Of a stretch of 64,000 nucleotides of DNA, positions 1 through 64,000 are shown piece after piece. Position numbers and translations under genes: made by a program. How positions within the stretch are numbered: position 1 is the first letter of the stretch; every line of letters starts with the position of its first letter. Source of the stretch: Anaeromyxobacteraceae bacterium (GTDB lineage: Bacteria; Myxococcota; Myxococcia; Myxococcales; Anaeromyxobacteraceae); NCBI GenBank assembly GCA_047602405.1, contig JASGHJ010000002.1, positions 2,112,001 to 2,176,000 of the forward strand, written 5' to 3'. A model generated the notes under the pieces. The model was not told the DNA's origin, made no database searches, and saw only the letters and a program-made list of their open reading frames with translations.

Positions 1-762
1 CTTCGGCCCGATGTCGCCGACCTCGTCGAGGAAGAGCGTGCCGCCGTCGGCGGCCTCGAACTTGCCCTTGCGGCGGGAGACCGCGCCGGTGAAGGCGCCG
101 CGCTCGTGGCCGAACAGCTCGGACTCGAGGAGGCTCTCGGTGAGCGCCGCGCAGGAGACCGCCACGAACGGCATCTCGGCCCGGAGGCTCTCGGCGTGGA
201 TGGCGCGCGCGAGGACCTCCTTGCCGCTGCCGGACTCGCCGAGCACCAGGATGGTGGAGTTCGAGCGGGCCGCCGTGCGGGCGAGCTCGAAGACCGACTG
301 CATGGCCGGGCTCTTCGAGAGGAGGTCCCGGAACTTGAACTCCTTCTTGAGCGCCTGGCGCAGGACCGTGTTCTCCCGGACCAGCGTCTGCTGGGAGACG
401 ATCTTCTGCATCATCAGCGACATCTCCTCGGGATCGAACGGCTTCACGAGGTAGTCGTACGCACCGGACTTCATCGCCGTGACGGCGGTGTCCACGGTCG
501 CGTACGCGGTCATGATGACGACCGCGAGGTCCGCCTGCAGCTTCTTCGCCTCCTCGAGGACCTGCAGCCCGTCCATGCCGGGCATCTTCAGGTCCACGAT
601 GAGGATCGTGCGCCGCTTCTCCTTCAGCTTCCGCAGCGCCGACGGTCCGTCCGGCGCCGTGTCGACCTGGTAGCCGTCCTTCTCCAGCCAGCCGCCCAGC
701 GACTCGCGGACAATCTCCTCGTCGTCCACCACCAGGATGCTCGTGCCCTCGGTGACCGTCAT
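1..762 (-). CDS. Sigma-54-dependent (NtrC-family) response regulator, 3' end outside window
   Basis: Manual translation from ATG 762: receiver [20 protein letters not shown], Walker [39 protein letters not shown] overlap with upstream gene. Confidence 0.95.
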
Positions 763-1304
763 GCCCCGTCTCCTTCGGTCGGTGGCGCCTCGAGCACCGC
801 CCGGCATTCCTCACAAAGCGCGCCCGTCTTGTCGTCGACCTCGCGCACCGCGGGCGACCGCCCCATCACGCAGCCCTCCACGTGGCAGTGCACGAGCCCG
901 AAGGCGTGCCCCACCTCGTGGATGGCCTCCTTCGCGGCCCTGGCGAGGTACAGCGGCCGCCCCCGCTCCGCGACCCCGTCGACGAGCCGCGCGAGCGACA
1001 CCACCGCCGCGCGCCCGCCGAGCTGGGCCTCACCGAACACGTACGTCAGGATCGGGATGAACAGGTCCCGGTCGGTGACGCCCAGGACCTTCCCGTTCTC
1101 GGGCCCTTCCTCGATCAGCCACCTGAGGATGGGCGCGGTCTGCCACTGCTTCCGCTTCGCGTCGTAGGCGTGGAACGGCCGCTCCGGGCTCTCCCAGAGG
1201 AAGACGGGGCGCCCGAAGGTGTGGGCGAGCTCGCGGCGGACGTGCTCCATCAGCTCACGGTCCTCCTCGCCTTCCCCGATCCACCATGCGAACACGGAGT
1301 CCAT
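759..1304 (-). CDS. Archaemetzincin-family Zn metalloprotease
   Basis: [13 protein letters not shown]4-CVM...LCEEC motif; [10 protein letters not shown]. Confidence 0.9.
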
Positions 1305-1307
1305 TCA

Positions 1308-3086
1308 TCACTGTGCCCCCGGGACAGGGGCCCCCGTGCTGGCCGGCGCCCCCGTGGACGCGCGGGGCGCCGTCCCCGCGAGCGGCGGCAGTCGGATTGC
1401 GACGCGGGTCCCCTTCCCCACCTCGCTGCGCAGCTCGATCTTGCCGGCGTGGCGCTCGACGATGCCGTAGACCACCGAGAGGCCGAGCCCCGTGCCGCGC
1501 TCCTTCGTGGTGAAGAACGGGTCGAAGATCTTCGAGAGGTGGTCCGGGGCGATGCCCGGCCCGGTGTCGGCGAACGCGAGCTCGACCCACCGGCCGTTCT
1601 CGACCATCGCCGACTCGATCGCGAGCCGCCCGCCGCGCGACATCGCCTCGCAGGCGTTCATGATCACGTTCACGCAGGCCTGGCGCAGCTGCCCGAAGTC
1701 GCCCTGCACGCTCGGGATGGGGCCGAGGCGCTTGTCGATGGTGACGCCCTGGATGGCGATCTGGTTCGCCAGCAGCTGGAGGGCCTCGTCGACCACCGCG
1801 TTCGGGTCCACCTCCACCACGGTCAGCGGGCGCTCGCGCGCGAAGTCCAGCAGGTTGCGCACGATGGCGCTGCAGCGCTCGGTCTCGCGCTGCACGAGGA
1901 GCAGGTTCTTCACCATGGCCTTGCGGCCCGCCTCGTCCGGCACGCCCTGGTCGAGGTTGCGGACGATGAGCTTCGCGAAGGTCAGGATGCCGGCGAGCGG
2001 GTTGTTGATCTCGTGGGCGATGGAGGCCGAGAGCTTCCCGAGCGAGGAGAGCTTCTCGTTGCGGACGAGCTGCTCCTGGGCGGCCTCGAGCGCGGCGGTG
2101 CGCTCCTTCACCTGCCGCTCGAGCGAGTGCATCAGCCCGTCGACCTCGGCGCGCGCGCCGCGGAGCCTGCGGGTCATGTCGTTGAACGAGGCCGCGAGCA
2201 GGCCGAGCTCGCCGGACCAGGTGACCGGGATCTCGAGCTCGAGCTGGTCGCGCGAGACGCGGCGGGTGGCCTGCAGGAGCGCGGCGACCGGCTGGATGAC
2301 CTGGTGGCGGGCGAAGAACCAGACGAACAGCGAGAGCGAGAGCGCCACCATCGCGGCGATGGCGAGCGAGACCCAGCGGAAGTCGCGGGTCTCGGCGTCG
2401 AGGCGGGAGAGCGAGACCGAGACGTCGAGCACGCCGAGGACCTTCCGGTCCGGGCCGTGGGCGTGGCAGGCGGCGGTGGAGCAGGACGCGTCGTTGTGGA
2501 ACGCCGTGATGACGCCGAGCATCCGGCGCCCGTCCTGGCGGAACACCCGGCTGCGCTCCTCGAGCCCCACCGCGTGGATGGGCCCCGAGTCGAGGTGGCA
2601 GGCCACGCAGGACTCGGCCTTGCGGTCGACCTGATGCCCCGCCTCGCCCTGGGCCGTCGAGTAGGTGACGACGCCGTTCTCGTCGAACAGGCGGATCTTC
2701 TCGATCCCGGGCTGGCGGCCCACGTCCTCCATGATCGCGTAGGCGTCGGCGCGGCGGTCCTGCAGCATCGACCGGTGGAGCGCGTTGCGGATCGTGGCGC
2801 CGAGGAGGTCGGACTCCGCGACCACCTGCGAGAGGAGGTGGCGCTGCACCCCGATCTCGGCGAGGAAGAAGGCGCCGACGGTCACGATCGCGATGACGCC
2901 GACCATCCCGAGCAGGCGCACCGAGAGCCGCTGGATCCAGGGGATCTCGAACCCGACGTCCTGCAGCGAGTGTGGCGCGATGGCGCGCGCGAGCCGCGCG
3001 AGCGCGCGGTCCTCCGCCGGGGTGTGTGACCCGGGAAGGCTCGCGCCGTCCGGTACTCGCTGGTCCTTCGGAGCTGCCGTGGACAT
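1308..3086 (-). CDS. Membrane sensor histidine kinase (HAMP-HisKA-HATPase) with periplasmic heme-c motifs
   Basis: Two TM helices; CVACH and CSTAACH between them; AHEINNPL H-box; DTGPG, FDPFFTTK, GTGLGL; start set at ATG 3086 after GGAGG. Confidence 0.92.
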   Translation of the reverse strand: MSTAAPKDQRVPDGASLPGSHTPAEDRALARLARAIAPHSLQDVGFEIPWIQRLSVRLLGMVGVIAIVTVGAFFLAEIGVQRHLLSQVVAESDLLGATIRNALHRSMLQDRRADAYAIMEDVGRQPGIEKIRLFDENGVVTYSTAQGEAGHQVDRKAESCVACHLDSGPIHAVGLEERSRVFRQDGRRMLGVITAFHNDASCSTAACHAHGPDRKVLGVLDVSVSLSRLDAETRDFRWVSLAIAAMVALSLSLFVWFFARHQVIQPVAALLQATRRVSRDQLELEIPVTWSGELGLLAASFNDMTRRLRGARAEVDGLMHSLERQVKERTAALEAAQEQLVRNEKLSSLGKLSASIAHEINNPLAGILTFAKLIVRNLDQGVPDEAGRKAMVKNLLLVQRETERCSAIVRNLLDFARERPLTVVEVDPNAVVDEALQLLANQIAIQGVTIDKRLGPIPSVQGDFGQLRQACVNVIMNACEAMSRGGRLAIESAMVENGRWVELAFADTGPGIAPDHLSKIFDPFFTTKERGTGLGLSVVYGIVERHAGKIELRSEVGKGTRVAIRLPPLAGTAPRASTGAPASTGAPVPGAQ

Positions 3087-3333
3087 CCCGCCCCCTCCGG
3101 GAACGCCTCTCCCCCCAGACACCCTTGCCCTTCCGAGCCCATACGCCCGCGCACACATCGGTCACCTTGCGCGACGTCAACTGAACGTGGAGTTTTTCGA
3201 CGCACCCTCGCGGTCCCTGGTGAGGAACCCGACGCACCGTCCGTCGGAGGTGCGCGCCCGCGCACGCGCGCCCTCCCGCGCGGGGCTGCGCCGCGTGGCG
3301 CAGGTGTCCGCCGTGGGCTACCCTCGACCCTCC

Positions 3334-4246
3334 GTGTCCACCGACGACCGAGCCATCCTCCTCGTGCAGTGCCCCGACCGGTCCGGCATCGTCGCCGCGG
3401 TCTCGAGCTTCCTGTTCCGCCACGGCGCGAACATCCTCGACTTCGATCAGCACACCTCGGTCCCTCGACCCCGCGGCGACGAGGCCGCCGCCACGCCCGG
3501 AATGGCCGGCCAGGAAGGTCCTGTCTTCTTCACGCGCGTGGAGTTCGACACCGCGCGGATCGACCTGCCCCTCGACGACCTCGAGAAGGCCTTCGCCCTC
3601 GACGTCGCCCGCCCCTACGCGATGGACTGGCGGCTCTCCCGCGCCGGCAAGAAGAAGCGCATCGCGGTGCTCTGCTCCCGCCACGACCACGCGGTGCTGG
3701 AGCTCCTGTGGACCTGGCGCCGCGGCGAGCTCAACGGCGACGTCGTGCGGGTCATCTCGAACCACGAGGACCTGCGCGAGGCCACCGCGCCGTTCGGCGT
3801 CCCCTTCGACCACGTGCCGGTCACGCCCGCCACGAAGGAGGCGGCGGAGGCGCGGGTCTCGGCGCTCGTCGACGGCGAGGCCGACCTCCTCGTGCTCGCG
3901 CGCTACATGCAGATCCTCTCGCCCGCCCTGGTGGAGCGCTGGCGCGAGCGGATCATCAACATCCACCACTCCTTCCTCCCCGCCTTCGCCGGCGCGGACC
4001 CCTACCGGCAGGCGCACGAGCGCGGCGTGAAGATCGTCGGCGCGACGGCGCACTACGTGACGGCGGCGCTCGACGCCGGGCCGATCATCGACCAGGACGT
4101 GGCGCGGGTCAGCCACCGGGACTCGGTGGAGGATTCTCAAGCGCCTCGGTCGCGACCTCGAGCGGCGGGTCCTCGTCCGCGCCGTGCGCTGGCACTGCGA
4201 GGACCGCGTGCTCGTGCACGGGAACAAGACGGTCGTGTTCAGCTGA
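3334..4246 (+). CDS. purU: Formyltetrahydrofolate deformylase (apparent +1 frameshift at 4132-4136)
   Basis: ACT domain [47 protein letters not shown]-terminus [18 protein letters not shown] in the next frame. Confidence 0.93.
3462..3504 (-). repeat. Degenerate REP-like palindrome inserted in frame in purU
   Basis: Reverse complement CCGGGCGTGG-CGGCG..CGCCG-CGGGGTCGAGGG resembles the family consensus CCGAGCGTAG-stem-GGAGACGAGGG; coincides with the extra peptide [17 protein letters not shown]. Confidence 0.55.
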
Positions 4247-4250
4247 GCTT

Positions 4251-4298
4251 CATCCTTCGACTTCGGCCCGCTTCGCGGGCCTACGCTCAGGATGAGCG
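4251..4298 (-). repeat. GTAG-type REP element between convergent purU and terC
   Basis: Reverse complement CATCCTGAGCGTAG-GCCCGC-GAA-GCGGGC-CGAAGTCGAAGGATG; same architecture as copies at 37091, 57196 and 61476. Confidence 0.8.
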
Positions 4299-4303
4299 AA
4301 CGA

Positions 4304-5269
4304 TCAGGAGCGGCTCTCCACCGGCCTGCCGTCCGGCTGCGCCCGCGCCTCGTCCCGCGCGCTCCGCCAGAGCGAGTACGCGATCGACGCGCCGAGCAGC
4401 GAGACCACCACCCCGAGCGACACGAGCGCGTGCAGGTGCACGACCCCGGAGGCGAGCATCTTCGCGCCGATGAACACCAGCACCGCCGCGAGCCCCGCCT
4501 TCAGGTACGCGAACTTCCGGAGCAGCTGGGCCACCGCGAAGTAGAGCGACCGCAGGCCCAGGATCGCGAAGATGTTCGAGGTGAAGACGATGAAGGGGTC
4601 GAGGGTCACCCCGAAGATCGCCGGGATCGAGTCGAGGGCGAAGACGACGTCCGACACCTCGATGAGCACGAGCGCGAGGAGGAGCGGCGTCGCGACCCGC
4701 CGGCCGTGCTCCCGGAGGAAGAAGGCGTGCCCCTCCATGCGCGTGGTCGAGGGCACGATCCGGCGGAGGAGCCGGAAGGCGAAGCTCCGCTCCGGGCGGT
4801 GCTGCTCCTCCCCCTGGAGCCACAGCCGCAGCCCCGTCACCACGAGGAAGCCGCCGAAGACGTAGATGAGCGCGTGGAACCGCTGCAGGAGCGCGGAGCC
4901 GCCCACGATCATGAGCGCGCGCAGCACGAGCGCGGTGAGGATGCCCCAGAACAGCACCCGGTGCTGGACCTCGCGGGGGATGGCGAAGGTCGAGAAGATG
5001 ACGACGAAGACGAAGAGGTTGTCGACCGAGAGCGACTTCTCGATGAGGTAGCCGGTCAGGTACTCGACCGCGAGCGTGCCGCCGAAGCGCCACCACACGA
5101 AGGCGCCGAAGGCGAGCGCGAGCGCGATCCAGACCGCCGTCCACCCGAGCGCCTCGCGCGTCCGCACCACGTGGTCCCGGCGGTTGAACACGCCGAGATC
5201 GAGCGCGAGGAGCGCGAGGACGAGGAGGATGAAGCCTCCCCAGAGCAAGGGTGTGCCGACGGTCTCCAT
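4304..5269 (-). CDS. TerC/Alx-family membrane protein
   Basis: YLIEKSLSVDNLFVF, DVVFALDSIPAIF, TSNIFAILGLRSLYF; alternative GTG start at 5275. Confidence 0.95.
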   Translation of the reverse strand: METVGTPLLWGGFILLVLALLALDLGVFNRRDHVVRTREALGWTAVWIALALAFGAFVWWRFGGTLAVEYLTGYLIEKSLSVDNLFVFVVIFSTFAIPREVQHRVLFWGILTALVLRALMIVGGSALLQRFHALIYVFGGFLVVTGLRLWLQGEEQHRPERSFAFRLLRRIVPSTTRMEGHAFFLREHGRRVATPLLLALVLIEVSDVVFALDSIPAIFGVTLDPFIVFTSNIFAILGLRSLYFAVAQLLRKFAYLKAGLAAVLVFIGAKMLASGVVHLHALVSLGVVVSLLGASIAYSLWRSARDEARAQPDGRPVESRS

Positions 5270-5357
5270 GTTCACGCGGGCCGCTCCCCCCGGAAGGCCC
5301 AGACCTTTCTAGACCGCCCCGCACACCCGGGCGTGAGATAGTTTCTGCAACAGACTG

Positions 5358-5373
5358 AGGTTTAAGCTAACCT
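5358..5373. promoter_or_regulatory. Palindrome in AT-rich divergent terC/nhaR promoter region (possible LysR site)
   Basis: AGGTT-TAAGCT-AACCT. Confidence 0.35.
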
Positions 5374-5399
5374 TCAACGAACGTCCAGGAGGGGCCGAC

Positions 5400-6305
5400 A
5401 TGGAGTGGCTCAACTACCACCACCTGTTCTACTTCTGGACGGTCGCGCGCGCCGGCAGCATCGCGAAGGCGAGCCAGGAGCTCCGGCTCGCCCAGCCCAC
5501 CATCTCGAACCAGCTGAAGACCCTCGAGGCCAACCTCGGCGTGAAGCTCCTCGAGCGCCAGGGCCGCCGGCTGGTGCTCACCGATGTGGGGCGGACGGTG
5601 CTGAAGTACGCCGACGACATCTTCCGCACCGGCCGCGAGCTGCAGCGGGCGGTGAAGGGGCTGCCGACCGGCCAGCGGATGCGCCTCGTCGCCGGCGTCG
5701 CCGACGTCATCCCGAAGCGCATGGCCGCGCTCCTCCTGCAGCCCGCCGTGGACGCGTTCCCGGACCTCACCGTGGTCGCGCGCGAGGGTCCGCTCCCGCA
5801 GCTCCTCGCCGCGCTCGCCATCCACGAGCTCGACGTCGTCATCGCCGACGTGCCCGCCACCGAGGACGTGAAGGTGAAGGCCTTCAACCACCGGCTCGGC
5901 GACTGCGGGACGACCTTCTTCGCGCCCCCGAAGCTCGCCGCGCTGAGGCGGGGCTTCCCGGGCTCGCTCGCCGGGGCGCCGCTCCTCCTGCCGGCGGAGG
6001 GCACCGCGCTCCGCAAGGGCATGGACGCCTGGCTCGAGGAGCAGGAGCTGCGGCCGGTGCTCGCGGGCGAGTTCGACGACAGCGCGCTCATGATGGCGTT
6101 CGGCTCGCGCGGGCTCGGCGTCTTCCCCGCGCCGCGCGTGCTCGAGGACGAGATCCGCACCCAGTTCGGCGTCTCGGTGGTCGGCCGCGTGGACGAGGTG
6201 CGCGAGGCCTTCCACGCGATCACGGTCGAGCGCCGCCTGCGCCACCCGGCGGTCGTCGCCGTGGTGGAGACCGCGCGGGACGCCGTCTTCGGCCCGGCCG
6301 CGTGA
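5400..6305 (+). CDS. nhaR: NhaR-like LysR-family transcriptional activator
   Basis: MEWLNYHHLFYFW N-terminus with HTH; GEFDDSALM; ERRLRHPAV. Confidence 0.85.
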   Translation: MEWLNYHHLFYFWTVARAGSIAKASQELRLAQPTISNQLKTLEANLGVKLLERQGRRLVLTDVGRTVLKYADDIFRTGRELQRAVKGLPTGQRMRLVAGVADVIPKRMAALLLQPAVDAFPDLTVVAREGPLPQLLAALAIHELDVVIADVPATEDVKVKAFNHRLGDCGTTFFAPPKLAALRRGFPGSLAGAPLLLPAEGTALRKGMDAWLEEQELRPVLAGEFDDSALMMAFGSRGLGVFPAPRVLEDEIRTQFGVSVVGRVDEVREAFHAITVERRLRHPAVVAVVETARDAVFGPAA

Positions 6306-6320
6306 GCGGGCCGGCGGGCG

Positions 6321-6336
6321 TGTGACTTAGGTCACA
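6321..6336. promoter_or_regulatory. CRP/FNR-family binding site upstream of htpX
   Basis: Perfect TGTGA-N6-TCACA (TGTGACTTAGGTCACA), followed by a TGCTGA..TCAGCA inverted repeat at 6348-6374. Confidence 0.6.
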
Positions 6337-6401
6337 CCTCAGAATCTTGCTGACATTGTCTAATAGACTCAGCATGTGCGACGGGCCATGTTCCCCGTCG
6401 G

Positions 6402-7302
6402 ATGAACCAGCTCAAGACGATCCTGCTCCTCGGCTCGCTCTCCGCGATCCTCCTCGCGCTCGGCGCCAGCGTCGGCCCGGGCGCCTTCTGGGTCATGACC
6501 GCCCTCGCGGTGGGCATGAACCTCGTCGGCTACTTCTTCTCGGACAAGCTCGTGCTCCGGATGCACGGCGCCCGCGAGCTCCCGCGCGAGGAGTCCCCCC
6601 GGCTCCACGCCCTCGTGGAGGAGCTCTCCGGCCGCGCCGGGATCCCGAAGCCGCGGGTGTTCCTCATGGACGACCCGCACGCGAACGCCTTCGCCACCGG
6701 GCGCAACCCGCGGAACGCGGTGGTCGCGGTGACCCGCGGCATCCTCGAGAATCCTCGACGAGCGCGAGCTGCGCGGCGTCCTCGCCCACGAGCTCGCGCA
6801 CGTGAAGAACCGCGACATCCTCGTCGCGAGCGTCGCGGCCGGCCTCGCCACCGCCGTCTCGCACCTCTCGCACGTGCTCGCCTTCGCGGGCCTGGCGGGC
6901 GGCTCCGACGAGGAGGATGGCGCACCCGCGGCCGGCCTCGCCACGATGATCCTCGCCCCCATCGGCGCCACGCTCGTGCAGCTCGGCATCTCCCGCTCGC
7001 GCGAGTTCCTCGCCGACGAGGCCGGCGCCCGCATGTCGGGCGACCCCCTCGCGCTCGCGAGCGCGCTCGAGAAGCTGCACCGCTCCGCGGAGGAGCTCCC
7101 GAGCGCGGCCACCCCGGCCACCGCGAGCCTCCACATCGTGAACCCGTTCGGCGGCCTCGCCGGCGGCCTCGCGAAGCTCTTCTCGACGCACCCGCCCGCC
7201 GAGGAGCGCATCCGCCGCCTCCGCGAGCTCGCGTGCACCGTGCGCGGGCCGGCCTTCGACGCGCCGGCGACGTTCATGCGCTCGCGGCTCGCGCGCTCGT
7301 GA
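6402..7302 (+). CDS. htpX: HtpX (M48) membrane zinc protease (apparent +1 frameshift at 6749-6753)
   Basis: NAFATGRNP; corrected frame gives ELRGVLAHELAHVKNRD, SRSREFLAD, FSTHPP. Confidence 0.92.
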
Positions 7303-7404
7303 CGCGGCGAGACCGGAGTGACGGGATCGTGACGGCCCGACGCCATGCCGGGCCGTCACGCGGGCGTTGACGGGGGCCCCGCTCTCCTCCAAAAAGGGGC
7401 GCGG

Positions 7405-8838
7405 ATGCCTCCTTCCCTGCCCCGCCTCGCCGCTCCGGCGGCGCTCTTGCTCGCCCTCGCCGGGAGCGGCTGCGCGACGCTCTGGCCACCCGCGCAGCTC
7501 TCGAGGCACGCGCCGCCTCCGCGGGAGATCGCCGCGGCGTGGCCGGCCGCCCCGGCCGTGCCCGCCCCGACGGCCCCTCCGGCGCCGCCGGCCGGCGCCG
7601 AGCCCGCGCCGCGCTCGCTGACGGACCTCGTGGACCGCGCGCTCCGCACCGATCCCGCCACGCGCGCGGTCTGGCAGGACGCCCGCGCCGCCGCCGCCGA
7701 GGCGGGCGCACGCCGGGCCGACTACCTCCCCGCGGTCACCGCGACGGGCAACCTCACGCGCGTCGGCGGCCTCGGCCCGGCCTCCACGCCCGAGTCCACC
7801 ACCGCGAGCGCGACCGCGGCGCTCACCTGGCTGCTCCTCGACGTGGGCGGCCGCGGTGCGCGCGCGGAGGAAGGCGACCTGCTGCTCGAGGCGGCCCGGC
7901 TCGCGGAGCACGCCGCGGTCGCCGATCTCGTGCTCTCGGTGCAGCAGACCTACTACCAGCTCCTCGCCGCGCGGGCGCTCGCGGAGGCCGAGGGCTCGAC
8001 GGTGAAGCAGGCCGCGGCGAACCTCGAGGCCGCGGAGGGCCGCCGCCGCTCCGGGCTCGCGACCGTCGCCGACGTCCTCGCCGCCCGCACCCAGCTCGCC
8101 CAGCTCCGGCTCTCGCAGCAGCAGCTCGAGGGGCAGGCCCTCGCGCTGCGCGGGGCGCTCGCGACGCTCGCCGGGCTCGAGCCGACCGCCGAGCTCGAGG
8201 TGGGCGCGCTGCCCACCCGCGTGGACGCCGCGGGGGCCACGCCGAGGGTCGAGGCGATCCTCGCCGAGGCCGCCGCCCGCAACCCCGACCTCGGCCGGGC
8301 CCGCGCCCTCGCCGGCGCCGCCGACGCACGCGCCCGCGCCGCGCGCTCGGCGCTCTTCCCGACGCTCTCCGCGCAGGCGAGCGCCACCCGCGCCTGGCCG
8401 CTCCGGCCCGCCGACGGCGATCCCTCCACCCTGTGGAGCGCCGGCCTCGTGCTGCGCTTCCCGCTCTTCGAGGGGCTCGGCGCGACCTACGACGTGCTCT
8501 CCGCCCGCGCCTCCGCGGAGGCCTCCCGGCTGCGCGCCGACGCGACGGCCCAGCGGGTGGCGCTCGACGTCTGGACGAACTTCCAGGCGCTGCGCACCGC
8601 CGGCGAGCGGCTCGAGTCCGCCCGCGCCCTGCTCGAGTCGGCGACCGCCTCGGCGGAGGTCGCCGCCGGCCGCTACCACGAGGGGGTGGGCTCCATCCTC
8701 GACCTCCTCAACGCCCAGGCCGCGCTCGAGGGCGCGCGCGCCGAGGACGTCCGCGCCCGCGCGGACTGGCTCCTCTCCGTCGCGCGGCTCGCCCGCGCCG
8801 CGGGCCGCCTGGATCTCCCGGAGGACGCCCACCGATGA
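7405..8838 (+). CDS. TolC-family outer membrane efflux lipoprotein
   Basis: Lipobox LAGSGC; two OEP repeats; RYHEGVGSILDLLNAQ. Confidence 0.9.
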   Translation: MPPSLPRLAAPAALLLALAGSGCATLWPPAQLSRHAPPPREIAAAWPAAPAVPAPTAPPAPPAGAEPAPRSLTDLVDRALRTDPATRAVWQDARAAAAEAGARRADYLPAVTATGNLTRVGGLGPASTPESTTASATAALTWLLLDVGGRGARAEEGDLLLEAARLAEHAAVADLVLSVQQTYYQLLAARALAEAEGSTVKQAAANLEAAEGRRRSGLATVADVLAARTQLAQLRLSQQQLEGQALALRGALATLAGLEPTAELEVGALPTRVDAAGATPRVEAILAEAAARNPDLGRARALAGAADARARAARSALFPTLSAQASATRAWPLRPADGDPSTLWSAGLVLRFPLFEGLGATYDVLSARASAEASRLRADATAQRVALDVWTNFQALRTAGERLESARALLESATASAEVAAGRYHEGVGSILDLLNAQAALEGARAEDVRARADWLLSVARLARAAGRLDLPEDAHR

Positions 8839-9965
8839 ACCGCACCGCGCTCGCCGTCCCGCTCTCCCTCCTCGTCGCCGCGTGCGGCGCCGACCCGAAG
8901 GCCGGCCAGAAGGGCCCGCGCCCGGTGCCGGTGCGCGCCGTCACCGCCCAGGTGCGCGACGTCCCCGTGGAGGTCCGCGCCGTCGGCCGCATCGAGGCGA
9001 GCCAGTCGGTCGCGGTGCGCCCGCAGGTCTCCGGGCAGCTCACCCGCGCGCACTTCACCGAGGGGCAGTACGTCCAGAAGGACGCCCTCCTCGTCGAGAT
9101 CGACCGCCGCCCGTACGAGGCCGCCCTCGCCGAGGCCCGGGGGCGGCTCGCGCAGGATCAGGCGCGTGCCGAGAACGCCCGCGCCGACGCGACCCGCTTC
9201 GCGGAGCTCGTCGGCAAGGAGTACGTGAGCCGCTCCCAGTACGAGGCCGCGAAGGCCAACGCCGCGGCGCTCGAGGCGGCGGTCGTCGCGGACCGGGCCA
9301 CCGTCGAGCGCGCCGCGCTGAACCTCTCCTACTGCACCATCCGCGCGCCCGCCTCGGGCCGGACCGGGCGGCTGCTCGTGCACCCGGGCAACCTCGTGTC
9401 GGCGACGGCCGCCGAGCCGCTCCTCACGCTGCAGCAGGTGAAGCCGGTCTTCGCGACCTTCTCCATCCCGGAGGGCCACCTCGCCGCCCTGCGCGCGCGC
9501 CGCGACGCGCCGCCGCCGGTGCGGCTGCGGGCCGGGAGCGGGCCCGAGGTCGCCGGCGAGCTCGTGTTCGTCGACAACGCGGTCGACGCGACGACCGGCA
9601 CCATCCTGCTCCGCGCGCGGATCGAGAACGCCGACGAGCTCCTCTGGCCGGGCCAGGCGGTGGACGTCTTCGTGCGGGTCGCCGAGCGCGAGCGGGCCGT
9701 GGTCGTGCCCGCGTCCGCGGTGGCGACCGGCCAGCAGGGCGACTACGCCTACGTCGTGGTGGACGGCAAGGCGCAGCTGCGCAACGTGACGGTCGCGGAG
9801 GCGAAGGAGAAGGAGGTCGTCCTCGCCGCCGGCATCGCCGCCGGCGAGACGGTCGTGACCGAGGGGCTCCTGAAGCTCCGCCCGGACGCGCCGGTCGAGC
9901 TCCTGGGCGCGGGCGGAGGCGGCGCGGCCACCGGCGCCCGCCCGGAGGGGGCCGGGACCCGATGA
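8835..9965 (+). CDS. RND efflux periplasmic adaptor (MdtA-like)
   Basis: Lipobox LVAAC; VRPQVSG, IRAPASGRTG, DNAVDATTGTI; ATGA overlaps. Confidence 0.93.
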   Translation: MNRTALAVPLSLLVAACGADPKAGQKGPRPVPVRAVTAQVRDVPVEVRAVGRIEASQSVAVRPQVSGQLTRAHFTEGQYVQKDALLVEIDRRPYEAALAEARGRLAQDQARAENARADATRFAELVGKEYVSRSQYEAAKANAAALEAAVVADRATVERAALNLSYCTIRAPASGRTGRLLVHPGNLVSATAAEPLLTLQQVKPVFATFSIPEGHLAALRARRDAPPPVRLRAGSGPEVAGELVFVDNAVDATTGTILLRARIENADELLWPGQAVDVFVRVAERERAVVVPASAVATGQQGDYAYVVVDGKAQLRNVTVAEAKEKEVVLAAGIAAGETVVTEGLLKLRPDAPVELLGAGGGGAATGARPEGAGTR

Positions 9966-12900
9966 ACGTCTCCGCGCCCTTCATCCGCCGGCCGGTGATG
10001 ACGACGCTCCTCGTGGCGTCGTTCACCGCCTTCGGCGCGATCGCCTACCAGGGCCTGCCGGTCTCCGACCTGCCGGTGGTGGACTTCCCGACCATCCAGG
10101 TGAGCGCGTTCCTCCCCGGCGCGAGCCCGGAGACGGTCGCCGCCTCGGTCGCGACCCCGCTCGAGCGCCAGTTCACGCGCATCGCGGGCGTGAAGTCGAT
10201 GAACTCCTCGTCGAGCCAGGGCTCGACCTCGATCACCATCGAGTTCAACCTCGACCGCGACATCGACTCCGCCGCCCAGGACGTGCAGGCCGCCATCTCC
10301 GGCGCCCTCGGCGCGCTGCCGTCGGACATGCCGGCGCCGCCGACCTTCCGGAAGGTCAACCCGTCCGACCAGGCGATCGTGCTCCTGTCGATGACGTCGC
10401 CGACGCTCCCCCTCACCGAGCTCAACCGCATCGCCGACACGCTCGTCTCGCAGCGCATCGCCACGGTCCCGGGCGTCGCCGAGGTGGCCATCTTCGGCGA
10501 GCAGAAGTACGCGGTCCGCATCCAGCTCGACCCGCGCGCGCTCGCCTCCCGCGGGCTCGGCCTCGACGAGGTGCTCGCCGCGATCCGCTCCTCGAACGCC
10601 AACCTCCCCACCGGCACGGTCATGGGCGCCGACCGCGCCTACACGGTCGAGGCGACCGGCGGCCTCTTCCGCGCCGCCGAGTTCAGGGACGTGCCCATCG
10701 CGGTGCGCGACGGCGCGCCGGTGCGCCTCGGCGACGTGGCCCGCGTCATCGACGGGGTCGAGAACGACAAGCAGGCCGGCTGGTTCGTGAAGGACGGCAA
10801 GGCCCAGCGCTCGATCACCGTGGCGGTCCGCCGCCAGCCCGGCTCGAACACGGTCGAGATCGCGAAGCGGGTGCTCGCGCTCGTGCCGGGCATCAACCAG
10901 CAGCTGCCGGCGTCGGCCTCGCTCGAGATCATCTTCGACCGCTCCCAGGCCATCCGCGAGTCGGTGCGCGACGTCCAGTACACGCTCCTCCTCACGCTCG
11001 CGCTCGTCATCCTCGTCATCTTCCTGTTCCTCCGGAACCTCCCGGCCACCGTCATCCCCAGCCTCGCGCTGCCGGTCTCGATCGTCGGCACCTTCGCGAT
11101 CATGAGCCTGTTCGGGTTCTCGCTCGACAACCTCTCGCTCATGGGGCTCACGCTCGCGGTCGGCTTCGTCGTCGACGACGCGATCGTGATGCTCGAGAAC
11201 ATCGTCCGGCACGTGGAGAAGGGCGAGGCGCCGCTCGACGCCGCGTTCAAGGGCTCGAAGGAGATCGCCTTCACGATCGTCTCGATGACGATCTCCCTCG
11301 CCGCGGTCTTCATCCCGGTGCTCTTCATGGGCGGCCTCGTCGGCCGCCTCTTCCACGAGTTCGCCATCACCATCGCCGCGTCGATCCTGGTCTCCGGCGT
11401 GGTGTCGCTCACCCTCACCCCGCTCCTGTGCGCCCGGTTTCTCAAGCCCGGCGCCGGGCACGGCGGCCCGCACGGCGCGGCCTACCAGGCCGTCGAGCGC
11501 GCCTTCGACGCGACGCTGCGGTTCTACGACCGCGGCCTCGTCTGGTCGCTCGACCACCCGCGGACGGTGGTCGCGTTCTCGATCGCGGTGCTCGTCGCCA
11601 CGGGCGCGCTCTGGCAGGTGGTGCCGAAGGGCTTCCTCCCCTCCGAGGACACCGGCCGCATGATGGTGAACACCGAGACCTCCGAGGGCACGAGCTACGA
11701 GGCCTCCTCCCGCGCGCACCAGGAGGTCGCCCGGATCGTGACGCTCCACCCGGGCGTGCAGCACGCGAACTCGTCGATCAGCGCGCGCGGCACCTCCGGC
11801 AGCGGCTTCGCCTTCGTGAAGCTCGAGGACGGGCCGCGCGAGCACGCCGACCAGATCGCCGCCGACCTCCGCCAGCAGCTCTCGAAGGTCCCGGGCATCC
11901 GCACCTTCGTGGTGGTCCCGCCCCCCATCTCCCTCGCCGGCGGCGGCCGGGGCGCCCAGTACACCTTCACGATGCTCGACCCGGACACCGCCACGCTCTT
12001 CCAGGCGGCGCCGAAGCTCGAGCAGAAGATGCGGGAGCTCCCGGAGATCACCGACATCAACAGCGACCTCAGGCTCGCGTCCCCCCGGCTCTCGGTGCGG
12101 ATCGACCGCGACCGCGCGCTCGCCGCCCGGGTCTCCCCGCTCGCGGTCGAGGACGCGCTCTACACGGCGTTCGGCCCGCGGCGCGTGTCGGTCATCAACG
12201 CCGCCGACGACCAGTACGAGGTGCTCGCCGAGCTCCTGCCGGAGCTGAAGCTCGACCCCGGCGCGCTCGGGCTCGTCTACGTGCGCTCGTCCACCGGCCA
12301 GCTCGTCCCGCTCGAATCGATCGCCACGATCGGCCGCGAGGTCGGGCCGCTCTCGGTCGCCCACGCGGGCCAGCTCCCCGCGGTGAACGTCACGTTCAAC
12401 CTGAAGCCGGGCGTCGCGCTCGGCGACGCGGTGGACCGGATCACGAGGGCCGCCGGCGAGACGCTCCCCGACACCGTCGGCACCCGGTTCCAGGGCAACG
12501 CCCAGGCCTTCCTCGAGTCGATGGTCGGCCTGCAGGGCCTCCTCGTGATGGCGATCCTCGTCATCTACGTCGTGCTGGGCATCCTCTACGAGAGCTACGT
12601 CCACCCGATCACGATCCTCACCTCGCTCCCCTTCGCCGGGTTCGGGGCGCTCGTGACGCTCGCGGTGTTCGGCAAGGACCTGTCGCTCTACGCCTTCGTC
12701 GGCGTGATCATGCTCATCGGGCTCGTGAAGAAGAACGGCATCATGATGGTCGACTTCGCCATCGAGGCGCAGAAGGCCGGCAAGTCGCCCCGCGAGGCCA
12801 TCCACGAGGCGTCGCTCGTGCGCTTCCGCCCCATCATGATGACGAGCTTCGCGGCGTTCATGGGCACGCTCCCCATCGCCATGAAGCTCGGCGCGGGCGC

Positions 12901-13057
12901 CGAGGCGCGCCAGCCGCTCGGCCTCGCGGTCGTCGGCGGGCTCCTCTTCTCCCAGCTCCTCACGCTCTACGTCACGCCGGTGTTCTACGTGCTCTTCGAG
13001 CGGCTCCGCGCCCCGCGGGCCCGGCTCTCGGTTGCGGCGCTTCCGACCGACCGTTAA
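9962..13057 (+). CDS. RND efflux permease (MdtB/C-like)
   Basis: MNVSAPFIRRPV; GFVVDDAIVMLENI; GLVKKNGIMMVDFA; RFRPIMMT. Confidence 0.95.
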   Translation: MNVSAPFIRRPVMTTLLVASFTAFGAIAYQGLPVSDLPVVDFPTIQVSAFLPGASPETVAASVATPLERQFTRIAGVKSMNSSSSQGSTSITIEFNLDRDIDSAAQDVQAAISGALGALPSDMPAPPTFRKVNPSDQAIVLLSMTSPTLPLTELNRIADTLVSQRIATVPGVAEVAIFGEQKYAVRIQLDPRALASRGLGLDEVLAAIRSSNANLPTGTVMGADRAYTVEATGGLFRAAEFRDVPIAVRDGAPVRLGDVARVIDGVENDKQAGWFVKDGKAQRSITVAVRRQPGSNTVEIAKRVLALVPGINQQLPASASLEIIFDRSQAIRESVRDVQYTLLLTLALVILVIFLFLRNLPATVIPSLALPVSIVGTFAIMSLFGFSLDNLSLMGLTLAVGFVVDDAIVMLENIVRHVEKGEAPLDAAFKGSKEIAFTIVSMTISLAAVFIPVLFMGGLVGRLFHEFAITIAASILVSGVVSLTLTPLLCARFLKPGAGHGGPHGAAYQAVERAFDATLRFYDRGLVWSLDHPRTVVAFSIAVLVATGALWQVVPKGFLPSEDTGRMMVNTETSEGTSYEASSRAHQEVARIVTLHPGVQHANSSISARGTSGSGFAFVKLEDGPREHADQIAADLRQQLSKVPGIRTFVVVPPPISLAGGGRGAQYTFTMLDPDTATLFQAAPKLEQKMRELPEITDINSDLRLASPRLSVRIDRDRALAARVSPLAVEDALYTAFGPRRVSVINAADDQYEVLAELLPELKLDPGALGLVYVRSSTGQLVPLESIATIGREVGPLSVAHAGQLPAVNVTFNLKPGVALGDAVDRITRAAGETLPDTVGTRFQGNAQAFLESMVGLQGLLVMAILVIYVVLGILYESYVHPITILTSLPFAGFGALVTLAVFGKDLSLYAFVGVIMLIGLVKKNGIMMVDFAIEAQKAGKSPREAIHEASLVRFRPIMMTSFAAFMGTLPIAMKLGAGAEARQPLGLAVVGGLLFSQLLTLYVTPVFYVLFERLRAPRARLSVAALPTDR

Positions 13058-13120
13058 CCTCGAACCTCCTCGAGACCGTCTCGCCGGGGTCCTTCGACCA
13101 CCGGTGCGGGAGACCTGCCG

Positions 13121-13792
13121 ATGATCACGACGAAGCTCCTCGACCTCGCCTCCACCTGGGGCGCCGAGTGGGTGATGTGGGCCCTCATCGCCATGTCGCT
13201 CGCCGGGCTCACCGTGTTCCTCGACCGGGTCCTGCTCTTCTGGCGGACGCGCGAGCGCTACGAGGCGCTCCGGGCGAGCTTCGGCGAGACGCTGGCCCGG
13301 GGCGAGCTCGAGGCCGCCCTGCGCGCCGTGGAGGGCGACTCGCTCGTGCGCAACGTGCTCCGGCGCGGGCTGGGGCTCGTCGCGCGGGGCGACCGGGACC
13401 CGGGCCGGCTCGAGCAGGTCATGCTCGCCCAGCTCGCCGAGGAGCGCGGCCGCTACGAGGCGCGGCTCGCCTGGCTCACCTCCATCGGCAACACCGCCCC
13501 GCTCGTCGGCCTCCTCGGCACCGTCATCGGCATCGTCGCCGCGTTCTACGCGCTCGGGAAGATGGGCACGGTCCAGGCGCAGGCGAACAACCTCGTCATG
13601 TCGGCCATCGGCGAGGCGCTCGTGGCGACCGGCTTCAGCATCGCGGTCGCGGTGCCCGCGGTCATCTCGTTCAACGCGCTCCGCACCCACGTTTCCACCC
13701 GCCTCAAGATGGCCGAGGCGCTCATGCGCGACCTCCTCGCCGGCGCCGCCGGGCTGCGCCCCGCCGGCGGGGCGCCGCGGGCGGAGGGCTGA
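13121..13792 (+). CDS. MotA/TolQ/ExbB proton channel protein
   Basis: APLVGLLGTVIGI, IGEALVATG. Confidence 0.92.
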   Translation: MITTKLLDLASTWGAEWVMWALIAMSLAGLTVFLDRVLLFWRTRERYEALRASFGETLARGELEAALRAVEGDSLVRNVLRRGLGLVARGDRDPGRLEQVMLAQLAEERGRYEARLAWLTSIGNTAPLVGLLGTVIGIVAAFYALGKMGTVQAQANNLVMSAIGEALVATGFSIAVAVPAVISFNALRTHVSTRLKMAEALMRDLLAGAAGLRPAGGAPRAEG

Positions 13793-13795
13793 CCC

Positions 13796-14230
13796 GTGGC
13801 CGGCGGCTGGTCCACGGGCGGCGACGACGAGCTCATCGGCGGCGTGAACATCACGCCGATCGTCGACGTCTGCCTCACCCTCCTCATCGTCTTCATCGTC
13901 ACCGCCTCGGCGATCGTGAACCGGAACATCCCGGTCCAGGTCCCGAAGGCGGCCTCCTCCGAGGGCGCGCCCCCCGCCGTCCTCAACATCGCCGTGCTGA
14001 AGGACGGCGCGGTCTGGGTGAACGGCCAGCCCGCGTCGCTGGACGCGATCCCCGCCGCGGTGGAGCAGGCGAAGGCACGCCTCCAGGAGGGCCAGAAGCT
14101 CGCCGGCTTCGTCTCGGCCGACGTCGCCGCGCCGTACGGCAGGTTCGCCGAGGCGGTGGACCGGCTGCGCCTCTCCGGCGTCGTCGAGATCGCGCTCGAC
14201 ACCCAGCCCGTGGAGGAGCCCGCGCGGTGA
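13796..14230 (+). CDS. ExbD/TolR biopolymer transporter
   Basis: VNITPIVDVCLTLLIVFIV; SADVAAPYG. Confidence 0.92.
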   Translation: MAGGWSTGGDDELIGGVNITPIVDVCLTLLIVFIVTASAIVNRNIPVQVPKAASSEGAPPAVLNIAVLKDGAVWVNGQPASLDAIPAAVEQAKARLQEGQKLAGFVSADVAAPYGRFAEAVDRLRLSGVVEIALDTQPVEEPAR

Positions 14231-14985
14231 CGCGGGTCCGGGGCCAGCTCGCGCCCGCGGCGCTCGCCGCGCTCGCCGCCCACGCGGCGGCGCTGGGCTG
14301 GCTGTGGACGCTGCCGCCCCCGGCGACCCCGAAGGTCCGGATGCCGCCCGCGGCGGTGAAGCTCGCGACCCGGCCGCCGCCGCCCGCGCCGAAGCCTCCC
14401 GAGCCCGCCCCGGAGCCGAAGCCCGCCCAGCCCGCGCAGCGCACCGCGAAGGCGGAGCCGCGCGCCGCGAAGCCGCCGCCCGCGGAGGCCCCGCCGCCGG
14501 CGCCCACCCCGCAGCCCGAGGCGCCGAAGCCCGCGCCGCGCCGCTTCGCGGTCTCGATGGAGGCCACCGTGCCCGGCGGCGGCGTGGCCGTGCCGACCAC
14601 CGAGGGCCGCACCTCGGCCCGCGGCCGCGCCGACCTCCCCTCCAGCGCGCCAGTGGGCAACAACGAGGGGCCGACCTCGCCGGTCGACGTCGTCGAGGTG
14701 GAGCGCGCCCCGCGGCTCCTCCGCCAGCCCTCGGCCGCCGACCTCCGCGCGCTCTACCCCGAGGCGGCGCGGCGCGAGCAGCTCGAGACCGACGTCGCGC
14801 TCCAGCTCCTCGTCGACGCGGCCGGCAAGGTCGCCGACGTGCGCGTGCTCCGCGCCTCCGGCAACGGCTTCGACGAGGCCGCGGTCACCGCGGCGCGCGG
14901 CATCCGCTTCCAGCCGGCCGAGCGCGGCGGGAAGGCCGTCGCGGTCTGGATCCCCTGGACCATGAAGTTCCGCCTCGACAGCTAG
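14227..14985 (+). CDS. TonB energy transducer
   Basis: N-terminal TM with AHAA, Pro/Lys-rich spacer, YPEAARR..FDEAA..F.PA TonB_C; GTGA overlap with exbD. Confidence 0.88.
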   Translation: MTRVRGQLAPAALAALAAHAAALGWLWTLPPPATPKVRMPPAAVKLATRPPPPAPKPPEPAPEPKPAQPAQRTAKAEPRAAKPPPAEAPPPAPTPQPEAPKPAPRRFAVSMEATVPGGGVAVPTTEGRTSARGRADLPSSAPVGNNEGPTSPVDVVEVERAPRLLRQPSAADLRALYPEAARREQLETDVALQLLVDAAGKVADVRVLRASGNGFDEAAVTAARGIRFQPAERGGKAVAVWIPWTMKFRLDS

Positions 14986-14995
14986 AGCCCCTCTC

Positions 14996-17603
14996 ATGGC
15001 CTTCCTGCCCGTCCTCCTCGCGCTCTCGATCGTCACCGGCCAGCCCGCGGCGCAGCCGGTAACACAGCCCGCGGCGCAGCCCGCCACCCCGCCCGCCGAG
15101 CCCGTCCTCGCGACGCCCCCGGCGCTGAAGGCGCTCGTCCCCGCCGAGGTCCCGCCCGGCACCGCGTTCCCGGCCCCCGAGGTCGCCGTCACGCTCGGCA
15201 TCGACGTCGGCGCCGACGGCCGCGTGGAGGACGTGCGCGTCGAGGAGGGCGCCGGGGAGCCGTTCGACTCGGCCGCCGTCGCGGCCGCCCGGAGGTTCGC
15301 CTTCGAGCCCGGCCGGCTCACCACCGGCGAGGCCGTCCCGGTCACCATCACCTTCAAGCTCCGCATCTCCGCCCCGCCGCCCGCCTCGAGCGCCGCTGCC
15401 CCGGCCGCGCCGCCCCCGCAGCCGGTCCGCCTCGGCGGCCGCCTGCTCGAGCGCGGGACGCGGAGGCCCCTCGCGAACGTCGCGGTCGCCGCGCGCGCCG
15501 GCGAGGAGACCCTCGCCCGGGCCACCACCGACGCGGCCGGGCGGTTCGCGCTCGAGGTGCCCGCGACCGCGTTCTCGATCGTGGCGCTCCCCGCCGCGCA
15601 CGAGCGGCTCGACGCGAAGGTCGAGGCGAAGCCCGGCGAGGAGCGGGACGAGACCTTCTACCTGGAGGCGGTCGGCACCGGCTTCGAGACGGTCGTCCGC
15701 GCCGCGCCGGTGCGCCGGGAGATCACCCGGCAGGTCATCCCGGCCGACGAGGTCCAGAAGGTCGCCGGCACGCAGGGCGACACGCTGAAGGCGGTGCTCA
15801 ACCTGCCCGGCGTCGCGCGCACCCCGTTCGGCAGCGGTCAGCTCGTGCTGCGCGGCTCGTCCCCGCAGGACACGCGCGTCTACGTGGGCGGGCAGGAGGT
15901 GCCGATCCTCTACCACTTCGGCGGCCTGCGCAGCACGCTCTCGCCCCGCTTCCTCGAGTCGGTCGAGTTCGTCCCGGGCAACTTCGCCCCCGACTACGGC
16001 CGCGGGATCGGCGGCGTCATCGAGGTGAAGCTGCGCGACCCGGCCGAGGACCTGTTCCGCGGGCAGGCGCAGGTCTCGTTCTACGACGCGGGCGTCGCGC
16101 TCGAGGGCCCGCTCGGCGGCGGCTGGACCGGCGCCTTCGCGTTCAACCGCTCCTACATCGACACGCTCCTCCCGCTCTTCATCCCGAAGGACGCGAACCT
16201 CTCCTTCGACACCGCGCCGCGCTACTACGACTACCAGGCCATCGCCCAGCGGAAGCTCGGCGACGGGCGGCTGCGGTTCCTGTGGTTCGGCTCGATGGAC
16301 AAGATCGAGCTCATCCTGAAGCGCCCCGCCGAGGACCCGAAGATCACCGGGAACCTGAGCGCCGGCATCATGTTCCACGCGCTGCAGGCCTCCTACGACT
16401 CGCGCGTGACGCCCTGGCTCACCCAGGAGTCGAGCGCGCAGGTCACCTGGCAGCGTTTCCGCACGCAGTTCGGGCCGGAGTTCTACTTCGACCTCGACAC
16501 GCTCCAGCTCTCCACCCGCTCCGCGTGGTCGGCCGCCCTCTCCGGCGCGCTCAGCGCCCGGGCCGGCGTGGACCTCCAGAATCTCGAGCGCCCAGATCGC
16601 GCTCAACGTGCCGGGCTCGGCGCCCACCGAGGGCGACACGAACGGCGGCTCCGCGTCGACGGAGGGCAGCCTCTCCGCCGACAAGCGCGCCACGCTCTAC
16701 GAGCCCGCCGCCTTCGCCGAGCTTCGCTGGGCGCCGCTCCCGGGCCTCGAGATCCTGCCCGGCGTCCGGCTCGACTGGAACCGCGCCATCCGGCGCTGGG
16801 CGCTCGACCCGCGCGTCGGCGCCCGCTGGGAGCTCGCCCCGGGCACGGTCGCGAAGGGCGCCTTCGGCCTCTTCCAGCAGCCGCCGCAGCCGCCCGAGTA
16901 CGACGACACCACCGGCAACCCGCGCCTCGTGCAGCAGCGCGCGCTCCACGGCTCGCTCGGCGTCGAGCGGCGGTTCTCCGAGAACCTGCAGGGCGAGCTC
17001 ACCGGCTTCCACAAGCGGCTCGACCGGATGGTCGTCTCGAACCCGGCCGCCGCCTACGACCCCGCGGCCCCGCCCTACACGAACGAGGGCTCCGGCCGCG
17101 TCTACGGCCTCGAGGCCACCCTGCGCGGCCGGTGGGGCGAGCAGCTCTTCGGCTGGGTCGCGTACACGTACCAGCGCTCGTTCCGGCGGGACGGCTACGG
17201 GAAGCCCGAGCGCGCCTTCCAGTACGACCAGCCGCACAACCTGACCGCGGTCGCCACCTGGCAGTGGAACCCGCGCTGGTCGGTCGGCGGGCGCTTCCGG
17301 CTCGTCTCGGGCAGCCCGTACACGCCGGTCGTCTCCTCGGTCTACGACACGACGAGCGGCACCTGGGTGCGCGTCTACGGCCAGACCAACTCCGCCCGCC
17401 TCGCCGCGTTCCACCAGCTCGACGTCCGCCTCGACCGGACCTGGACCTACGAGCGCTGGAAGCTCGTCGCGTTCGTCGACGTGCAGAACCTCTACAACCG
17501 GAAGAACCCCGAGGGCTGGACCTACGCCTTCGACTACCGCCAGAAGCAGGTCGCCTCCGGCCTGCCCATCCTGCCGATCCTCGGCGTCCAGGGAGAGTGG
17601 TGA
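14996..17603 (+). CDS. Myxobacterial-type TonB-dependent receptor with N-terminal TonB_C domain (apparent +1 frameshift at 16579-16583)
   Basis: TonB_C-like domain, plug NLPGVAR..PILYHFGG, barrel YDQPHNL, DVQNLYNRKN, terminal GVQGEW; halves join on removing one A. Confidence 0.9.
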
Positions 17604-18460
17604 TGATCCGCCCGCGCCTCCTGCCCTTCCCCGTCGCAGCGCTCCTCGCCGCCGGCCTCGGCGGCTGCGCGCAGGACTTCCTGCCCGAGTCGTACCTCGA
17701 CGGCCTGCGCGTGCTCTCCATCGCCGCGTCTCCGACCGAGCTCGGGCCGGACGAGAGCGTGACGCTCACGCCGACGGTGTACGCGACGGCGGCCGACCCC
17801 GTCGCGTCGGCCACCTGGAAGTTCTGCCCGCTCACGCTCGGCTCGGCGGGCAGCTTCGCCTGCGCCCTGCCCGCGTGCGAGGTCACGGTGACGCCGGACC
17901 CCGACGGCACCGTCACCCAGGACCCCACCGCGCTCGCCCTCGACTGCCTCACGAAGCTCGCCGCCGCTCCGCCGCCCGGCTTCGAGCCGGGCCAGGTGCC
18001 GGACACGATCGAGACCACCTTCCGGCTCACGGTGACCTCGCAGTCCGGCGACGTCCGCGAAGCGCTGAAGCGGGTCACGCTGCACACGAAGGCGGCGCCC
18101 TCCCCCCGCAACCTGCCGCCGGTCATCGCCGCGGTCGAGCTCGGCGGCGCGCCCGCGGCGGGCGGGGCGACGCTCGCGGCGGGCGGGAAGCTCCGCGTGA
18201 CGGTGCGGATCGACCCGGCCTCCATCGGGACCTACCAGGACGGCAACGGCCGCACGGTGCAGGAGGCCGTGGCGGTCTGGTTCTACGCGACCGCGGGGCG
18301 CCTGGACGACCCGCGGGGCTCCGCGCCCGTCGCGGAGACCGACTTCGTCGCGAAGGAGCTCCTCGCCTCCGACACCACGGCCTCGATCTACGTCGTCGCG
18401 CGGGACCTCCGCGGCGGCGAGGCGGTCGCCGGGCCGTTCACCGTCACGCTCGTGCGCTGA
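17603..18460 (+). CDS. Lipoprotein associated with the TonB-dependent receptor
   Basis: Lipobox LGGC; LRVLSI; WFYATAGRL, VVARDLRGG. Confidence 0.75.
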   Translation: MIRPRLLPFPVAALLAAGLGGCAQDFLPESYLDGLRVLSIAASPTELGPDESVTLTPTVYATAADPVASATWKFCPLTLGSAGSFACALPACEVTVTPDPDGTVTQDPTALALDCLTKLAAAPPPGFEPGQVPDTIETTFRLTVTSQSGDVREALKRVTLHTKAAPSPRNLPPVIAAVELGGAPAAGGATLAAGGKLRVTVRIDPASIGTYQDGNGRTVQEAVAVWFYATAGRLDDPRGSAPVAETDFVAKELLASDTTASIYVVARDLRGGEAVAGPFTVTLVR

Positions 18461-18530
18461 GCAGGGCGGCACGCGGGCCGGCCCGCTTCCCAGGGTCCAT
18501 CGTTCACGCATCCCAACAGGAGGACGCGCC

Positions 18531-18746
18531 ATGAACGAGGATCAGGGCAAGGGCAAGCTCGACCAGCTGAAGGGCGACGTGAAGGAGCGGATTGGCGGCG
18601 CCTCGAAGGACCGCAGCCTCGAGGGCGAGGGCGCGTGGGACCGCGCCAAGGGCAAGGTCCGCGAGGCGGTCGGCGACGTGAAGGAGAAGTTCAAGGACGA
18701 GAAGCGCGAACGCGACGTCAACCGCGACGATCCGGACGCGATCTAG
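18531..18746 (+). CDS. CsbD-family stress protein
   Basis: KGKLDQLKGDVKERIG..LEGEG..KGKVREAVG; AGGAGG RBS. Confidence 0.9.
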   Translation: MNEDQGKGKLDQLKGDVKERIGGASKDRSLEGEGAWDRAKGKVREAVGDVKEKFKDEKRERDVNRDDPDAI

Positions 18747-18866
18747 CAGGCCCTGCGTCGACGCGGGCGGCCGGGCTGGCGCCTGGCCGCCCGCGTGCCT
18801 CTCCAGGTGGGGACTGCCGCCTGCCGCCTCGCCTGCCGATCCTTTCCGGCGGGGTCGGGTTCCCGC

Positions 18867-20655
18867 ATGACACACGCCTGGATCGCGGCCGCGGTGACGA
18901 CACTCGTCGCGGCCGGGGCGCCTGCGTCTCCTTCACCTTCCGCGAAGCCTGGCGTCGCCGCGCCGGACGGCGAGTGGCGCATGGCGGCCCGGGACCCGGC
19001 CAACACCCGGTACAGCCCGCTCACCGAGCTCGACACCGGTAACGCGAAGGACCTGAAGCTCGCCTGGACCTTCGACACGGGCGTGAACCGCGGTCAGGAG
19101 GCGGCGCCGCTCGTCGTGGGCGCGACGATGTACGTCGTCACGCCCTTCCCGAACCACGTCTACGCGCTCGACCTCTCGCGCCCCGGCACACCGCAGGTGC
19201 GCTGGAGGTACTCACCGCCGGTGCTCCCGTCCACCCCCGGCGTCGCCTGCTGCGACGTCGTGAACCGCGGCATGAGCTACGACGGCGGGCGGCTCTTCCT
19301 CGCGACCCTGGATGGCCAGGCCGTCGCCCTCGACGCCGGCACCGGCCGGGAGCTGTGGCGGACGCAGCTCGCGGACCCGCTGAAGGGCGAGACGGTGACG
19401 ATGTCGCCCGTGGTGGTGAAGGGGAAGGTGCTCGTCGGGAACTCCGGCGGCGAGCTCGGGGTCCGCGGCTGGCTGACGGCGCTCGACGCCGCGACCGGGA
19501 AGGTCGAGTGGAAGGCCTACAGCACCGGGCCGGACGCCGACGTCCTCGTCGGCGCGGGCTTCCGTCCGTTCTACGCCGCCGACCGGGGGAAGGATTCGGG
19601 CGTGCGGAGCTGGCCCCCGGAGGCCTGGAAGATCGGCGGCGGGACGGTGTGGGGCTGGAATCTCCTGGGACCCCGAGCTCGACCTCGTCTACCACGGCAC
19701 CGGCAACCCCGGCCCCTGGAACTCGGAGCAGCGCCCCGGGGACAACAAGTGGACCGCGGGGATCTTCGCGCGCCGGCCCGAGACCGGCGAGGCCGTCTGG
19801 TACTACCAGTGGTCGCCGCACGACGTCTTCGACCACGACGGCGTCAACGAGAGCGTGCTCGTGGACCTCGAGCTCGGGGGCCAGCGCCGCAAGGTGCTCG
19901 TCCACCCGGAGCGCAACGGCTACGTCTACGTGCTCGACCGCACCACCGGCGAGGTGCTCTCCGCGACGCCGTACGTGCACGTGACGGGCTCGTCGGGCGT
20001 CGATCTCTCGACGGGCCGCCTCGTCGAGCGCGCGGACCGCCACCCCATCACCGGCAAGGTCGTGCGCGACATCTGCCCGGCCGCGCCGGGCGGCAAGGAC
20101 TGGCAACCCTCGGCCTGGTCCCCGCGCACGCAGCTCCTCTACATCCCGCACCAGAACCTCTGCATGGACTGGGAGAGCGTGGAGGTGAGCTACATCGCCG
20201 GCACGCCCTACGTCGGCGCGAACGTCGTGTACCGCCCCGGCCCCGGCGGCCACATGGGCGAGTTCACCGCCTGGGACCCGGTGAAGCGCGAGGCGCGGTG
20301 GAAGCTCACCGACCGCTTCCCCATCTGGTCGGGCGCGCTCGCGACCGCCGGTGACCTCGTCTTCTTCGGGACGATGGACGGCTGGTTCAAGGCCGTCGAC
20401 GCGCGCGACGGGGCGGTGCTCTGGCAGTGGAAGCTCGGCTCCGGGATCATCGGCCAGCCGGTCACCTGGCGCGGCCCCGACGGAAGGCAGTACGTCTCGG
20501 TCCTCGCCGGGATCGGCGGCTGGCCGGGGGTCGTCGTGCTCAACAAGCTCGACGTCCGCGACCGGACCGCCGCGAACGGCTGGGGCGAGGCCATGAAGGA
20601 CCTCGCGAAGGTCACGGCCGCGGGCGGCACCCTCTACACCTTCGGGCTCCCGTGA
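18867..20655 (+). CDS. PQQ-dependent alcohol/methanol dehydrogenase, probable lanthanide-dependent XoxF-like (apparent +1 frameshift at 19658-19662)
   Basis: Signal peptide; ACCDVVNRG vicinal Cys; GNSGGELGVRG; TGNPGPWN; DVFDHDGVNE with the extra Asp; GGKDWQP. Confidence 0.9.
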
Positions 20656-21446
20656 CCGCGGCCGCGCTCCTCCTCGCGGCGGCGCTCGCCGCCGGTCCGC
20701 CGGCCCCGGGCGCGCGAGGGGCGCCCCTGCGCGTCTGCCTCGATCCGAACAACCTCCCCTTCTCGAACGCGCGCGGCGAGGGGCTCGAGAACCGGCTCGC
20801 GGCGCTGCTCGCGCGGGAGCTCGGCAGGCCGCTCGAGCCGATCTGGCTCGCGCAGCGCCGCGGGTTCTTTCGCCAAGGCCTGAAGGAGGGAGCCTGCGAC
20901 GCCGTGATGGGGGTGCCGGTCGGCCTCGGGCGCGCGCTCCTCACCCGGCCCTACTACACGTCTAGCTACGTGTTCGCCTGGCGGCGCGGCGCCGGCCCCG
21001 AGATCTCCTCGTTCGACGACCCGGGCCTGCGCGAGGTGGTCGTCGGCGTGCAGCTGCCCGGCAACGACGGGGCCGCGACGCCGCCGGGCCACGCGCTCGC
21101 GCGGCGGGGTCTCGTCGCGAACGTGCGCGGCTTCCCGCTCACGGCCGACTACCGGGAGCCGGACCCGCCGGCGCGCATCCTCGACGCGCTCGTCCGCGGG
21201 GAGATCGCGGTCGCCGCCGTGTGGGGGCCGCTCGCGGGCTGGTACGCGCGGAGGGCACCCATCGCCTTCCGGCCGGTCCGGGAGGCCTCCGACGGTGGCC
21301 TCCCCATGCGCTACGCGATCGCGGTGGCCGTCTCGCCGCGCGACCCCTCCCTCCGCGACGCGCTCGACGCCGCGCTCGAGCGCCGGCGCGCGGAGGTCGA
21401 GCGGCTCCTCGCCGACGCCGGCGTCCCGCGGGTGGAGGCACCGTGA
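20652..21446 (+). CDS. MxaJ/XoxJ-like periplasmic binding protein
   Basis: LRVCLDPNNLPFSN, QRRGFFR, TRPYYTSSYVF, VWGPLAG. Confidence 0.88.
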   Translation: MTAAALLLAAALAAGPPAPGARGAPLRVCLDPNNLPFSNARGEGLENRLAALLARELGRPLEPIWLAQRRGFFRQGLKEGACDAVMGVPVGLGRALLTRPYYTSSYVFAWRRGAGPEISSFDDPGLREVVVGVQLPGNDGAATPPGHALARRGLVANVRGFPLTADYREPDPPARILDALVRGEIAVAAVWGPLAGWYARRAPIAFRPVREASDGGLPMRYAIAVAVSPRDPSLRDALDAALERRRAEVERLLADAGVPRVEAP

Positions 21447-21895
21447 GCGGCCGGGCCGCGCTCGTGGTGCTCACGCTCGCCGCGCTCGCCTGCGAGCGCG
21501 AGCGGCGCGACCCCGACCTGCCGGCGTCCGGTGGCCCGGCGCGCCCGCAGGGCGTCGCCTACGAGCTGTCGGAGGGGAAGCGGCTGTACGCCGCCATGAA
21601 CTGCGTAGGGTGCCACCAGCACGGCGGCGGCGGGATGGGCCCCGCGCTCATGGACGACCTGTGGCTGTACGGGTCGGAGCCGGACGAGGTCTACCGGAGC
21701 ATCGTCGAGGGCCGGCCCCGCGGGATGCCCGCCTTCGGCAGCCGCCTCACCGAGCGGCAGCGCCGCCAGCTGGTCGCCTACGTCCGGTCCCTCGCCGGGC
21801 TCTCTCCCAAGGACGCCGCCCCGCAGCGCGGCGATCACCTGAGCACCTCGCCGCCGGAGGCCTCCCGCCCTGCCGCGCCCGGAGGCCCGCGATGA
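21443..21895 (+). CDS. Cytochrome c lipoprotein (XoxG-like electron acceptor)
   Basis: Lipobox ALAC; NCVGCH..GGGGMGPAL..GMPAFG. Confidence 0.88.
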   Translation: MSGRAALVVLTLAALACERERRDPDLPASGGPARPQGVAYELSEGKRLYAAMNCVGCHQHGGGGMGPALMDDLWLYGSEPDEVYRSIVEGRPRGMPAFGSRLTERQRRQLVAYVRSLAGLSPKDAAPQRGDHLSTSPPEASRPAAPGGPR

Positions 21896-22854
21896 GCTTC
21901 CCCCAGTCCACCCTCGCGCCGGCCGGCCCGCAGGCCCAGCAGATCGCCGACCTCGGGTGGACCTTCTTCGCGGTCTGCGCCGTGGTCTGGGTGGCGGTCC
22001 TCGCGACGCTCGCCTGGGGCATCTTCCGTCGCCGCGCGGGCGCCGACCCCGGGCCGGTGGTGGACCCGGGGCCCCGCGCCGAGGCCCGCACCACCCGCGT
22101 CGTCGCCGGGCTCGTCGGGGCGACGGCGGTGACGCTCATCGTGCTCGTCGGGCTCTCGACCCGCACCGGCAACGCGCTCGCCGGGCTCGGCCTCGCCGCG
22201 CCGCTCACCGTGGAGGTCACGGGGCACCAGTGGTGGTGGGAGCTCCGCTACGTCGCCCCCGTGCCGAGCCAGACGTTCACGACCGCGAACGAGCTCCACC
22301 TCCCCGCGGGCATCCCCGTGAGGCTCGTGCTCCGGTCTCGCGACGTGATCCACTCCCTGTGGATCCCCGCGCTGCACGGCAAGAAGGACCTCGTGCCCGG
22401 CCGCGACGGCGAGCTCACGCTCGTCGCGGCGCAGCCCGGGATCTACCGCGGGCAGTGCGCCGAGTTCTGCGGCGTCGCCCACGCCGAGATGGCGATCCGG
22501 GTGGTGGTCGAGCCCCGGGAGGACTTCGACCGATGGCGCGCGGCGCAGCGCCTCCCCGCCCTCGAGCCCGCCACCGCGGAGGCCCACCGCGGCAAGGACG
22601 TCTTCCTGCGCGGCGCCTGCGCCACCTGTCACCGGATCGCCGGCACGCCCGCCGGCGCGACCCTCGGGCCCGACCTCACGCACCTCGCCGGGCGGCGGAG
22701 CCTCGGCGCCGGCACCCTGCCCAACACCCGCGGCCACCTCGCCGGCTGGATCGCGAACGCCCAGGCGGTGAAGCCCGGCAACCACATGCCACCGCAGCCG
22801 CTCGAGCCCGCCGACCTGCAGGCGCTGCTCGCCTTCCTGGAGGGGCTGAAGTGA
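21892..22854 (+). CDS. coxB: Cytochrome c oxidase subunit II with fused cytochrome c (caa3-type)
   Basis: GHQWWW, DVIHSLW, CuA motif CAEFCGVAHAEM, C-terminal CATCH. Confidence 0.93.
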   Translation: MSFPQSTLAPAGPQAQQIADLGWTFFAVCAVVWVAVLATLAWGIFRRRAGADPGPVVDPGPRAEARTTRVVAGLVGATAVTLIVLVGLSTRTGNALAGLGLAAPLTVEVTGHQWWWELRYVAPVPSQTFTTANELHLPAGIPVRLVLRSRDVIHSLWIPALHGKKDLVPGRDGELTLVAAQPGIYRGQCAEFCGVAHAEMAIRVVVEPREDFDRWRAAQRLPALEPATAEAHRGKDVFLRGACATCHRIAGTPAGATLGPDLTHLAGRRSLGAGTLPNTRGHLAGWIANAQAVKPGNHMPPQPLEPADLQALLAFLEGLK

Positions 22855-24770
22855 CCCCCGACCCCGGCACCCCGCGCCTCCCGGCGCCGACCGAGACCGA
22901 CGAGCCGGCGCTCCGCGCGACCTGGGGCAGCGGCCGTGGCGTCGTCGCGTGGCTCACCGAGGTGAACCACAAGGCCATCGGCAAGCGCTTCGTGGTCACC
23001 GCGTTCGTCTTCTTCGTCCTCGGCGGGCTCGAGGCCCTGGCCATGCGCCTCCAGCTCGCGCGGCCTGAGAGCCAGCTCGTCACGCCCGATCGCTACGATC
23101 AGCTCTTCACGATGCACGGCTCCACGATGATGTTCCTGTTCGCGGTGCCGGTCATGGAGGGCCTCGGGGTCTACCTCGTGCCGCTCATGGTGGGCGCGCG
23201 GAACATGGCCTTCCCGCGCCTGTCGGCCTACTCCTACTGGACCTTCCTCACCGGCGGCCTGCTCCTCTACGTGGGCTTCGTGCTCGGCATGGGTCCGGAC
23301 GCCGGCTGGTTCGCGTACGTGCCGCTCTCCGGTCCGGCCTACTCGCCGGGGAAGCGCGTCGACGTCTGGGCGCAGATGGTGACCTTCACCGAGCTCTCCG
23401 CCCTCGCGGGCGCGGTGAACGTCATCGCCACCATCCTCAAGCACCGCGCCCCGGGGATGACGCTCTCGCGGCTGCCGCTCTTCGTCTGGGCACAGCTCGT
23501 GAAGGCCTTCATGGTCCTGTTCGCCATGCCGGCGGTGATGCTCTCGAGCCTGATGCTCGCGATGGATCGGCTCGTCGGCACCCACTTCTTCAACCCGGCC
23601 GAGGGCGGCGACGCCCTGCTCTGGCAGCACCTGTTCTGGTTCTTCGGGCACCCCGAGGTCTACATCATCTTCATCCCGGCGACCGGCATGGTCTCGGCCA
23701 TCCTGCCGGTCTTCGTGCGCCGCGAGGTGTTCGGCTACGCGGCGATGGTCCTCTCGCTCGTCGCGATCGGGTTCATCAGCTTCGGCCTGTGGGTCCACCA
23801 CATGTTCGCGGCGCCCCTGCCCGAGATGGGCCAGGCCTTCTTCACCGCCGCGAGCCTCGTCATCGCCGTCCCGAACGGCATCCAGATCTTCTGCTGGCTC
23901 GCGACGCTCGTCCGCGGGCGCCCGCGCTGGCGGGCGCCGCTGCTGTACGCTTGCGGGTTCGTGGCGGTGTTCACGATCGGCGGGCTCTCCGGCGTGATGC
24001 TCGGCTCGGTGCCGCTCGACGTGCAGGTGCACGACACCTACTTCGTGGTGGCGCACTTCCACTACGTGCTGATCGGCGGCGCGGTCTTCCCGCTGCTCGG
24101 GGCGGTGCACCTGTGGTTCCCGAAGGCGACGGGCCGGATGTACTCCGAGGCGCTCGCGCGGGTGGGCTTCGCGCTCGTGTTCGCCGGGTTCAACCTCACC
24201 TTCTTCCCGATGCACCGGCTCGGGCTCCTGGGCATGCCGCGGCGGGTGTCCACCTACCTCGCCGACATGGGCTGGGGCCCCCTCAACCTCACCGCGACCG
24301 TGGGAGCCTTCGTGCTCGCCCTCGGGGTCCTCGCGGTGGTGGTGAACCTCGTCCGGGCGCTCCGCCGCGGCCCCGTCGCGGGTGACGATCCGTTCGAGGG
24401 CGACTCGCTCGAGTGGGCGACCTCCTCGCCACCGGCCCCGTACAACTTCCAGTTCCTCCCCACGGTCCGGGCCCGGTACGCGCGCTGGACCACCCCTCCG
24501 GACCAGCCGGTCGTGGCGGGGCTCCGCAGCGATTGGCGCGAGGTGCTCGTGACGACGCTCCTCGACGCGGAGCCCGACCACCGCGTCGAGCAGCCCGGGC
24601 CGGCCTGGGCGCCGCTCGTCGCCGCGCTCGCGACCGCCTTCACGTTCATCTACGGCATCTTCTCGCCCTGGGCGGCGGTGTGGGGTGGGGCCGCGGTCCT
24701 GCTCTCGCTCCTCGTCTGGTTCTGGCCCCACGGCGCGGGGAAGTTCGACCTCATGGAGGAGCAGCCGTGA
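22851..24770 (+). CDS. ctaD: Heme-copper oxidase subunit I
   Basis: TMHG, WFFGHPEVYI, WVHHMF, HDTYFVVAHFHYV, GMPRR. Confidence 0.95.
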   Translation: MTPDPGTPRLPAPTETDEPALRATWGSGRGVVAWLTEVNHKAIGKRFVVTAFVFFVLGGLEALAMRLQLARPESQLVTPDRYDQLFTMHGSTMMFLFAVPVMEGLGVYLVPLMVGARNMAFPRLSAYSYWTFLTGGLLLYVGFVLGMGPDAGWFAYVPLSGPAYSPGKRVDVWAQMVTFTELSALAGAVNVIATILKHRAPGMTLSRLPLFVWAQLVKAFMVLFAMPAVMLSSLMLAMDRLVGTHFFNPAEGGDALLWQHLFWFFGHPEVYIIFIPATGMVSAILPVFVRREVFGYAAMVLSLVAIGFISFGLWVHHMFAAPLPEMGQAFFTAASLVIAVPNGIQIFCWLATLVRGRPRWRAPLLYACGFVAVFTIGGLSGVMLGSVPLDVQVHDTYFVVAHFHYVLIGGAVFPLLGAVHLWFPKATGRMYSEALARVGFALVFAGFNLTFFPMHRLGLLGMPRRVSTYLADMGWGPLNLTATVGAFVLALGVLAVVVNLVRALRRGPVAGDDPFEGDSLEWATSSPPAPYNFQFLPTVRARYARWTTPPDQPVVAGLRSDWREVLVTTLLDAEPDHRVEQPGPAWAPLVAALATAFTFIYGIFSPWAAVWGGAAVLLSLLVWFWPHGAGKFDLMEEQP

Positions 24771-25401
24771 CCGCGGAGGCCGGGCGCCCGGTGGTCGACG
24801 TCTCGGCGCTGCCGACCTTCGCGTTCGGGACGCGTGATCCGCTCACCATCGGGATCCTCGGGCTGCTCGCGATCGAGACGACGGTGTTCGCGCTCTCCTG
24901 GGCGAGCGCGCTCTACCTCCGGGGCAACTTCACGCCCTTCCCGCCCACGCCGCTCACGCCCGGCGTCGTCGTCGGGGGCGGCGTCGAGCTCGCGATCCTC
25001 CTCGCCACGATCGTCCCCACCCGGCTCATGAACGACGCCGCCCGGGCGGGCCGGCTCCGCCCGATGCGCAGGGCCATCGGGGCCTCGGTCCTCCTGCAGG
25101 CCTGTGCGCTCACGGTCCGGTGCTGGGTGCTGTCGCAGGTGCCGTTCCGCTGGGACACGCACGCGTGGGGCTCGATTCTGGTGGCTCACGGTGGGCCTCC
25201 AGACCACGCACACCATCTTCGGCCTCGTCGAGGAGGCGACGCTTCTTCGCGCTCCTCTCGAAGGGGCCGGTCCTCGAGAAGCACCGCACCGACGTCGAGA
25301 CGACCGGCCTCTACTGGTACGTCGTCGTGGCGTGGTGGGTCCCCACGTACGCGCTCCTCTACCTCGACCCGCTCCTCCTCGCGCGCGGAGCCGCCCCGTG
25401 A
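24767..25401 (+). CDS. Cytochrome c oxidase subunit III-like (two apparent +1 frameshifts near 25176 and 25240)
   Basis: LLAIETTVF..FRWDTHAWGS|WWLTVGLQTTH|..GLYWYVVVAWW pieces lie in three frames; 635 nt = 633+2. Confidence 0.8.
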
Positions 25402-25769
25402 GCCACCCCGCCGAGCAGGACCGTCCGGTCCGGCGCGTCGACCGGCTCCTGGCCTTCGCGTTCTTCTCGGGCCCCGTCGCCTGGCTCGTGGACCTGCAGG
25501 CGAGCTACGTGCTCGTGGGCTTCGCCTGCCGCCACCTCGTGACGTGGCCGCTGCACCTCCTGACCCTCGTGCTCGTGGCCGTGCCGGCGGCGGGGGCCGC
25601 GGCCGCGTTGCGCGCCCGGGGCCTCGTGCCGGAGGGCGCCGGAGAGGCCCGGGCCGACCGGATCCGCTTCGTCGCGTGGACCGCCCTCGCGATGTGCGCC
25701 CTCTTCGGCCTCCTGGTCCTCGCCATGGGCCTCGCGAAGCTCGTGCACGCGCCATGCGACGTCTTCTGA
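25398..25769 (+). CDS. Small membrane protein of the oxidase cluster
   Basis: Three hydrophobic segments, GPVAWLVDLQASY..AC..PC; GTGA coupling. Confidence 0.7.
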   Translation: MSHPAEQDRPVRRVDRLLAFAFFSGPVAWLVDLQASYVLVGFACRHLVTWPLHLLTLVLVAVPAAGAAAALRARGLVPEGAGEARADRIRFVAWTALAMCALFGLLVLAMGLAKLVHAPCDVF

Positions 25770-27007
25770 GCCTCGCGGTCCTCCTCCCCGCGGTCACCCT
25801 CGCCCACGAGGGCGAGGTCCACGCCGCCGCGGCCCGCACCTCCTCCGCGGTGGAGGGCCTCGCCCTCGCGGTGCTCGCGGCCGCGGGGCTCCTCTACCTC
25901 GCCGGGCTGCGCGCGCGCTGGCGCGCGCGGACCGCGGGGCACACCGCCCTCGCGCTCGAGGGGCTCGCGTACGGCGCCGGGCTCGTCGCCCTCGCGGCGG
26001 CGCTCGCCCCGCCGCTCGACCGGGCCGCCGCGGCGGGCTTCGCCGCGCACATGGCCCAGCACCAGCTGCTGCTCCTCGTCGCGCCGCCGCTCCTCGTCCT
26101 CGGCCGCCCGCACCTCGCCGCGCTCGCCGCGCTGCGGCCTGGCCCCCGGCTGCGCCTCGCGGCGCTGCTCCGGCGCCCCGCGGTCCGCGGCCCCTGGCGC
26201 GTCCTCGCGTCGGCGCCCGGCGCCGCCGCGCTGCACGCCGGGGCGCTCTGGCTCTGGCACGCGCCGGAGGCCTGGGGCCTCGCGCTCGCGCACCCCTGGC
26301 TGCACGGGGTGCAGCACCTCACGTTCTTCGCGACGGCGCTCCTCTTCTGGTGGGCCATGATCCTCGGGCGCTTCGGCCGCGCCGGCTACGGAGCCGCGGT
26401 CGTCTACGTCTTCGCGACCGCCGTCCACACCGGGGCGCTCGGCGCGCTCCTCACCTTCGCGCGGGCGCCCTGGTACCCCGACAACGCCGGCGCCCGCGAC
26501 GCCGCCGCGACGCTCGCCGACCAGCAACTCGGAGGGCTCGTCATGTGGATCCCGTCCGGCCTCTACCTCACGCTCCTCGGGCTCGCGCTGCTCGCGGCCT
26601 GGCTCGGCGACCTCGAGCGCCGGGCCTCCCGGGCGCCGCTCGCGCTGCTCCTCGCGGCCGTCCTCGGCACCGCCGCGGGGTGCACGGGCACCGGGCGCGC
26701 CCAGGACGAGGCCCGGCGGCTGACCGGAGGCGACCCGGAGCGCGGCCGGGCGGCGCTGCGCGGCCGCGGCTGCGTCGCGTGCCACACCGTGCCCGGGGTC
26801 CCTGGCGCCGGGAAGGTCGGGCCGTCACTCCAGGGCCTCGCGACCCGCAGCTACCTCGCCGGTCGCCTGCCGAACACGCCGGGCAACCTCGTCCGCTGGA
26901 TCCGGACGCCGCGGGAGGTGGATCCCCGGACCGCGATGCCGGACCTCGGCGTGGGCGAGGCCGAGGCGCGCGACATCGCGGCCTACCTCTACTCCCTGCG
27001 CGAGTGA
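25754..27007 (+). CDS. CtaG-type (caa3) oxidase assembly protein fused to a cytochrome c domain
   Basis: AHMAQH, LWLWHAP, QHLTFF, DQQLGGLVMWIP, then GCVACH..TAMP. Confidence 0.85.
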   Translation: MRRLLSLAVLLPAVTLAHEGEVHAAAARTSSAVEGLALAVLAAAGLLYLAGLRARWRARTAGHTALALEGLAYGAGLVALAAALAPPLDRAAAAGFAAHMAQHQLLLLVAPPLLVLGRPHLAALAALRPGPRLRLAALLRRPAVRGPWRVLASAPGAAALHAGALWLWHAPEAWGLALAHPWLHGVQHLTFFATALLFWWAMILGRFGRAGYGAAVVYVFATAVHTGALGALLTFARAPWYPDNAGARDAAATLADQQLGGLVMWIPSGLYLTLLGLALLAAWLGDLERRASRAPLALLLAAVLGTAAGCTGTGRAQDEARRLTGGDPERGRAALRGRGCVACHTVPGVPGAGKVGPSLQGLATRSYLAGRLPNTPGNLVRWIRTPREVDPRTAMPDLGVGEAEARDIAAYLYSLRE

Positions 27008-28020
27008 GCCTTCGCGCTGGCCGCGGGCGCGACCGAGACGCCCCAGGGCGACCGGCCCGCCGCCACCCGCCGCAGCACCGCGCCGCTGCCCGCGTCCAGC
27101 ACCGCGACGTCGTCGGAGGGTCCGCCCGCCACGTACAGCTTCTTCCCGTCGGGCGTGACCGCGATGCCCCACGGACGCGCCCCCACGTCGCGGACCGTCC
27201 GCAGCACCGCACGCCGCGCGAGGTCGACGAACGCCACCCCGCCGCCGCGGCCGGTGGCGACGTAGAGGGTCCCGCCGTCCGGCGAGACCGCGAGCCCCAT
27301 CGGGCGCGCCGGCGGCGGGAGCGCGACGTCGCCGAGCGCCTGGCGTGCGCCGGCGTCGATCACCGTGACGGAGCCGCCGTTCTCCGCGCTGACGAGCGCG
27401 AGCCGACCCCCGGGCCCGAAGACGACGGCCCGCGGGCGCGCCCCGGTGCGGATGCGCGCGAGCTCGTGCCGGGACGCGACGTCCAGCACCGCGACGTGGT
27501 CGCCCGCCTCGCTGGTGACCCAGACCGTCTTCCCGTCGGGCGCCGTCGTGACGCCCTCCGGCTCCTCGCCGACCGGCACCGAGCCGAGCGCGCGCCCCCG
27601 GGCGACGTCCACGAAGGTCGCCTCGCCGGTCTCCTCGTTCGAGACCACGAGCACGCCATCCGCGGCGAGGTCGAACGCCTCCGGATCCCGTCCCGCCGCG
27701 ATCGTCCGCAGGAGCCGGCGGGAGGCGAGATCCACCACGGCGATGCCGTCCGCGGCGCGGTCGGCCGCGGCGACGCCCGGGGCGCCGCCGCCCGGCCTCG
27801 ACGGCGGCGAGCCGGACACCGCGACGTACGCGAGCTTCCCGTCCGGCGAGACCCTCACCCCACGCGGCCGCCTCCCGACCGGCACGGTCGCGACGACCGC
27901 GTCCGTGGCGGTGTCGATGAGGGTCACGTCCCCCGAGCCCTCGTTCGTGACGACCGCGAGCGGTGAGGGACTCGGAGCCGCGAGGACGAGCGCGACGACG
28001 AAGGAGAGCAGGAACGACAT
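26989..28020 (-). CDS. YVTN beta-propeller protein (PQQ-catabolism-associated type)
   Basis: Repeats VTNEGSGDVTLID, VGRRPRGV, PDGKTVWVT. Confidence 0.85.
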   Translation of the reverse strand: MSFLLSFVVALVLAAPSPSPLAVVTNEGSGDVTLIDTATDAVVATVPVGRRPRGVRVSPDGKLAYVAVSGSPPSRPGGGAPGVAAADRAADGIAVVDLASRRLLRTIAAGRDPEAFDLAADGVLVVSNEETGEATFVDVARGRALGSVPVGEEPEGVTTAPDGKTVWVTSEAGDHVAVLDVASRHELARIRTGARPRAVVFGPGGRLALVSAENGGSVTVIDAGARQALGDVALPPPARPMGLAVSPDGGTLYVATGRGGGVAFVDLARRAVLRTVRDVGARPWGIAVTPDGKKLYVAGGPSDDVAVLDAGSGAVLRRVAAGRSPWGVSVAPAASAKAHSRRE

Positions 28021-28137
28021 CGCGGGGCCTCCCTGGCAGTCGCAAGGTGGAGGTGGACCGGCCCTGCGGCCAGGCGCCCCCCGGGGTGGCCGTCAGGGGC
28101 CTTCCACCCGACCGGGAAGCCGGGCATCTCTACCGGG

Positions 28138-30183
28138 GTGTTCGTCCCCGTCCTGGTCACCGCGGTCGCGCTGTCGGCCGCTCCCGAGGGCGAGCCGGTC
28201 GAGCCGGCCGTGCTGCCCGAGCAGGTGGTCGTCACGGGCACCCGCTCGCCGCGCCCCACCTCTTCCCTGCCCACCACCGTCGAGGTGCTGGAGGGCGAGG
28301 CCGTGCGGGGCTCCGGGGCCACCACCGCGGACGCGGCCCTGCGCCAGGTGCCCTCGTTCCAGACCTTCCGCCGGTCCTCGAGCCTCGCGGCGGACCCCTC
28401 GTCGCAGGGGCTCGCGCTCCGCGGCGTCGGCCCCTCCGCGGTCTCCCGCGCGCTGCTCCTCGACGACGGGGTCCCCGCGAACGATCCGTTCGGCGGCTGG
28501 GTCGCCTGGCGCTCCGTGCCGCGGCTCGGGCTCGACCGCGTGGAGGTCGCCCCGGGCGGCGCCTCGGCGCTCTACGGGAGCCAGGCGCTCGGCGGCGTGG
28601 TGGCCCTCGTGCCGCGGCCCATTCCCGAGGGCGCCACCCTCGAGGCCGAGTCGTCGGGCGGCGCGCTCGGCACCGCCGCCGGCGCGCTCCTCGGCACGGC
28701 GCGCGCCGGGCCGCTCGGAGTCTCCCTCGAGGGCGATGCGCTCAGGACCGACGGCTACCGGGTGGTCGCGCCGGCGTCGGCGGGGGCCATCGACGGGCGC
28801 GCGGGCGCGGACCACGCGACCGGGACGCTCCGCCTGCGCTGGGACGCGGCGCCGGACCTCGCGGTGACCGCCGGCGCGGGCGCCTTCGCCGAGGACCAGG
28901 ACGGCGGCACCCGCTACACGCGCAGCGCCGCGCGCGCCCTCACCGGCCGGCTCGGCGCGGTGTGGTCCGGCGAGGCCGGCCGGCTCGAGGCGCTCGGGTG
29001 GGTGGCCGGCCGGACCTTCACCCAGGACCGCACGCGCGCGCTCGCCGGGCGCAGCGACGAGGAGCTGGCGGCGCGGCAGCGGGTCCCGTCGCGCGATCTC
29101 GGCGGCTCGCTCGTGCTCGCGCCCTCCACGGGTGGCGGCCACGCGCCCGCGGTCGGGCTGGACGTGCGGCGCGTGTCCGGGGAGGCGGGCGAGGACGTCT
29201 TCCCGGCGGCGGGCGCGCCGTCCACGGCGACCGTCCGACGCGACGCGCGGGGCGCGCAGGTGCTCGCGGGCGTGTTCGCGGAGGACGCGCTGCGGCTCGG
29301 GGAGGCGCTCGAGGTCGCGGCCGCGCTCCGGCTCGACGCCTGGCGCAACGCGCCCGCCACGACCTCGCGCACCGCCGCGGACGGCACGGTCGAGACCACC
29401 CGGCACGCCTCGCGGGCGGACGCGCAGCTCTCCCCGCGGCTCGCGGTGCGCTACCGGCCCCACCCGGCGCTCACGCTGCGCGCCTCGGCCTACCGCGCCT
29501 TCCGGGCGCCGACGCTGAACGAGCTCTACCGGACGTTCCAGGTGGGGACGATCGTCACCGCGCCCGAGCCCGCCCTGCGGGCCGAGACGCTCACCGGCGC
29601 CGAGGCCGGGCCGGAGCTGCGGCTCCCCGGGGCGCTCCGCGCCCGCCTCACCGGCTGGTGGAGCGTGCTCGACGATCCCGCGACCATCGTGACGCTCGCG
29701 GCGCCACTGCCGGACGGCGCGACCCGCCAGCGCGCGAACCTCGGGCGGCTGCGGATCCGCGGGCTCGAGTCCTCGCTCGCGTGGGGCGAGGCGGGGCCGC
29801 TCGCGGCCTCGGTCGCGTACACGCTCGCCGACGCCCGCGTGGTCTCCGCGCCGGGCCACGAGGAGCTCGTGGGCTCGAGGCCGCCGCAGGATCCGGTGCA
29901 CCGCGTGGCGGGGAGCGTCCGCGCGGGGGTGGGCCGCGTGCGCGGGCAGGTCGACGTCGCCTGGAGCTCCGGGCAGTGGGAGGACGACCGGAACACGCTC
30001 AGGATCGCGGGCGCGGCGGTCGTGGACGCGTCCGTGGCCGTGCGGGTGGGCGGCGGAATGGAGCTGTTTGGAGCGGCGGAGAACCTGCTCGACCGCAGGT
30101 ACCTCGTCGGACGCGCGGGGATCGATACGGTGGGGGCGCCGAGGTTGATCCGGGTGGGGTTGAGGATCGTGGCTGGAAGGTGA
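28138..30183 (+). CDS. TonB-dependent receptor
   Basis: TonB box VVVTGTR; plug DGVPANDPFGGW, GGASALYGS..LGGV; FRAPTLNELYR; ENLLDRRY. Confidence 0.9.
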   Translation: MFVPVLVTAVALSAAPEGEPVEPAVLPEQVVVTGTRSPRPTSSLPTTVEVLEGEAVRGSGATTADAALRQVPSFQTFRRSSSLAADPSSQGLALRGVGPSAVSRALLLDDGVPANDPFGGWVAWRSVPRLGLDRVEVAPGGASALYGSQALGGVVALVPRPIPEGATLEAESSGGALGTAAGALLGTARAGPLGVSLEGDALRTDGYRVVAPASAGAIDGRAGADHATGTLRLRWDAAPDLAVTAGAGAFAEDQDGGTRYTRSAARALTGRLGAVWSGEAGRLEALGWVAGRTFTQDRTRALAGRSDEELAARQRVPSRDLGGSLVLAPSTGGGHAPAVGLDVRRVSGEAGEDVFPAAGAPSTATVRRDARGAQVLAGVFAEDALRLGEALEVAAALRLDAWRNAPATTSRTAADGTVETTRHASRADAQLSPRLAVRYRPHPALTLRASAYRAFRAPTLNELYRTFQVGTIVTAPEPALRAETLTGAEAGPELRLPGALRARLTGWWSVLDDPATIVTLAAPLPDGATRQRANLGRLRIRGLESSLAWGEAGPLAASVAYTLADARVVSAPGHEELVGSRPPQDPVHRVAGSVRAGVGRVRGQVDVAWSSGQWEDDRNTLRIAGAAVVDASVAVRVGGGMELFGAAENLLDRRYLVGRAGIDTVGAPRLIRVGLRIVAGR

Positions 30184-30190
30184 AATGAAT

Positions 30191-30220
30191 CGGGCCGTGC
30201 TCGACGAGCACGGCCCGTTT
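30191..30220 (+). terminator. Stem-loop terminator after the receptor gene
   Basis: CGGGCCGTGCTC-GAC-GAGCACGGCCCG followed by TTT. Confidence 0.7.
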
Positions 30221-30241
30221 CACCCAAACTCCCCCACAGGC

Positions 30242-30266
30242 GTCACGCCTCCTTCGGAGGCGTGAC
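30242..30266 (-). terminator. Stem-loop just downstream of the M2 peptidase gene
   Basis: GTCACGCCTCC-TTC-GGAGGCGTGAC, 11-bp perfect stem. Confidence 0.55.
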
Positions 30267-30269
30267 AGC

Positions 30270-32120
<1,851 letters not shown>

Positions 32121-32172
32121 GGGCCCGGCATCCTAGCCCCGGCCCGGCCCCCCGGCCAGCGTGCGGGCGAGC

Positions 32173-32352
32173 CTAAGAGCTGTCCCATAAGTCCCGCTTG
32201 AGGTTGTGAAGGACGGAGACAGCGGCCACGGTGTCCGCGAGGTAGCGGCCGCGTCGGCGGTGCGGGAAGCATGCGCCGGAGCGAGCGAGGTCGCGCCAGG
32301 GGAGGGCCGCGAGGACGAGCAGTCGGTGAGACGAGATGAGGTATGCAGGCAC
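32173..32352 (-). pseudogene. Internally deleted IS5-family (DDE_Tnp_4-like) transposase remnant, 59 codons
   Basis: Manual translation VPAYLISSHRLLVLAALPWRDLARSGACFPHRRRGRYLADTVAAVSVLHNLKRDLWDSS*; RRRG..LHNL resembles IS5/ISL2-type C-termini; ends in the left TIR. Confidence 0.6.
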
Positions 32353-34375
32353 GGCACCCTGGAATCTCGGGCGGTGCCTCGGTTCGCGCGAGGGCTGGGC
32401 CTGAACGCCCTGTCAGGGGTTTGGCGTAGCGTGAAGATGTGAAAGTCGAGGCCAAGCGGACCCGCGGTCCGAACCGTCAGGAGCCCTGGGCGCGCCGCCC
32501 CGAGGACGGCGTGTCGGTCCTGCGGCTCGCGCTCGACGTCCGCGATCCCCTGCAGCGCAGGCGGCTCGAGCGGATGTTCTCGGACGCGTACCGGGTGCGG
32601 CGGGCGCTGCAGCGGGCAGCCCGCAGCCGCGCGCGGGCCTACTGGGCGGCGAGGCACGAACGGGCCCGGGACGGCGCGGGCACGCGCGACCGGCTCGGCC
32701 TGAGCCGCGACGCGCTCGAACACGCCGCCTACGCCTGCCTCGACGCGGCGCCTCACCTCCGGCGTTTCGTCACGAAGGCGCTCGCGATGCACCTCGCCGA
32801 CTCCGTCTGGTCGGCGGTGGAGCGGCACGTGTTCACCGACGCGACCGGGAAGCGTCAGGGGCTGCTCCACGTCGGGCGGTGGTTGGACTTTCGGAGGCTG
32901 CCCGGCCGAGCGCGCTCCCATACGAAGGAACGGAAGTGGGAGACCTTCCGGCTCCACGGCTCGCTCGGCGGTCATCGTGAGGCCGCGTCTTCGGCTCCAA
33001 CCGGGCGCGTCGACTGGTGGGCCTACCAAGGTCCGCTGGTGCTCGTGTTCAGCGGGCTCGCCGACGGCACGCTGGTCCTCCCGGTGCGGCTGCCGTCCGC
33101 TCCCTGCAACCAGACCATCCTCGACTACTACCTCGCCGACCCGAGCCTCTGGCACAAGGTCGATGTCGTCCGTACCCGAGCGCCGCACGCGCCGGGCGGC
33201 TGGCGCTACGAGGCCCACCTGATGGTGCTGAAGGAGCCCTACGTCTCGCCCTCGACGAGGGCACGCCGGGCGGAGGTCGCCCTCGCCGAGGTGGACCGGG
33301 TAGCGGGGGTGGACGTCAACGTGTCGAACCTGACCGTCGCCTCCCAGCTGGCGGGAGGCAATCTTCGGCTCACGCGGATCGAGCGCGACGCGGCCACGAA
33401 GGAGCGGGACCGTGCCCGGGGACGCCGCGAGCGTCGCAGGCAGCGGGCTCTGGAGCGGTCACGCCGCGCCGCGAACCAGGAGCAGTACCGGCTCTCGAAG
33501 CGCCAGGAGAAGCGCGCCCGTCGGCGCGCCGCCGCTGGCCTTTCGCCGGTGGAGGTCATCCCCCAGGGCCCGCGGGTCGCGAGGTCCAACGGCGTGCCGC
33601 TCCAGGCCTACCGGCGCGAACGGCTCACGCACAGTCACCGGAGGCTCCGGGCGGAGGAGGTCGCCGACGCCGCTGCTGCTTCGCAGGCCCGACGGGACCG
33701 TGCCCGGCGGGTGGCCGCGGAGGTCGTCCGCACGCACGGCTACAAGCTCTTCGTCGAGGAAGGCTCCATCTCCGCCTGGGCGCGAAACTGGGGCCGCGGC
33801 GTCGCCGCTTTCACGCCGGGCCTGCTCGTCTCGGCCATCGACCGCGAGGCCCAGGCGGTTGCATCGGTCGCCGAGGTCGCGGGCGGCGTCGTCCGGATCC
33901 CCACCCGCACGACCACGCTCTCCCAGCGCTGCCCCTGCGGCGCCCACGTACCGAAGACGCTCGCCGACCGGGTCCACCGCTGCCCGCACTGTGGCCTCGA
34001 AGGTGACCGCGACGCCGTCTCCGCGGTGCTCTCGAGCTTCGTCGTGCTCGACGGCCCCGGCGAACCCGCTTCGGCGCGCGTCGACTACGCCGCCGCGAAC
34101 CGCGCCCGCCTCGAAGCCCAGCGCCTCCTCACTCCCGATCAGCCTCTCGGGTGGCAAGACACCCGGTCCGAGTCAAACGACCTCTTCGTCCGCGAGGCCA
34201 GTTGCCCCGCGTGGCGGACGTCCACACCGGCCTCGTCGCCGGTGGCTCGGCGAACGCCGGAACGGCCACAGGCCCTACCCGGAATGAGCCTCTCTTACGA
34301 GAGTCCACGTCCGAGCGGGCCCGATGGCGAACCGGCATGCCCCACTCGCCGATTGGCGAATTATGGGACAGCTCT
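32176..34375. mobile_element. Non-autonomous TIR-bounded IS carrying a tnpB-like gene and an IS5-like transposase remnant
   Basis: Perfect TIRs AGAGCTGTCCCATAA (32176-32190) / TTATGGGACAGCTCT (34361-34375); TA duplicated at 32174-75 and 34376-77; reconstructed empty site CTAG; more A/T-ending codons than neighbouring genes. Confidence 0.88.
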
Positions 34376-34378
34376 TAG
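32439..34378 (+). CDS. tnpB: Large TnpB/Cas12-like RuvC RNA-guided endonuclease (about 646 aa if a 1-nt deletion near 34255 is restored)
   Basis: RuvC-I AGVDVNV (D292), Arg-rich helix, RuvC-II LFVEE (E440), CPCG..CPHC zinc ribbon, RuvC-III DRDAVSA (D525); shifted frame ends ELWDSS-TAG at the right TIR. Confidence 0.85.
34145..34375 (+). ncRNA. Candidate omega/reRNA scaffold overlapping the tnpB 3' tail
   Basis: Stems 34148-53/34160-65, 34187-93/34214-20, 34225-31/34238-44, 34290-94/34299-303 and 34346-50/34355-59 lie between RuvC-III and the right end. Confidence 0.45.
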
Positions 34379-34602
34379 TGCGGGTGCCCGCGCCGGTCGT
34401 TCGCGAACAGGCCGGCGAAGTCGCGCGGCTGCTCGTGCACGCGGAACAGGCGGCACTTCTCGCAGGACCAGCTGTCCCAGTCGAGCTTCACGGCCACGTC
34501 GAGGCAACCGTCGTAGTGCAGGCAGTAGAGGTTGCGGTGCCCCTGGACGGTCGTCTCGGAGCGGATCAGCTGGAGGAGTGGAGTGGGGTTCGGTGATTCC
34601 AC
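34375..34602 (-). CDS. Small Cys-rich hypothetical protein (75 aa)
   Basis: AGGAG RBS then GTG 34602; HRNLYCLHYDGCLD..WSCEKC. Confidence 0.7.
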   Translation of the reverse strand: MESPNPTPLLQLIRSETTVQGHRNLYCLHYDGCLDVAVKLDWDSWSCEKCRLFRVHEQPRDFAGLFANDRRGHPH

Positions 34603-34863
34603 GAGCTGTCTCCTGGTCGTCGAGGAGTGCAACGGCCACTCGCTCGGACGATTCCCTGCCGGGGTGCGTCGGTGGTGTGCGCGCATGGTGTGTCGCGGCC
34701 CGGTGCGGGGGGAAGCCCCCAGCGGGGCGGCGCGGACGCGGCACCTACATGAGTCCCGTGTTCACGCGACCTTGCCTGGGCTGGGTCATCCTGGCTGTAT
34801 CCTTCTGGGACGCGCCCGGCAGCCCTGTTTGCTCCTCCCGAAGGACGCGGCAAAGGATCACGG

Positions 34864-35298
34864 ATGACGCCCGACCCGACCTGCAGCGCATGCCGGCTCG
34901 CCTCCGGCGCGGAGGTGCCGCCGGGCGGGATCGTGCACCGCGAGGCCGGGCTCCTGCTCCACGCGATCCACGGCCCGAGCCCCCTGCCCGGCTGGCTCGT
35001 GCTCACGAGCGAGGTGCACGTGCGCGCCTGGCCGGACCTCCCGGCGCCGTCGCTCGCGGCGCTCGGGCCGCTCGCCGCCCGCGTGATGCGCGCCCAGCGG
35101 CACGTCCTCGGCGCGGAGCACGTCTACGCGTTCGCGATCGGCGACGTCGTGCGGCACTTCCACCTGCACCTCGTGCCGCGGTACGCGACGACGCCCGATC
35201 GGCTGCGCGGCCGCGGGGCGTTCGACGCCTCCCCCGCCGAGGCGCTCGCGCAGGACCTCCTCGCGGACGCCGCGGCGCGGGTCGCGCGGGCGCTCTGA
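34864..35298 (+). CDS. HIT-family hydrolase
   Basis: CSAC N-terminus; HFHLHLVPRY histidine triad. Confidence 0.88.
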   Translation: MTPDPTCSACRLASGAEVPPGGIVHREAGLLLHAIHGPSPLPGWLVLTSEVHVRAWPDLPAPSLAALGPLAARVMRAQRHVLGAEHVYAFAIGDVVRHFHLHLVPRYATTPDRLRGRGAFDASPAEALAQDLLADAAARVARAL

Positions 35299-35332
35299 GC
35301 GTTCACGCCCGGCGCGTCGAAGCACCGCGGGC

Positions 35333-36178
35333 TCAGGACGCGAGCAGCTCCGCGAAGCCTTCCCGGAAGCTCGGGTACCTGAGCTCGACGCCGAGCGTCT
35401 TCCGCGTCCACGCGGAGTGGATGCGCCGGTCCGGCCCGGGCGGCGGCGGAGACGACGTGCGGGGCGGCGGGATGCCGAGCCGCGCCGAGACCCACTCCAC
35501 GACCTCGCGCCGCCGCGGCGGCTGGGCGTCGCTCCCGTGGTAGACGGCGCCCGGCGCGCCGCGCTCGAGCGCCGCGAGCACGACCGCGACCGCGTCGTCC
35601 CGGTGGCAGAAGTTCATCCAGGCCTGGTCGCCGGGCCCGAGCGCGTGGCGACCCGCCCGGACGCGGTCGAGGAGCCCGGCGCGGCCCGGGCCGTAGAGCC
35701 CGGAGAGCCGCACCACCGTCGCGCGCAGCCCACCGCCGGCGCCCCCGCGGACGAGCGCCTCGGCCTCGGCGAGCACGGAGCCGGTCGGGCTCGCCGGCGC
35801 GGGCGGGGTCGACTCGTCCACGTCCGAGCCGTCGCGCTGGCCGAAGACGCCGGTCGAGCCCGTGTACACGAGCGCGTGCGCCCGGTGCCGGGCCGCCGCG
35901 ACGAGGAGCGCCCGGTTCGCGTCCACGTAGGCCGCGCGGTAGGCCTCGGCCGTGTCGCCGCCGGCCGACTGGCACGCCACGATCGCGTCCACCGCCGGCA
36001 CGCGGTCCGCCGCGCCCGGGGCGCCGAGGTCGAGCGCGAGCGGCTCCACGCCGAGCGCCGCCAGCTCCGCCGCGCGGGCGGGGTCGCGGCGCACGCCCGT
36101 GACCCGGTCGCCGCGCGCGACCAGCGCCCGGGCGACCGCCGTGCCGAGCCATCCGCAGCCTGCGACGAGGACGTGCAT
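35333..36178 (-). CDS. NAD-dependent epimerase/extended SDR (YeeZ-like)
   Basis: VAGCGWLG, GSTGVFG, RLSGLYGPGR, YPSFREG. Confidence 0.9.
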   Translation of the reverse strand: MHVLVAGCGWLGTAVARALVARGDRVTGVRRDPARAAELAALGVEPLALDLGAPGAADRVPAVDAIVACQSAGGDTAEAYRAAYVDANRALLVAAARHRAHALVYTGSTGVFGQRDGSDVDESTPPAPASPTGSVLAEAEALVRGGAGGGLRATVVRLSGLYGPGRAGLLDRVRAGRHALGPGDQAWMNFCHRDDAVAVVLAALERGAPGAVYHGSDAQPPRRREVVEWVSARLGIPPPRTSSPPPPGPDRRIHSAWTRKTLGVELRYPSFREGFAELLAS

Positions 36179-36232
36179 GTCTCGGTCTCCCGCTTAAGCT
36201 CCTCCCGGACACTTAGCGCCCCCGGAGCCGAC

Positions 36233-37063
36233 ATGCCACGCCTCACCGCCTCCTCCACCCTCACGCTGCGCGGCGGCGTCGAGATCCCGGTCATCGGGCT
36301 CGGCGTCTACCAGTCCCGGCCCGGCGCCGAGACCCGCGAGGCGGTGAAGTCGGCCCTCGGGCTTGGGTACCGGCACGTGGACACGGCCCGCGTCTACGGC
36401 AACGAGCGCGACGTGGCGAAGGGCATCGCCGACTCCGGCGTGCCGCGGGGCGAGGTCTTCGTCACGACGAAGCTCTGGAACTCCGATCACGGCTACGACG
36501 CGGCGCTCGCCGCGTGCGACCAGAGCCTCGCCCGCCTCGGCACCGACCGGCTCGACCTCTACCTCGTGCACTGGCCCGTGGAGCGGCTGCGCCACGACAC
36601 CTGGCGCGCGATGGAGCGGCTCCTCGAGGAGGGGAAGGTGCGGGCGATCGGCGTCTCGAACTACACGGTCCGGCACCTCGAGGAGCTGCTCGCCCGCTGC
36701 AACGTGCCGCCCGCCGTGAACCAGGTCGAGCTCCACCCGTTCCTCGTGCAGCGGGAGCTCAGGGACTTCTGCGCGAGGCACGGCATCGCCGTCGAGGCCT
36801 ACGCGCCGCTCGTGAAGGCGCAGCGGCTCGACCACCCCGTCATCGTCCGCGTCGCGAGGAAGCACGGCCGGACGCCCGCGCAGGTGCTCGTGCGCTGGGG
36901 CCTCGACCACGGGGTCATCACGATCCCGAAGTCGGTGAAGCCGGAGCGGCTCCAGGAGAACCTGGACGTCTTCGGCTTCGCGCTCGACGCGGACGACCTC
37001 GCGGCGCTCGACGCGCTCGACGAGAACTTCCGGACGAGCTGGGATCCGACCGAGGCGCCGTGA
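36233..37063 (+). CDS. Aldo/keto reductase
   Basis: GYRHVDTARVYGNE, TTKLWN, LYLVHWP, IGVSNY, IPKS. Confidence 0.95.
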   Translation: MPRLTASSTLTLRGGVEIPVIGLGVYQSRPGAETREAVKSALGLGYRHVDTARVYGNERDVAKGIADSGVPRGEVFVTTKLWNSDHGYDAALAACDQSLARLGTDRLDLYLVHWPVERLRHDTWRAMERLLEEGKVRAIGVSNYTVRHLEELLARCNVPPAVNQVELHPFLVQRELRDFCARHGIAVEAYAPLVKAQRLDHPVIVRVARKHGRTPAQVLVRWGLDHGVITIPKSVKPERLQENLDVFGFALDADDLAALDALDENFRTSWDPTEAP

Positions 37064-37090
37064 GGGATCGCCCGCGGCGGTCCTTCCTGC

Positions 37091-37144
37091 CCCGTTCGCC
37101 CCGAGCGTAGACACCGCGCAGCGGTGTCGGAGACGAGGGGCGGG
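37091..37144 (+). repeat. GTAG-type REP element
   Basis: CGCCCCGAGCGTAG-ACACCGC-GCA-GCGGTGT-CGGAGACGAGGGGCG. Confidence 0.85.
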
Positions 37145-37156
37145 AAATTCCCGCGC

Positions 37157-38035
37157 GTGCGCCCCGTAGTCCTCATCGTGCGCCGCGCGCTCCTCGCCGC
37201 CCTCCTCGCGCTCACGTCCTGCATGCCGCCGGCGTGGGGCGCGTCGGCGCTGCTCCACCCCACCCGCCGCCCGGCCCCGCCGGCACCGGCGGAGCCGCAC
37301 GAGGACCTCGCGTTCACGGGCGACGGCGGCGTCCCCCTGCGCGGCTGGCGCTTCGCCGCCGCGGCGCCCGCACGCGGCGTGACCGTGGTCTGGCTCCACG
37401 GCATCGGCGACACCCGCGCGTCCGCCGCCTGGCTCGCGCGGGAGCTCACGCCCGCGGGCTTCGACGTGCTCGCCTGGGACGCGCGCGCCCACGGCGAGTC
37501 GGGCGGCGCCGCCTGCACCTATGGTTACCTCGAGCGCCGGGACGTCTCACGCGCACTCGACGCCGCCGGGGTGAAGCGGGCCATCCTGGTCGGCCACTCG
37601 CTCGGCGCCGCGGTGGCGCTGCAGGCCGCGGCCGAGGACCCGCGCGTCGTCGGAGTCGTCGCGGTGTCCGCCTTCTCGGACCTCGCGACCATCGCCCGCG
37701 ACCGCGCACCCTGGTTCGCGAGCGACGCGGAGATCCGGGAGGCGTTCCGGATCGCCGAGCGGGAGGCCGGCCTCGTGGTCGCCGAGACGTCGCCCATCCT
37801 GTCGGCGCCACGCATTCACGCGGCCGTGCTGCTCGTCCACGGCGCCCTCGATCGGGACACCCTTCCAGAGCACTCGCGGCGGATCCTGGCGGCGCTCGCC
37901 GGCCCGAAGGAGCTGAGGCTCCTGCCTGGCGTGGGCCACAACGAGGCCTTCGGCGCGGCGTGGCCCGGCATCCGGAGCTGGCTCGAGGCTCTCGCGCCGG
38001 CCGGCGCGCTCACCGCTCCGTCACGAACGCCATGA
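37157..38035 (+). CDS. Alpha/beta hydrolase, possible lipoprotein (start uncertain)
   Basis: WLHGIG, DARAHGES, GHSLG nucleophile elbow, VHGALD, GHN. Confidence 0.85.
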   Translation: MRPVVLIVRRALLAALLALTSCMPPAWGASALLHPTRRPAPPAPAEPHEDLAFTGDGGVPLRGWRFAAAAPARGVTVVWLHGIGDTRASAAWLARELTPAGFDVLAWDARAHGESGGAACTYGYLERRDVSRALDAAGVKRAILVGHSLGAAVALQAAAEDPRVVGVVAVSAFSDLATIARDRAPWFASDAEIREAFRIAEREAGLVVAETSPILSAPRIHAAVLLVHGALDRDTLPEHSRRILAALAGPKELRLLPGVGHNEAFGAAWPGIRSWLEALAPAGALTAPSRTP

Positions 38036-38823
38036 CCTCGCGCCAGGTCGGGTGCGAGGCGCGCCAGTCGAGGCCGTTGTGCGTGGCGCCGGGCTCCAGC
38101 CAGAGGCGCTTCCGGCCCGGGTAGGCCTCGAAGAGCGCCCGGCCGAGGTCGGCGAAGGTGACCTCGTCCTCCTCGGCGACCACGAAGGCGACCGGCCCGG
38201 GGTACGACGGCAACGCGCGGTCCGTGCGCCAGGTGTCGCGCGCGAGGAAGCCCGGGAGCCAGGGGAAGTGGCGCCGCGCGACCGCGGGCACGCTCGCGAG
38301 CGGGGTCACGAGCACGAGGCCCGCGACGTCCTGCGGCGCGGCGGCTGCCAGCCGCGCGGCCACGGCCGAGCCCAGCGACTCCCCGAGCACGAACACCGGG
38401 CCTGGAGAGGCGCCGCGGGCCGCCGCGAGCGCCGCGCGCGCGGCGTCGAGGATGGCGCCCTCCCCCGGGTCGCCCGGCCGCGGGCCGTAGCCCGGGTACT
38501 CGCAGAGCACGACGTCGAGCGGGAGCGAGGGCGACGCCCGCGCGAACGCCTCGGCGATCAGGATCCGGTCCGCGGCGGAGCCGGCGTTCCCGTGGAAGAC
38601 GAGGAGCGTGCCGCGCGCGCCCGGCGTGGCGCGCCGCCAGCCGGCGAAGGTGCCGCCGGGTGTCCACGGCTCGAGGCCCACGTCCTCCGCCCTCCCGCGA
38701 ACCGCGTCGAGCGGGTAGCGGCTCGGGAAGTAGAGCAACCGGCGCTGGCCGAACCAGAATCGCGAGGGCCGCGGCGACGAGGACGGCGAGCGCGACGAGG
38801 GCGATGCGGAGGAGCGCGGACAC
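38010..38823 (-). CDS. Alpha/beta hydrolase (apparent +1 frameshift at 38757-38761)
   Basis: TM N-terminus joins QRRLLYFP; FHGNAG, EYPGYG, GESLG, ATHN. Confidence 0.85.
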
Positions 38824-38873
38824 GCCGGGACCCTACCGCCGCCGGCACTGCGGGTCACGATCCGGCCGCGGGC

Positions 38874-38903
38874 TTGCGCAGCACCCCGGCGGCTCGTTAT
38901 GCT
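38874..38903 (+). promoter_or_regulatory. Sigma-70-like promoter
   Basis: TTGCGC-N18-TATGCT; predicted start site falls at GTG 38911. Confidence 0.5.
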
Positions 38904-38910
38904 CCCCTCC

Positions 38911-38985
38911 GTGAACGTCGCGCGCACGAGCCTGCGATTTAGCGAGCCCCTGCCCCGTCCCGGGTGCAGGGCGGTTCGCGCGTAG
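38911..38985 (+). CDS. Putative leaderless leader peptide (24 aa) of an attenuator
   Basis: VNVARTSLRFSEPLPRPGCRAVRA*; overlaps mutually exclusive stems (38947-62 pairs with 38961-71 or with 39041-57). Confidence 0.45.
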   Translation: MNVARTSLRFSEPLPRPGCRAVRA

Positions 38986-39136
38986 CTCGGCAGCTCCGCA
39001 GCACCGCAGCGCGCTCCTCCGCTCCAGCTCCTCGATCGCTCGGGACCACGGCAGGGGTCGAACCTCGCCCTCCCCGTCCCTTCCCGTCCCGCGCCCGGCC
39101 TCGCCGGCGCCCCGAAGCCATCGAAGGAGCACCGCC

Positions 39137-40279
39137 GTGAAGATCCTGTCCGAATCCGCCCTCTCCCGCGCGCTCTCGCTGCGCGACCTCACCGACCCAT
39201 CCCAGGGGCCGCACGCCGTCCAGAAGGTCCTCGCCGCGGCCCAGGGCGCGCTCGAGCGCGCCTGGGCGCCCGAGGTCCGCCTCGAGCGGCGGAGCCCCAT
39301 CGTCTCCGTCACCGACAACTACGACGCGCTCCACTACCCGCCCGGCGGCGCCTCGCGCGACGCCCGCTACACGCGCCACGTCTCCGCGGGCACCGTGCTC
39401 CGGACGCAGACGTCTGCCATGATCCCGCCGACGCTGCGCGAGCTCGCCGCGCGCGGCCAGGAGAAGGACGTCCTCCTCGTCTGCCCCGGGCTCGTCTACC
39501 GCCGCGACATTCTCGACCGGCTCCACGTGGGCGAGCCGCACCAGGTGGACCTCTGGCGCATCCGGCGCGACGGGCCTCGGCTCGCGGTGCGCGACCTCGC
39601 CGAGATGATCACCCGGGTCGCGGACGCCGTCGCGCCCGGGCGGCCGGTGCGCGTGCTCCCGACCGACCACCCGTACACGGTCGAGGGGCGGCAGGTGGAC
39701 GTGAAGGTCGCAGGCGGCTGGATCGAGATCGGGGAGTGCGGCCTCGCTCTCCCGGAGCTGCTCCGCGAGAACGGGCTGCCGGAGAGCGCCTCCGGCCTCG
39801 CGATGGGGCTCGGGCTCGACCGGCTCGTGATGATCGCGAAGGGGCTCGACGACATCCGGCTGCTCCGCCACCCGGATCCCCGCATCGCTGCGCAGATGGT
39901 CGACCTCGGGCCGTGGCGCCCGGTCTCGAACCGGCCGCCGGTCCGGCGGGACCTGTCGCTCGCGGTCGCGGGCGACGCCGACGCCGAGGCGCTGGGCGAC
40001 CGTGTCCGCGAGGTGCTCGCCGAGCGCGCGCAGGACGTCGAGGCCGTGGAGGTGCTCTCCGAGACGCCCGGCGAGAAGCTCCCGGAGGCCGCCCGGGCGC
40101 GGCTCGGGCTGCGGGACGGCCAGAAGAACGTGCTGCTCCGGGTCGTGCTCCGCGCGCACGACCGCACGCTCACCGACGACGAGGCGAACCGCCTGCGCGA
40201 CGAGGTCTACGCGGCGCTGCACGAGGGGACCGAGTGGATGTGGGCGGCGGGGCCTGCGGCGCCTGCGCCCGCGGGGTGA
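39137..40279 (+). CDS. PheS-related orphan ligase with C-terminal FDX-ACB domain (SrmL-like)
   Basis: LRTQTSAM, PGLVYRRD..HQVD, WIEIGECG, GLAMGLGLDRL, then RRDLSL..DRTLTDDEAN. Confidence 0.85.
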   Translation: MKILSESALSRALSLRDLTDPSQGPHAVQKVLAAAQGALERAWAPEVRLERRSPIVSVTDNYDALHYPPGGASRDARYTRHVSAGTVLRTQTSAMIPPTLRELAARGQEKDVLLVCPGLVYRRDILDRLHVGEPHQVDLWRIRRDGPRLAVRDLAEMITRVADAVAPGRPVRVLPTDHPYTVEGRQVDVKVAGGWIEIGECGLALPELLRENGLPESASGLAMGLGLDRLVMIAKGLDDIRLLRHPDPRIAAQMVDLGPWRPVSNRPPVRRDLSLAVAGDADAEALGDRVREVLAERAQDVEAVEVLSETPGEKLPEAARARLGLRDGQKNVLLRVVLRAHDRTLTDDEANRLRDEVYAALHEGTEWMWAAGPAAPAPAG

Positions 40280-40296
40280 GAGGCGCGGACGCTCCT

Positions 40297-40941
40297 TCAC
40301 CGGGCCTGGAACTTGTCCAGCTCCGCCCGGAGCTCCCGGTACAGCTCCGGCGCCCAGGTGACGCCCGGCACCTCGGGCGCCGGGTGCCGGCGCAGATCGG
40401 TCGGAACGATGACCGCCGTGAACGCCTTCGGCCCCGCCGTGGCGGCGAGCCAGAAGAGCTCCTCGATGGGCCCGTCGCCGATGGCGATGCAGCCGATCGA
40501 GACGGCGTTGCCGTGGATGTAGATGTCACCGCCGAGGCGCTTCCGGCCCTCCTTCGCGGCACGCCGGCGGTCGGCGGCGTTCGGGTAGCCGACGCGCATC
40601 GAGAGGTGGAAGTTGCTGTTCGGGTTGAGCGACTCGATGGCGTGGACGCCCTCCGGCACCTGCAGGTCGCCCTCGCGGAGCTTCGGCCCCGGGCCGCCGC
40701 TCGCGGCGAGGATGGGCCAGGCCCTCACGAGCACCCGCCGCTCCCCGCGCGCGGCCCAGAGCTCGAGCCGCCGCTCGTCCTTCACGCCGAGCAGCCACAG
40801 GCGCGCGGGCTTCTCCGGCACGCCCGCGTCCACGAGCGCGGCACGCATGCGGGCGCCGGCGGTCGCGTCCACCTGCGCGACCACGCCGTCCACGGTGGCG
40901 CCGCCGGAGAGCAGGACGGCGAGCGCGAGGGCCGCGAGCAC
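40297..40941 (-). CDS. L,D-transpeptidase (YkuD)-family protein
   Basis: GPKLREGDLQVPEG, YPNAAD, IYIHGNAVSIGCIA. Confidence 0.88.
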   Translation of the reverse strand: MLAALALAVLLSGGATVDGVVAQVDATAGARMRAALVDAGVPEKPARLWLLGVKDERRLELWAARGERRVLVRAWPILAASGGPGPKLREGDLQVPEGVHAIESLNPNSNFHLSMRVGYPNAADRRRAAKEGRKRLGGDIYIHGNAVSIGCIAIGDGPIEELFWLAATAGPKAFTAVIVPTDLRRHPAPEVPGVTWAPELYRELRAELDKFQAR

Positions 40942-40944
40942 CCC

Positions 40945-42585
<1,641 letters not shown>

Positions 42586-42652
42586 AGGGACCCACATCCT
42601 GGCATCGCCCCGCCTCTTGTCACGCACTCGATCGGGCCCGACAATCGCCCGC

Positions 42653-43513
42653 ATGCGGTCCCTCGCCCCGCTCGCGCTCACCGCCGGCCTCGCCGCCGCC
42701 TGGGCCGCCGCCCCCGCGCGCGCCGCCGGGCCGGGGTTCGAGGCGCTCGAGCCGGGGCTCGAGCTCGCGTCCTTCGAGGGCCCGACCGCGGACGGCGAGA
42801 TCACCGTCGCCCGCCTCGACCCGTACCGGTTCGAGCTCAAGCTCCTGGCCGCCACCATGCCCGGCGAGGGGACGCTGCGGAGCGCCCGGGCCTGGGCCTA
42901 CCGGGCGGGCGCCTCCGCGGCCATCAACGCCGCGATGTACCAGGAGGATCACCGCACCAGCGTCTCGCTCATGCGCACGCGCGAGCACGTGAACCAGCGG
43001 CGCGTCTCGAAGGACAAGGCCTTCCTCGCCTTCGATCCGGTGGTCTCCGGCGTCGCCCCCGCCCGGATCCTCGACCTGGAGTGCGATCCGCTCGGCCCGG
43101 CCGGGGAGGCCTACGGCGCGCTCGTCCAGTCCATCCGCCTCGTCTCCTGCCACCGGCGGAACGTCTGGGCGCCGTCCGACCGGCGCACCTCGGCCGCGGC
43201 GATCGGCGTCGACGGCGCGGGCCGGCTCCTCTTCGTCCACGCCCGGACGCCCTGGCCGGTCCACGAGCTCGTGAACCGGCTGCTCGCGCTGCCGATCGAT
43301 CTGCGCCAGGCGATGTACGTCGAGGGCGGCCCCGAGGCGCAGCTCTTCGTGCGCGGCGGACAGCGGGAGGTCGAGCTCACCGGGACCTGGGAGTCCGCGC
43401 CGGACGTGCGGCTCGAGGGCTGGCCGGTGCCGAACGTGATCGTCGCGGTCCGCCGGCCGGCGCCGCTGCCCCGGCCGCCGACGCCGGCGGTCAGCGCGCC
43501 CCGTGCACGGTGA
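42653..43513 (+). CDS. Phosphodiester glycosidase (NAGPA-like) family exported protein
   Basis: Signal peptide; [27 protein letters not shown]. Confidence 0.7.
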
Positions 43514-45785
43514 AGCGGGCGGAGGCCTCCGGCGCCGCCGCGCCCGGCCTCCAGACCTCGACGGCGTGCCGCCCCGCCGCGAGCGCGAGCCGCTCCTGGA
43601 ACGGCGCGCGGAGCGGGACCGCGCGGCCGTCCACGCGGAGCTCGAGCCGGTCCACGCCCGCCGGCGCCGCGACCCGCACCGGCACGCCCTGGGCGCCGTC
43701 CGGGTAGCCCGCGTCCACGAGGAACTCGTCGCCGTCCGACGGGGAGAGGAGCCGCAGGGGACCACCCGCGGGCGCGAGCTCGCGCGCCGCGAGCCCCTCC
43801 GCCCGGGCCCAGCCGGCGTACTCCGGCCCGAGCGCGAGCCGCCCGCCGGGCCCGTGCATCGGGCAGGTCGCGCGGGGGGCCGTCCCGGGCAGGAACACCT
43901 CCTCCAGCGCGGCCGGGCACGAGGGCCCCGCGAGCGCCCCGGAGAGCGCGCAGACGTGCGCGTGATCGAACCTCGAGCGGTCGATGAGCGGCGCCGGGGC
44001 GATCCCCCGCATCGCGCGGACCATGATCCGCCGGAAGATCGGCCCCGCGCCGCTGATGCCCGAGACGCCCTGCATCGGCCGCCCGTCGAAGTTGCCGGCC
44101 CACACGGCGACCGTCCGCTCCGCCGTGAACCCCGCCGTCCAGTTGTCGACGTAGGCGCGGGAGGTGCCGGTCTTCGCCGCGACGGCGAACGGGAGCCGGA
44201 GCGCGTTGTGGAGCCCGAAGGCGGGCGCGCGCGCGGCCTCGTCGGAGAGGACGTCGGTGAGGAGCGCGACCGCGGGGGCGGGCAGGAAGCGCCCCGCGAC
44301 GGGCTCCCGGGCCGGCGTGAGCGCCCGCCCCGCGCCGTCCTTCGCGGCTCGGACCTCGACGAGCGGACCGAGCACGCCCCCGCGCGCGAGGCCCCGGTAG
44401 GCCCGGGCGAGCTCCCGGAGCGTCACGTCGCCGTTCCCGAGCACGACGCCGGCGCCGTAGCGGTCGGCGCTCGCGTCGAGCGAGGCGAAGCCGGCCGCCT
44501 TCAGGGTCTCGAGCACGGCGGCCGGGCCGAGGAGGTCGGCGAGCCGCACGGCCGCCACGTTGTAGCTGTTCTGGAGCGCGGCCCGCAGGCGCACCGGTCC
44601 GTGCTCGCGGCGGTCGTAGTTGTGCGGGACCCAGTCGCCGGTCGGCGTCGCGAGCCGGAGGTCCACGTCCGCGATCAGCGTCGCGGGCGTCAGGCCGCGG
44701 GCGAGGGCGAGGCCGTAGGCGAAGGGCTTCAGCGCCGAGCCCGGCTGCCGGCGCGCGCGCACGCCGTCGTTCTGGCCGAGCCGCTCCTCGTCGAGCCAGC
44801 CCGCCGAGCCGACGTAGGCGAGCACCTCGCCGGTGCGGTTGTCGACGACGAGGGCGGCGGCGTTGCCGAGGCGGGGATCGCCCGCGACCTCGCCCGCGAC
44901 GATGGCCTCCACGTCGGCCTGCAGCGCGGGGTCGAGGGTGGTCTCGACCTCGGCGGCCGCGTCGAGCCCGAGCTCGGGCAGGCGGGCCGCGAGCGCGTCC
45001 ACGAGGTGCGGCGCGCGGAAGGCGGTGGCGGCGGGGACGAGGTCGAGCGGGGCCTCGCCGGCGAGCCGCGCGGCGTCCGGCGCGAGGGCGCCACGGGACG
45101 CCATGCGCGCGAGGACCCCGAGCGCGCGCGCCCGCGCGACGGCCGGGCGGCGCCAGGGATCGCCGGCGGCCGGCCCCCGCGCGAGCCCGGCGAGCAGCGC
45201 CGCCTGGCCCGCGGAGAGCGCCGCGGCGGGGCGGTCGAAGTACGCGGCGGAGGCGGCCTCGACGCCGTACAGGCCGCGGCCGAGGGGGACACGGTCGAGG
45301 TACGCGCGGAGGATGGCCTCCTTCGGGAGGTGCGCCTCGAGGCGCAGCGCCCAGAGCGCCTCGCCGAGCTTGCCCGCGAGCGTGCGCCCGTGGGGTACGA
45401 GGGCCCGGGCGAGCTGCATCGTGATCGTGGAGGCGCCCGAGACGACCCGGCCGCTCCGGACGAGCTGCCCGAGGGCGCGGGTCGCGGCGAGCGGATCCAC
45501 GCCCGGGTGGCGATCGAAGCGGCCGTCCTCCGCGGCGAGGAAGGCAGCGCGGACGAGGGGCGGGACGGGCGCGCCGGGCGGCAGCGGCACCGAGCGGCCG
45601 TCGGCGCGCGAGGCCACCTCGCGCAGGAGCCGGCCGTCGCGGTCGGTGAAGCGGACCGCCGCGACGGGGCGGCGCTCGAGGAGGCCGTCCGGGAGCGGCG
45701 AGAGCACGAACGCTCCCAGCGCGGCCGCGACGAGCGCGGCCGCGACCCCGAGGGCCCGCAGGGCGAAGGCCGACCGCCTCCTCAC
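43491..45785 (-). CDS. pbpC: Penicillin-binding protein 1C
   Basis: AEDGRF..HPGVD, SGASTITMQLAR, PGSALKP, SYN, KTGTS; GTGA-coupled to the A2M gene. Confidence 0.93.
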   Translation of the reverse strand: MRRRSAFALRALGVAAALVAAALGAFVLSPLPDGLLERRPVAAVRFTDRDGRLLREVASRADGRSVPLPPGAPVPPLVRAAFLAAEDGRFDRHPGVDPLAATRALGQLVRSGRVVSGASTITMQLARALVPHGRTLAGKLGEALWALRLEAHLPKEAILRAYLDRVPLGRGLYGVEAASAAYFDRPAAALSAGQAALLAGLARGPAAGDPWRRPAVARARALGVLARMASRGALAPDAARLAGEAPLDLVPAATAFRAPHLVDALAARLPELGLDAAAEVETTLDPALQADVEAIVAGEVAGDPRLGNAAALVVDNRTGEVLAYVGSAGWLDEERLGQNDGVRARRQPGSALKPFAYGLALARGLTPATLIADVDLRLATPTGDWVPHNYDRREHGPVRLRAALQNSYNVAAVRLADLLGPAAVLETLKAAGFASLDASADRYGAGVVLGNGDVTLRELARAYRGLARGGVLGPLVEVRAAKDGAGRALTPAREPVAGRFLPAPAVALLTDVLSDEAARAPAFGLHNALRLPFAVAAKTGTSRAYVDNWTAGFTAERTVAVWAGNFDGRPMQGVSGISGAGPIFRRIMVRAMRGIAPAPLIDRSRFDHAHVCALSGALAGPSCPAALEEVFLPGTAPRATCPMHGPGGRLALGPEYAGWARAEGLAARELAPAGGPLRLLSPSDGDEFLVDAGYPDGAQGVPVRVAAPAGVDRLELRVDGRAVPLRAPFQERLALAAGRHAVEVWRPGAAAPEASARFTVHGAR

Positions 45786-48700
45786 CGCTCCGCCACCTCG
45801 TCGTTCACCTTCACCGTGAACGTGCCGGCCTCCGACCGCCCGAACACCTCCGGCGAGTACATCTCCTCCGCGTACGCCGGCATGAGCACGAACGCGCCGG
45901 GCGTCGTCGCCCGGGCGACGAACGTGGCGACGTGGAGCCCCGGAGGCAGCCGGTCGGCGAAGAGCACGAGCCGCGCGTCGCGCCGCTCCTCGTGGTTGAA
46001 CGGGCTCCAGAAGCGGAAGCCCCAGGGATCGTCGGGCGCCTGGGCGTCCTCCGACTCCTCCTCGTAGCCCTCCTCCATCCCCTCCCCGTCGCCCCCGGGC
46101 GCCCGGCGGCCCGGGCCCGCCTGCGCGGTGGAGGCGAGCGAGGTGTCGACGATCTCGAGCCCGGACGGGACCGGCACCGAGATGGCCACGAAGTGCCGCT
46201 CCTGGGGCGTCCCGATGCGGACCTTCACCCGCACGAGGTCCCCCGCCTTCGCGCCGCGGACCTGGCCACCGCCCTCGTAGGGCTCGAACCAGCGCTGCAC
46301 GAAGAGCCCGCGCTCGAGCGCCTCGCGCGGCGGGGCCGCCGGCGCGTACCGGAACAGCGCGCCGTAGTAGAGGACGCCCGCCGCGCCGTCGCGCCGGAAC
46401 TCGAGCGGGAGCGGCCCGCCCTTCTGCGGCAGGTCCTTCATCTCGACGTGGGCGGTCCTCGGCTCGGTCGACCGCCCGTGGAACGGCGCCTCGGCGACGG
46501 TCTTCCCGCCGAGCACGACCTTGCCGTCGAAGTCCGGCGTCGCCTTCTCCTTCGTGCGCACGACCTCGGCGAGGGCCATGAGCGCGAACGCCGCCTCCTG
46601 CGTGTTCGAGAAGCGGCCGTTCGCGCGGCGCGCCTTCGCGAGGTACGCGGCGAGCTTGCCGACGTACGGGTGGTCGGGCGTCACGGTCGCGAGCGTCTGG
46701 AGCAGGATGCCGTTCGTGCGGACGTCGGAGGACCAGAGCGTGGCGTAGGTCCGCGGGTCCACCTCCTCGACGTGCGCCTCGGCGGGCGACTCCTTCACCT
46801 GATCGAGGACGCCCTGCAGGACCTTCCGCGCCTCGGCGCGGTTGCCGTTCCCGACGAACATCGCGTCGGCGAGCATGGCCTGCGAGAAGAGCGGCAGCTT
46901 CGCCCGGCCCGCCGCGAGCTCCGCGTAGTACGACGGCCGCGGCGCGCGGGTGCGGGCGAGCGCGTAGAGCGCGAAGACCCGGGTGGGCGGATCCGCGGTC
47001 CCGTGCTCCCAGCCGCAGCCCACCGGGCGGCCCGCGGCGACCGTGCCGCCCAGCCAGGCCTGGCCCCTGCGGAAGGCCTCGCCGTCCACCGGGTAGCCGA
47101 GCTCCGCCGCGCGTCCGAGCGCGAGCACCGCGTACGACGACGCCCAGGCGGCGCTGCACGCCGCCCCGGGCCAGTAGCCGAAGCCGCCGTCGGGGAGCTG
47201 CAGCGCCTCGATCTCCTTCACCGTCCGGCGCACCACCTCGTCCGGGTCGAGCGAGCCGCGCTGCCGCAGCGCCTCCTCGCCGAGGTACGCCTTCACCCAG
47301 GCCTCCGCGTCGGCGCCCGGCTCGTGGCCGAGCCCGAACGTGCCCTGGAGCTCGCGCAGCGCGATGAAGGGCACGAGCCGCGACGAGAGCTGCTCGAGGC
47401 AGCCGTAGGGGTAGTCGACGAGCTGGCGCAGGTTCTCGGAGAAGCCGCCGAGCGCGGTCGAGGCGAGGGTCACGTCGAGGCCGCCGAAGTCGGGCCGCAC
47501 GCCGCCCGGCGGCGCGAACGCCTCCTGGCGGGTGGCCGTGGTGTCGCCGTACACCGCGACCGCCTCCCTCGACACCGGGAGCTCGACCGGCAGCTTCGCC
47601 TCGACGCCGTCCCGCTCGCCGCCGCCCGCGACCGCGAAGCGCAGCACCGCCTGCCCGGGCGCCTCGGCCCGCAGCTTGAACCGCACCTCCTGCGGCCGGC
47701 CGCCCGCGAGCGTGACCTTCCGCGTGGCGTCGCCCTCGAGGACGAGCCCCGTCACGGAAGCCTCCACCGTCGCCTCGCCGATCTTCCCCGAAGGCGCGTG
47801 CACCACCACGCCCGCCTCGAACGCGTCGCCCACCCGGGCCACGCGCGGCAGGGCCGGGAGCGCCATGAGCGGCTTCGCGACCGAGACCTTCGCCTGCCCG
47901 CCACCCGCCCGGTCCTCCTTCGTGATCGCGACGGCCATGATGCGGAAGGTGGTCAGGTTGTCCGGGAGGTCGAAGGTGACCGTCGCCTTCCCGTCCGGGC
48001 CGGTCACGACCTCCGGCGCGAAGAGGACGGTGGTCTTGAAGTCGGAGCGGAACCCGCCGCCCTCCCCCGCGCCGCCGCCGCCGCCCGCCGACAGCCCCTT
48101 CTCGCCGTACTTCCGGCGCTCGACGAGGTGGATGAGCGGCTCGCCGAGGCGCACCGAGAGCCCGCGCGCCGGGTGGAGCAGCTCCACCGGGTCGGGCGCC
48201 TCGTAGCCGGTGAGCCGCAGCACGCCCTCGTCCACGGCCCAGGCGGTGACCTCCGCCACGGCGCCCTGCCCGCGGTGGTCCTTCACCTGGATCGCGACGG
48301 TCACCTTCTCCCGCGGCCGCCGCTCCGTCGCGTCGGGCACCACCGCGACCTCGAGGCGCTTCGACCGCCTCTCCACCTTGAGCTCGGCGTAGCCGACCTT
48401 CACCTCCGGGCGGCCCGGGTCGGCGCCCGCGTCGGCGGCGTCCGCCTTCACGGCCTGGCGGCCGCGCACCGCGACCACCGACACGAAGACGTTCGGGATC
48501 GCGTCCTCGCCGATCGGCACCTCCAGCGTCGCCGCGGCGCCCGCGAGCTTCACCCGCCTCGCCGAGCTCACGCCCTCGCGCTCGACCGTGAGGATCGCCT
48601 CGGCCTCGGGCCAGGGGCTCTTCACGAGCACGCGCGCGGTGTCCCCGGGCTCGTACCGCTGCCGGTCCGGCACGAGGTCGAGGCGCGAGGTGTCCCCGCG

Positions 48701-51670
48701 CTCCCAGGAGACCCAGCCGCTCCCGACCGCGTAGAAGGGCAGCTTCGTGGTCTGCTTGCGCCCCTTCTCGTCGGTGAGCGTCGCCTCGGCCACGTAGAGC
48801 CCGGGCTCCTTCGGCGTGAAGGCGCAGCCGGCGGGCGTGGCCGCGCTCCTGAGGGCGCAGCCGCCGACCTTCTCCTCCTTCACCTCGCTGTCCGTGTACC
48901 ACTCGCCGCCCGCGCCCTTCTTGCGGATCCACTTCCACTCGCGGCGCTTCACCTCGAGCGCCACGCCGAGCTGCTCGACGCGGTGGCCGCCGGGCGCGAC
49001 CGCCACCACCTCCAGCGTCCCGGCCTTGCCCGCCTCGGCGAAGCCGGCCTCCTTCCGCCGCACGCCGGCGTAGGCGCTCGCGGGGTGGACCGTGACCGCC
49101 GCCCGGTTCGCGAGCCGCTGCCGGTTCACGTCGGCGACCTCGGCCTCGAGCACGTACGACCAGGTCCGCCCGCCGGTCGCCTCGGCGGCCCCGGCGTTCA
49201 CCGCGAGCACGCCGGCGGCGTCGGTCTCCCCCTGGCCCGCGGCGGGCACGTCGCCGCTCGGCTCCGGCTCGCCGTCGTCCCAGCCCCAGACGTGCGCGCC
49301 GAAGCTGAAGGCCTCGTGACCGGGCGGCTGGAAGTCGAGCGTGGAGCGGGTGACCGCCCACCGGACCGCCGCGCCCGGCATCGCGCCGCCGAAGAGGTAC
49401 CGCGCGCGCACCTGGCCCGCGACCGCCTCGCCCGCGACGAGCGAGGCCGGGAGGCCCACCACGTCCACCTGGAACTGCGGCGCGCGGTACTCCTCGACCC
49501 GGAAGCTCGCGTCGTAGACGAGCTCGCCGCCCTCGCCCTGCACGGTGGCGTGCGCGGAGTAGGTGCCGAGGTCGGCGTCCGCCGGGACGGTGAGCTCGGC
49601 GGAGAAGGTGCCGAACCCGGTGAGCCGGGGCTCGAGCGCCGCGAGCGCCTTCCCGCGCGGGCCCGCGACCGCCACGGTCACCTTGCCGCGGGTCGGCGCC
49701 GAGAGCGCGCCGAGCCGCCGCTGCCGGACGAGCCCCTTCAGGTGGACCTTCTCGCCGGGCCGGTAGATGCCGCGCTCGGCGAAGAGGCCGCCCACGCCGC
49801 GCGGGGTCGCGCCGTCCCAGTCGATCGGCATGCCGAAGGCGGACGGGTCGATGCCCCCGGACCAGGACGCGAGCGTCACGCCGACGTCGTCGCCGACGCG
49901 CGCCGCCACGAGCGCGAACGGCGTGTCGCCGTTCCAGCCGCCCTTCGGGTCCCCCACGAGCGTGGCGAGCCCCGGGAGGCGGGCGAGGCCGTCGGCGTCG
50001 GTGGTCCCCGTCCAGCGCGAGGCGCCGTTCGCGCCGTGGAGCGCGAGGTCCGCGCCCTGGACGGGCTTGCCGTCGGAGAGCCGGGTCACCCACACGAGCC
50101 CGCTCGCGGCGCCGAGCTTCGCGTGCACCGCGAGGTCGGTCACCTGCCCCGCCACGGTGCGCCGCCAGCGCCAGGTCTCCTTCGGGAACGCGGCGCGGAG
50201 CTCCGGCGCGGCGAGCTCGAGCTTGAAGAGGCGGGCCCCGTGCGCGGCGACGAGCTCCCTCACCGGCACCGGCACCGTGCGGCTCCGGTTCCTCGTCGCG
50301 TGCACGTCGAGCACCCGCCGCTCGACGGGCGTCACCGAGAACCCGTCGCCCTCGCCGGGCGCGAGCGCGCGCGCCAGCCCCGCCGGATCGAGCGGCTCGA
50401 GCGCGACCTCGACCTTCTCGAGGTTCACGGTGCGCAGCGGCAGCGCGCCGTCGCCGCCGGCCTCGATGAGCGCCAGGTTCGAGCCCGCGTCGAGCTCGGG
50501 GGCGAGGTCGTCGGTGCGGACCGTGAAGGTCGCGGCCTGCGCGAGCGGCTGGCCGAAGGTGTCCTTCGTGCCCGCCGGGATCGTCAGCCGGTACTCGGTG
50601 CCCGGACGCCAGGCGCCGGGCAGGTTGAGGGTGCGGCCCGTCCCCTCGCGCAGGCCCCAGCCGCGATCGTCGGAGACCTCGTCCCAGGCGACGCCGGTCG
50701 CGGGCTCGACCTTCAGCCCCGCCTTCAGCGAGGCGGCGTCGATCGGGTTCGTCGCGACGAGCTGCAGGGGACCGTACGAGCACTCCGTCGAGTCCCAGGG
50801 GCACTTCTTGAGGGCGAGCACGCGGAACGCCCCGTGGGTCCGCGCCTGGAGCACCGGCCCGGCGGGCATGGTGAGCGGCCCCTCCTCGCCGGCGAGCTCC
50901 CCGGCGGCGGTGAGCTCGACGGCGGCGTCGAGGGGCAGCGGCGCCCTCGGCGTGAGGACGTACTGCACGCGGCGATCGGTGAGCCCCTCGGTCGGCGGCG
51001 GGCGCACCGCGTGGCGGCGGTCCGGCGGCTCCTTCTTCTGGAGCTGCGCCATCGGCGTCGCCTTCACGTCGAAGGCGACCGGGCTCCCGTTCGCGGTGAG
51101 CGTGAGCCGCGCCGCCACGTCCTTCACCGGCTGGTTCGCGACGAGCGTGATGGAGCCCTTCGGCTCGAGCCAGGCCCAGCCGTTCGCCGGCTCGGTGCGC
51201 TGGAACTCGGGGCGCGGCGTCTCGAAGGAGAACGTGAACGCGTCCGGGAGCGCGGCGCCGTCGACGGAGCGCACGCCCTTCGGCACCGTGACCGTGAACG
51301 CCGTCGCGTACGGCACGAGCCCCTTCGGCACGAACTCGACCGAGGTCGAGCCGAGCCAGCGCCAGGCGCCGGGCAGCGCCGGCGCGATTGTGATCCCGCG
51401 GGCCGGGTCGGCGTCGCCCTCGAGCGCGCCGAGCGCGACCATCGGCCGGGAGAAGGTGACGGTCGGCCGGACCTCGCCCATCATCGGCCCCTGCGGCCGC
51501 GCCGCGACGACGGAGAGCCCCGCCCCGGGCGCGCCCTCGGCGACCTGGAAGGTCGGCGGCGCCGGCAGCGGCTCGAGGGTCGGCTTCTTCGCGGAGGGCC
51601 TGCCGCACCCGCGGCCGCAAGCGGTCAGCGCGAGGGCGACGAGGGCGGCGGACGCGAGGCGACGGCGCAT
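45782..51670 (-). CDS. Bacterial alpha-2-macroglobulin lipoprotein
   Basis: Lipobox LTAC; ERGIYRPGE, VEEYR, AVDEGVL, thioester YPYGCLEQ, AEEMYSPE. Confidence 0.95.
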   Translation of the reverse strand: MRRRLASAALVALALTACGRGCGRPSAKKPTLEPLPAPPTFQVAEGAPGAGLSVVAARPQGPMMGEVRPTVTFSRPMVALGALEGDADPARGITIAPALPGAWRWLGSTSVEFVPKGLVPYATAFTVTVPKGVRSVDGAALPDAFTFSFETPRPEFQRTEPANGWAWLEPKGSITLVANQPVKDVAARLTLTANGSPVAFDVKATPMAQLQKKEPPDRRHAVRPPPTEGLTDRRVQYVLTPRAPLPLDAAVELTAAGELAGEEGPLTMPAGPVLQARTHGAFRVLALKKCPWDSTECSYGPLQLVATNPIDAASLKAGLKVEPATGVAWDEVSDDRGWGLREGTGRTLNLPGAWRPGTEYRLTIPAGTKDTFGQPLAQAATFTVRTDDLAPELDAGSNLALIEAGGDGALPLRTVNLEKVEVALEPLDPAGLARALAPGEGDGFSVTPVERRVLDVHATRNRSRTVPVPVRELVAAHGARLFKLELAAPELRAAFPKETWRWRRTVAGQVTDLAVHAKLGAASGLVWVTRLSDGKPVQGADLALHGANGASRWTGTTDADGLARLPGLATLVGDPKGGWNGDTPFALVAARVGDDVGVTLASWSGGIDPSAFGMPIDWDGATPRGVGGLFAERGIYRPGEKVHLKGLVRQRRLGALSAPTRGKVTVAVAGPRGKALAALEPRLTGFGTFSAELTVPADADLGTYSAHATVQGEGGELVYDASFRVEEYRAPQFQVDVVGLPASLVAGEAVAGQVRARYLFGGAMPGAAVRWAVTRSTLDFQPPGHEAFSFGAHVWGWDDGEPEPSGDVPAAGQGETDAAGVLAVNAGAAEATGGRTWSYVLEAEVADVNRQRLANRAAVTVHPASAYAGVRRKEAGFAEAGKAGTLEVVAVAPGGHRVEQLGVALEVKRREWKWIRKKGAGGEWYTDSEVKEEKVGGCALRSAATPAGCAFTPKEPGLYVAEATLTDEKGRKQTTKLPFYAVGSGWVSWERGDTSRLDLVPDRQRYEPGDTARVLVKSPWPEAEAILTVEREGVSSARRVKLAGAAATLEVPIGEDAIPNVFVSVVAVRGRQAVKADAADAGADPGRPEVKVGYAELKVERRSKRLEVAVVPDATERRPREKVTVAIQVKDHRGQGAVAEVTAWAVDEGVLRLTGYEAPDPVELLHPARGLSVRLGEPLIHLVERRKYGEKGLSAGGGGGAGEGGGFRSDFKTTVLFAPEVVTGPDGKATVTFDLPDNLTTFRIMAVAITKEDRAGGGQAKVSVAKPLMALPALPRVARVGDAFEAGVVVHAPSGKIGEATVEASVTGLVLEGDATRKVTLAGGRPQEVRFKLRAEAPGQAVLRFAVAGGGERDGVEAKLPVELPVSREAVAVYGDTTATRQEAFAPPGGVRPDFGGLDVTLASTALGGFSENLRQLVDYPYGCLEQLSSRLVPFIALRELQGTFGLGHEPGADAEAWVKAYLGEEALRQRGSLDPDEVVRRTVKEIEALQLPDGGFGYWPGAACSAAWASSYAVLALGRAAELGYPVDGEAFRRGQAWLGGTVAAGRPVGCGWEHGTADPPTRVFALYALARTRAPRPSYYAELAAGRAKLPLFSQAMLADAMFVGNGNRAEARKVLQGVLDQVKESPAEAHVEEVDPRTYATLWSSDVRTNGILLQTLATVTPDHPYVGKLAAYLAKARRANGRFSNTQEAAFALMALAEVVRTKEKATPDFDGKVVLGGKTVAEAPFHGRSTEPRTAHVEMKDLPQKGGPLPLEFRRDGAAGVLYYGALFRYAPAAPPREALERGLFVQRWFEPYEGGGQVRGAKAGDLVRVKVRIGTPQERHFVAISVPVPSGLEIVDTSLASTAQAGPGRRAPGGDGEGMEEGYEEESEDAQAPDDPWGFRFWSPFNHEERRDARLVLFADRLPPGLHVATFVARATTPGAFVLMPAYAEEMYSPEVFGRSEAGTFTVKVNDEVAER

Positions 51671-51732
51671 GTTGTCTCCGGGTGCTGGGGACCCGGATCA
51701 CCGCACGGGGTGGACCCCGAGTTCAACGGGAT

Positions 51733-52314
51733 TCAGCGCCCTGCCCCGCCGAGGAGCGCGTCGCGCAGGCCGGCGTCGATGGGCCTGCGGCCGGTCCACA
51801 TGGAGAAGTAGACGCGGGCGAGGTCGGCGCCCGGCACGAGCGCGAGCGGGCGGCCGTTGAGGGTGAGCTCGGTGCCGCGGCCCGGGAGGTAGGTGAGCGC
51901 GTAGCGGTCGCCGGGCTTCACGTCGACGTAGGCCCGGGCGAGCGCGTCGAGCCGCTCGCGGAGCGGCGCCAGCACCGACTCCGGGTGCGCCTCGGCGAGG
52001 AGCTTCGCGGCCGCCCTCCCGAAGTCGGGCCCCTCGAGCCCGACGAAGTACTCGAGCTCGAGCCGCCTCGGCACGTCGGCCTCGGGATCCGGGGCCGCGC
52101 CCTCGCCAAAGTAGAAGGAGGCCGCGTAGACCTTCACGACCCACTTCCAGCGGAGCAGCCCCGTCCCGGCGAGCACGAACCGCTGCCCGCCGTGCTCGAG
52201 CGCCTCCGGGAACCGCGCCCGGCCGTCCACGACGACGTCGGCCCTGGCCGGCGCCGGGAGCCCGGCGGTGGCGAGGAGGAGGCAGCCGGCGGCGAGCGCC
52301 AGGGCGCGGTGCAT
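51733..52314 (-). CDS. Chalcone-isomerase-like exported protein
   Basis: Signal peptide; GTGLLRWKWVVKVYAA, DVKPGDRY, LRDALLG. Confidence 0.8.
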   Translation of the reverse strand: MHRALALAAGCLLLATAGLPAPARADVVVDGRARFPEALEHGGQRFVLAGTGLLRWKWVVKVYAASFYFGEGAAPDPEADVPRRLELEYFVGLEGPDFGRAAAKLLAEAHPESVLAPLRERLDALARAYVDVKPGDRYALTYLPGRGTELTLNGRPLALVPGADLARVYFSMWTGRRPIDAGLRDALLGGAGR

Positions 52315-52364
52315 GACCGGGGGTTCGGCCCGCCGACCGGCGGTGGATGCGCCCCCGACGGGGC

Positions 52365-53108
52365 CTACGGCGCGGTGAGGATGACGGGCGCCCCGCGCGT
52401 GACCACGAAGGTGTGCTCGTGGTGGGCGGTCAGGCTCCCGTCCGCGCTCGCGAGCGTCCAGCCGTCGCCGGTCTCGCGCGTGCGCCGCGCGCTCACCGAG
52501 ACGATGGGCTCGAGCGCGAGGACGAGCCCCGCGTGGACCCGGCCGGTGACGCGGCCGTCGCGGTGGTTGAGCACCGAGGGCTCCTCGTGGATGGCGCGCC
52601 CGACGCCGTGCCCGCAGACGTCGCGCACCACCTCGAAGCCTCGCCGCGCGACCTCGTCCTCGACCGCGCCGCCCACGTCGTACAGGCGGCGCCCGTGCCG
52701 CGCGGCCCGCGCGCCCTTCCAGAACGCCGCCTCGGCGCAGGCGACGAGCCGGGCCGCCTCCTCCGCGACGGGCGGCACGCCCACGGTCACGGCGGCGTCG
52801 GCGTAGAAGCCGTCGAGCTCCACCGTGACGTCGAGCGACACGAGGTCGCCGCGCCGGAGCACGCGCGCGCCCGGGATGCCGTGCACGGCCTCCTCGTTCA
52901 CGCTGATGCAGGTCGCGCCCGGGAAGGCGTAGGTGAGCCGCGGCGCGGAGCGGGCCCCGTGCGCGTCCATCACCCGGGCACCGATCGCGTCGAGCTCGGC
53001 GGTGGTGATGCCCTCGCGCACGGCCGCCCTCATGGCCTCGAGGACCTTCGCCACCACCTTGCCCGCCGCGCGGAGCCCCAGGAGCTCCTCCTCCGAGCCG
53101 ATCGACAT
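52365..53108 (-). CDS. map: Type I methionine aminopeptidase
   Basis: CISVNEEAVHGIP, D..D, GHGVG..HEEP, EP, HHEHT. Confidence 0.95.
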   Translation of the reverse strand: MSIGSEEELLGLRAAGKVVAKVLEAMRAAVREGITTAELDAIGARVMDAHGARSAPRLTYAFPGATCISVNEEAVHGIPGARVLRRGDLVSLDVTVELDGFYADAAVTVGVPPVAEEAARLVACAEAAFWKGARAARHGRRLYDVGGAVEDEVARRGFEVVRDVCGHGVGRAIHEEPSVLNHRDGRVTGRVHAGLVLALEPIVSVSARRTRETGDGWTLASADGSLTAHHEHTFVVTRGAPVILTAP

Positions 53109-53157
53109 CCGGCGGTTGTAGCCCGTTCGGCTGGGCGGGCGCGAGGCTCCCGCGGGG

Positions 53158-54189
53158 TCAGCGCCCGAGCAGGCGGGCCACGAGCGCGATCGCGAGCGGG
53201 ATCCCGATCATCGCCGCGAGGGCGAGGACGCCGCCCGGCCGCCCCAGGTTCACGGTGTAGCCGACGCCGAACCGCTTCGGCACGAACAGCGCCGGGTCGT
53301 CCGGGTTCACGTAGAAGAGGCCGCCCGCCCTCCAGCGGTCGTCGGGCGTCCCGTCGCCCGGCCCGGAGGACGGCAGCGACGCGAGCCGCACGGTGGCGAG
53401 GCCGAGCCCCGCGAGCAGCGCCACCAGGCCGACGCCTGCGACGCCGAGGACGAGCGCGGGGCTCTCCGGCGCGAGGAGCGGGTTCAGGACGACGGCCCCG
53501 AACAGGAGCGCGATGAAGGTGGCGGTCCCGGTGAGCGCCCAGCGCGAGATGGACCGCAGCGCCTGGGCGCGCGGGTCCGCCGCGCGGGACGGCGTGAACG
53601 CCAGGATCAGCGCCCGGAGCGCCAGCATGCCGGCGACGAGCGCGGTGCCCATCACGAGCGGCTGGTACGCCTCCGGCCCCCTCGCGGCCCAGCGGTCGAT
53701 CTCGCCGCGGCCGTTCCAGTGCATCGGGAAGCGCGCGGGGAGGTCCTCCCAGCGGAGCGCGAGCACGAGCGCCGCGCCGCCGAGGATCACGAACGGCAGG
53801 GCGTCGAGCACTGGCGGGACGCCCCGGGTCGGCGCGAGCCCCGCGACGCGCACCGTGCTCGGCGCGACGGCGTGGGGCCGGGTCCGCGCGCGCGCCGCGA
53901 CCCAGGCGGCGGTCGAGAGGGCCACCACCACGAGGACGCCGAGCCCCGCCCAGGCCACCTGGCCGGCCGCCGCGGTCGCCGGCACGCCCGCGAGCCCGAG
54001 CGCGCCGGCGAGGAGCACCTGCAGCCGGTAGCGGCGCACGATCGCGCGCCCCGCCTCCGTGGCGGCGAACCCCTCCGCCACGGTGACGCCGAACAGCACC
54101 CCACCGACCGCGAGGCGCGGCACGAGGAGGTACACGAACGTCGTGAACGCCGACGCGAGCCCGAGCTGGAACAGCACCTGCGCCATCAT
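53158..54189 (-). CDS. DUF1648/DUF5808 membrane protein
   Basis: LPARFPMHWN..G; FYVNPDDPALFVPKRFGVGYTVN. Confidence 0.85.
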   Translation of the reverse strand: MMAQVLFQLGLASAFTTFVYLLVPRLAVGGVLFGVTVAEGFAATEAGRAIVRRYRLQVLLAGALGLAGVPATAAAGQVAWAGLGVLVVVALSTAAWVAARARTRPHAVAPSTVRVAGLAPTRGVPPVLDALPFVILGGAALVLALRWEDLPARFPMHWNGRGEIDRWAARGPEAYQPLVMGTALVAGMLALRALILAFTPSRAADPRAQALRSISRWALTGTATFIALLFGAVVLNPLLAPESPALVLGVAGVGLVALLAGLGLATVRLASLPSSGPGDGTPDDRWRAGGLFYVNPDDPALFVPKRFGVGYTVNLGRPGGVLALAAMIGIPLAIALVARLLGR

Positions 54190-54591
54190 GACCGCCGCCC
54201 TCCTCCGATCGCCCTCGCCGAGGCGAGGAGCGCCTGCCGGACCTGCCGGGCCGTGACGCCCGTGGCCCGCGCCTCCGCGACGAGCTCTCCGAGCCGCCGC
54301 TCGAACCTCCCGCGCGCGTCCGCGCTCGGAGCCGGCGCCGTCCGGGGGAGCACGGTCGCGCCCCGCCCGCGGCCGAGGTCGAGCCAGCCCTCGTCGGCGA
54401 GCACCCGGTACGCCTCGGCGACGGTGTTGTGGTTCACGCCGAGGTCGAGCGCGAGGCGCCGCACCGTCGGCAGCTGCTCCCCGGCGCGCACGCGCCCCGA
54501 GACGAGGTGCGCGCGCACGGCGTCGGCGATCTGCCGGTACGCCGGGGCGGGCCCCGCGAGAATCGACCGCGATCACCGGCAGCTCCGGCAT
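54186..54591 (-). CDS. GntR (YtrA-like) regulator (apparent +1 frameshift at 54560-54564)
   Basis: Corrected MPELPVIAVDLAGPAPAYRQIAD..LPTVRRLALDLGVNHNTVAEAY. Confidence 0.88.
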
Positions 54592-54595
54592 CGCC

Positions 54596-55405
54596 CTACC
54601 CTCCGGTCGGCGCGGGCGAGGCCGCGGCTGCCCCGGGCGCATCCCGCGACGCGAGCCGCCAGCCCAGCCACAGGTAGCCGGCCGCGACGACGGCGATGAC
54701 GCCCTCCGCCGCCCAGGTCCCGAAGGGCAAGGCCACGAACCCGGCCGTGTTCGCGAGCGCGTGCAGCGCGATGGCCGCGGCCACCCAGCGCCAGCCGCTC
54801 GGACGCCGGAAGGCCTGCAGCACCACGAGCGAGAGCCCGACGTGGAGCACCATCGCGCTCGCCCGCTCGACACCGCCCGCCGCGAGCGCGGACGCCGGCG
54901 TGAACGTGAGCTTCGCCGCGAGGTTCATGCTCCTCTCGGCGCCGAGGAGGCCGAACGTGGCGAGGACCGCCATGGCGAGCTTCGCCGCGACGTAGACCCC
55001 GACGAGGCCGACCGCCTCGAGGCCGCCGTGGCCGATGCCCATCATCACGCCCTCGGTCCGGGTCCTCCGGTCCTTCATGAGGTAGCGGTACCCGACCCAG
55101 CGGCCCGTCTCCTCGAAGAGCCCGGACGTGAAGAACGAGAACGCCAGGAAGGCCTGGAAGAGCGGCCCCTGGTTGCCCGTCCGCGCGGAGACCCACTGTG
55201 CGAGCGGGACCTGCCACGGGATCCGCAGCACGAACTGGCTCACGAAGTAGACGAGGACGCCCACCCAGACCGCGCGCCAGGACGCGCCCGCGCGGTGGCG
55301 CCAGAAGAAGGCCGCCGCGATCGGCAGCACGAAGGCGCACGTGGCGGCCACCACGAGGGCGGCCCAGGTGGCGGGCTCGAGCGAGAAGACGAAGGGCGTG
55401 GGCAT
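54596..55405 (-). CDS. YhfC-family intramembrane metalloprotease
   Basis: GLFEETGR, GIGHGGLE, ERASAMVLH, LHALAN. Confidence 0.85.
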   Translation of the reverse strand: MPTPFVFSLEPATWAALVVAATCAFVLPIAAAFFWRHRAGASWRAVWVGVLVYFVSQFVLRIPWQVPLAQWVSARTGNQGPLFQAFLAFSFFTSGLFEETGRWVGYRYLMKDRRTRTEGVMMGIGHGGLEAVGLVGVYVAAKLAMAVLATFGLLGAERSMNLAAKLTFTPASALAAGGVERASAMVLHVGLSLVVLQAFRRPSGWRWVAAAIALHALANTAGFVALPFGTWAAEGVIAVVAAGYLWLGWRLASRDAPGAAAASPAPTGG

Positions 55406-55529
55406 CGGGGCGGCTCTCCTGTCTGTTGTCTGCATACGCTAGACATTGAGCCAGGCGCAAGGCCCTGTCCGGACCCGAGGCGGAACGCGGGCTTGCGCCC
55501 CGGCCGCCCGTCTGCGATGAAGCGGCGCC

Positions 55530-57500
55530 TTGACGCTCCTCCACGCCGCCGGCCTGTCCCTCTCCTTCGGGAGCCGCACCGTCTTCGACGGGCTCACCCT
55601 CACCCTCGAGGAGGGCGAGCGCGTCGGCCTCGTGGGCGTGAACGGCTCGGGCAAGTCCTCGCTCATGCGGATGCTCGCGCGCGTCTCGCCGCCCGACCGC
55701 GGCGAGGTGCAGCTCCGCCGCGGGGCGCGGGTCACCTACCTGCCCCAGGAGCCCGAGTTCCCGGAGGGCGCGACCGTCGCCTCCGAGCTCGAGGTCGCCC
55801 GGGCGCCGCTCCGGGAGGCCCTCGCCGCGCACGAGGCGCTCGCGGCCCGGCTCGCGGGCTCCCACCCGGAGGAGCAGCACGCGCGGATGCTGGCCGAGCT
55901 CGCCGCGCTCTCCGACCGCATCGAGCACCTCGGGGGCTGGGACACCGCCCACGAGGCGCGGCAGCTCCTCGACCGGCTCGGCGTGAAGGACTGGGACCGC
56001 CCGGTGGCGGAGCTCTCCGGCGGGACGCGGAAGCGGGTCGCCATCGCCCGGGCCCTGCTCTCGCACCCGGACCTCCTGCTCCTCGACGAGCCCACGAACC
56101 ACCTCGACGCCGACACCGTCGACTGGCTCGAGGAGGAGATCGACCGGTTCCCGGGCGCGCTGCTCCTCGTCACGCACGACCGCTACTTCCTCGACGACCT
56201 CGTCGACCGGATGGTCGAAATCACGCCCGGCGCCGGGGTGACGAGCTGGCCCGGCAACTACGAGGCCTACCTCGAGCAGAAGCTCGTGGCCGAGGAGCTC
56301 TCGGCGGTCTCCGAGCACAAGCGCCAGCGCTGGATCGCCCAGGAGGTCGCCTGGCTGCGCCGCGGCGTCGAGGCCCGGCGCACGAAGTCGAAGGCGCGCA
56401 TCCAGCGGGCCCGGCAGCTGCTGGCCGAGAAGGGCTTCCAGCGCCCGAAGGTCGCCGAGCTCCGGCTCGTGGAGGCGCCCCGGCTCTCGCACGTCGTGCT
56501 CGAGGCGAAGGGCGTCGCGAAGCGCTTCGGGGCGCGCACCATCCTCGAGGGCGTCGACTTCACGCTCGGCCGCGGCGAGCGCGTCGGCATCGTCGGCCCG
56601 AACGGCGCCGGGAAGACGACGTTCCTCAGGATCCTCCTCGGCGAGCTCGCGCCCGACGCGGGCACCGTCGTCGCCGGGCAGCGCACCAAGGTCGCCTACC
56701 ACGACCAGCAGCGCGCGCTCCTCGATCCCGACCAGACCGTGTACGAGGCCGCCGGCGGCTCGCCGCCCGGCGGGCACGGCGGCGAGGACTTCGTCGAGAT
56801 CGGGGGCCGCAAGGTCATCCTGCGCGACTACCTCGACGACCTCCTCTTCCCGCCCTCGATGCAGAAGATGGCCGTGAAGGCCCTCTCCGGCGGCGAGCGC
56901 AACCGGCTGCTCCTCGCGCGGCTCTTCCTCGAGGGCGCGAACGTGCTCGTCCTCGACGAGCCCACGAACGACCTCGACCTCGTCACGCTCAACGTCCTCG
57001 AGCGGCTGCTCCTCGAGTTCCAGGGCTCGGTGCTGCTCGTCACGCACGACCGCTACTTCCTCGACAAGGTCGCGACCGCCGTGCTCGCCATCGAGGGCGA
57101 CGGCAAGGCCACCCGCTGGCCCGGGAACTACGAGACCTACCGGACCCTGAAGGACCAGGCGGAGGCGCAGCGCCGGGCCGACGCCTCTCCGGAAGCCGTT
57201 CGTCCCGAGCGTAGGCCCGCGCAGCGGGCCGGAGACGAGGGACGGCCGGACGCGCCGCCTCCGAAGCGCAAGCCCGGCAAGCTCTCCTTCAAGGAGCAGC
57301 GCGAGTTCGACGGCATCGAGGCCGCCATCCTCGCCGCCGAGGAGCGGAAGACCGCGCTCGAGGCCACGCTCGCCGACCCGGAGACGTACAAGAAGGACGG
57401 CGCCGCCGTGGCCACCCTGCGCGCCGACCTCGACGCCGCGACCGCAGAGGTCGAGCGGCTCTACGCGCGCTGGCAGGAGCTCGAGGCGCTGAAGGGCTGA
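55530..57500 (+). CDS. ABC-F family ATPase (Uup-like)
   Basis: Two ABC domains (GVNGSGKS, GPNGAGKT, LSGG, DEPTN), C-terminal KLSFKEQRE coiled coil. Confidence 0.95.
   Translation: MTLLHAAGLSLSFGSRTVFDGLTLTLEEGERVGLVGVNGSGKSSLMRMLARVSPPDRGEVQLRRGARVTYLPQEPEFPEGATVASELEVARAPLREALAAHEALAARLAGSHPEEQHARMLAELAALSDRIEHLGGWDTAHEARQLLDRLGVKDWDRPVAELSGGTRKRVAIARALLSHPDLLLLDEPTNHLDADTVDWLEEEIDRFPGALLLVTHDRYFLDDLVDRMVEITPGAGVTSWPGNYEAYLEQKLVAEELSAVSEHKRQRWIAQEVAWLRRGVEARRTKSKARIQRARQLLAEKGFQRPKVAELRLVEAPRLSHVVLEAKGVAKRFGARTILEGVDFTLGRGERVGIVGPNGAGKTTFLRILLGELAPDAGTVVAGQRTKVAYHDQQRALLDPDQTVYEAAGGSPPGGHGGEDFVEIGGRKVILRDYLDDLLFPPSMQKMAVKALSGGERNRLLLARLFLEGANVLVLDEPTNDLDLVTLNVLERLLLEFQGSVLLVTHDRYFLDKVATAVLAIEGDGKATRWPGNYETYRTLKDQAEAQRRADASPEAVRPERRPAQRAGDEGRPDAPPPKRKPGKLSFKEQREFDGIEAAILAAEERKTALEATLADPETYKKDGAAVATLRADLDAATAEVERLYARWQELEALKG
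57196..57245 (+). repeat. GTAG-type REP element in frame within the ABC-F linker
   Basis: CGTCCCGAGCGTAG-GCCCGC-GCA-GCGGGC-CGGAGACGAGGGACG, read as VRPERRPAQRAGDEGR. Confidence 0.85.
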
Positions 57501-57528
57501 GCCCGGGCGCCTCGAGCGCCGTCGAAGG

Positions 57529-58890
57529 TCAGGCCGGGACCTTGGGCAGCTTGGCCAGGGACTCCTTCACCTTGTCGGCCGGGTACTCGTAGTCCTCGAG
57601 CTTGCCCTCGAAGTACTGCTCGTAGCTCGCCATGTCGACGTGGCCGTGGCCGGAGAGGTTGAAGAGGATGGTGCGCGGCTTCCCCTCCTTCTTCGCCTCG
57701 AGGGCCTCGTCGATGGCCCCGCGGATCGCGTGGCTCGACTCGGGCGCCGGGATGATGCCCATGGTCTGCGAGAGCAGCACCGCCGCCTCGAAGCACGAGA
57801 CCTGCCCGACGGCGCGCGGCTCGACGAGCTTGTGGTTCACGAGCAGCGACACGAGCGGCGACGCGCCGTGGTAGCGCAGGCCGCCGGCGTGGATGCCGGG
57901 CGGCATGAAGTCGTGGCCGAGCGTGTACATCTTCACGACCGGCGCCATCTTGGCGGTGTCGCCGAAGTCGAAGTCGTAGACGCCCTTCGTGAGCGTCGGG
58001 CAGCTCGACGGCTCGACCGCGACCACGCGCACCTGCTTCCCGGCCGCCTTGTCGGCGAGGAACGGGAACGCGATGCCGGCGAAGTTGGAGCCGCCGCCGT
58101 GGCAGCCGATGACGACGTCCGGGTACTCGCCCACCAGCGCGAGCTGCTTCTTCGCCTCGAGGCCGATGACGGTCTGGTGCAGGCAGACGTGGTTCAGCAC
58201 CGAGCCGAGCGCGTAGCGGGTGTCCTCGTGGGTCGCGGCGTCCTCGACCGCCTCCGAGATCGCGATGCCGAGCGAGCCCGGGCTCGAGGGATCCTGGGCG
58301 AGGATCCCGCGGCCGGCGTTCGTCCGCGGCGAGGGCGACGGGATCACCTCCGCGCCCCACAGGTGCATCATCATCTTCCGGTACGGCTTCTGCTCGTACG
58401 ACACCTTCACCATGTAGACGGTGCACTCGAGCCCGAACATCTTGGACGCGAGCGCCATCGAGGTGCCCCACTGGCCGGCGCCCGTCTCGGTGGCGATGCG
58501 CTTCGTGCCGGCGAGCTTGTTGTAGTAGGCCTGCGGCACCGCGGTGTTCGGCTTGTGCGAGCCGGCGGGCGAGACGCCCTCGTACTTGAAGTAGATCTTC
58601 GCGGGCGTGCCGAGCGCCTCCTCGAGCCGCCTCGCGCGGAAGAGCGGGCTCGGGCGCCACAGGCGGTAGATCTCGCGCACCGGCTCCGGGATGGGGATCG
58701 AGCGCTCCGCCGACATCTCCTGCTCGAGCAGGCCCGGCGGGAAGAGCGGCAGCATGTCCTGCGGGGTCACCGGCTTCAGCGTGCCGGGGTGCAGCACCGG
58801 CTGCGGCGGCGCGGGCAGGTCGGCCGCGATGTTGTACCAGTGCGTCGGGATCTCGCGCTCGGGCAGCAGGATCTTCGTGTCGTCGGACAT
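57529..58890 (-). CDS. trpB2: TrpB-like PLP enzyme (tryptophan synthase beta type 2)
   Basis: [38 protein letters not shown]. Confidence 0.93.
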
Positions 58891-59038
58891 GGAACCTCGA
58901 AGCGTGGCACGCCCCGGGCGGGATCGCAACGGATAGCTGTCCGGTTGAGCGGAATCCCGCCGCGGCGGCGAGCGTGCGCCTCACGGGAGCGCGATCGCGA
59001 GCGCCACCCGCTCCCCTGCGCTCGGTAAGATCGGCCCC

Positions 59039-60610
59039 GTGCAGAAGACCCCCGCCCAGGTCCTCGCCCCGCGCGAGGGCGCCATCGCCGAGACCCCGCT
59101 CCCGGTCCTGCTCGCCGCCATCGCCGCCGAGGAGCGCACGCTCACGCTCGAGCTGCGCGTGCGCGCGCTCGAGAAGCGCATCCAGTTCGAGGACGGCTCG
59201 CCGGTCGCGTGCCGCTCGAACCTCCTGCACGAGACGCTCGGGCGGTTCCTCGTCGAGAAGGGCAAGCTCGCCGAGGACGCGTACCAGCGCGCGCTGCAGG
59301 AGAGCGCCGCCACCGGCCGGCGGATGGGCGAGGTGCTCGTCGCCGGGAAGCTCGTCGCGCCGTTCGAGCTCTACCGGCTCATGCAGCAGAACCTGGCCCT
59401 CAAGATCCTCGACGCCTTCCGCTGGGTGGACGCCCGCTGGAAGCTCTCCGGCGAAGCCGAGGCGGCGGAGCTCGCCCTGCGCGTCAACCCCGCGCAGCTC
59501 GTCCTCACCGGCTGCGCGACGTTCCTGCCCTTCGAGATCGTGGCGGGCGGCCTCGAGCTCGGGCCGGGGCAGCGGCTGGCGCTCGCCGAGCGGCCGCGGC
59601 ACGACCTCTCCTCCCTGAAGCTCTCGTCCCGCGAGGCGAGGCTCGTGAAGCTCCTGCGCGACGGGCCGGCCTTCGAGGCGCTCCCCGCCGCGGCCGGGCT
59701 CGACCCCGAGGAGACCCAGCGGCGGCTCTACGCGCTGTCGGTGCTCGGCATCGTCCGGCCGCTCGCGCCCGGCGAGGCGCCGCCCGCGCCCGCGCCGGAG
59801 CCGGCCGCCCCCGCCGTTTCGCCCGCGCCCGCCGCCGCCGCGCCGGCGCCCGCGGCCGCCGAGCCCGACCCGACGGCCACGGCCGTCCTCGTGGAGGAGA
59901 CCGAGGAGCTGCGCAACGACCTCGCCGCGCGCTGGCTCGAGCACCGGGGCAAGGACCCCTTCGACCTCCTCGGCGTCCCCGAGGCCGTGACCGCCCCCGC
60001 GCTGCGCGGGGCGTTCCTCGCCCTCGCCGACCGCTTCGCCCCGCTGCGCTTCACCTCCGCGGACCTCCGCGAGAAGGCCGAGGGGCTCCTCGCCGCGCAC
60101 GCGCGCGCGTACGGCGCGCTCTCCGACGCCGAGCAGGCCGGCCTGTGGAGGAAGCGCCGCGCCGCCGCGGCCGAGAAGGCCCGCGGCCAGAAGCCGAAGG
60201 GCGCCGCGGAGGCCTTCCGGATCCAGACCGACCTCCTCGACGCCGGCAGCCAGTTCCAGGAGGGGCTCAGGAAGCTGCAGGCCGGCCAGCCGCGCGCCGC
60301 GGTCGACCTCTTCCAGTACGCGGCCGACATCGAGCCGAGGGCCTCGCACCGCGCCCACCTCGCGTGGGCACGCTACCTCGTCGACGTCGAGCACAACGCG
60401 CCCGCCGCGCTCCGGGAGCTCGGCGAGATCGTCCGCACCGAGCCAGCGAGCTTCGACGCCGCCTTCTTCCAGGGCGAGGTCATGCGCGCCCAGGGCCTGT
60501 ACGCCGAGGCCGAGGAGGCCTACCGCCGCGCCCAGCGCGCGAGCCCTCGGGATCCGAGGCCCCAGGCGCTCGCCCTCGAGATGCTGCGCCTGAAGAAGCA
60601 GGCCCGCTGA
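59039..60610 (+). CDS. Myxobacterial multidomain protein (DUF4388-like N-terminus, J-like domain, TPRs)
   Basis: ETLGRFLVEKGKL..RMGEVLV; DPFDLLGV..RAYGALSD; TPR helices. Confidence 0.75.
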   Translation: MQKTPAQVLAPREGAIAETPLPVLLAAIAAEERTLTLELRVRALEKRIQFEDGSPVACRSNLLHETLGRFLVEKGKLAEDAYQRALQESAATGRRMGEVLVAGKLVAPFELYRLMQQNLALKILDAFRWVDARWKLSGEAEAAELALRVNPAQLVLTGCATFLPFEIVAGGLELGPGQRLALAERPRHDLSSLKLSSREARLVKLLRDGPAFEALPAAAGLDPEETQRRLYALSVLGIVRPLAPGEAPPAPAPEPAAPAVSPAPAAAAPAPAAAEPDPTATAVLVEETEELRNDLAARWLEHRGKDPFDLLGVPEAVTAPALRGAFLALADRFAPLRFTSADLREKAEGLLAAHARAYGALSDAEQAGLWRKRRAAAAEKARGQKPKGAAEAFRIQTDLLDAGSQFQEGLRKLQAGQPRAAVDLFQYAADIEPRASHRAHLAWARYLVDVEHNAPAALRELGEIVRTEPASFDAAFFQGEVMRAQGLYAEAEEAYRRAQRASPRDPRPQALALEMLRLKKQAR

Positions 60611-60714
60611 ACCGCCGGTGCGTGACCGCATGGGGCGGGCCCGTCCCACGGCGCCGGCCTCGTGGGTGAACGCTCCCGTCCGGGCGCGAGACCGCGCCCT
60701 CCGGAGGCCTCCCC

Positions 60715-61266
60715 ATGAACGCACGCATCCCCGCAGCCCTCTTCGCCCTCGCCCTCGTCGCCGCCTGCGGGCAGGACGACCCCGCCCTCTCGTCCGCCAG
60801 CGCCGCGAGCCGCGACTCCGGCGAGCGCGAGCACGCCAAAAAGCTCCTTTCGACCGAGCGCTTCACCGGCGTCGTGCGCCCGTACACCGGCGCCACGAAC
60901 GCGATCCGCGGGGTCGCCGGCGGCGGGCTCCCGTGGGTCTTCGACGAGATCGAGGCCCGGCTCTCGAGCGACGGCACGTTCCGCGTGAAGGCGGAGGGGC
61001 TCGTCATCGACCCGAACGATCAGGTGGCGAAGGACCGCGGCCTGGCGGGCACGAACCCCAGCGCGACCATGAAGGCGATCCTCTCGTGCCAGTCCATCGT
61101 GGACGGCGCGGCGCAGGTCGTGAACGTCTCCACCGCCGCCTTCCCGGCGACGCCCACCGGCGACGTCGAGATCGCCGAGACCATCACCGTCCCGAGCCCG
61201 TGCATCGCCCCGATCGTCTTCGTGGCCTCCGGCGGCGGCGCGTGGTTCGCTGCGAGCGGGTTCTAG
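60715..61266 (+). CDS. Hypothetical lipoprotein
   Basis: GGAGG RBS, lipobox LVAAC, GGLPWV..CIAPIVFV..WFAASGF. Confidence 0.75.
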   Translation: MNARIPAALFALALVAACGQDDPALSSASAASRDSGEREHAKKLLSTERFTGVVRPYTGATNAIRGVAGGGLPWVFDEIEARLSSDGTFRVKAEGLVIDPNDQVAKDRGLAGTNPSATMKAILSCQSIVDGAAQVVNVSTAAFPATPTGDVEIAETITVPSPCIAPIVFVASGGGAWFAASGF

Positions 61267-61380
61267 GCTCGCAGGCCACGCTCGGGACCGTACGACCCGA
61301 TCCCTCCGCCATGAAGACCCCGGGCGACGGGACGGTCGACGGGACGCTCTAGGGCTCCGAGCCTTGCCCGCATCCGGCGA

Positions 61381-61484
61381 CCCGATCTCCGGGACCACCG
61401 TACGCCCCCGATTCTCCGGGACCACCGTACGCCCCCGATCCCGGGACCACCGTACGCGCCCGATCTCCGGGACCACCGTACGCC
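61381..61484 (+). repeat. Tandem repeat, 4 x ~26 bp
   Basis: Unit CCCGATCTCCGGGACCACCGTACGCC starting at 61381, 61407, 61434 and 61459; no spacers. Confidence 0.92.
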
Positions 61485-61527
61485 CCGAGCGTAGACGCCG
61501 CGCAGCGGCGTCGGAGACGAGGGGCGG
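61476..61527 (+). repeat. GTAG-type REP element
   Basis: CGCCCCGAGCGTAG-ACGCCGC-GCA-GCGGCGT-CGGAGACGAGGGGCG. Confidence 0.85.
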
Positions 61528-61662
61528 CCCGCGCTTGAATTCGGCAGATCTCGCGGCGGTCCGGCCATCAGCTCCGGAGCCCGCGGATCGCGAGCCGTCC
61601 GGACCGAGACGCACCCGACCTCGAGCACGACCACCACCAGGCCGAGCGCGAGCCGGGTCACG

Positions 61663-62040
61663 TTACCCCCGCACGACCTTCCGCACGCCCTTCGCCTCGA
61701 GCCACTTCACGATCCGGTCGCGCTGATCGCCCTGCAGCGCGATCGCGTCGCCCTCGACGGTGCCGCCGCAGCCGAGCGCGCGCTTCGCCTCGTGGGTCCA
61801 GTCCTCGAGGACCCTCGGCGGGAGCTCGAGCTTCTCGACGACGGTCGCCTCCTTGCCGCCCCGGCCCTTCCGCTCGAGGCGCACGACCGCGCGGGCGGGG
61901 CCCTTCGGCGGCGCGGCGGGCTCGGGCGCGGGCGGCTCCGCCGGCGTGTAGCCCGCGGGGAGCTCTGCCCGCAGCTTCGCGAAGGCGGAGTTGAAGGGGC
62001 CCGCGGGCGCGTCGACGGGGAGCGGCTTCTTCTGCTTCAT
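61663..62040 (-). CDS. Translation initiation factor SUI1 (YciH-like)
   Basis: RLERKGRGGKEATVV..ALGCGGTV..LQGDQR. Confidence 0.9.
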   Translation of the reverse strand: MKQKKPLPVDAPAGPFNSAFAKLRAELPAGYTPAEPPAPEPAAPPKGPARAVVRLERKGRGGKEATVVEKLELPPRVLEDWTHEAKRALGCGGTVEGDAIALQGDQRDRIVKWLEAKGVRKVVRG

Positions 62041-62053
62041 GTGACCTCGGGCT

Positions 62054-63838
62054 TCACGCGGCCTCCGGCCTTCCGGGCGCGTCCGGCCAGGCGTACCGGA
62101 GCCGCTGCTGCTCCCGGTACGGGTAGATGTCGACGATCTCGCCGAGCCGCACCCGCTCCTGCATGCCCCGCCACCAGCCGGCCGAGAGGAGCTCGCCGTG
62201 CGCCTCGAGGAACACCTGGCGCAGCCGGCCGGGGAGCCCGAGGAACGGCAGGAACTCCTCCGGGAAGACGTCGTCCTTGCCGACGTAGAACGCCGGCTCC
62301 GAGGCGCCGCCCCAGCCGTAGAGGTCGTCGTCGTCGCCCCCGCCGGGCCCGCCGCCACCCGTGGGCATGTCGCGGAAGTTGCACTCGGTCACGCGGGCGA
62401 GCTCGTCGTAGTCGTAGAAGATGACGCGCCGGTTGCGGGTCACGCCGAAGTTCTTGAGCAAGAGGTCGCCGGGGAAGGTGTTCGTCGCGGCGAGGTCGCG
62501 GAGCGCCTGGCCGAAGTCGAGCACCGCCTGGCGCGCGGTCCACTCGTCGGCCTCGCGGATGAAGAGGTTGAGCGGCGTGAGCCGGCGCTCGGCGTAGAGG
62601 TGCTTGAGGCGCACGAGCCCGCCCCGCTCCTCGATCGAGCCCGCGCAGAGGCCGCGGAGCTCCTCGAGCACCTCCGGCGAGAAGCGCGCGAGCGGGAACT
62701 CGAGGTCCCGGAACTCCTGGGCGTCGACGAGGCGGCCGGCGCGGTCGTGGCGGAAGACGTGCCGGTACTTGTCCATGACCTCGCGCCGGGTGGTCTGCTT
62801 CGGCGGCGCGAAGACGTCCTTGATGACCTTGAAGACGAGCTCGAGCCCGGGGAGCGTGAACACGGTCATCACGAGGCCGCGGTCGCCGCGGGCGGGCACG
62901 AAGGCGTCGCCGCTCTCCTCGAGGTGGCGCACGAGCTCGCGGTACATCTCGGTCTTGCCGTGCTTCTCGAAGCCGATCGAGATGTAGAGCTCGGAGCGGC
63001 GCTTCTGCGGCAGGAGCGACGACAGGAAGCCCACGAGGTCGCGGGGCGAGGGCGCCTCCACGTGGAAGTAGCTCCGCGTGAAGCTGAAGACGATCGACAC
63101 GTCCTCGGGCGTGAAGAGCGCGGCGTCGAGCACGATGCCGCGGTCGCCGTGGACGAGCGCGAGGACGAGCGGGGTGGTGAACCGGCCGCGGCGGATCCGG
63201 CCGGCGAGGTAGGCGCCCTTCCCGCGGAAGAACACCGGGCCGGCCATCTCGACGGCGTCGATGGGCTGCCCGTCCCGGAGCTCGCGCAGGTGGGCGTCGA
63301 GCTCGATGGCGGCGAGCCGCGCATCGCGGGCGAGGTCCTCGTAGGGCACCCCGAAGCCGAACGCCTCCAGGATCTTCCGGAGGAGGGCGTCGGTCGTCAC
63401 CTCCCGGCGGAAGGTGCGGATCGGGAAGGAGGCCGTGCGCGGCGCCGGCGCGTCCATCGCGAGGAACTCGATGTCGCGATCGACGCCGACCGTCGCGAAC
63501 ACGCGGCGGGTGACCGAGTTGAAGAAGGTGAGCGCGATCTCGGCCGCGGGGAGCCCCTCCACCGCCGCGAGGTACCGGTCCTTGAGCCGGCGCCAGACCT
63601 CGCGGTCGTGGGCGGCCCCGCCGAGCTCGGCGCGGACCGCGCCCACGGTCTCGTTGACGATCCGCTCCCCGAGGTCGAGGCGCTCCCGGGCATCGTCCTG
63701 GGCCTCGGACCAGGCGCGTCGCTCGAAGCGCTCCCGCGCCCGGGCGGTGATGCGGCCGCGCTCGCCGATGAACACCTCGAAGCCGGCGCGGATCGCCTCG
63801 GTGCCGGCGCGGCTCAGATCGGCGGTGAGGTCGGCCAT
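62054..63838 (-). CDS. aceK: Isocitrate dehydrogenase kinase/phosphatase
   Basis: TFFNSV, FSFTRSYF, KHGKT, VFKVIKD, FPGDLLLKNFGV, FYDYDE. Confidence 0.96.
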   Translation of the reverse strand: MADLTADLSRAGTEAIRAGFEVFIGERGRITARARERFERRAWSEAQDDARERLDLGERIVNETVGAVRAELGGAAHDREVWRRLKDRYLAAVEGLPAAEIALTFFNSVTRRVFATVGVDRDIEFLAMDAPAPRTASFPIRTFRREVTTDALLRKILEAFGFGVPYEDLARDARLAAIELDAHLRELRDGQPIDAVEMAGPVFFRGKGAYLAGRIRRGRFTTPLVLALVHGDRGIVLDAALFTPEDVSIVFSFTRSYFHVEAPSPRDLVGFLSSLLPQKRRSELYISIGFEKHGKTEMYRELVRHLEESGDAFVPARGDRGLVMTVFTLPGLELVFKVIKDVFAPPKQTTRREVMDKYRHVFRHDRAGRLVDAQEFRDLEFPLARFSPEVLEELRGLCAGSIEERGGLVRLKHLYAERRLTPLNLFIREADEWTARQAVLDFGQALRDLAATNTFPGDLLLKNFGVTRNRRVIFYDYDELARVTECNFRDMPTGGGGPGGGDDDDLYGWGGASEPAFYVGKDDVFPEEFLPFLGLPGRLRQVFLEAHGELLSAGWWRGMQERVRLGEIVDIYPYREQQRLRYAWPDAPGRPEAA

Positions 63839-63895
63839 GAGGCCGGCATCATACCGCCTGCGCCGCCGGGGCGAGGCCGCTGCCTCGAGGCCCCC

Positions 63896-64000
63896 TCAGG
63901 CCGCGTCCCGGCCCGGCTCGGCGCGCGCGGTGGCCGCCGCCGGCTTCTCGAAGAGGTAGTGCGAGACGATCCACTCCCGCCCGCCCCGGTAGCCCCACAT
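63896..64000 (-). CDS. 3' end of a SAM-dependent methyltransferase (cyclopropane fatty acid synthase-like), 5' end outside window
   Basis: ..WGYRGGREWIVSHYLFEK.. C-terminal motif, TGA at 63896-98. Confidence 0.75.
   Translation of the reverse strand: MWGYRGGREWIVSHYLFEKPAAATARAEPGRDAA

What the first reader, a model, noticed from the sequence alone, without database searches (positions are those of the whole stretch)
32173..32352. Hidden 59-codon transposase remnant divergent from tnpB
Absent from the ORF track. The minus-strand reading VPAYLISSHRLLVLAALPWRDLAR..HRRRGRYLADTVAAVSVLHNLKRDLWDSS* looks like an N-terminus fused to an IS5/ISL2 (DDE_Tnp_4-like) C-terminus with the catalytic core deleted; the family match is from recall, not a search. 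It would identify the mobilising enzyme and make this copy non-autonomous while the nuclease is retained.
Basis: partly seen in the sequence, partly recalled or inferred. Interest (0 to 1): 0.75.

Follow-up and report, generated by a model that had tools for sequence, protein, structure and literature searches.

The report
Gutted transposase beside a retained TnpB
The tiny reading frame is the leftover start and end of a jumping gene's cut-and-paste enzyme, whose middle was deleted; this shortened element kept its predicted RNA-guided nuclease and likely keeps moving by borrowing the enzyme from intact sister copies in the same genome, a pairing already listed in print.

Summary
Confirmed. Window 32173-32352 is the scar of an IS5-family (IS1373-like, DDE_Tnp_4) transposase with 581 nt deleted, which removes the HTH and all catalytic residues. 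Two full-length copies (262-265 aa) sit divergent from the same tnpB in this genome. 48 of 52 informative metagenome homologues show the same divergent pair. The element spans 32176-34375, has 15-bp TIRs and inserts at CTAG, duplicating TA; the empty site was seen in a congener.

The 59-codon frame is not a gene: the deletion is out of frame, and a private 1-nt loss happens to close it. Two sister copies share the deletion junction, are 99.9% identical to each other and sit at different sites, so the deleted form likely moves in trans. Its TnpB stayed under purifying selection after the deletion (dN/dS 0.22). A covarying guide-RNA scaffold lies inside the tnpB tail. This copy's tnpB has its own tail frameshift.

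DDE-borne TnpB with TIRs and solo derivatives is published (2023), and a 2026 review names ISL2 as a partner; I found no experimental test. The scan met this family before on other DNA (copy C here, two other genomes).

The parts
32174..32175 (.). Left TA target-site duplication. With the C at 32173 it supplies the TAG stop of the transposase frame; CTA is the predicted TAM.
   Evidence: Sequence; the empty site in G010 has a single CTAG
32176..32190 (+). Left terminal inverted repeat, 15 bp
   Evidence: (2 matches in the window, 0 in 100 shuffles)
32176..32262 (-). 3' 29 codons of the transposase (HRRRG...LWDSS), in frame, including the left TIR
   Evidence: 25/29 identical to the full-length transposase
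32263..32280 (-). Six out-of-frame codons (SGACFP) between a private 1-nt deletion (at 32280/32281) and the 581-nt deletion junction (at 32262/32263)
   Evidence: relatives in two sequencing runs carry the extra base
32281..32352 (-). 5' remnant of the transposase (24 codons, in frame); the true start probably lay a few codons upstream
32410..32438 (+). Family-conserved motif just upstream of the tnpB GTG; candidate leaderless promoter (inferred)
   Evidence: Alignment of 63 upstream regions; the sigma-70 scan found nothing
32439..34136 (+). TnpB folded core (about 566 aa): RuvC D292 (33312), E440 (33756), D525 (34011), zinc finger C498-C518
   Evidence: a model of sister copy A is confident over residues 20-566 and matches TnpB/Cas12f/Cas12m
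34149..34377 (+). Predicted omega-RNA scaffold lying wholly inside the tnpB coding tail and ending in the right TIR plus duplicated TA. This copy lacks 1 nt at about 34253, in a linker, which frameshifts the tail.
   Evidence: Third-position conservation rises to about 0.7 from about 0.5; 26 of 39 pairs show compensatory change; tail disordered in the model
34361..34375 (-). Right terminal inverted repeat, 15 bp
34376..34377 (.). Right TA target-site duplication; also recreates a TAA stop for the host gene at 34375-34686 (-)
34378..34395 (+). Predicted guide segment (host flank read through from the element); length and start are inferred
   Evidence: Inference from the TnpB/Fanzor model (PMC13565253 section 6.2)

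Best explanation
The 59-codon frame is the pseudogene scar of an IS5-family (IS1373-like) DDE transposase that lost 581 nt of its middle, leaving a 2.2-kb TIR-bounded element that kept tnpB and its predicted guide RNA and likely moves with transposase supplied in trans by intact sister copies. Shown: the deletion, the intact relatives, the TIRs, the CTAG target with TA duplication, three deleted copies with the same junction at three sites, purifying selection on tnpB after the deletion, and a covarying RNA structure at the right end. Inferred: the transposase of copy C or D recognises the near-identical TIRs and cuts and pastes the element. A transcript running through the right end gives an RNA whose scaffold includes the duplicated TA and whose guide is the next host bases. 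TnpB would recognise a CTA(G) motif plus the guide match, which exists only at an element-free allele, cut it, and let recombination copy the element back. The remnant's 3' part persists because it is the left end; the peptide itself has no function.
For: Deletion: single 581-nt gap against copy C; 86% identity over the C-terminal 29 aa. Intact partners: copies C and D are the only 2 DDE_Tnp_4 genes in the genome; 48 of 52 metagenome loci with at least 800 nt upstream have the divergent transposase, 29 of them as one stop-free match; 3 of the 4 plasmid hits inspected (of 5 found) also have it. Movement after the deletion: window, A and B share the junction; A and B are 99.9% identical at unrelated sites; TIRs differ from C/D by 1 nt. 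Selection: tnpB window vs A dS 0.20, dN 0.045, dN/dS 0.22; the remnant diverged 12% with 2 indels, like the intergenic stretch (13%), against 4.5% in the RNA tail. Target: single CTAG at the empty site; 54 of 54 right ends read TTAG when anchored on the TIR core only. RNA: 95.3% of cells paired, 0/500 shuffles as high, slid controls 30-43%. Right-end last base is T in 59 of 59 distinct ends, while the left end tolerates the alternative in 9 of 45, as expected if the right junction must not look like the target or must pair within the RNA.
Against: No activity was measured: nuclease, TAM, guide and trans-mobilisation are all inferred. The window copy's tnpB has a 1-nt tail deletion that extends the frame to 1034 aa, so this copy may be impaired, or the base may be an assembly error. 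The proposed pseudoknot pairs never vary (no covariation) and so are unsupported. The window RNA alone folds only weakly better than shuffles (z -1.8). Restorative homing needs excision to regenerate one CTAG, which was not observed. The orthologous sites of copies A, B and C in G010 were too diverged to read, and one reciprocal site read CTAC. The deleted lineage is 15% diverged from C/D, so its original helper may have been another, now lost, copy.
Confidence: 0.85

Rival explanations
1. The 59-aa chimera is a selected mini-protein, for example a regulator of the full transposase, or a frame kept so that translation stops at the target TAG.
For: The window copy and the A/B lineage each carry a different 1-nt deletion, on opposite sides of the same out-of-frame junction, and both end up with a 59-codon frame closing at the terminal TAG.
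Against: The two peptides are only about 52% identical and differ in frame around the junction. An independent deletion derivative (L001) is out of frame, and another (L004) lacks the 5' part altogether. Remnant DNA diverges like intergenic DNA. Relatives in two runs carry the base the window lacks.
Confidence: 0.05
2. TnpB is kept for something other than cutting empty sites, for example protecting or assisting transposition, non-specific single-strand cutting, or RNA-guided binding.
For: Cut-and-paste excision already leaves a break, which makes restorative homing less useful for DDE elements (PMC13565253 section 6.2). Other roles are listed in PMC10691335. The protein is large, with Cas12m (a binder) among its top fold matches.
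Against: Catalytic D/E/D is invariant in 86 aligned sequences. The family shows strict CTAG use, whereas stand-alone relatives also sit at TTA/GTA flanks, which fits a TAM tied to the target.
Confidence: 0.25
3. The window copy is a dead end: immobile, with a broken tnpB, merely decaying.
For: It has a private tail frameshift, it is 9% diverged from its nearest sisters, and it has no near-identical copy.
Against: Both TIRs are perfect, the TSD is intact, the RuvC residues are intact, and the site is empty in a congener 96% identical there. This rival concerns only this copy, not the lineage.
Confidence: 0.3

Closest known systems
DDE-transposase-associated TnpB branches DDE-1 to DDE-6 (Altae-Tran et al. 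2023, PMC10691335); partners named as ISL2, IS630 and IS1031 in PMC13565253
   Same: TnpB inside a TIR-bounded DDE element; solo or transposase-less copies with near-identical ends proposed to move in trans; RNA guide made at the transposon end.
   Different: I could not see Fig. 4, Additional Files 10/11 or Tables S1/S2, so cannot say which branch this is. The CTAG target, TA duplication, target-derived stops of both ORFs, RNA structure and selection after transposase loss are not described in the text I read.
IS1373-family IS5-like elements of Streptomyces (placement in the ISL2 group recalled from ISfinder, not from a call)
   Same: Transposase 46% identical over 210 aa (E 3e-50); same TIR core and CTA..TAG flanks.
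   Different: Stand-alone, about 0.85 kb, with its own stop codon before the TIR. Here a 2-kb tnpB/RNA cassette lies between the 5' TIR and the transposase, and both ORFs run into the TIRs and stop on the target TAG.
IS200/IS605 and IS607 TnpB-omegaRNA systems, IS1341-type solo tnpB elements (established knowledge); Cas12f/Cas12m folds
   Same: RuvC D/E/D plus zinc finger, TnpB/Cas12f fold; structured RNA overlapping the gene end; loss of the transposase with retention of tnpB.
   Different: Here the ends are symmetrical TIRs with a TSD, the enzyme is DDE, the folded core is larger (about 550 aa), and the scaffold is entirely within the ORF. NCBIfam TnpB models score below cut-off; no Rfam match.
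Fanzor in eukaryotic DDE transposons (PMC13565253 section 6.2)
   Same: 5' TSD as part of the TAM and 3' TSD inside the RNA scaffold is the arrangement predicted here.
   Different: Prokaryotic TnpB, not Fanzor; the arrangement is predicted, not shown.

Membership tests
IS5 family (IS1373/ISL2-like) | DDE transposase of DDE_Tnp_4/DDE_Tnp_1 type with N-terminal HTH, about 260 aa | tested here: met
   Full-length sisters: DDE_Tnp_4 36.7-39.2 bits and DDE_Tnp_1 41-42 bits (both above cut-off); HTH_Tnp_4 22 bits (below its 27 cut-off). The window remnant lacks these parts.
IS5 family (IS1373/ISL2-like) | Passes an NCBIfam IS5 equivalog cut-off | tested here: not met
   Best is NF033581 at 47.6 bits against a cut-off of 140. 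Family assignment therefore rests on Pfam, 46% identity to an annotated IS1373-family protein and the shared TIR.
IS5 family (IS1373/ISL2-like) | Short TIRs and a 2-3 bp target duplication (range recalled) | tested here: met
   15-bp TIRs; TA duplication at CTAG from the empty site
IS5 family, ISL2 group specifically | Clusters with ISfinder ISL2-group references | not testable with these tools
   No ISfinder set is on hand; the literature search for the group definition returned nothing
DDE-associated TnpB (DDE-1 to DDE-6) | TnpB cluster consistently within 1 kb of a DDE transposase, inside TIRs | tested here: met
   48 of 52 loci with enough upstream DNA; TIRs at both ends in loci with enough flank
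DDE-associated TnpB (DDE-1 to DDE-6) | Identity with one named branch | not testable with these tools
   Figure 4 and the sequence tables are not held
TnpB-omegaRNA (OMEGA) | TnpB fold with RuvC D/E/D and zinc finger | tested here: met
TnpB-omegaRNA (OMEGA) | Conserved structured RNA at the element end abutting a variable guide | tested here: met
   flanks vary beyond TAG
TnpB-omegaRNA (OMEGA) | 3' pseudoknot of the scaffold | tested here: inconclusive
   UGAG/CUUA can pair in 48-49 of 49 sequences but never covaries
TnpB-omegaRNA (OMEGA) | RNA expression, TAM-dependent guided cleavage | not testable with these tools
   Needs experiments
Non-autonomous deletion derivative | Ends intact, transposase disabled, same deletion at several sites, helper present | tested here: met

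The most novel reading that the evidence does not exclude
This is a bacterial cut-and-paste transposon that uses the Fanzor-like solution: its fixed CTAG target serves at once as target duplication, TAM, 3' end of the guide-RNA scaffold, stop codon for both of its own genes, and a harmless landing site on host stop codons. Transposase-less derivatives such as this one persist as RNA-guided homing parasites of the full element, which would show that TnpB alone gives a DDE element enough advantage to stay under selection.
Probability: 0.45. Interest if true: 0.6.

Novelty: new member of a known kind. Interest (0 to 1): 0.35.

Why it matters
The remnant itself is an ordinary deletion scar. Its value is that it ties a large (at least 921 clusters at 90% identity), apparently untested TnpB family to an IS5-type transposase. 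It also gives a natural experiment: tnpB stays under purifying selection after the transposase is gone. Whether and how TnpB benefits cut-and-paste elements in bacteria is left open in the 2023 survey and the 2026 review. Here TAM, scaffold and guide can all be read from the sequence, so the question is directly testable.

Tried and rejected
Pfam and NCBIfam scans of the 59-aa peptide: no hit; identification needed the genome's own full-length copies. Sequence search of PDB with the TnpB profile: 0 hits. Rfam on the element: 0. Sigma-70 promoter and terminator scan of 32100-32600: 0. Sequencing runs: no RNA holder listed, all shares at most 0.07; laying 4 of the 24 runs gave only fragments of relatives. 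Empty-site checks for copies A, B and C were uninformative, and the query for D found only paralogues. Pseudoknot covariation: none. Search for self-targets: no CTA-adjacent genomic match better than 3 mismatches in 16 for any of 6 predicted guides. One plasmid hit (L138, Streptomyces) had a similar right end but no transposase match within 2.5 kb. The LWDSS* ending was rejected as evidence of transposase identity because it is the translated TIR. A functional mini-peptide was considered and rejected (see rivals). Literature searches that found no experimental study of an IS5/ISL2-borne TnpB; subscription papers are mostly outside this library. One review sought for IS group definitions was not held.

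Full report
1. Observation. It lies at the left end of a 2200-bp element, 32176-34375, bounded by a perfect 15-bp inverted repeat found twice in the window and never in 100 shuffles. The peptide alone hits no Pfam or NCBIfam family. The large divergent ORF from 32439 hits Cas12f1-like_TNB and, below cut-off, guided_TnpB.

2. What the frame is. The genome holds six full-ended or nearly full-ended copies plus one right-end fragment. Copies C (C1:643907-646694) and D (C2:797492-801973) carry an uninterrupted 262-265-aa ORF in this position, with DDE_Tnp_4 and DDE_Tnp_1 above cut-off and a weak HTH_Tnp_4. They are the only 2 DDE_Tnp_4 matches in the genome. Against copy C the window has one 581-nt gap that removes the HTH and the whole D-D-E core; the last 29 aa are 25/29 identical. 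581 is not a multiple of three. The frame is open only because the window also lacks one base 18 nt before the junction, so codons 25-30 are out of frame. Contigs in two unrelated runs have that base. Copies A and B share the junction but have their own 1-nt loss after it. The remnant has diverged 12% with 2 indels between the window and A, like the intergenic stretch (13%), while the tnpB core diverged 8% and the RNA tail 4.5%. Two further deletion derivatives in another genome are out of frame (L001) or lack the 5' part (L004). So the frame is a scar, not a product.

3. Family. The TnpB search returned 921 clusters among 7989 candidates. A profile search gave 229 clusters at 50% identity with E up to 1e-30. 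7 of 201 related genomes match, this one included. Of 80 metagenome loci (the best 80 of 125 found), 52 have at least 800 nt upstream of tnpB; 48 of these have the divergent transposase, 29 as a single stop-free match. Of 5 plasmid hits I inspected 4: three (Euzebya, two mycobacteria) have the same divergent pair, one has no transposase nearby. The nearest named transposase is an IS1373-family IS5-like protein, 46% identical, with the same TIR core and CTA..TAG flanks. The NCBIfam IS5 model scores only 47.6 against a cut-off of 140.

4. Target. In congener G010 the same site is empty and reads one CTAG, against CTA[element]TAG here: a TA duplication. Of four reciprocal checks, two sites in this genome read CTAG, one read CTAC and one was not resolved. 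Anchoring on the TIR core only, 54 of 54 right ends continue TTAG; of 43 left ends, 29 read TTAG, 9 CTAG and 5 other. Both ORFs stop on the target's TAG: 103 of 120 TnpB proteins end in the TIR pentapeptide; 58 of 67 loci have tnpB in frame with it (one false end dropped); and 49 of 52 left ends by pattern have the transposase in frame. 6 of 6 copies here sit on the stop codon of a gene-like host frame, against 511 of 1073 CTAG sites genome-wide; 15 of 21 other loci do too, by a looser rule and without matched background. Insertion recreates a stop, so the host gene survives.

5. Movement and selection after the deletion. Window, A and B share one junction at three unrelated sites. A and B are 99.9% identical; the window is 91% identical to them and 85-86% to C, D and E. 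Their TIR differs from C/D's by one base. Because the window/A split postdates the deletion, their tnpB dN/dS of 0.22 (dS 0.20, 540 codons) shows the nuclease gene stayed under purifying selection without its own transposase. Other pairs give 0.17-0.29. Trans-mobilisation by C or D is inferred, not shown.

6. Nuclease and RNA. D292, E440, D525 and four zinc cysteines are present and invariant in 86 aligned sequences. An AlphaFold model of copy A (pLDDT 77.8) is ordered over residues 20-566 and disordered over 569-645. It matches AsCas12f, Cas12m and TnpB structures (best E 7e-11). In the tail, third-codon-position conservation rises from about 0.5 to about 0.7 (54 loci). An alignment of 49 tails gives 39 pairs, 26 with compensatory change, 95.3% of cells paired, no shuffle of 500 as high, and slid controls at 30-43%; the structure was derived from this alignment, which favours it. 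The last base of the right TIR is T in 59 of 59 distinct ends, while the left end has the alternative in 9 of 45 (Fisher p 3e-4, but kin are not independent). Among 12 stand-alone IS1373-like loci, the equivalent end was readable in 9 and has the alternative in 4. Either avoidance of a CTA motif at the filled junction or a pseudoknot with an invariant UGAG would explain this; the pseudoknot shows no covariation. The window copy has a private 1-nt loss at about 34253, in a linker of the RNA, so its ORF misses the terminal stop and runs to 1034 aa; A, B, C and E end normally and D is frameshifted earlier.

7. Mechanism. Shown: anatomy, deletion, target, selection, conserved RNA. Inferred: cut-and-paste by a helper transposase; a guide taken from the right flank; TAM CTA(G) with the 3' TA inside the scaffold, by analogy with Fanzor; cutting of element-free alleles and repair from a filled copy. 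I put about 0.99 on the remnant's identity, about 0.9 on movement in trans, and about 0.6 on homing as TnpB's role.

8. What is known. PMC10691335 (passages, section 9 whole, supplement PDF searched; Fig. 4, Additional Files and tables not visible) reports six DDE-associated TnpB branches, all with TIRs, and solo TnpBs with matching ends moved in trans. PMC13565253 (passages and section 6.2) names ISL2, IS630 and IS1031 as the partners and treats the benefit to DDE elements as uncertain. The unseen supplements may already list this family. Nine searches found no experimental study; other papers were seen only as listings. That IS1373 belongs to the ISL2 group is recalled. The scan's own notes show the same family followed up on copy C and in two other genomes; I saw these only after the analyses in sections 1-5 and most of section 6, and they are not independent support.

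9. Verdict. The object is an ordinary internal-deletion derivative of a published kind of element. The family remains a good experimental candidate. Interest 0.35; new member of a known kind.

Noticed in passing
window 30270-32120 (-): 616-aa peptidyl-dipeptidase of the M2 (ACE) family, Pfam E 4e-218, starting 55 nt from the element's left end.
   Followed up: partly
window 34375-34686 (-): 103-aa Cys-rich ORF with no Pfam hit, whose DNA matches in 37 of 37 genomes of the genus (a few only weakly), with a weaker second match in several. The element landed on its stop codon and restored it as TAA.
   Followed up: partly
L008:2492-3829 (G000:C2, copy D): An ISAs1-family transposase (NCBIfam above cut-off) is inserted between the IS5-type transposase and tnpB; this copy's tnpB is frameshifted before RuvC III.
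   Followed up: partly
L009 (G000:C2:2701496-2704165, copy E): Transposase broken by internal inversions and deletion while tnpB is intact: a second, independent loss in this genome.
   Followed up: partly
L012 (G000:C2:2661894 region, fragment F): Right-end fragment lacking most of the RNA scaffold; the only right end seen that ends in C, recreating CTAG at the junction.
   Followed up: partly
L007:716-1408 and 4195-4944: Copy C sits exactly between two convergent genes (signal-peptidase-like and TetR-like by inspection), apparently on the stop codons of both.
   Followed up: partly
L010:3770-3820 and L011 flanks: A roughly 50-bp repeat beside copies A and B has about 50 matches in G010; probably another dispersed repeat family of this genus.
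   Followed up: no
whole genome: CTAG is strongly under-represented: 1073 sites against about 4700 expected; about half are stop codons of gene-like frames.
   Followed up: partly
window 26989-30183: YncE-like beta-propeller gene divergent from a TonB-dependent receptor gene.
   Followed up: no
L136, L137, L139: The same transposase-tnpB pair on actinobacterial plasmids (Euzebya, two mycobacteria), with 43-49% TnpB identity, suggests transfer between phyla; in the two mycobacterial copies tnpB stops just before the TIR.
   Followed up: partly

What the first reader, a model, noticed from the sequence alone, without database searches (positions are those of the whole stretch)
34145..34395. Candidate omega-RNA at the right end, with a guide that would match the empty site
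Seen: after RuvC-III the ORF becomes a featureless tail over about 230 nt holding at least five stems, ending at the TIR; the only frameshift in the gene (near 34255) lies here, outside the nuclease core. Established: TnpB reRNAs overlap the gene 3' end and take their guide from the right flank. Inference: the guide is about TAGTGCGGGTGCCCGCGCCG (34376-34395) and the TAM derives from the left flank (..GAGCC/TA). Cutting element-free alleles would offset cut-and-paste loss.
Basis: inference. Interest (0 to 1): 0.7.

Follow-up and report, generated by a model that had tools for sequence, protein, structure and literature searches.

The report
IS5-type transposon's TnpB guide RNA
The last 230 bases of a TnpB nuclease gene in an IS5-type jumping gene show the compensating base changes of a conserved folded RNA across about 80 relatives; this RNA likely guides the nuclease to the empty insertion site and is predicted to use bases copied from that site to complete its own fold, in a transposon pairing already catalogued but, in my searches, untested.

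Summary
Window 32176-34375 is a 2.2-kb element with perfect 15-bp TIRs, inserted at CTAG with TA duplicated; a related genome holds the empty site. Sister copies carry a divergent IS5-type (not IS630) DDE transposase; this copy has lost it. The tail 34149-34378 covaries as an RNA: 30 of 50 pairs change on both sides in 61 ends, 24 of 50 in a held-out set, at most 3 in coding control windows; pN/pS is 0.94 against 0.40 in the core. A pseudoknot joins loop AAGA (34156-59) to UCUU (34373-76), whose last base is the duplicated T. In the ISDra2 register the guide then starts at 34379, not 34376, and the TAM is CTAG; the filled junction reads TTAG and escapes. The 1-nt deletion at 34254 is real but not a sign of tolerance: 53 of 60 tails keep frame. 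Expression, cleavage and precise excision are untested. DDE-linked TnpBs, including ISL2, were listed in 2023; this scan noted the same kind of RNA in another genome and a sister copy in this one.

The parts
32173..32175 (+). Left half of the CTAG target: C plus the duplicated TA (32174-32175)
   Evidence: Sequence; C, T, A in 55, 55, 57 of 57 left junctions; empty allele in G195 has one TA
32176..32190 (+). Left terminal inverted repeat, 15 bp
   Evidence: Exact reverse complement of 34361-34375
32176..32262 (-). Remnant (last 29 codons) of the IS5-type DDE transposase that is whole in sister copies C and D
   Evidence: tblastn of the copy-D transposase, residues 237-265, 86% identity; Pfam DDE_Tnp_1 and DDE_Tnp_4 on the whole protein
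32439..34148 (+). TnpB core, residues 1-570: RuvC D292 (33312), E440 (33756), D525 (34011); C4 zinc finger 33930-33992
   Evidence: Invariant in 48 of 48 aligned proteins; PF07282 above cut-off; Foldseek best matches Cas12f, TnpB, Cas12m
34149..34378 (+). Predicted omega-RNA scaffold, overlapping the disordered TnpB tail, the right TIR and the target-derived TAG
   Evidence: Covariation, coding controls and G-U strand bias, pN/pS
34149..34164 (+). 5' hairpin; its loop bases AAGA (34156-34159) are the 5' strand of the predicted pseudoknot
   Evidence: 3 of 6 pairs change on both sides in each of two sets; AAGA loop kept in five actinobacterial relatives
34168..34250 (+). Second domain: near-invariant closing helix 34168-34173/34245-34250 with inner helices 34192-34198/34204-34210 and 34226-34228/34241-34243
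   Evidence: Helices 3-5; the closing helix does not vary on both sides, so it rests on conservation only
34254..34255 (+). 1-nt deletion in this copy, in an unpaired linker; shifts the tail frame so the ORF reads through the end to 35543
   Evidence: Only gap of the window copy within the gene against 5 sisters; absent from the other 60 rows
34256..34336 (+). Long stem of four stacked covarying helices (34256-60/34332-36, 34265-75/34317-28, 34280-83/34310-13, 34290-94/34299-303)
   Evidence: 18 of 24 pairs change on both sides; 15 of 24 in the held-out set
34338..34370 (+). Terminal hairpin of variable sequence whose 3' strand is the inner part of the TIR
   Evidence: z below -1 in 58 of 61 relatives, median -3.4
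34361..34375 (+). Right terminal inverted repeat; 34373-34375 plus 34376 form the 3' strand of the predicted pseudoknot
   Evidence: last two bases CT in 66 of 66 right junctions
34376..34378 (+). Duplicated TA plus target G: predicted last three scaffold bases and, in in-frame relatives, the tnpB stop codon
   Evidence: TAG in 66 of 66 right junctions; in frame as stop in 53 of 60
34379..34394 (+). Predicted guide (about 16 nt; 3' end unknown), host-derived
   Evidence: Conservation ends after the G at 34378; first 14 nt match the G195 empty allele after CTAG; register inferred from ISDra2 (PMC10097598)
34375..34686 (-). Neighbouring host ORF (103 aa, no Pfam match) whose stop codon is the insertion site: TAG in the empty allele, TAA after insertion

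Best explanation
The stretch 34149-34378 is a conserved, covarying RNA fold at the right end of an IS5-type TIR transposon that carries a TnpB gene with intact catalytic residues, and it likely serves as that TnpB's omega-RNA, predicted to direct cutting of the element-free site. Shown: the element inserts at CTAG and duplicates TA; the scaffold covaries on the + strand; the empty allele exists in a relative. Inferred: read-through transcription gives an RNA whose 5' loop (AAGA) pairs with the last three TIR bases plus the duplicated T; A and G complete the scaffold; the guide starts at 34379. TnpB then reads CTAG, the transposase's own target, as TAM and cuts about 15-20 bp downstream in an empty allele. 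The filled junction reads TTAG and is spared, so the C must be read whichever base the guide starts at. Recombination with a filled copy would restore or spread the element. This copy has no transposase and a frameshifted tail; it was probably moved in trans, and its RNA could load TnpB from sister copies.
For: Covariation: 30 of 50 pairs with a change on both sides, 96.5% of cells paired, 0 of 500 shuffles as high, slid controls 31-41% paired; the same structure carried to 21 new ends plus the window copy: 24 of 50, 97.1%. Six upstream coding windows of equal length in the same 45 elements give 0-3 such pairs and alifold energies of 0 to -8.4 against 27 pairs and -57.5. G-U cells 186, A-C cells 44, which points to a + strand single-stranded molecule. 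Tail pN/pS 0.94 with flat variation over codon positions; core 0.40. Pseudoknot: three pairs nearly invariant; the fourth is A-U in 76, G-C in 5, A-C in 2 of 83 rows, and one loop change gives G-U; AAGA and TCTTAG persist in five actinobacterial relatives, four of which stop the ORF before the TIR. ISDra2 pairs -5 to -3 by Watson-Crick, -6 and -2 non-canonically, with the guide at +1 (PMC10097598); the same register here gives 34379. Fixed flanking bases and TSDs are absorbed into IS607 and Fanzor scaffolds (PMC10711439). Empty allele CTAG plus 14 matching bases in G195. D292, E440, D525 and four cysteines invariant in 48 of 48. Right ends end in T in 66 of 66; left ends begin with A in 44 of 57. 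The only right end with C before TAG in the genome is a relic that has lost most of the scaffold. None of the six whole copies' guides matches more than 7 nt after any genomic CTAG.
Against: No expression, binding or cleavage data. The pseudoknot rests on one covarying pair, and a single origin of its G-C form is not excluded; two rows break it. The left/right asymmetry is weak in the held-out set (left A in 11 of 12 well-registered ends), the junctions were found with motifs containing CTA and TAG, and kin are not independent; the invariant T is equally explained by the pseudoknot alone. The frame through the tail is kept in 53 of 60, which the RNA does not explain. A review argues that DDE cut-and-paste elements gain little from TnpB because excision already leaves a break (PMC13565253); precise re-formation of CTAG after excision is not shown here. 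Two of four reciprocal empty sites read CTAC, and two more orthologous sites lack CTAG. This copy's guide can fold on itself (6-bp hairpin). The protein scores below all three NCBIfam TnpB cut-offs.
Confidence: 0.68

Rival explanations
1. Same omega-RNA and nuclease, but the guide starts earlier, at 34376 or 34378, with a TAM ending in C or CTA.
For: In IS200/IS605 systems the guide starts at the first base after the element end (PMC10711439). A start at 34378 with TAM CTA fits the junction data equally well; the pseudoknot register differs slightly between systems (ApmFz2 uses -4 to 0, PMC11832414).
Against: T34376 pairs with A34156 in 60 of 60 and 22 of 22 rows. A start at 34376 leaves one conserved C as TAM, since nothing upstream is conserved. 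Invariant flank bases join the scaffold in IS607 and Fanzor systems.
Confidence: 0.14
2. The RNA guides binding without useful cutting: TnpB represses or regulates, for example by blocking re-use of the site or acting on the convergent host gene to which the guide is antisense.
For: Cas12m structures are among the fold matches. A host gene ends convergently at the right junction in 32 of 54 loci by a crude test, against about 30% of genomic CTAG sites. DDE excision may not need a second break.
Against: The D-E-D triad and zinc finger are invariant in 48 of 48 and the core is under purifying selection. The gene stays inside mobile elements: transposase next to it in 60 of 62 metagenome loci, and two copies 2 mismatches apart at different sites.
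Confidence: 0.1
3. The structure is not a guide RNA but a DNA end signal for the transposase or an mRNA stability or termination element.
For: The terminal hairpin includes part of the TIR. No Rfam family matches.
Against: G-U over A-C bias (186 to 44) and a 230-nt multi-domain fold with a 5'-loop to 3'-end pseudoknot at one end only. Relics with TIRs but little scaffold exist (F, L124). No terminator-like site.
Confidence: 0.04
4. The family system is real but this copy is decaying: the 1-nt deletion gives a 1034-aa read-through product and a shortened RNA linker, so neither part works.
For: Of 54 elements with the whole core on the contig, 6 have an out-of-frame tail and 3 of those also have a broken core, against 3 of the other 48. 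The transposase is gone.
Against: The core is intact, every covarying helix is kept and the deletion lies in an unpaired linker. The ISDra2 tail is dispensable in vitro. The deletion may be an assembly error. This reading does not exclude the best explanation for the family.
Confidence: 0.3

Closest known systems
DDE-transposase-associated TnpB branches DDE-1 to DDE-6 (Altae-Tran et al. 2023, PMC10691335; partners given as ISL2, IS630, IS1031 in the review PMC13565253)
   Same: TnpB next to a DDE transposase, inverted terminal repeats, TnpB 3' end within 250 bp of the end, solo copies with the same ends moved in trans.
   Different: In the passages I read, that paper only suggests an omega-RNA for these branches and gives no structure, TAM or test. 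I could not see Fig. 4 or the supplementary tables, so which branch this is remains open.
ISDra2 TnpB and its omega-RNA (IS200/IS605; Nakagawa et al. 2023, PMC10097598)
   Same: RNA overlapping a disordered C-terminal tail, structured protein and structured RNA barely overlapping, 5' loop to 3' end pseudoknot just before a flank-derived guide.
   Different: Y1 peel-and-paste element without TIR or TSD and with scarless excision; protein 408 aa against about 650 here; scaffold ends at the element end, whereas here it is predicted to take in three target bases. No sequence match of the RNA was tested.
IS607 TnpB ISXfa1 and Fanzor2*/Fanzor1 in TIR transposons (Yoon et al. 2023, PMC10711439; SpuFz1 in Saito et al. 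2023, PMC10432273)
   Same: Invariant flanking bases or the TSD are absorbed into the scaffold; TIR forms part of the RNA; TAM contains the 5' target bases (CATA for SpuFz1); RNA-only or truncated 'ghost' copies.
   Different: Serine recombinase or eukaryotic hosts; Fanzor1 has lost the pseudoknot, which is kept here. No evidence of close kinship was sought; RuvC-II here has the canonical glutamate position by motif.
IS5 family, ISL2-like group (group assignment recalled from domain architecture)
   Same: Single 265-aa DDE_Tnp_4-type transposase with N-terminal HTH, short TIRs, TA duplication at CTAG.
   Different: Carries a divergent tnpB; best NCBIfam match NF033581 scores 50.5 against a cut-off of 140; not compared with ISfinder.

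Membership tests
TnpB omega-RNA (OMEGA) system | TnpB/Cas12f-like fold with RuvC D-E-D triad and zinc finger | tested here: met
   below NCBIfam family cut-offs, model pTM 0.44
TnpB omega-RNA (OMEGA) system | Conserved structured RNA overlapping the gene 3' end and the right element end | tested here: met
TnpB omega-RNA (OMEGA) system | Pseudoknot between a 5' loop and the bases just before the guide | tested here: inconclusive
   Complementarity kept in 81 of 83 rows, one covarying pair, independence of the changes not shown; motif kept in distant relatives
TnpB omega-RNA (OMEGA) system | Variable flank-derived guide and a fixed motif that adjoin in the empty allele | tested here: met
TnpB omega-RNA (OMEGA) system | RNA is expressed, binds TnpB and directs TAM-dependent DNA cleavage | not testable with these tools
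   Needs small-RNA sequencing and interference assays
DDE-associated TnpB (DDE-1 to DDE-6) | DDE transposase within 1 kb of tnpB | tested here: met
   Copies C and D; 60 of 62 metagenome loci with enough upstream DNA; only a remnant in the window copy
DDE-associated TnpB (DDE-1 to DDE-6) | Inverted terminal repeats around both genes | tested here: met
   9-15 of 15 matches in 42 elements with both ends
DDE-associated TnpB (DDE-1 to DDE-6) | Placement in one of the six published tree branches | not testable with these tools
   Branch alignments and tables are not in the held supplement
IS5 family | IS5-type DDE transposase | tested here: inconclusive
   DDE_Tnp_1 and DDE_Tnp_4 pass Pfam cut-offs, HTH_Tnp_4 does not; NF033581 is the best NCBIfam match but below cut-off
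IS5 family | Short TIRs and a 2-4 bp target duplication | tested here: met
   15-bp TIR; single TA in all five alignable empty sites
IS630/Tc1-mariner | IS630-type transposase (DDE_3) | tested here: not met
   No such family among the Pfam and NCBIfam matches of the partner transposase, although the TA duplication at CTAG looks alike
IS200/IS605 or IS607 | Y1 or serine recombinase TnpA, no TIR, no TSD | tested here: not met
   DDE partner, TIRs and TA duplication

The most novel reading that the evidence does not exclude
A bacterial cut-and-paste transposon whose nuclease is armed by integration: three bases of the CTAG target finish the guide RNA's pseudoknot end and supply the tnpB stop codon, the same four bases are the TAM, and one terminal T of the TIR both pairs in the pseudoknot and hides the filled site. 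Excised or mis-inserted copies would have no working RNA, and insertion at host TAG stop codons leaves those genes intact.
Probability: 0.3. Interest if true: 0.72.

Novelty: new member of a known kind. Interest (0 to 1): 0.5.

Why it matters
Almost all tested bacterial TnpBs sit in elements that excise without a scar. A 2026 review (PMC13565253) asks why a DDE cut-and-paste element would keep one and calls for characterisation of such systems. This family gives exact, testable predictions: scaffold limits, a pseudoknot that uses the target duplication, TAM CTAG, guide start, a natural empty allele and intact autonomous copies. It would also be a bacterial parallel to how Fanzors adapted to TIR transposons, and a TnpB with a new TAM from GC-rich hosts. 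The RNA itself is an expected feature of TnpB, so the surprise is moderate.

Tried and rejected
IS630 assignment (suggested by TA at CTAG): rejected by the partner transposase. Rfam: one chance match at E 4.9. Sequencing runs: no RNA holder listed and no run holding half the words, so nothing on expression or on the deletion; no reads were laid. Viral contigs: no relative among 26 candidate stretches. Promoter and terminator scans: none. PDB by sequence: one weak match, E 0.3. Excision-footprint idea (CTA-N-N-TAG): 0 such 8-mers of the predicted form in this genome and no excess in element-bearing genomes among 37, so not supported. More empty sites: no joined site in G000 for 4 of 8 foreign elements; copies A and C have diverged orthologous sites in G195 and copy B's flanks lie on different contigs; D and E not tried. 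A wider actinobacterial genome search could not be centred, so distant relatives rest on five plasmid records. No covariance model was built. Look-up of earlier findings by sequence returned nothing. Rows dropped: five doubtful left-end calls (L012, L017, L058, L064, L089); near-identical right ends (69 to 61); three false anchors and three duplicates of the first set before alignment A4; L140 and L157 (unpublished genomes) from all analyses; L132 and L092 from the tree.

Full report
The element. Window 32176-34375 (2200 bp) is bounded by an exact 15-bp inverted repeat and flanked by TA on both sides, reading C-TA on the left and TA-G on the right. The genome (6.16 Mb, 2 contigs, 74% GC) holds six copies with both ends and one right-end relic. 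Copies C and D carry, on the opposite strand at the left end, a whole 265-aa DDE transposase (Pfam DDE_Tnp_1 and DDE_Tnp_4 above cut-off; best NCBIfam match IS5 family NF033581, below cut-off). The window copy keeps only its last 29 codons. Copies A and B, also without transposase, differ at 2 of 2198 bases and sit at different sites, so deletion derivatives have moved recently, presumably in trans. The nearest protein relatives carry source names in Anaeromyxobacter and other myxobacteria; five plasmid records of Actinobacteria hold 43-49% identical proteins, four annotated with the same divergent transposase. A transposase lies upstream in 60 of 62 metagenome loci with enough DNA.

The target. 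Over distinct junctions the right side reads TAG in 66 of 66 and the left side C, T, A in 55, 55, 57 of 57, with no conservation further out (the search motifs contained these bases with up to three mismatches allowed, so the counts lean upward). In genome G195 the two flanks of the window copy are adjacent and read CTAG with one TA, followed by 14 bases identical to 34379-34392. Of eight foreign elements tested against this genome, two have empty sites with CTAG, two with CTAC and four gave no joined site. CTAG occurs 1073 times in the genome against 4717 expected.

The protein. Residues D292, E440, D525 and four zinc-finger cysteines are invariant in 48 aligned proteins out of the 120 listed. 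PF07282 passes; the three NCBIfam TnpB models do not reach their cut-offs. An AlphaFold2 model (mean pLDDT 66.8, pTM 0.44) matches Cas12f, TnpB and Cas12m structures best and is disordered from residue 571. The library-wide search found 148 clusters at E below 1e-30.

The RNA. In 61 non-redundant right ends (mean identity 72%, lowest 55%) conservation begins sharply at 34149 and ends at the G of TAG. For the consensus structure plus a pseudoknot, 30 of 50 pairs change on both sides and 96.5% of cells pair; 0 of 500 shuffles reach this and slid controls give 31-41%. The same structure carried to 21 ends found later, aligned with the window copy, gives 24 of 50 and 97.1%. Because relatedness can inflate such counts, I folded six upstream coding windows of equal length from the same 45 elements: 0-3 two-sided pairs against 27 in the tail. 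G-U cells outnumber A-C cells 186 to 44, placing the fold on the + strand. The unalignable last hairpin folds better than shuffles (z below -1) in 58 of 61 and uses the inner TIR as its 3' strand. The tail has pN/pS 0.94 and equal variation at all codon positions; the core has 0.40 and third-position excess (45 elements). Two deletion derivatives end just upstream of the scaffold and keep it whole (L123, L155); two lose most of it (F, L124) (11 examined).

The pseudoknot and the guide. Loop bases AAGA (34156-34159) are complementary to UCUU (34373-34376); the last U is the T of the duplicated TA. Three pairs are invariant but for one G-U; the fourth is A-U in 76, G-C in 5 and A-C in 2 of 83 rows, two of which are duplicates. 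The G-C rows form two supported pairs and one unplaced long branch on an open fork, so one origin is not excluded. The loop AAGA and the end TCTTAG persist in all five actinobacterial relatives, four of which stop the ORF before the TIR. In ISDra2 the pseudoknot pairs -5 to -3, with non-canonical pairs at -6 and -2 and the guide at +1 (PMC10097598, passages). Setting U34376 as -3 makes A34377 -2, G34378 -1 and the guide start 34379, with TAM CTAG. This matches the finding that IS607 and Fanzor RNAs absorb fixed flanking bases and TSDs (PMC10711439, passages and sections 25-26). It is inference by analogy. One point holds whatever the start: the filled junction differs from the empty site only by T for C before TAG, so a cutting enzyme must read that C or destroy its own element. 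Right ends end in T in 66 of 66 and 24 of 24; left ends begin with A in 44 of 57 but in 11 of 12 of the later set, so the asymmetry is not clearly replicated. The relic F, which lacks most of the scaffold, is the one right end in this genome with C.

The frameshift. The 1-nt gap at 34254/34255 is the window copy's only indel inside the gene against five sisters and lies in an unpaired linker. It is not evidence that the tail is free: 53 of 60 tails are in frame to the terminal TAG, none of 60 has an internal stop in that frame (21 of 60 do in the next frame), and out-of-frame tails are enriched in elements with broken cores (3 of 6 against 3 of 48). Why the frame is kept is unexplained.

Function. 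For IS200/IS605 elements TnpB cuts scarless donor joints and recombination restores the element (bioRxiv 10.1101/2023.03.14.532601, passages). The same logic is the most likely here, but it needs empty CTAG alleles to meet the enzyme, by precise excision or by incoming DNA; neither is shown, and a review notes that DDE excision already leaves a break (PMC13565253, passages and section 20).

What is known. Altae-Tran et al. (PMC10691335; passages, section 9 and searches of the one held supplement) describe six DDE-associated TnpB branches with inverted repeats; the review names ISL2, IS630 and IS1031 partners. Figures, tables and additional files were not visible, so the branch cannot be named and they may already show this family. 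Six searches listed no paper that tests an IS5-linked TnpB or describes its RNA; the library lacks most subscription papers. I also read passages of PMC11832414 and PMC10432273. Earlier notes of this scan report the same kind of RNA in another genome and a sister copy in this genome; they came after my tests and did not change the reading.

Verdict. A real, well-supported omega-RNA candidate of an IS5-type TnpB family: new member of a known kind, interest 0.5, with the guide boundary corrected by 3 nt.

Noticed in passing
window 34375-34686 (-); L125 3995-3998; right flanks: Insertion at CTAG often falls on a host TAG stop codon and regenerates a stop (TAA or TAG). A gene-like frame ends at the right junction in 32 of 54 loci and at the left in 16 of 41, against 30-35% of genomic CTAG sites by the same crude test.
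   Followed up: partly
both element ends, e.g. L008 490-492 and window 34376-34378: Both divergent genes run to the element ends and end in similar peptides (WDSS-like), each using the target-derived TA plus the next target base as stop codon.
   Followed up: partly
L070, L073, L088 left flanks; L039 right flank: Tandem CTAA or TTAG units directly beside the junction in 3 of 56 left and 1 of 66 right flanks (up to four units), far above chance; may record repeated insertion and excision, but no free footprints were found in this genome.
   Followed up: partly
L008 1567-2829 (G000 C2, copy D): An ISAs1-family transposase gene (NF033564 above cut-off) is inserted between the transposase and tnpB of copy D, whose tnpB is frameshifted.
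   Followed up: no
L123 (G284:C13 about 617630-618180); L155: Mini-elements that keep both ends and the whole RNA scaffold but lose nearly all of tnpB, like RNA-only ghost elements.
   Followed up: partly
L012 996-1153 (G000 C2 2661893-2662048): Right-end relic without left end or most of the scaffold; the only right junction in the genome reading CTAG.
   Followed up: partly
window 30270-32120 (-): Angiotensin-converting-enzyme-like peptidase M2 gene (PF01401, E 4e-218) starting 55 bp from the left end of the element.
   Followed up: no
window 34864-35298 (+): HIT-domain protein gene (PF01230, just above cut-off).
   Followed up: no
L127-L129: Mycobacterial plasmid members have a diverged scaffold with a longer 5' loop and stop the ORF about 24 nt before the end; one has tnpB annotated in two pieces.
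   Followed up: no
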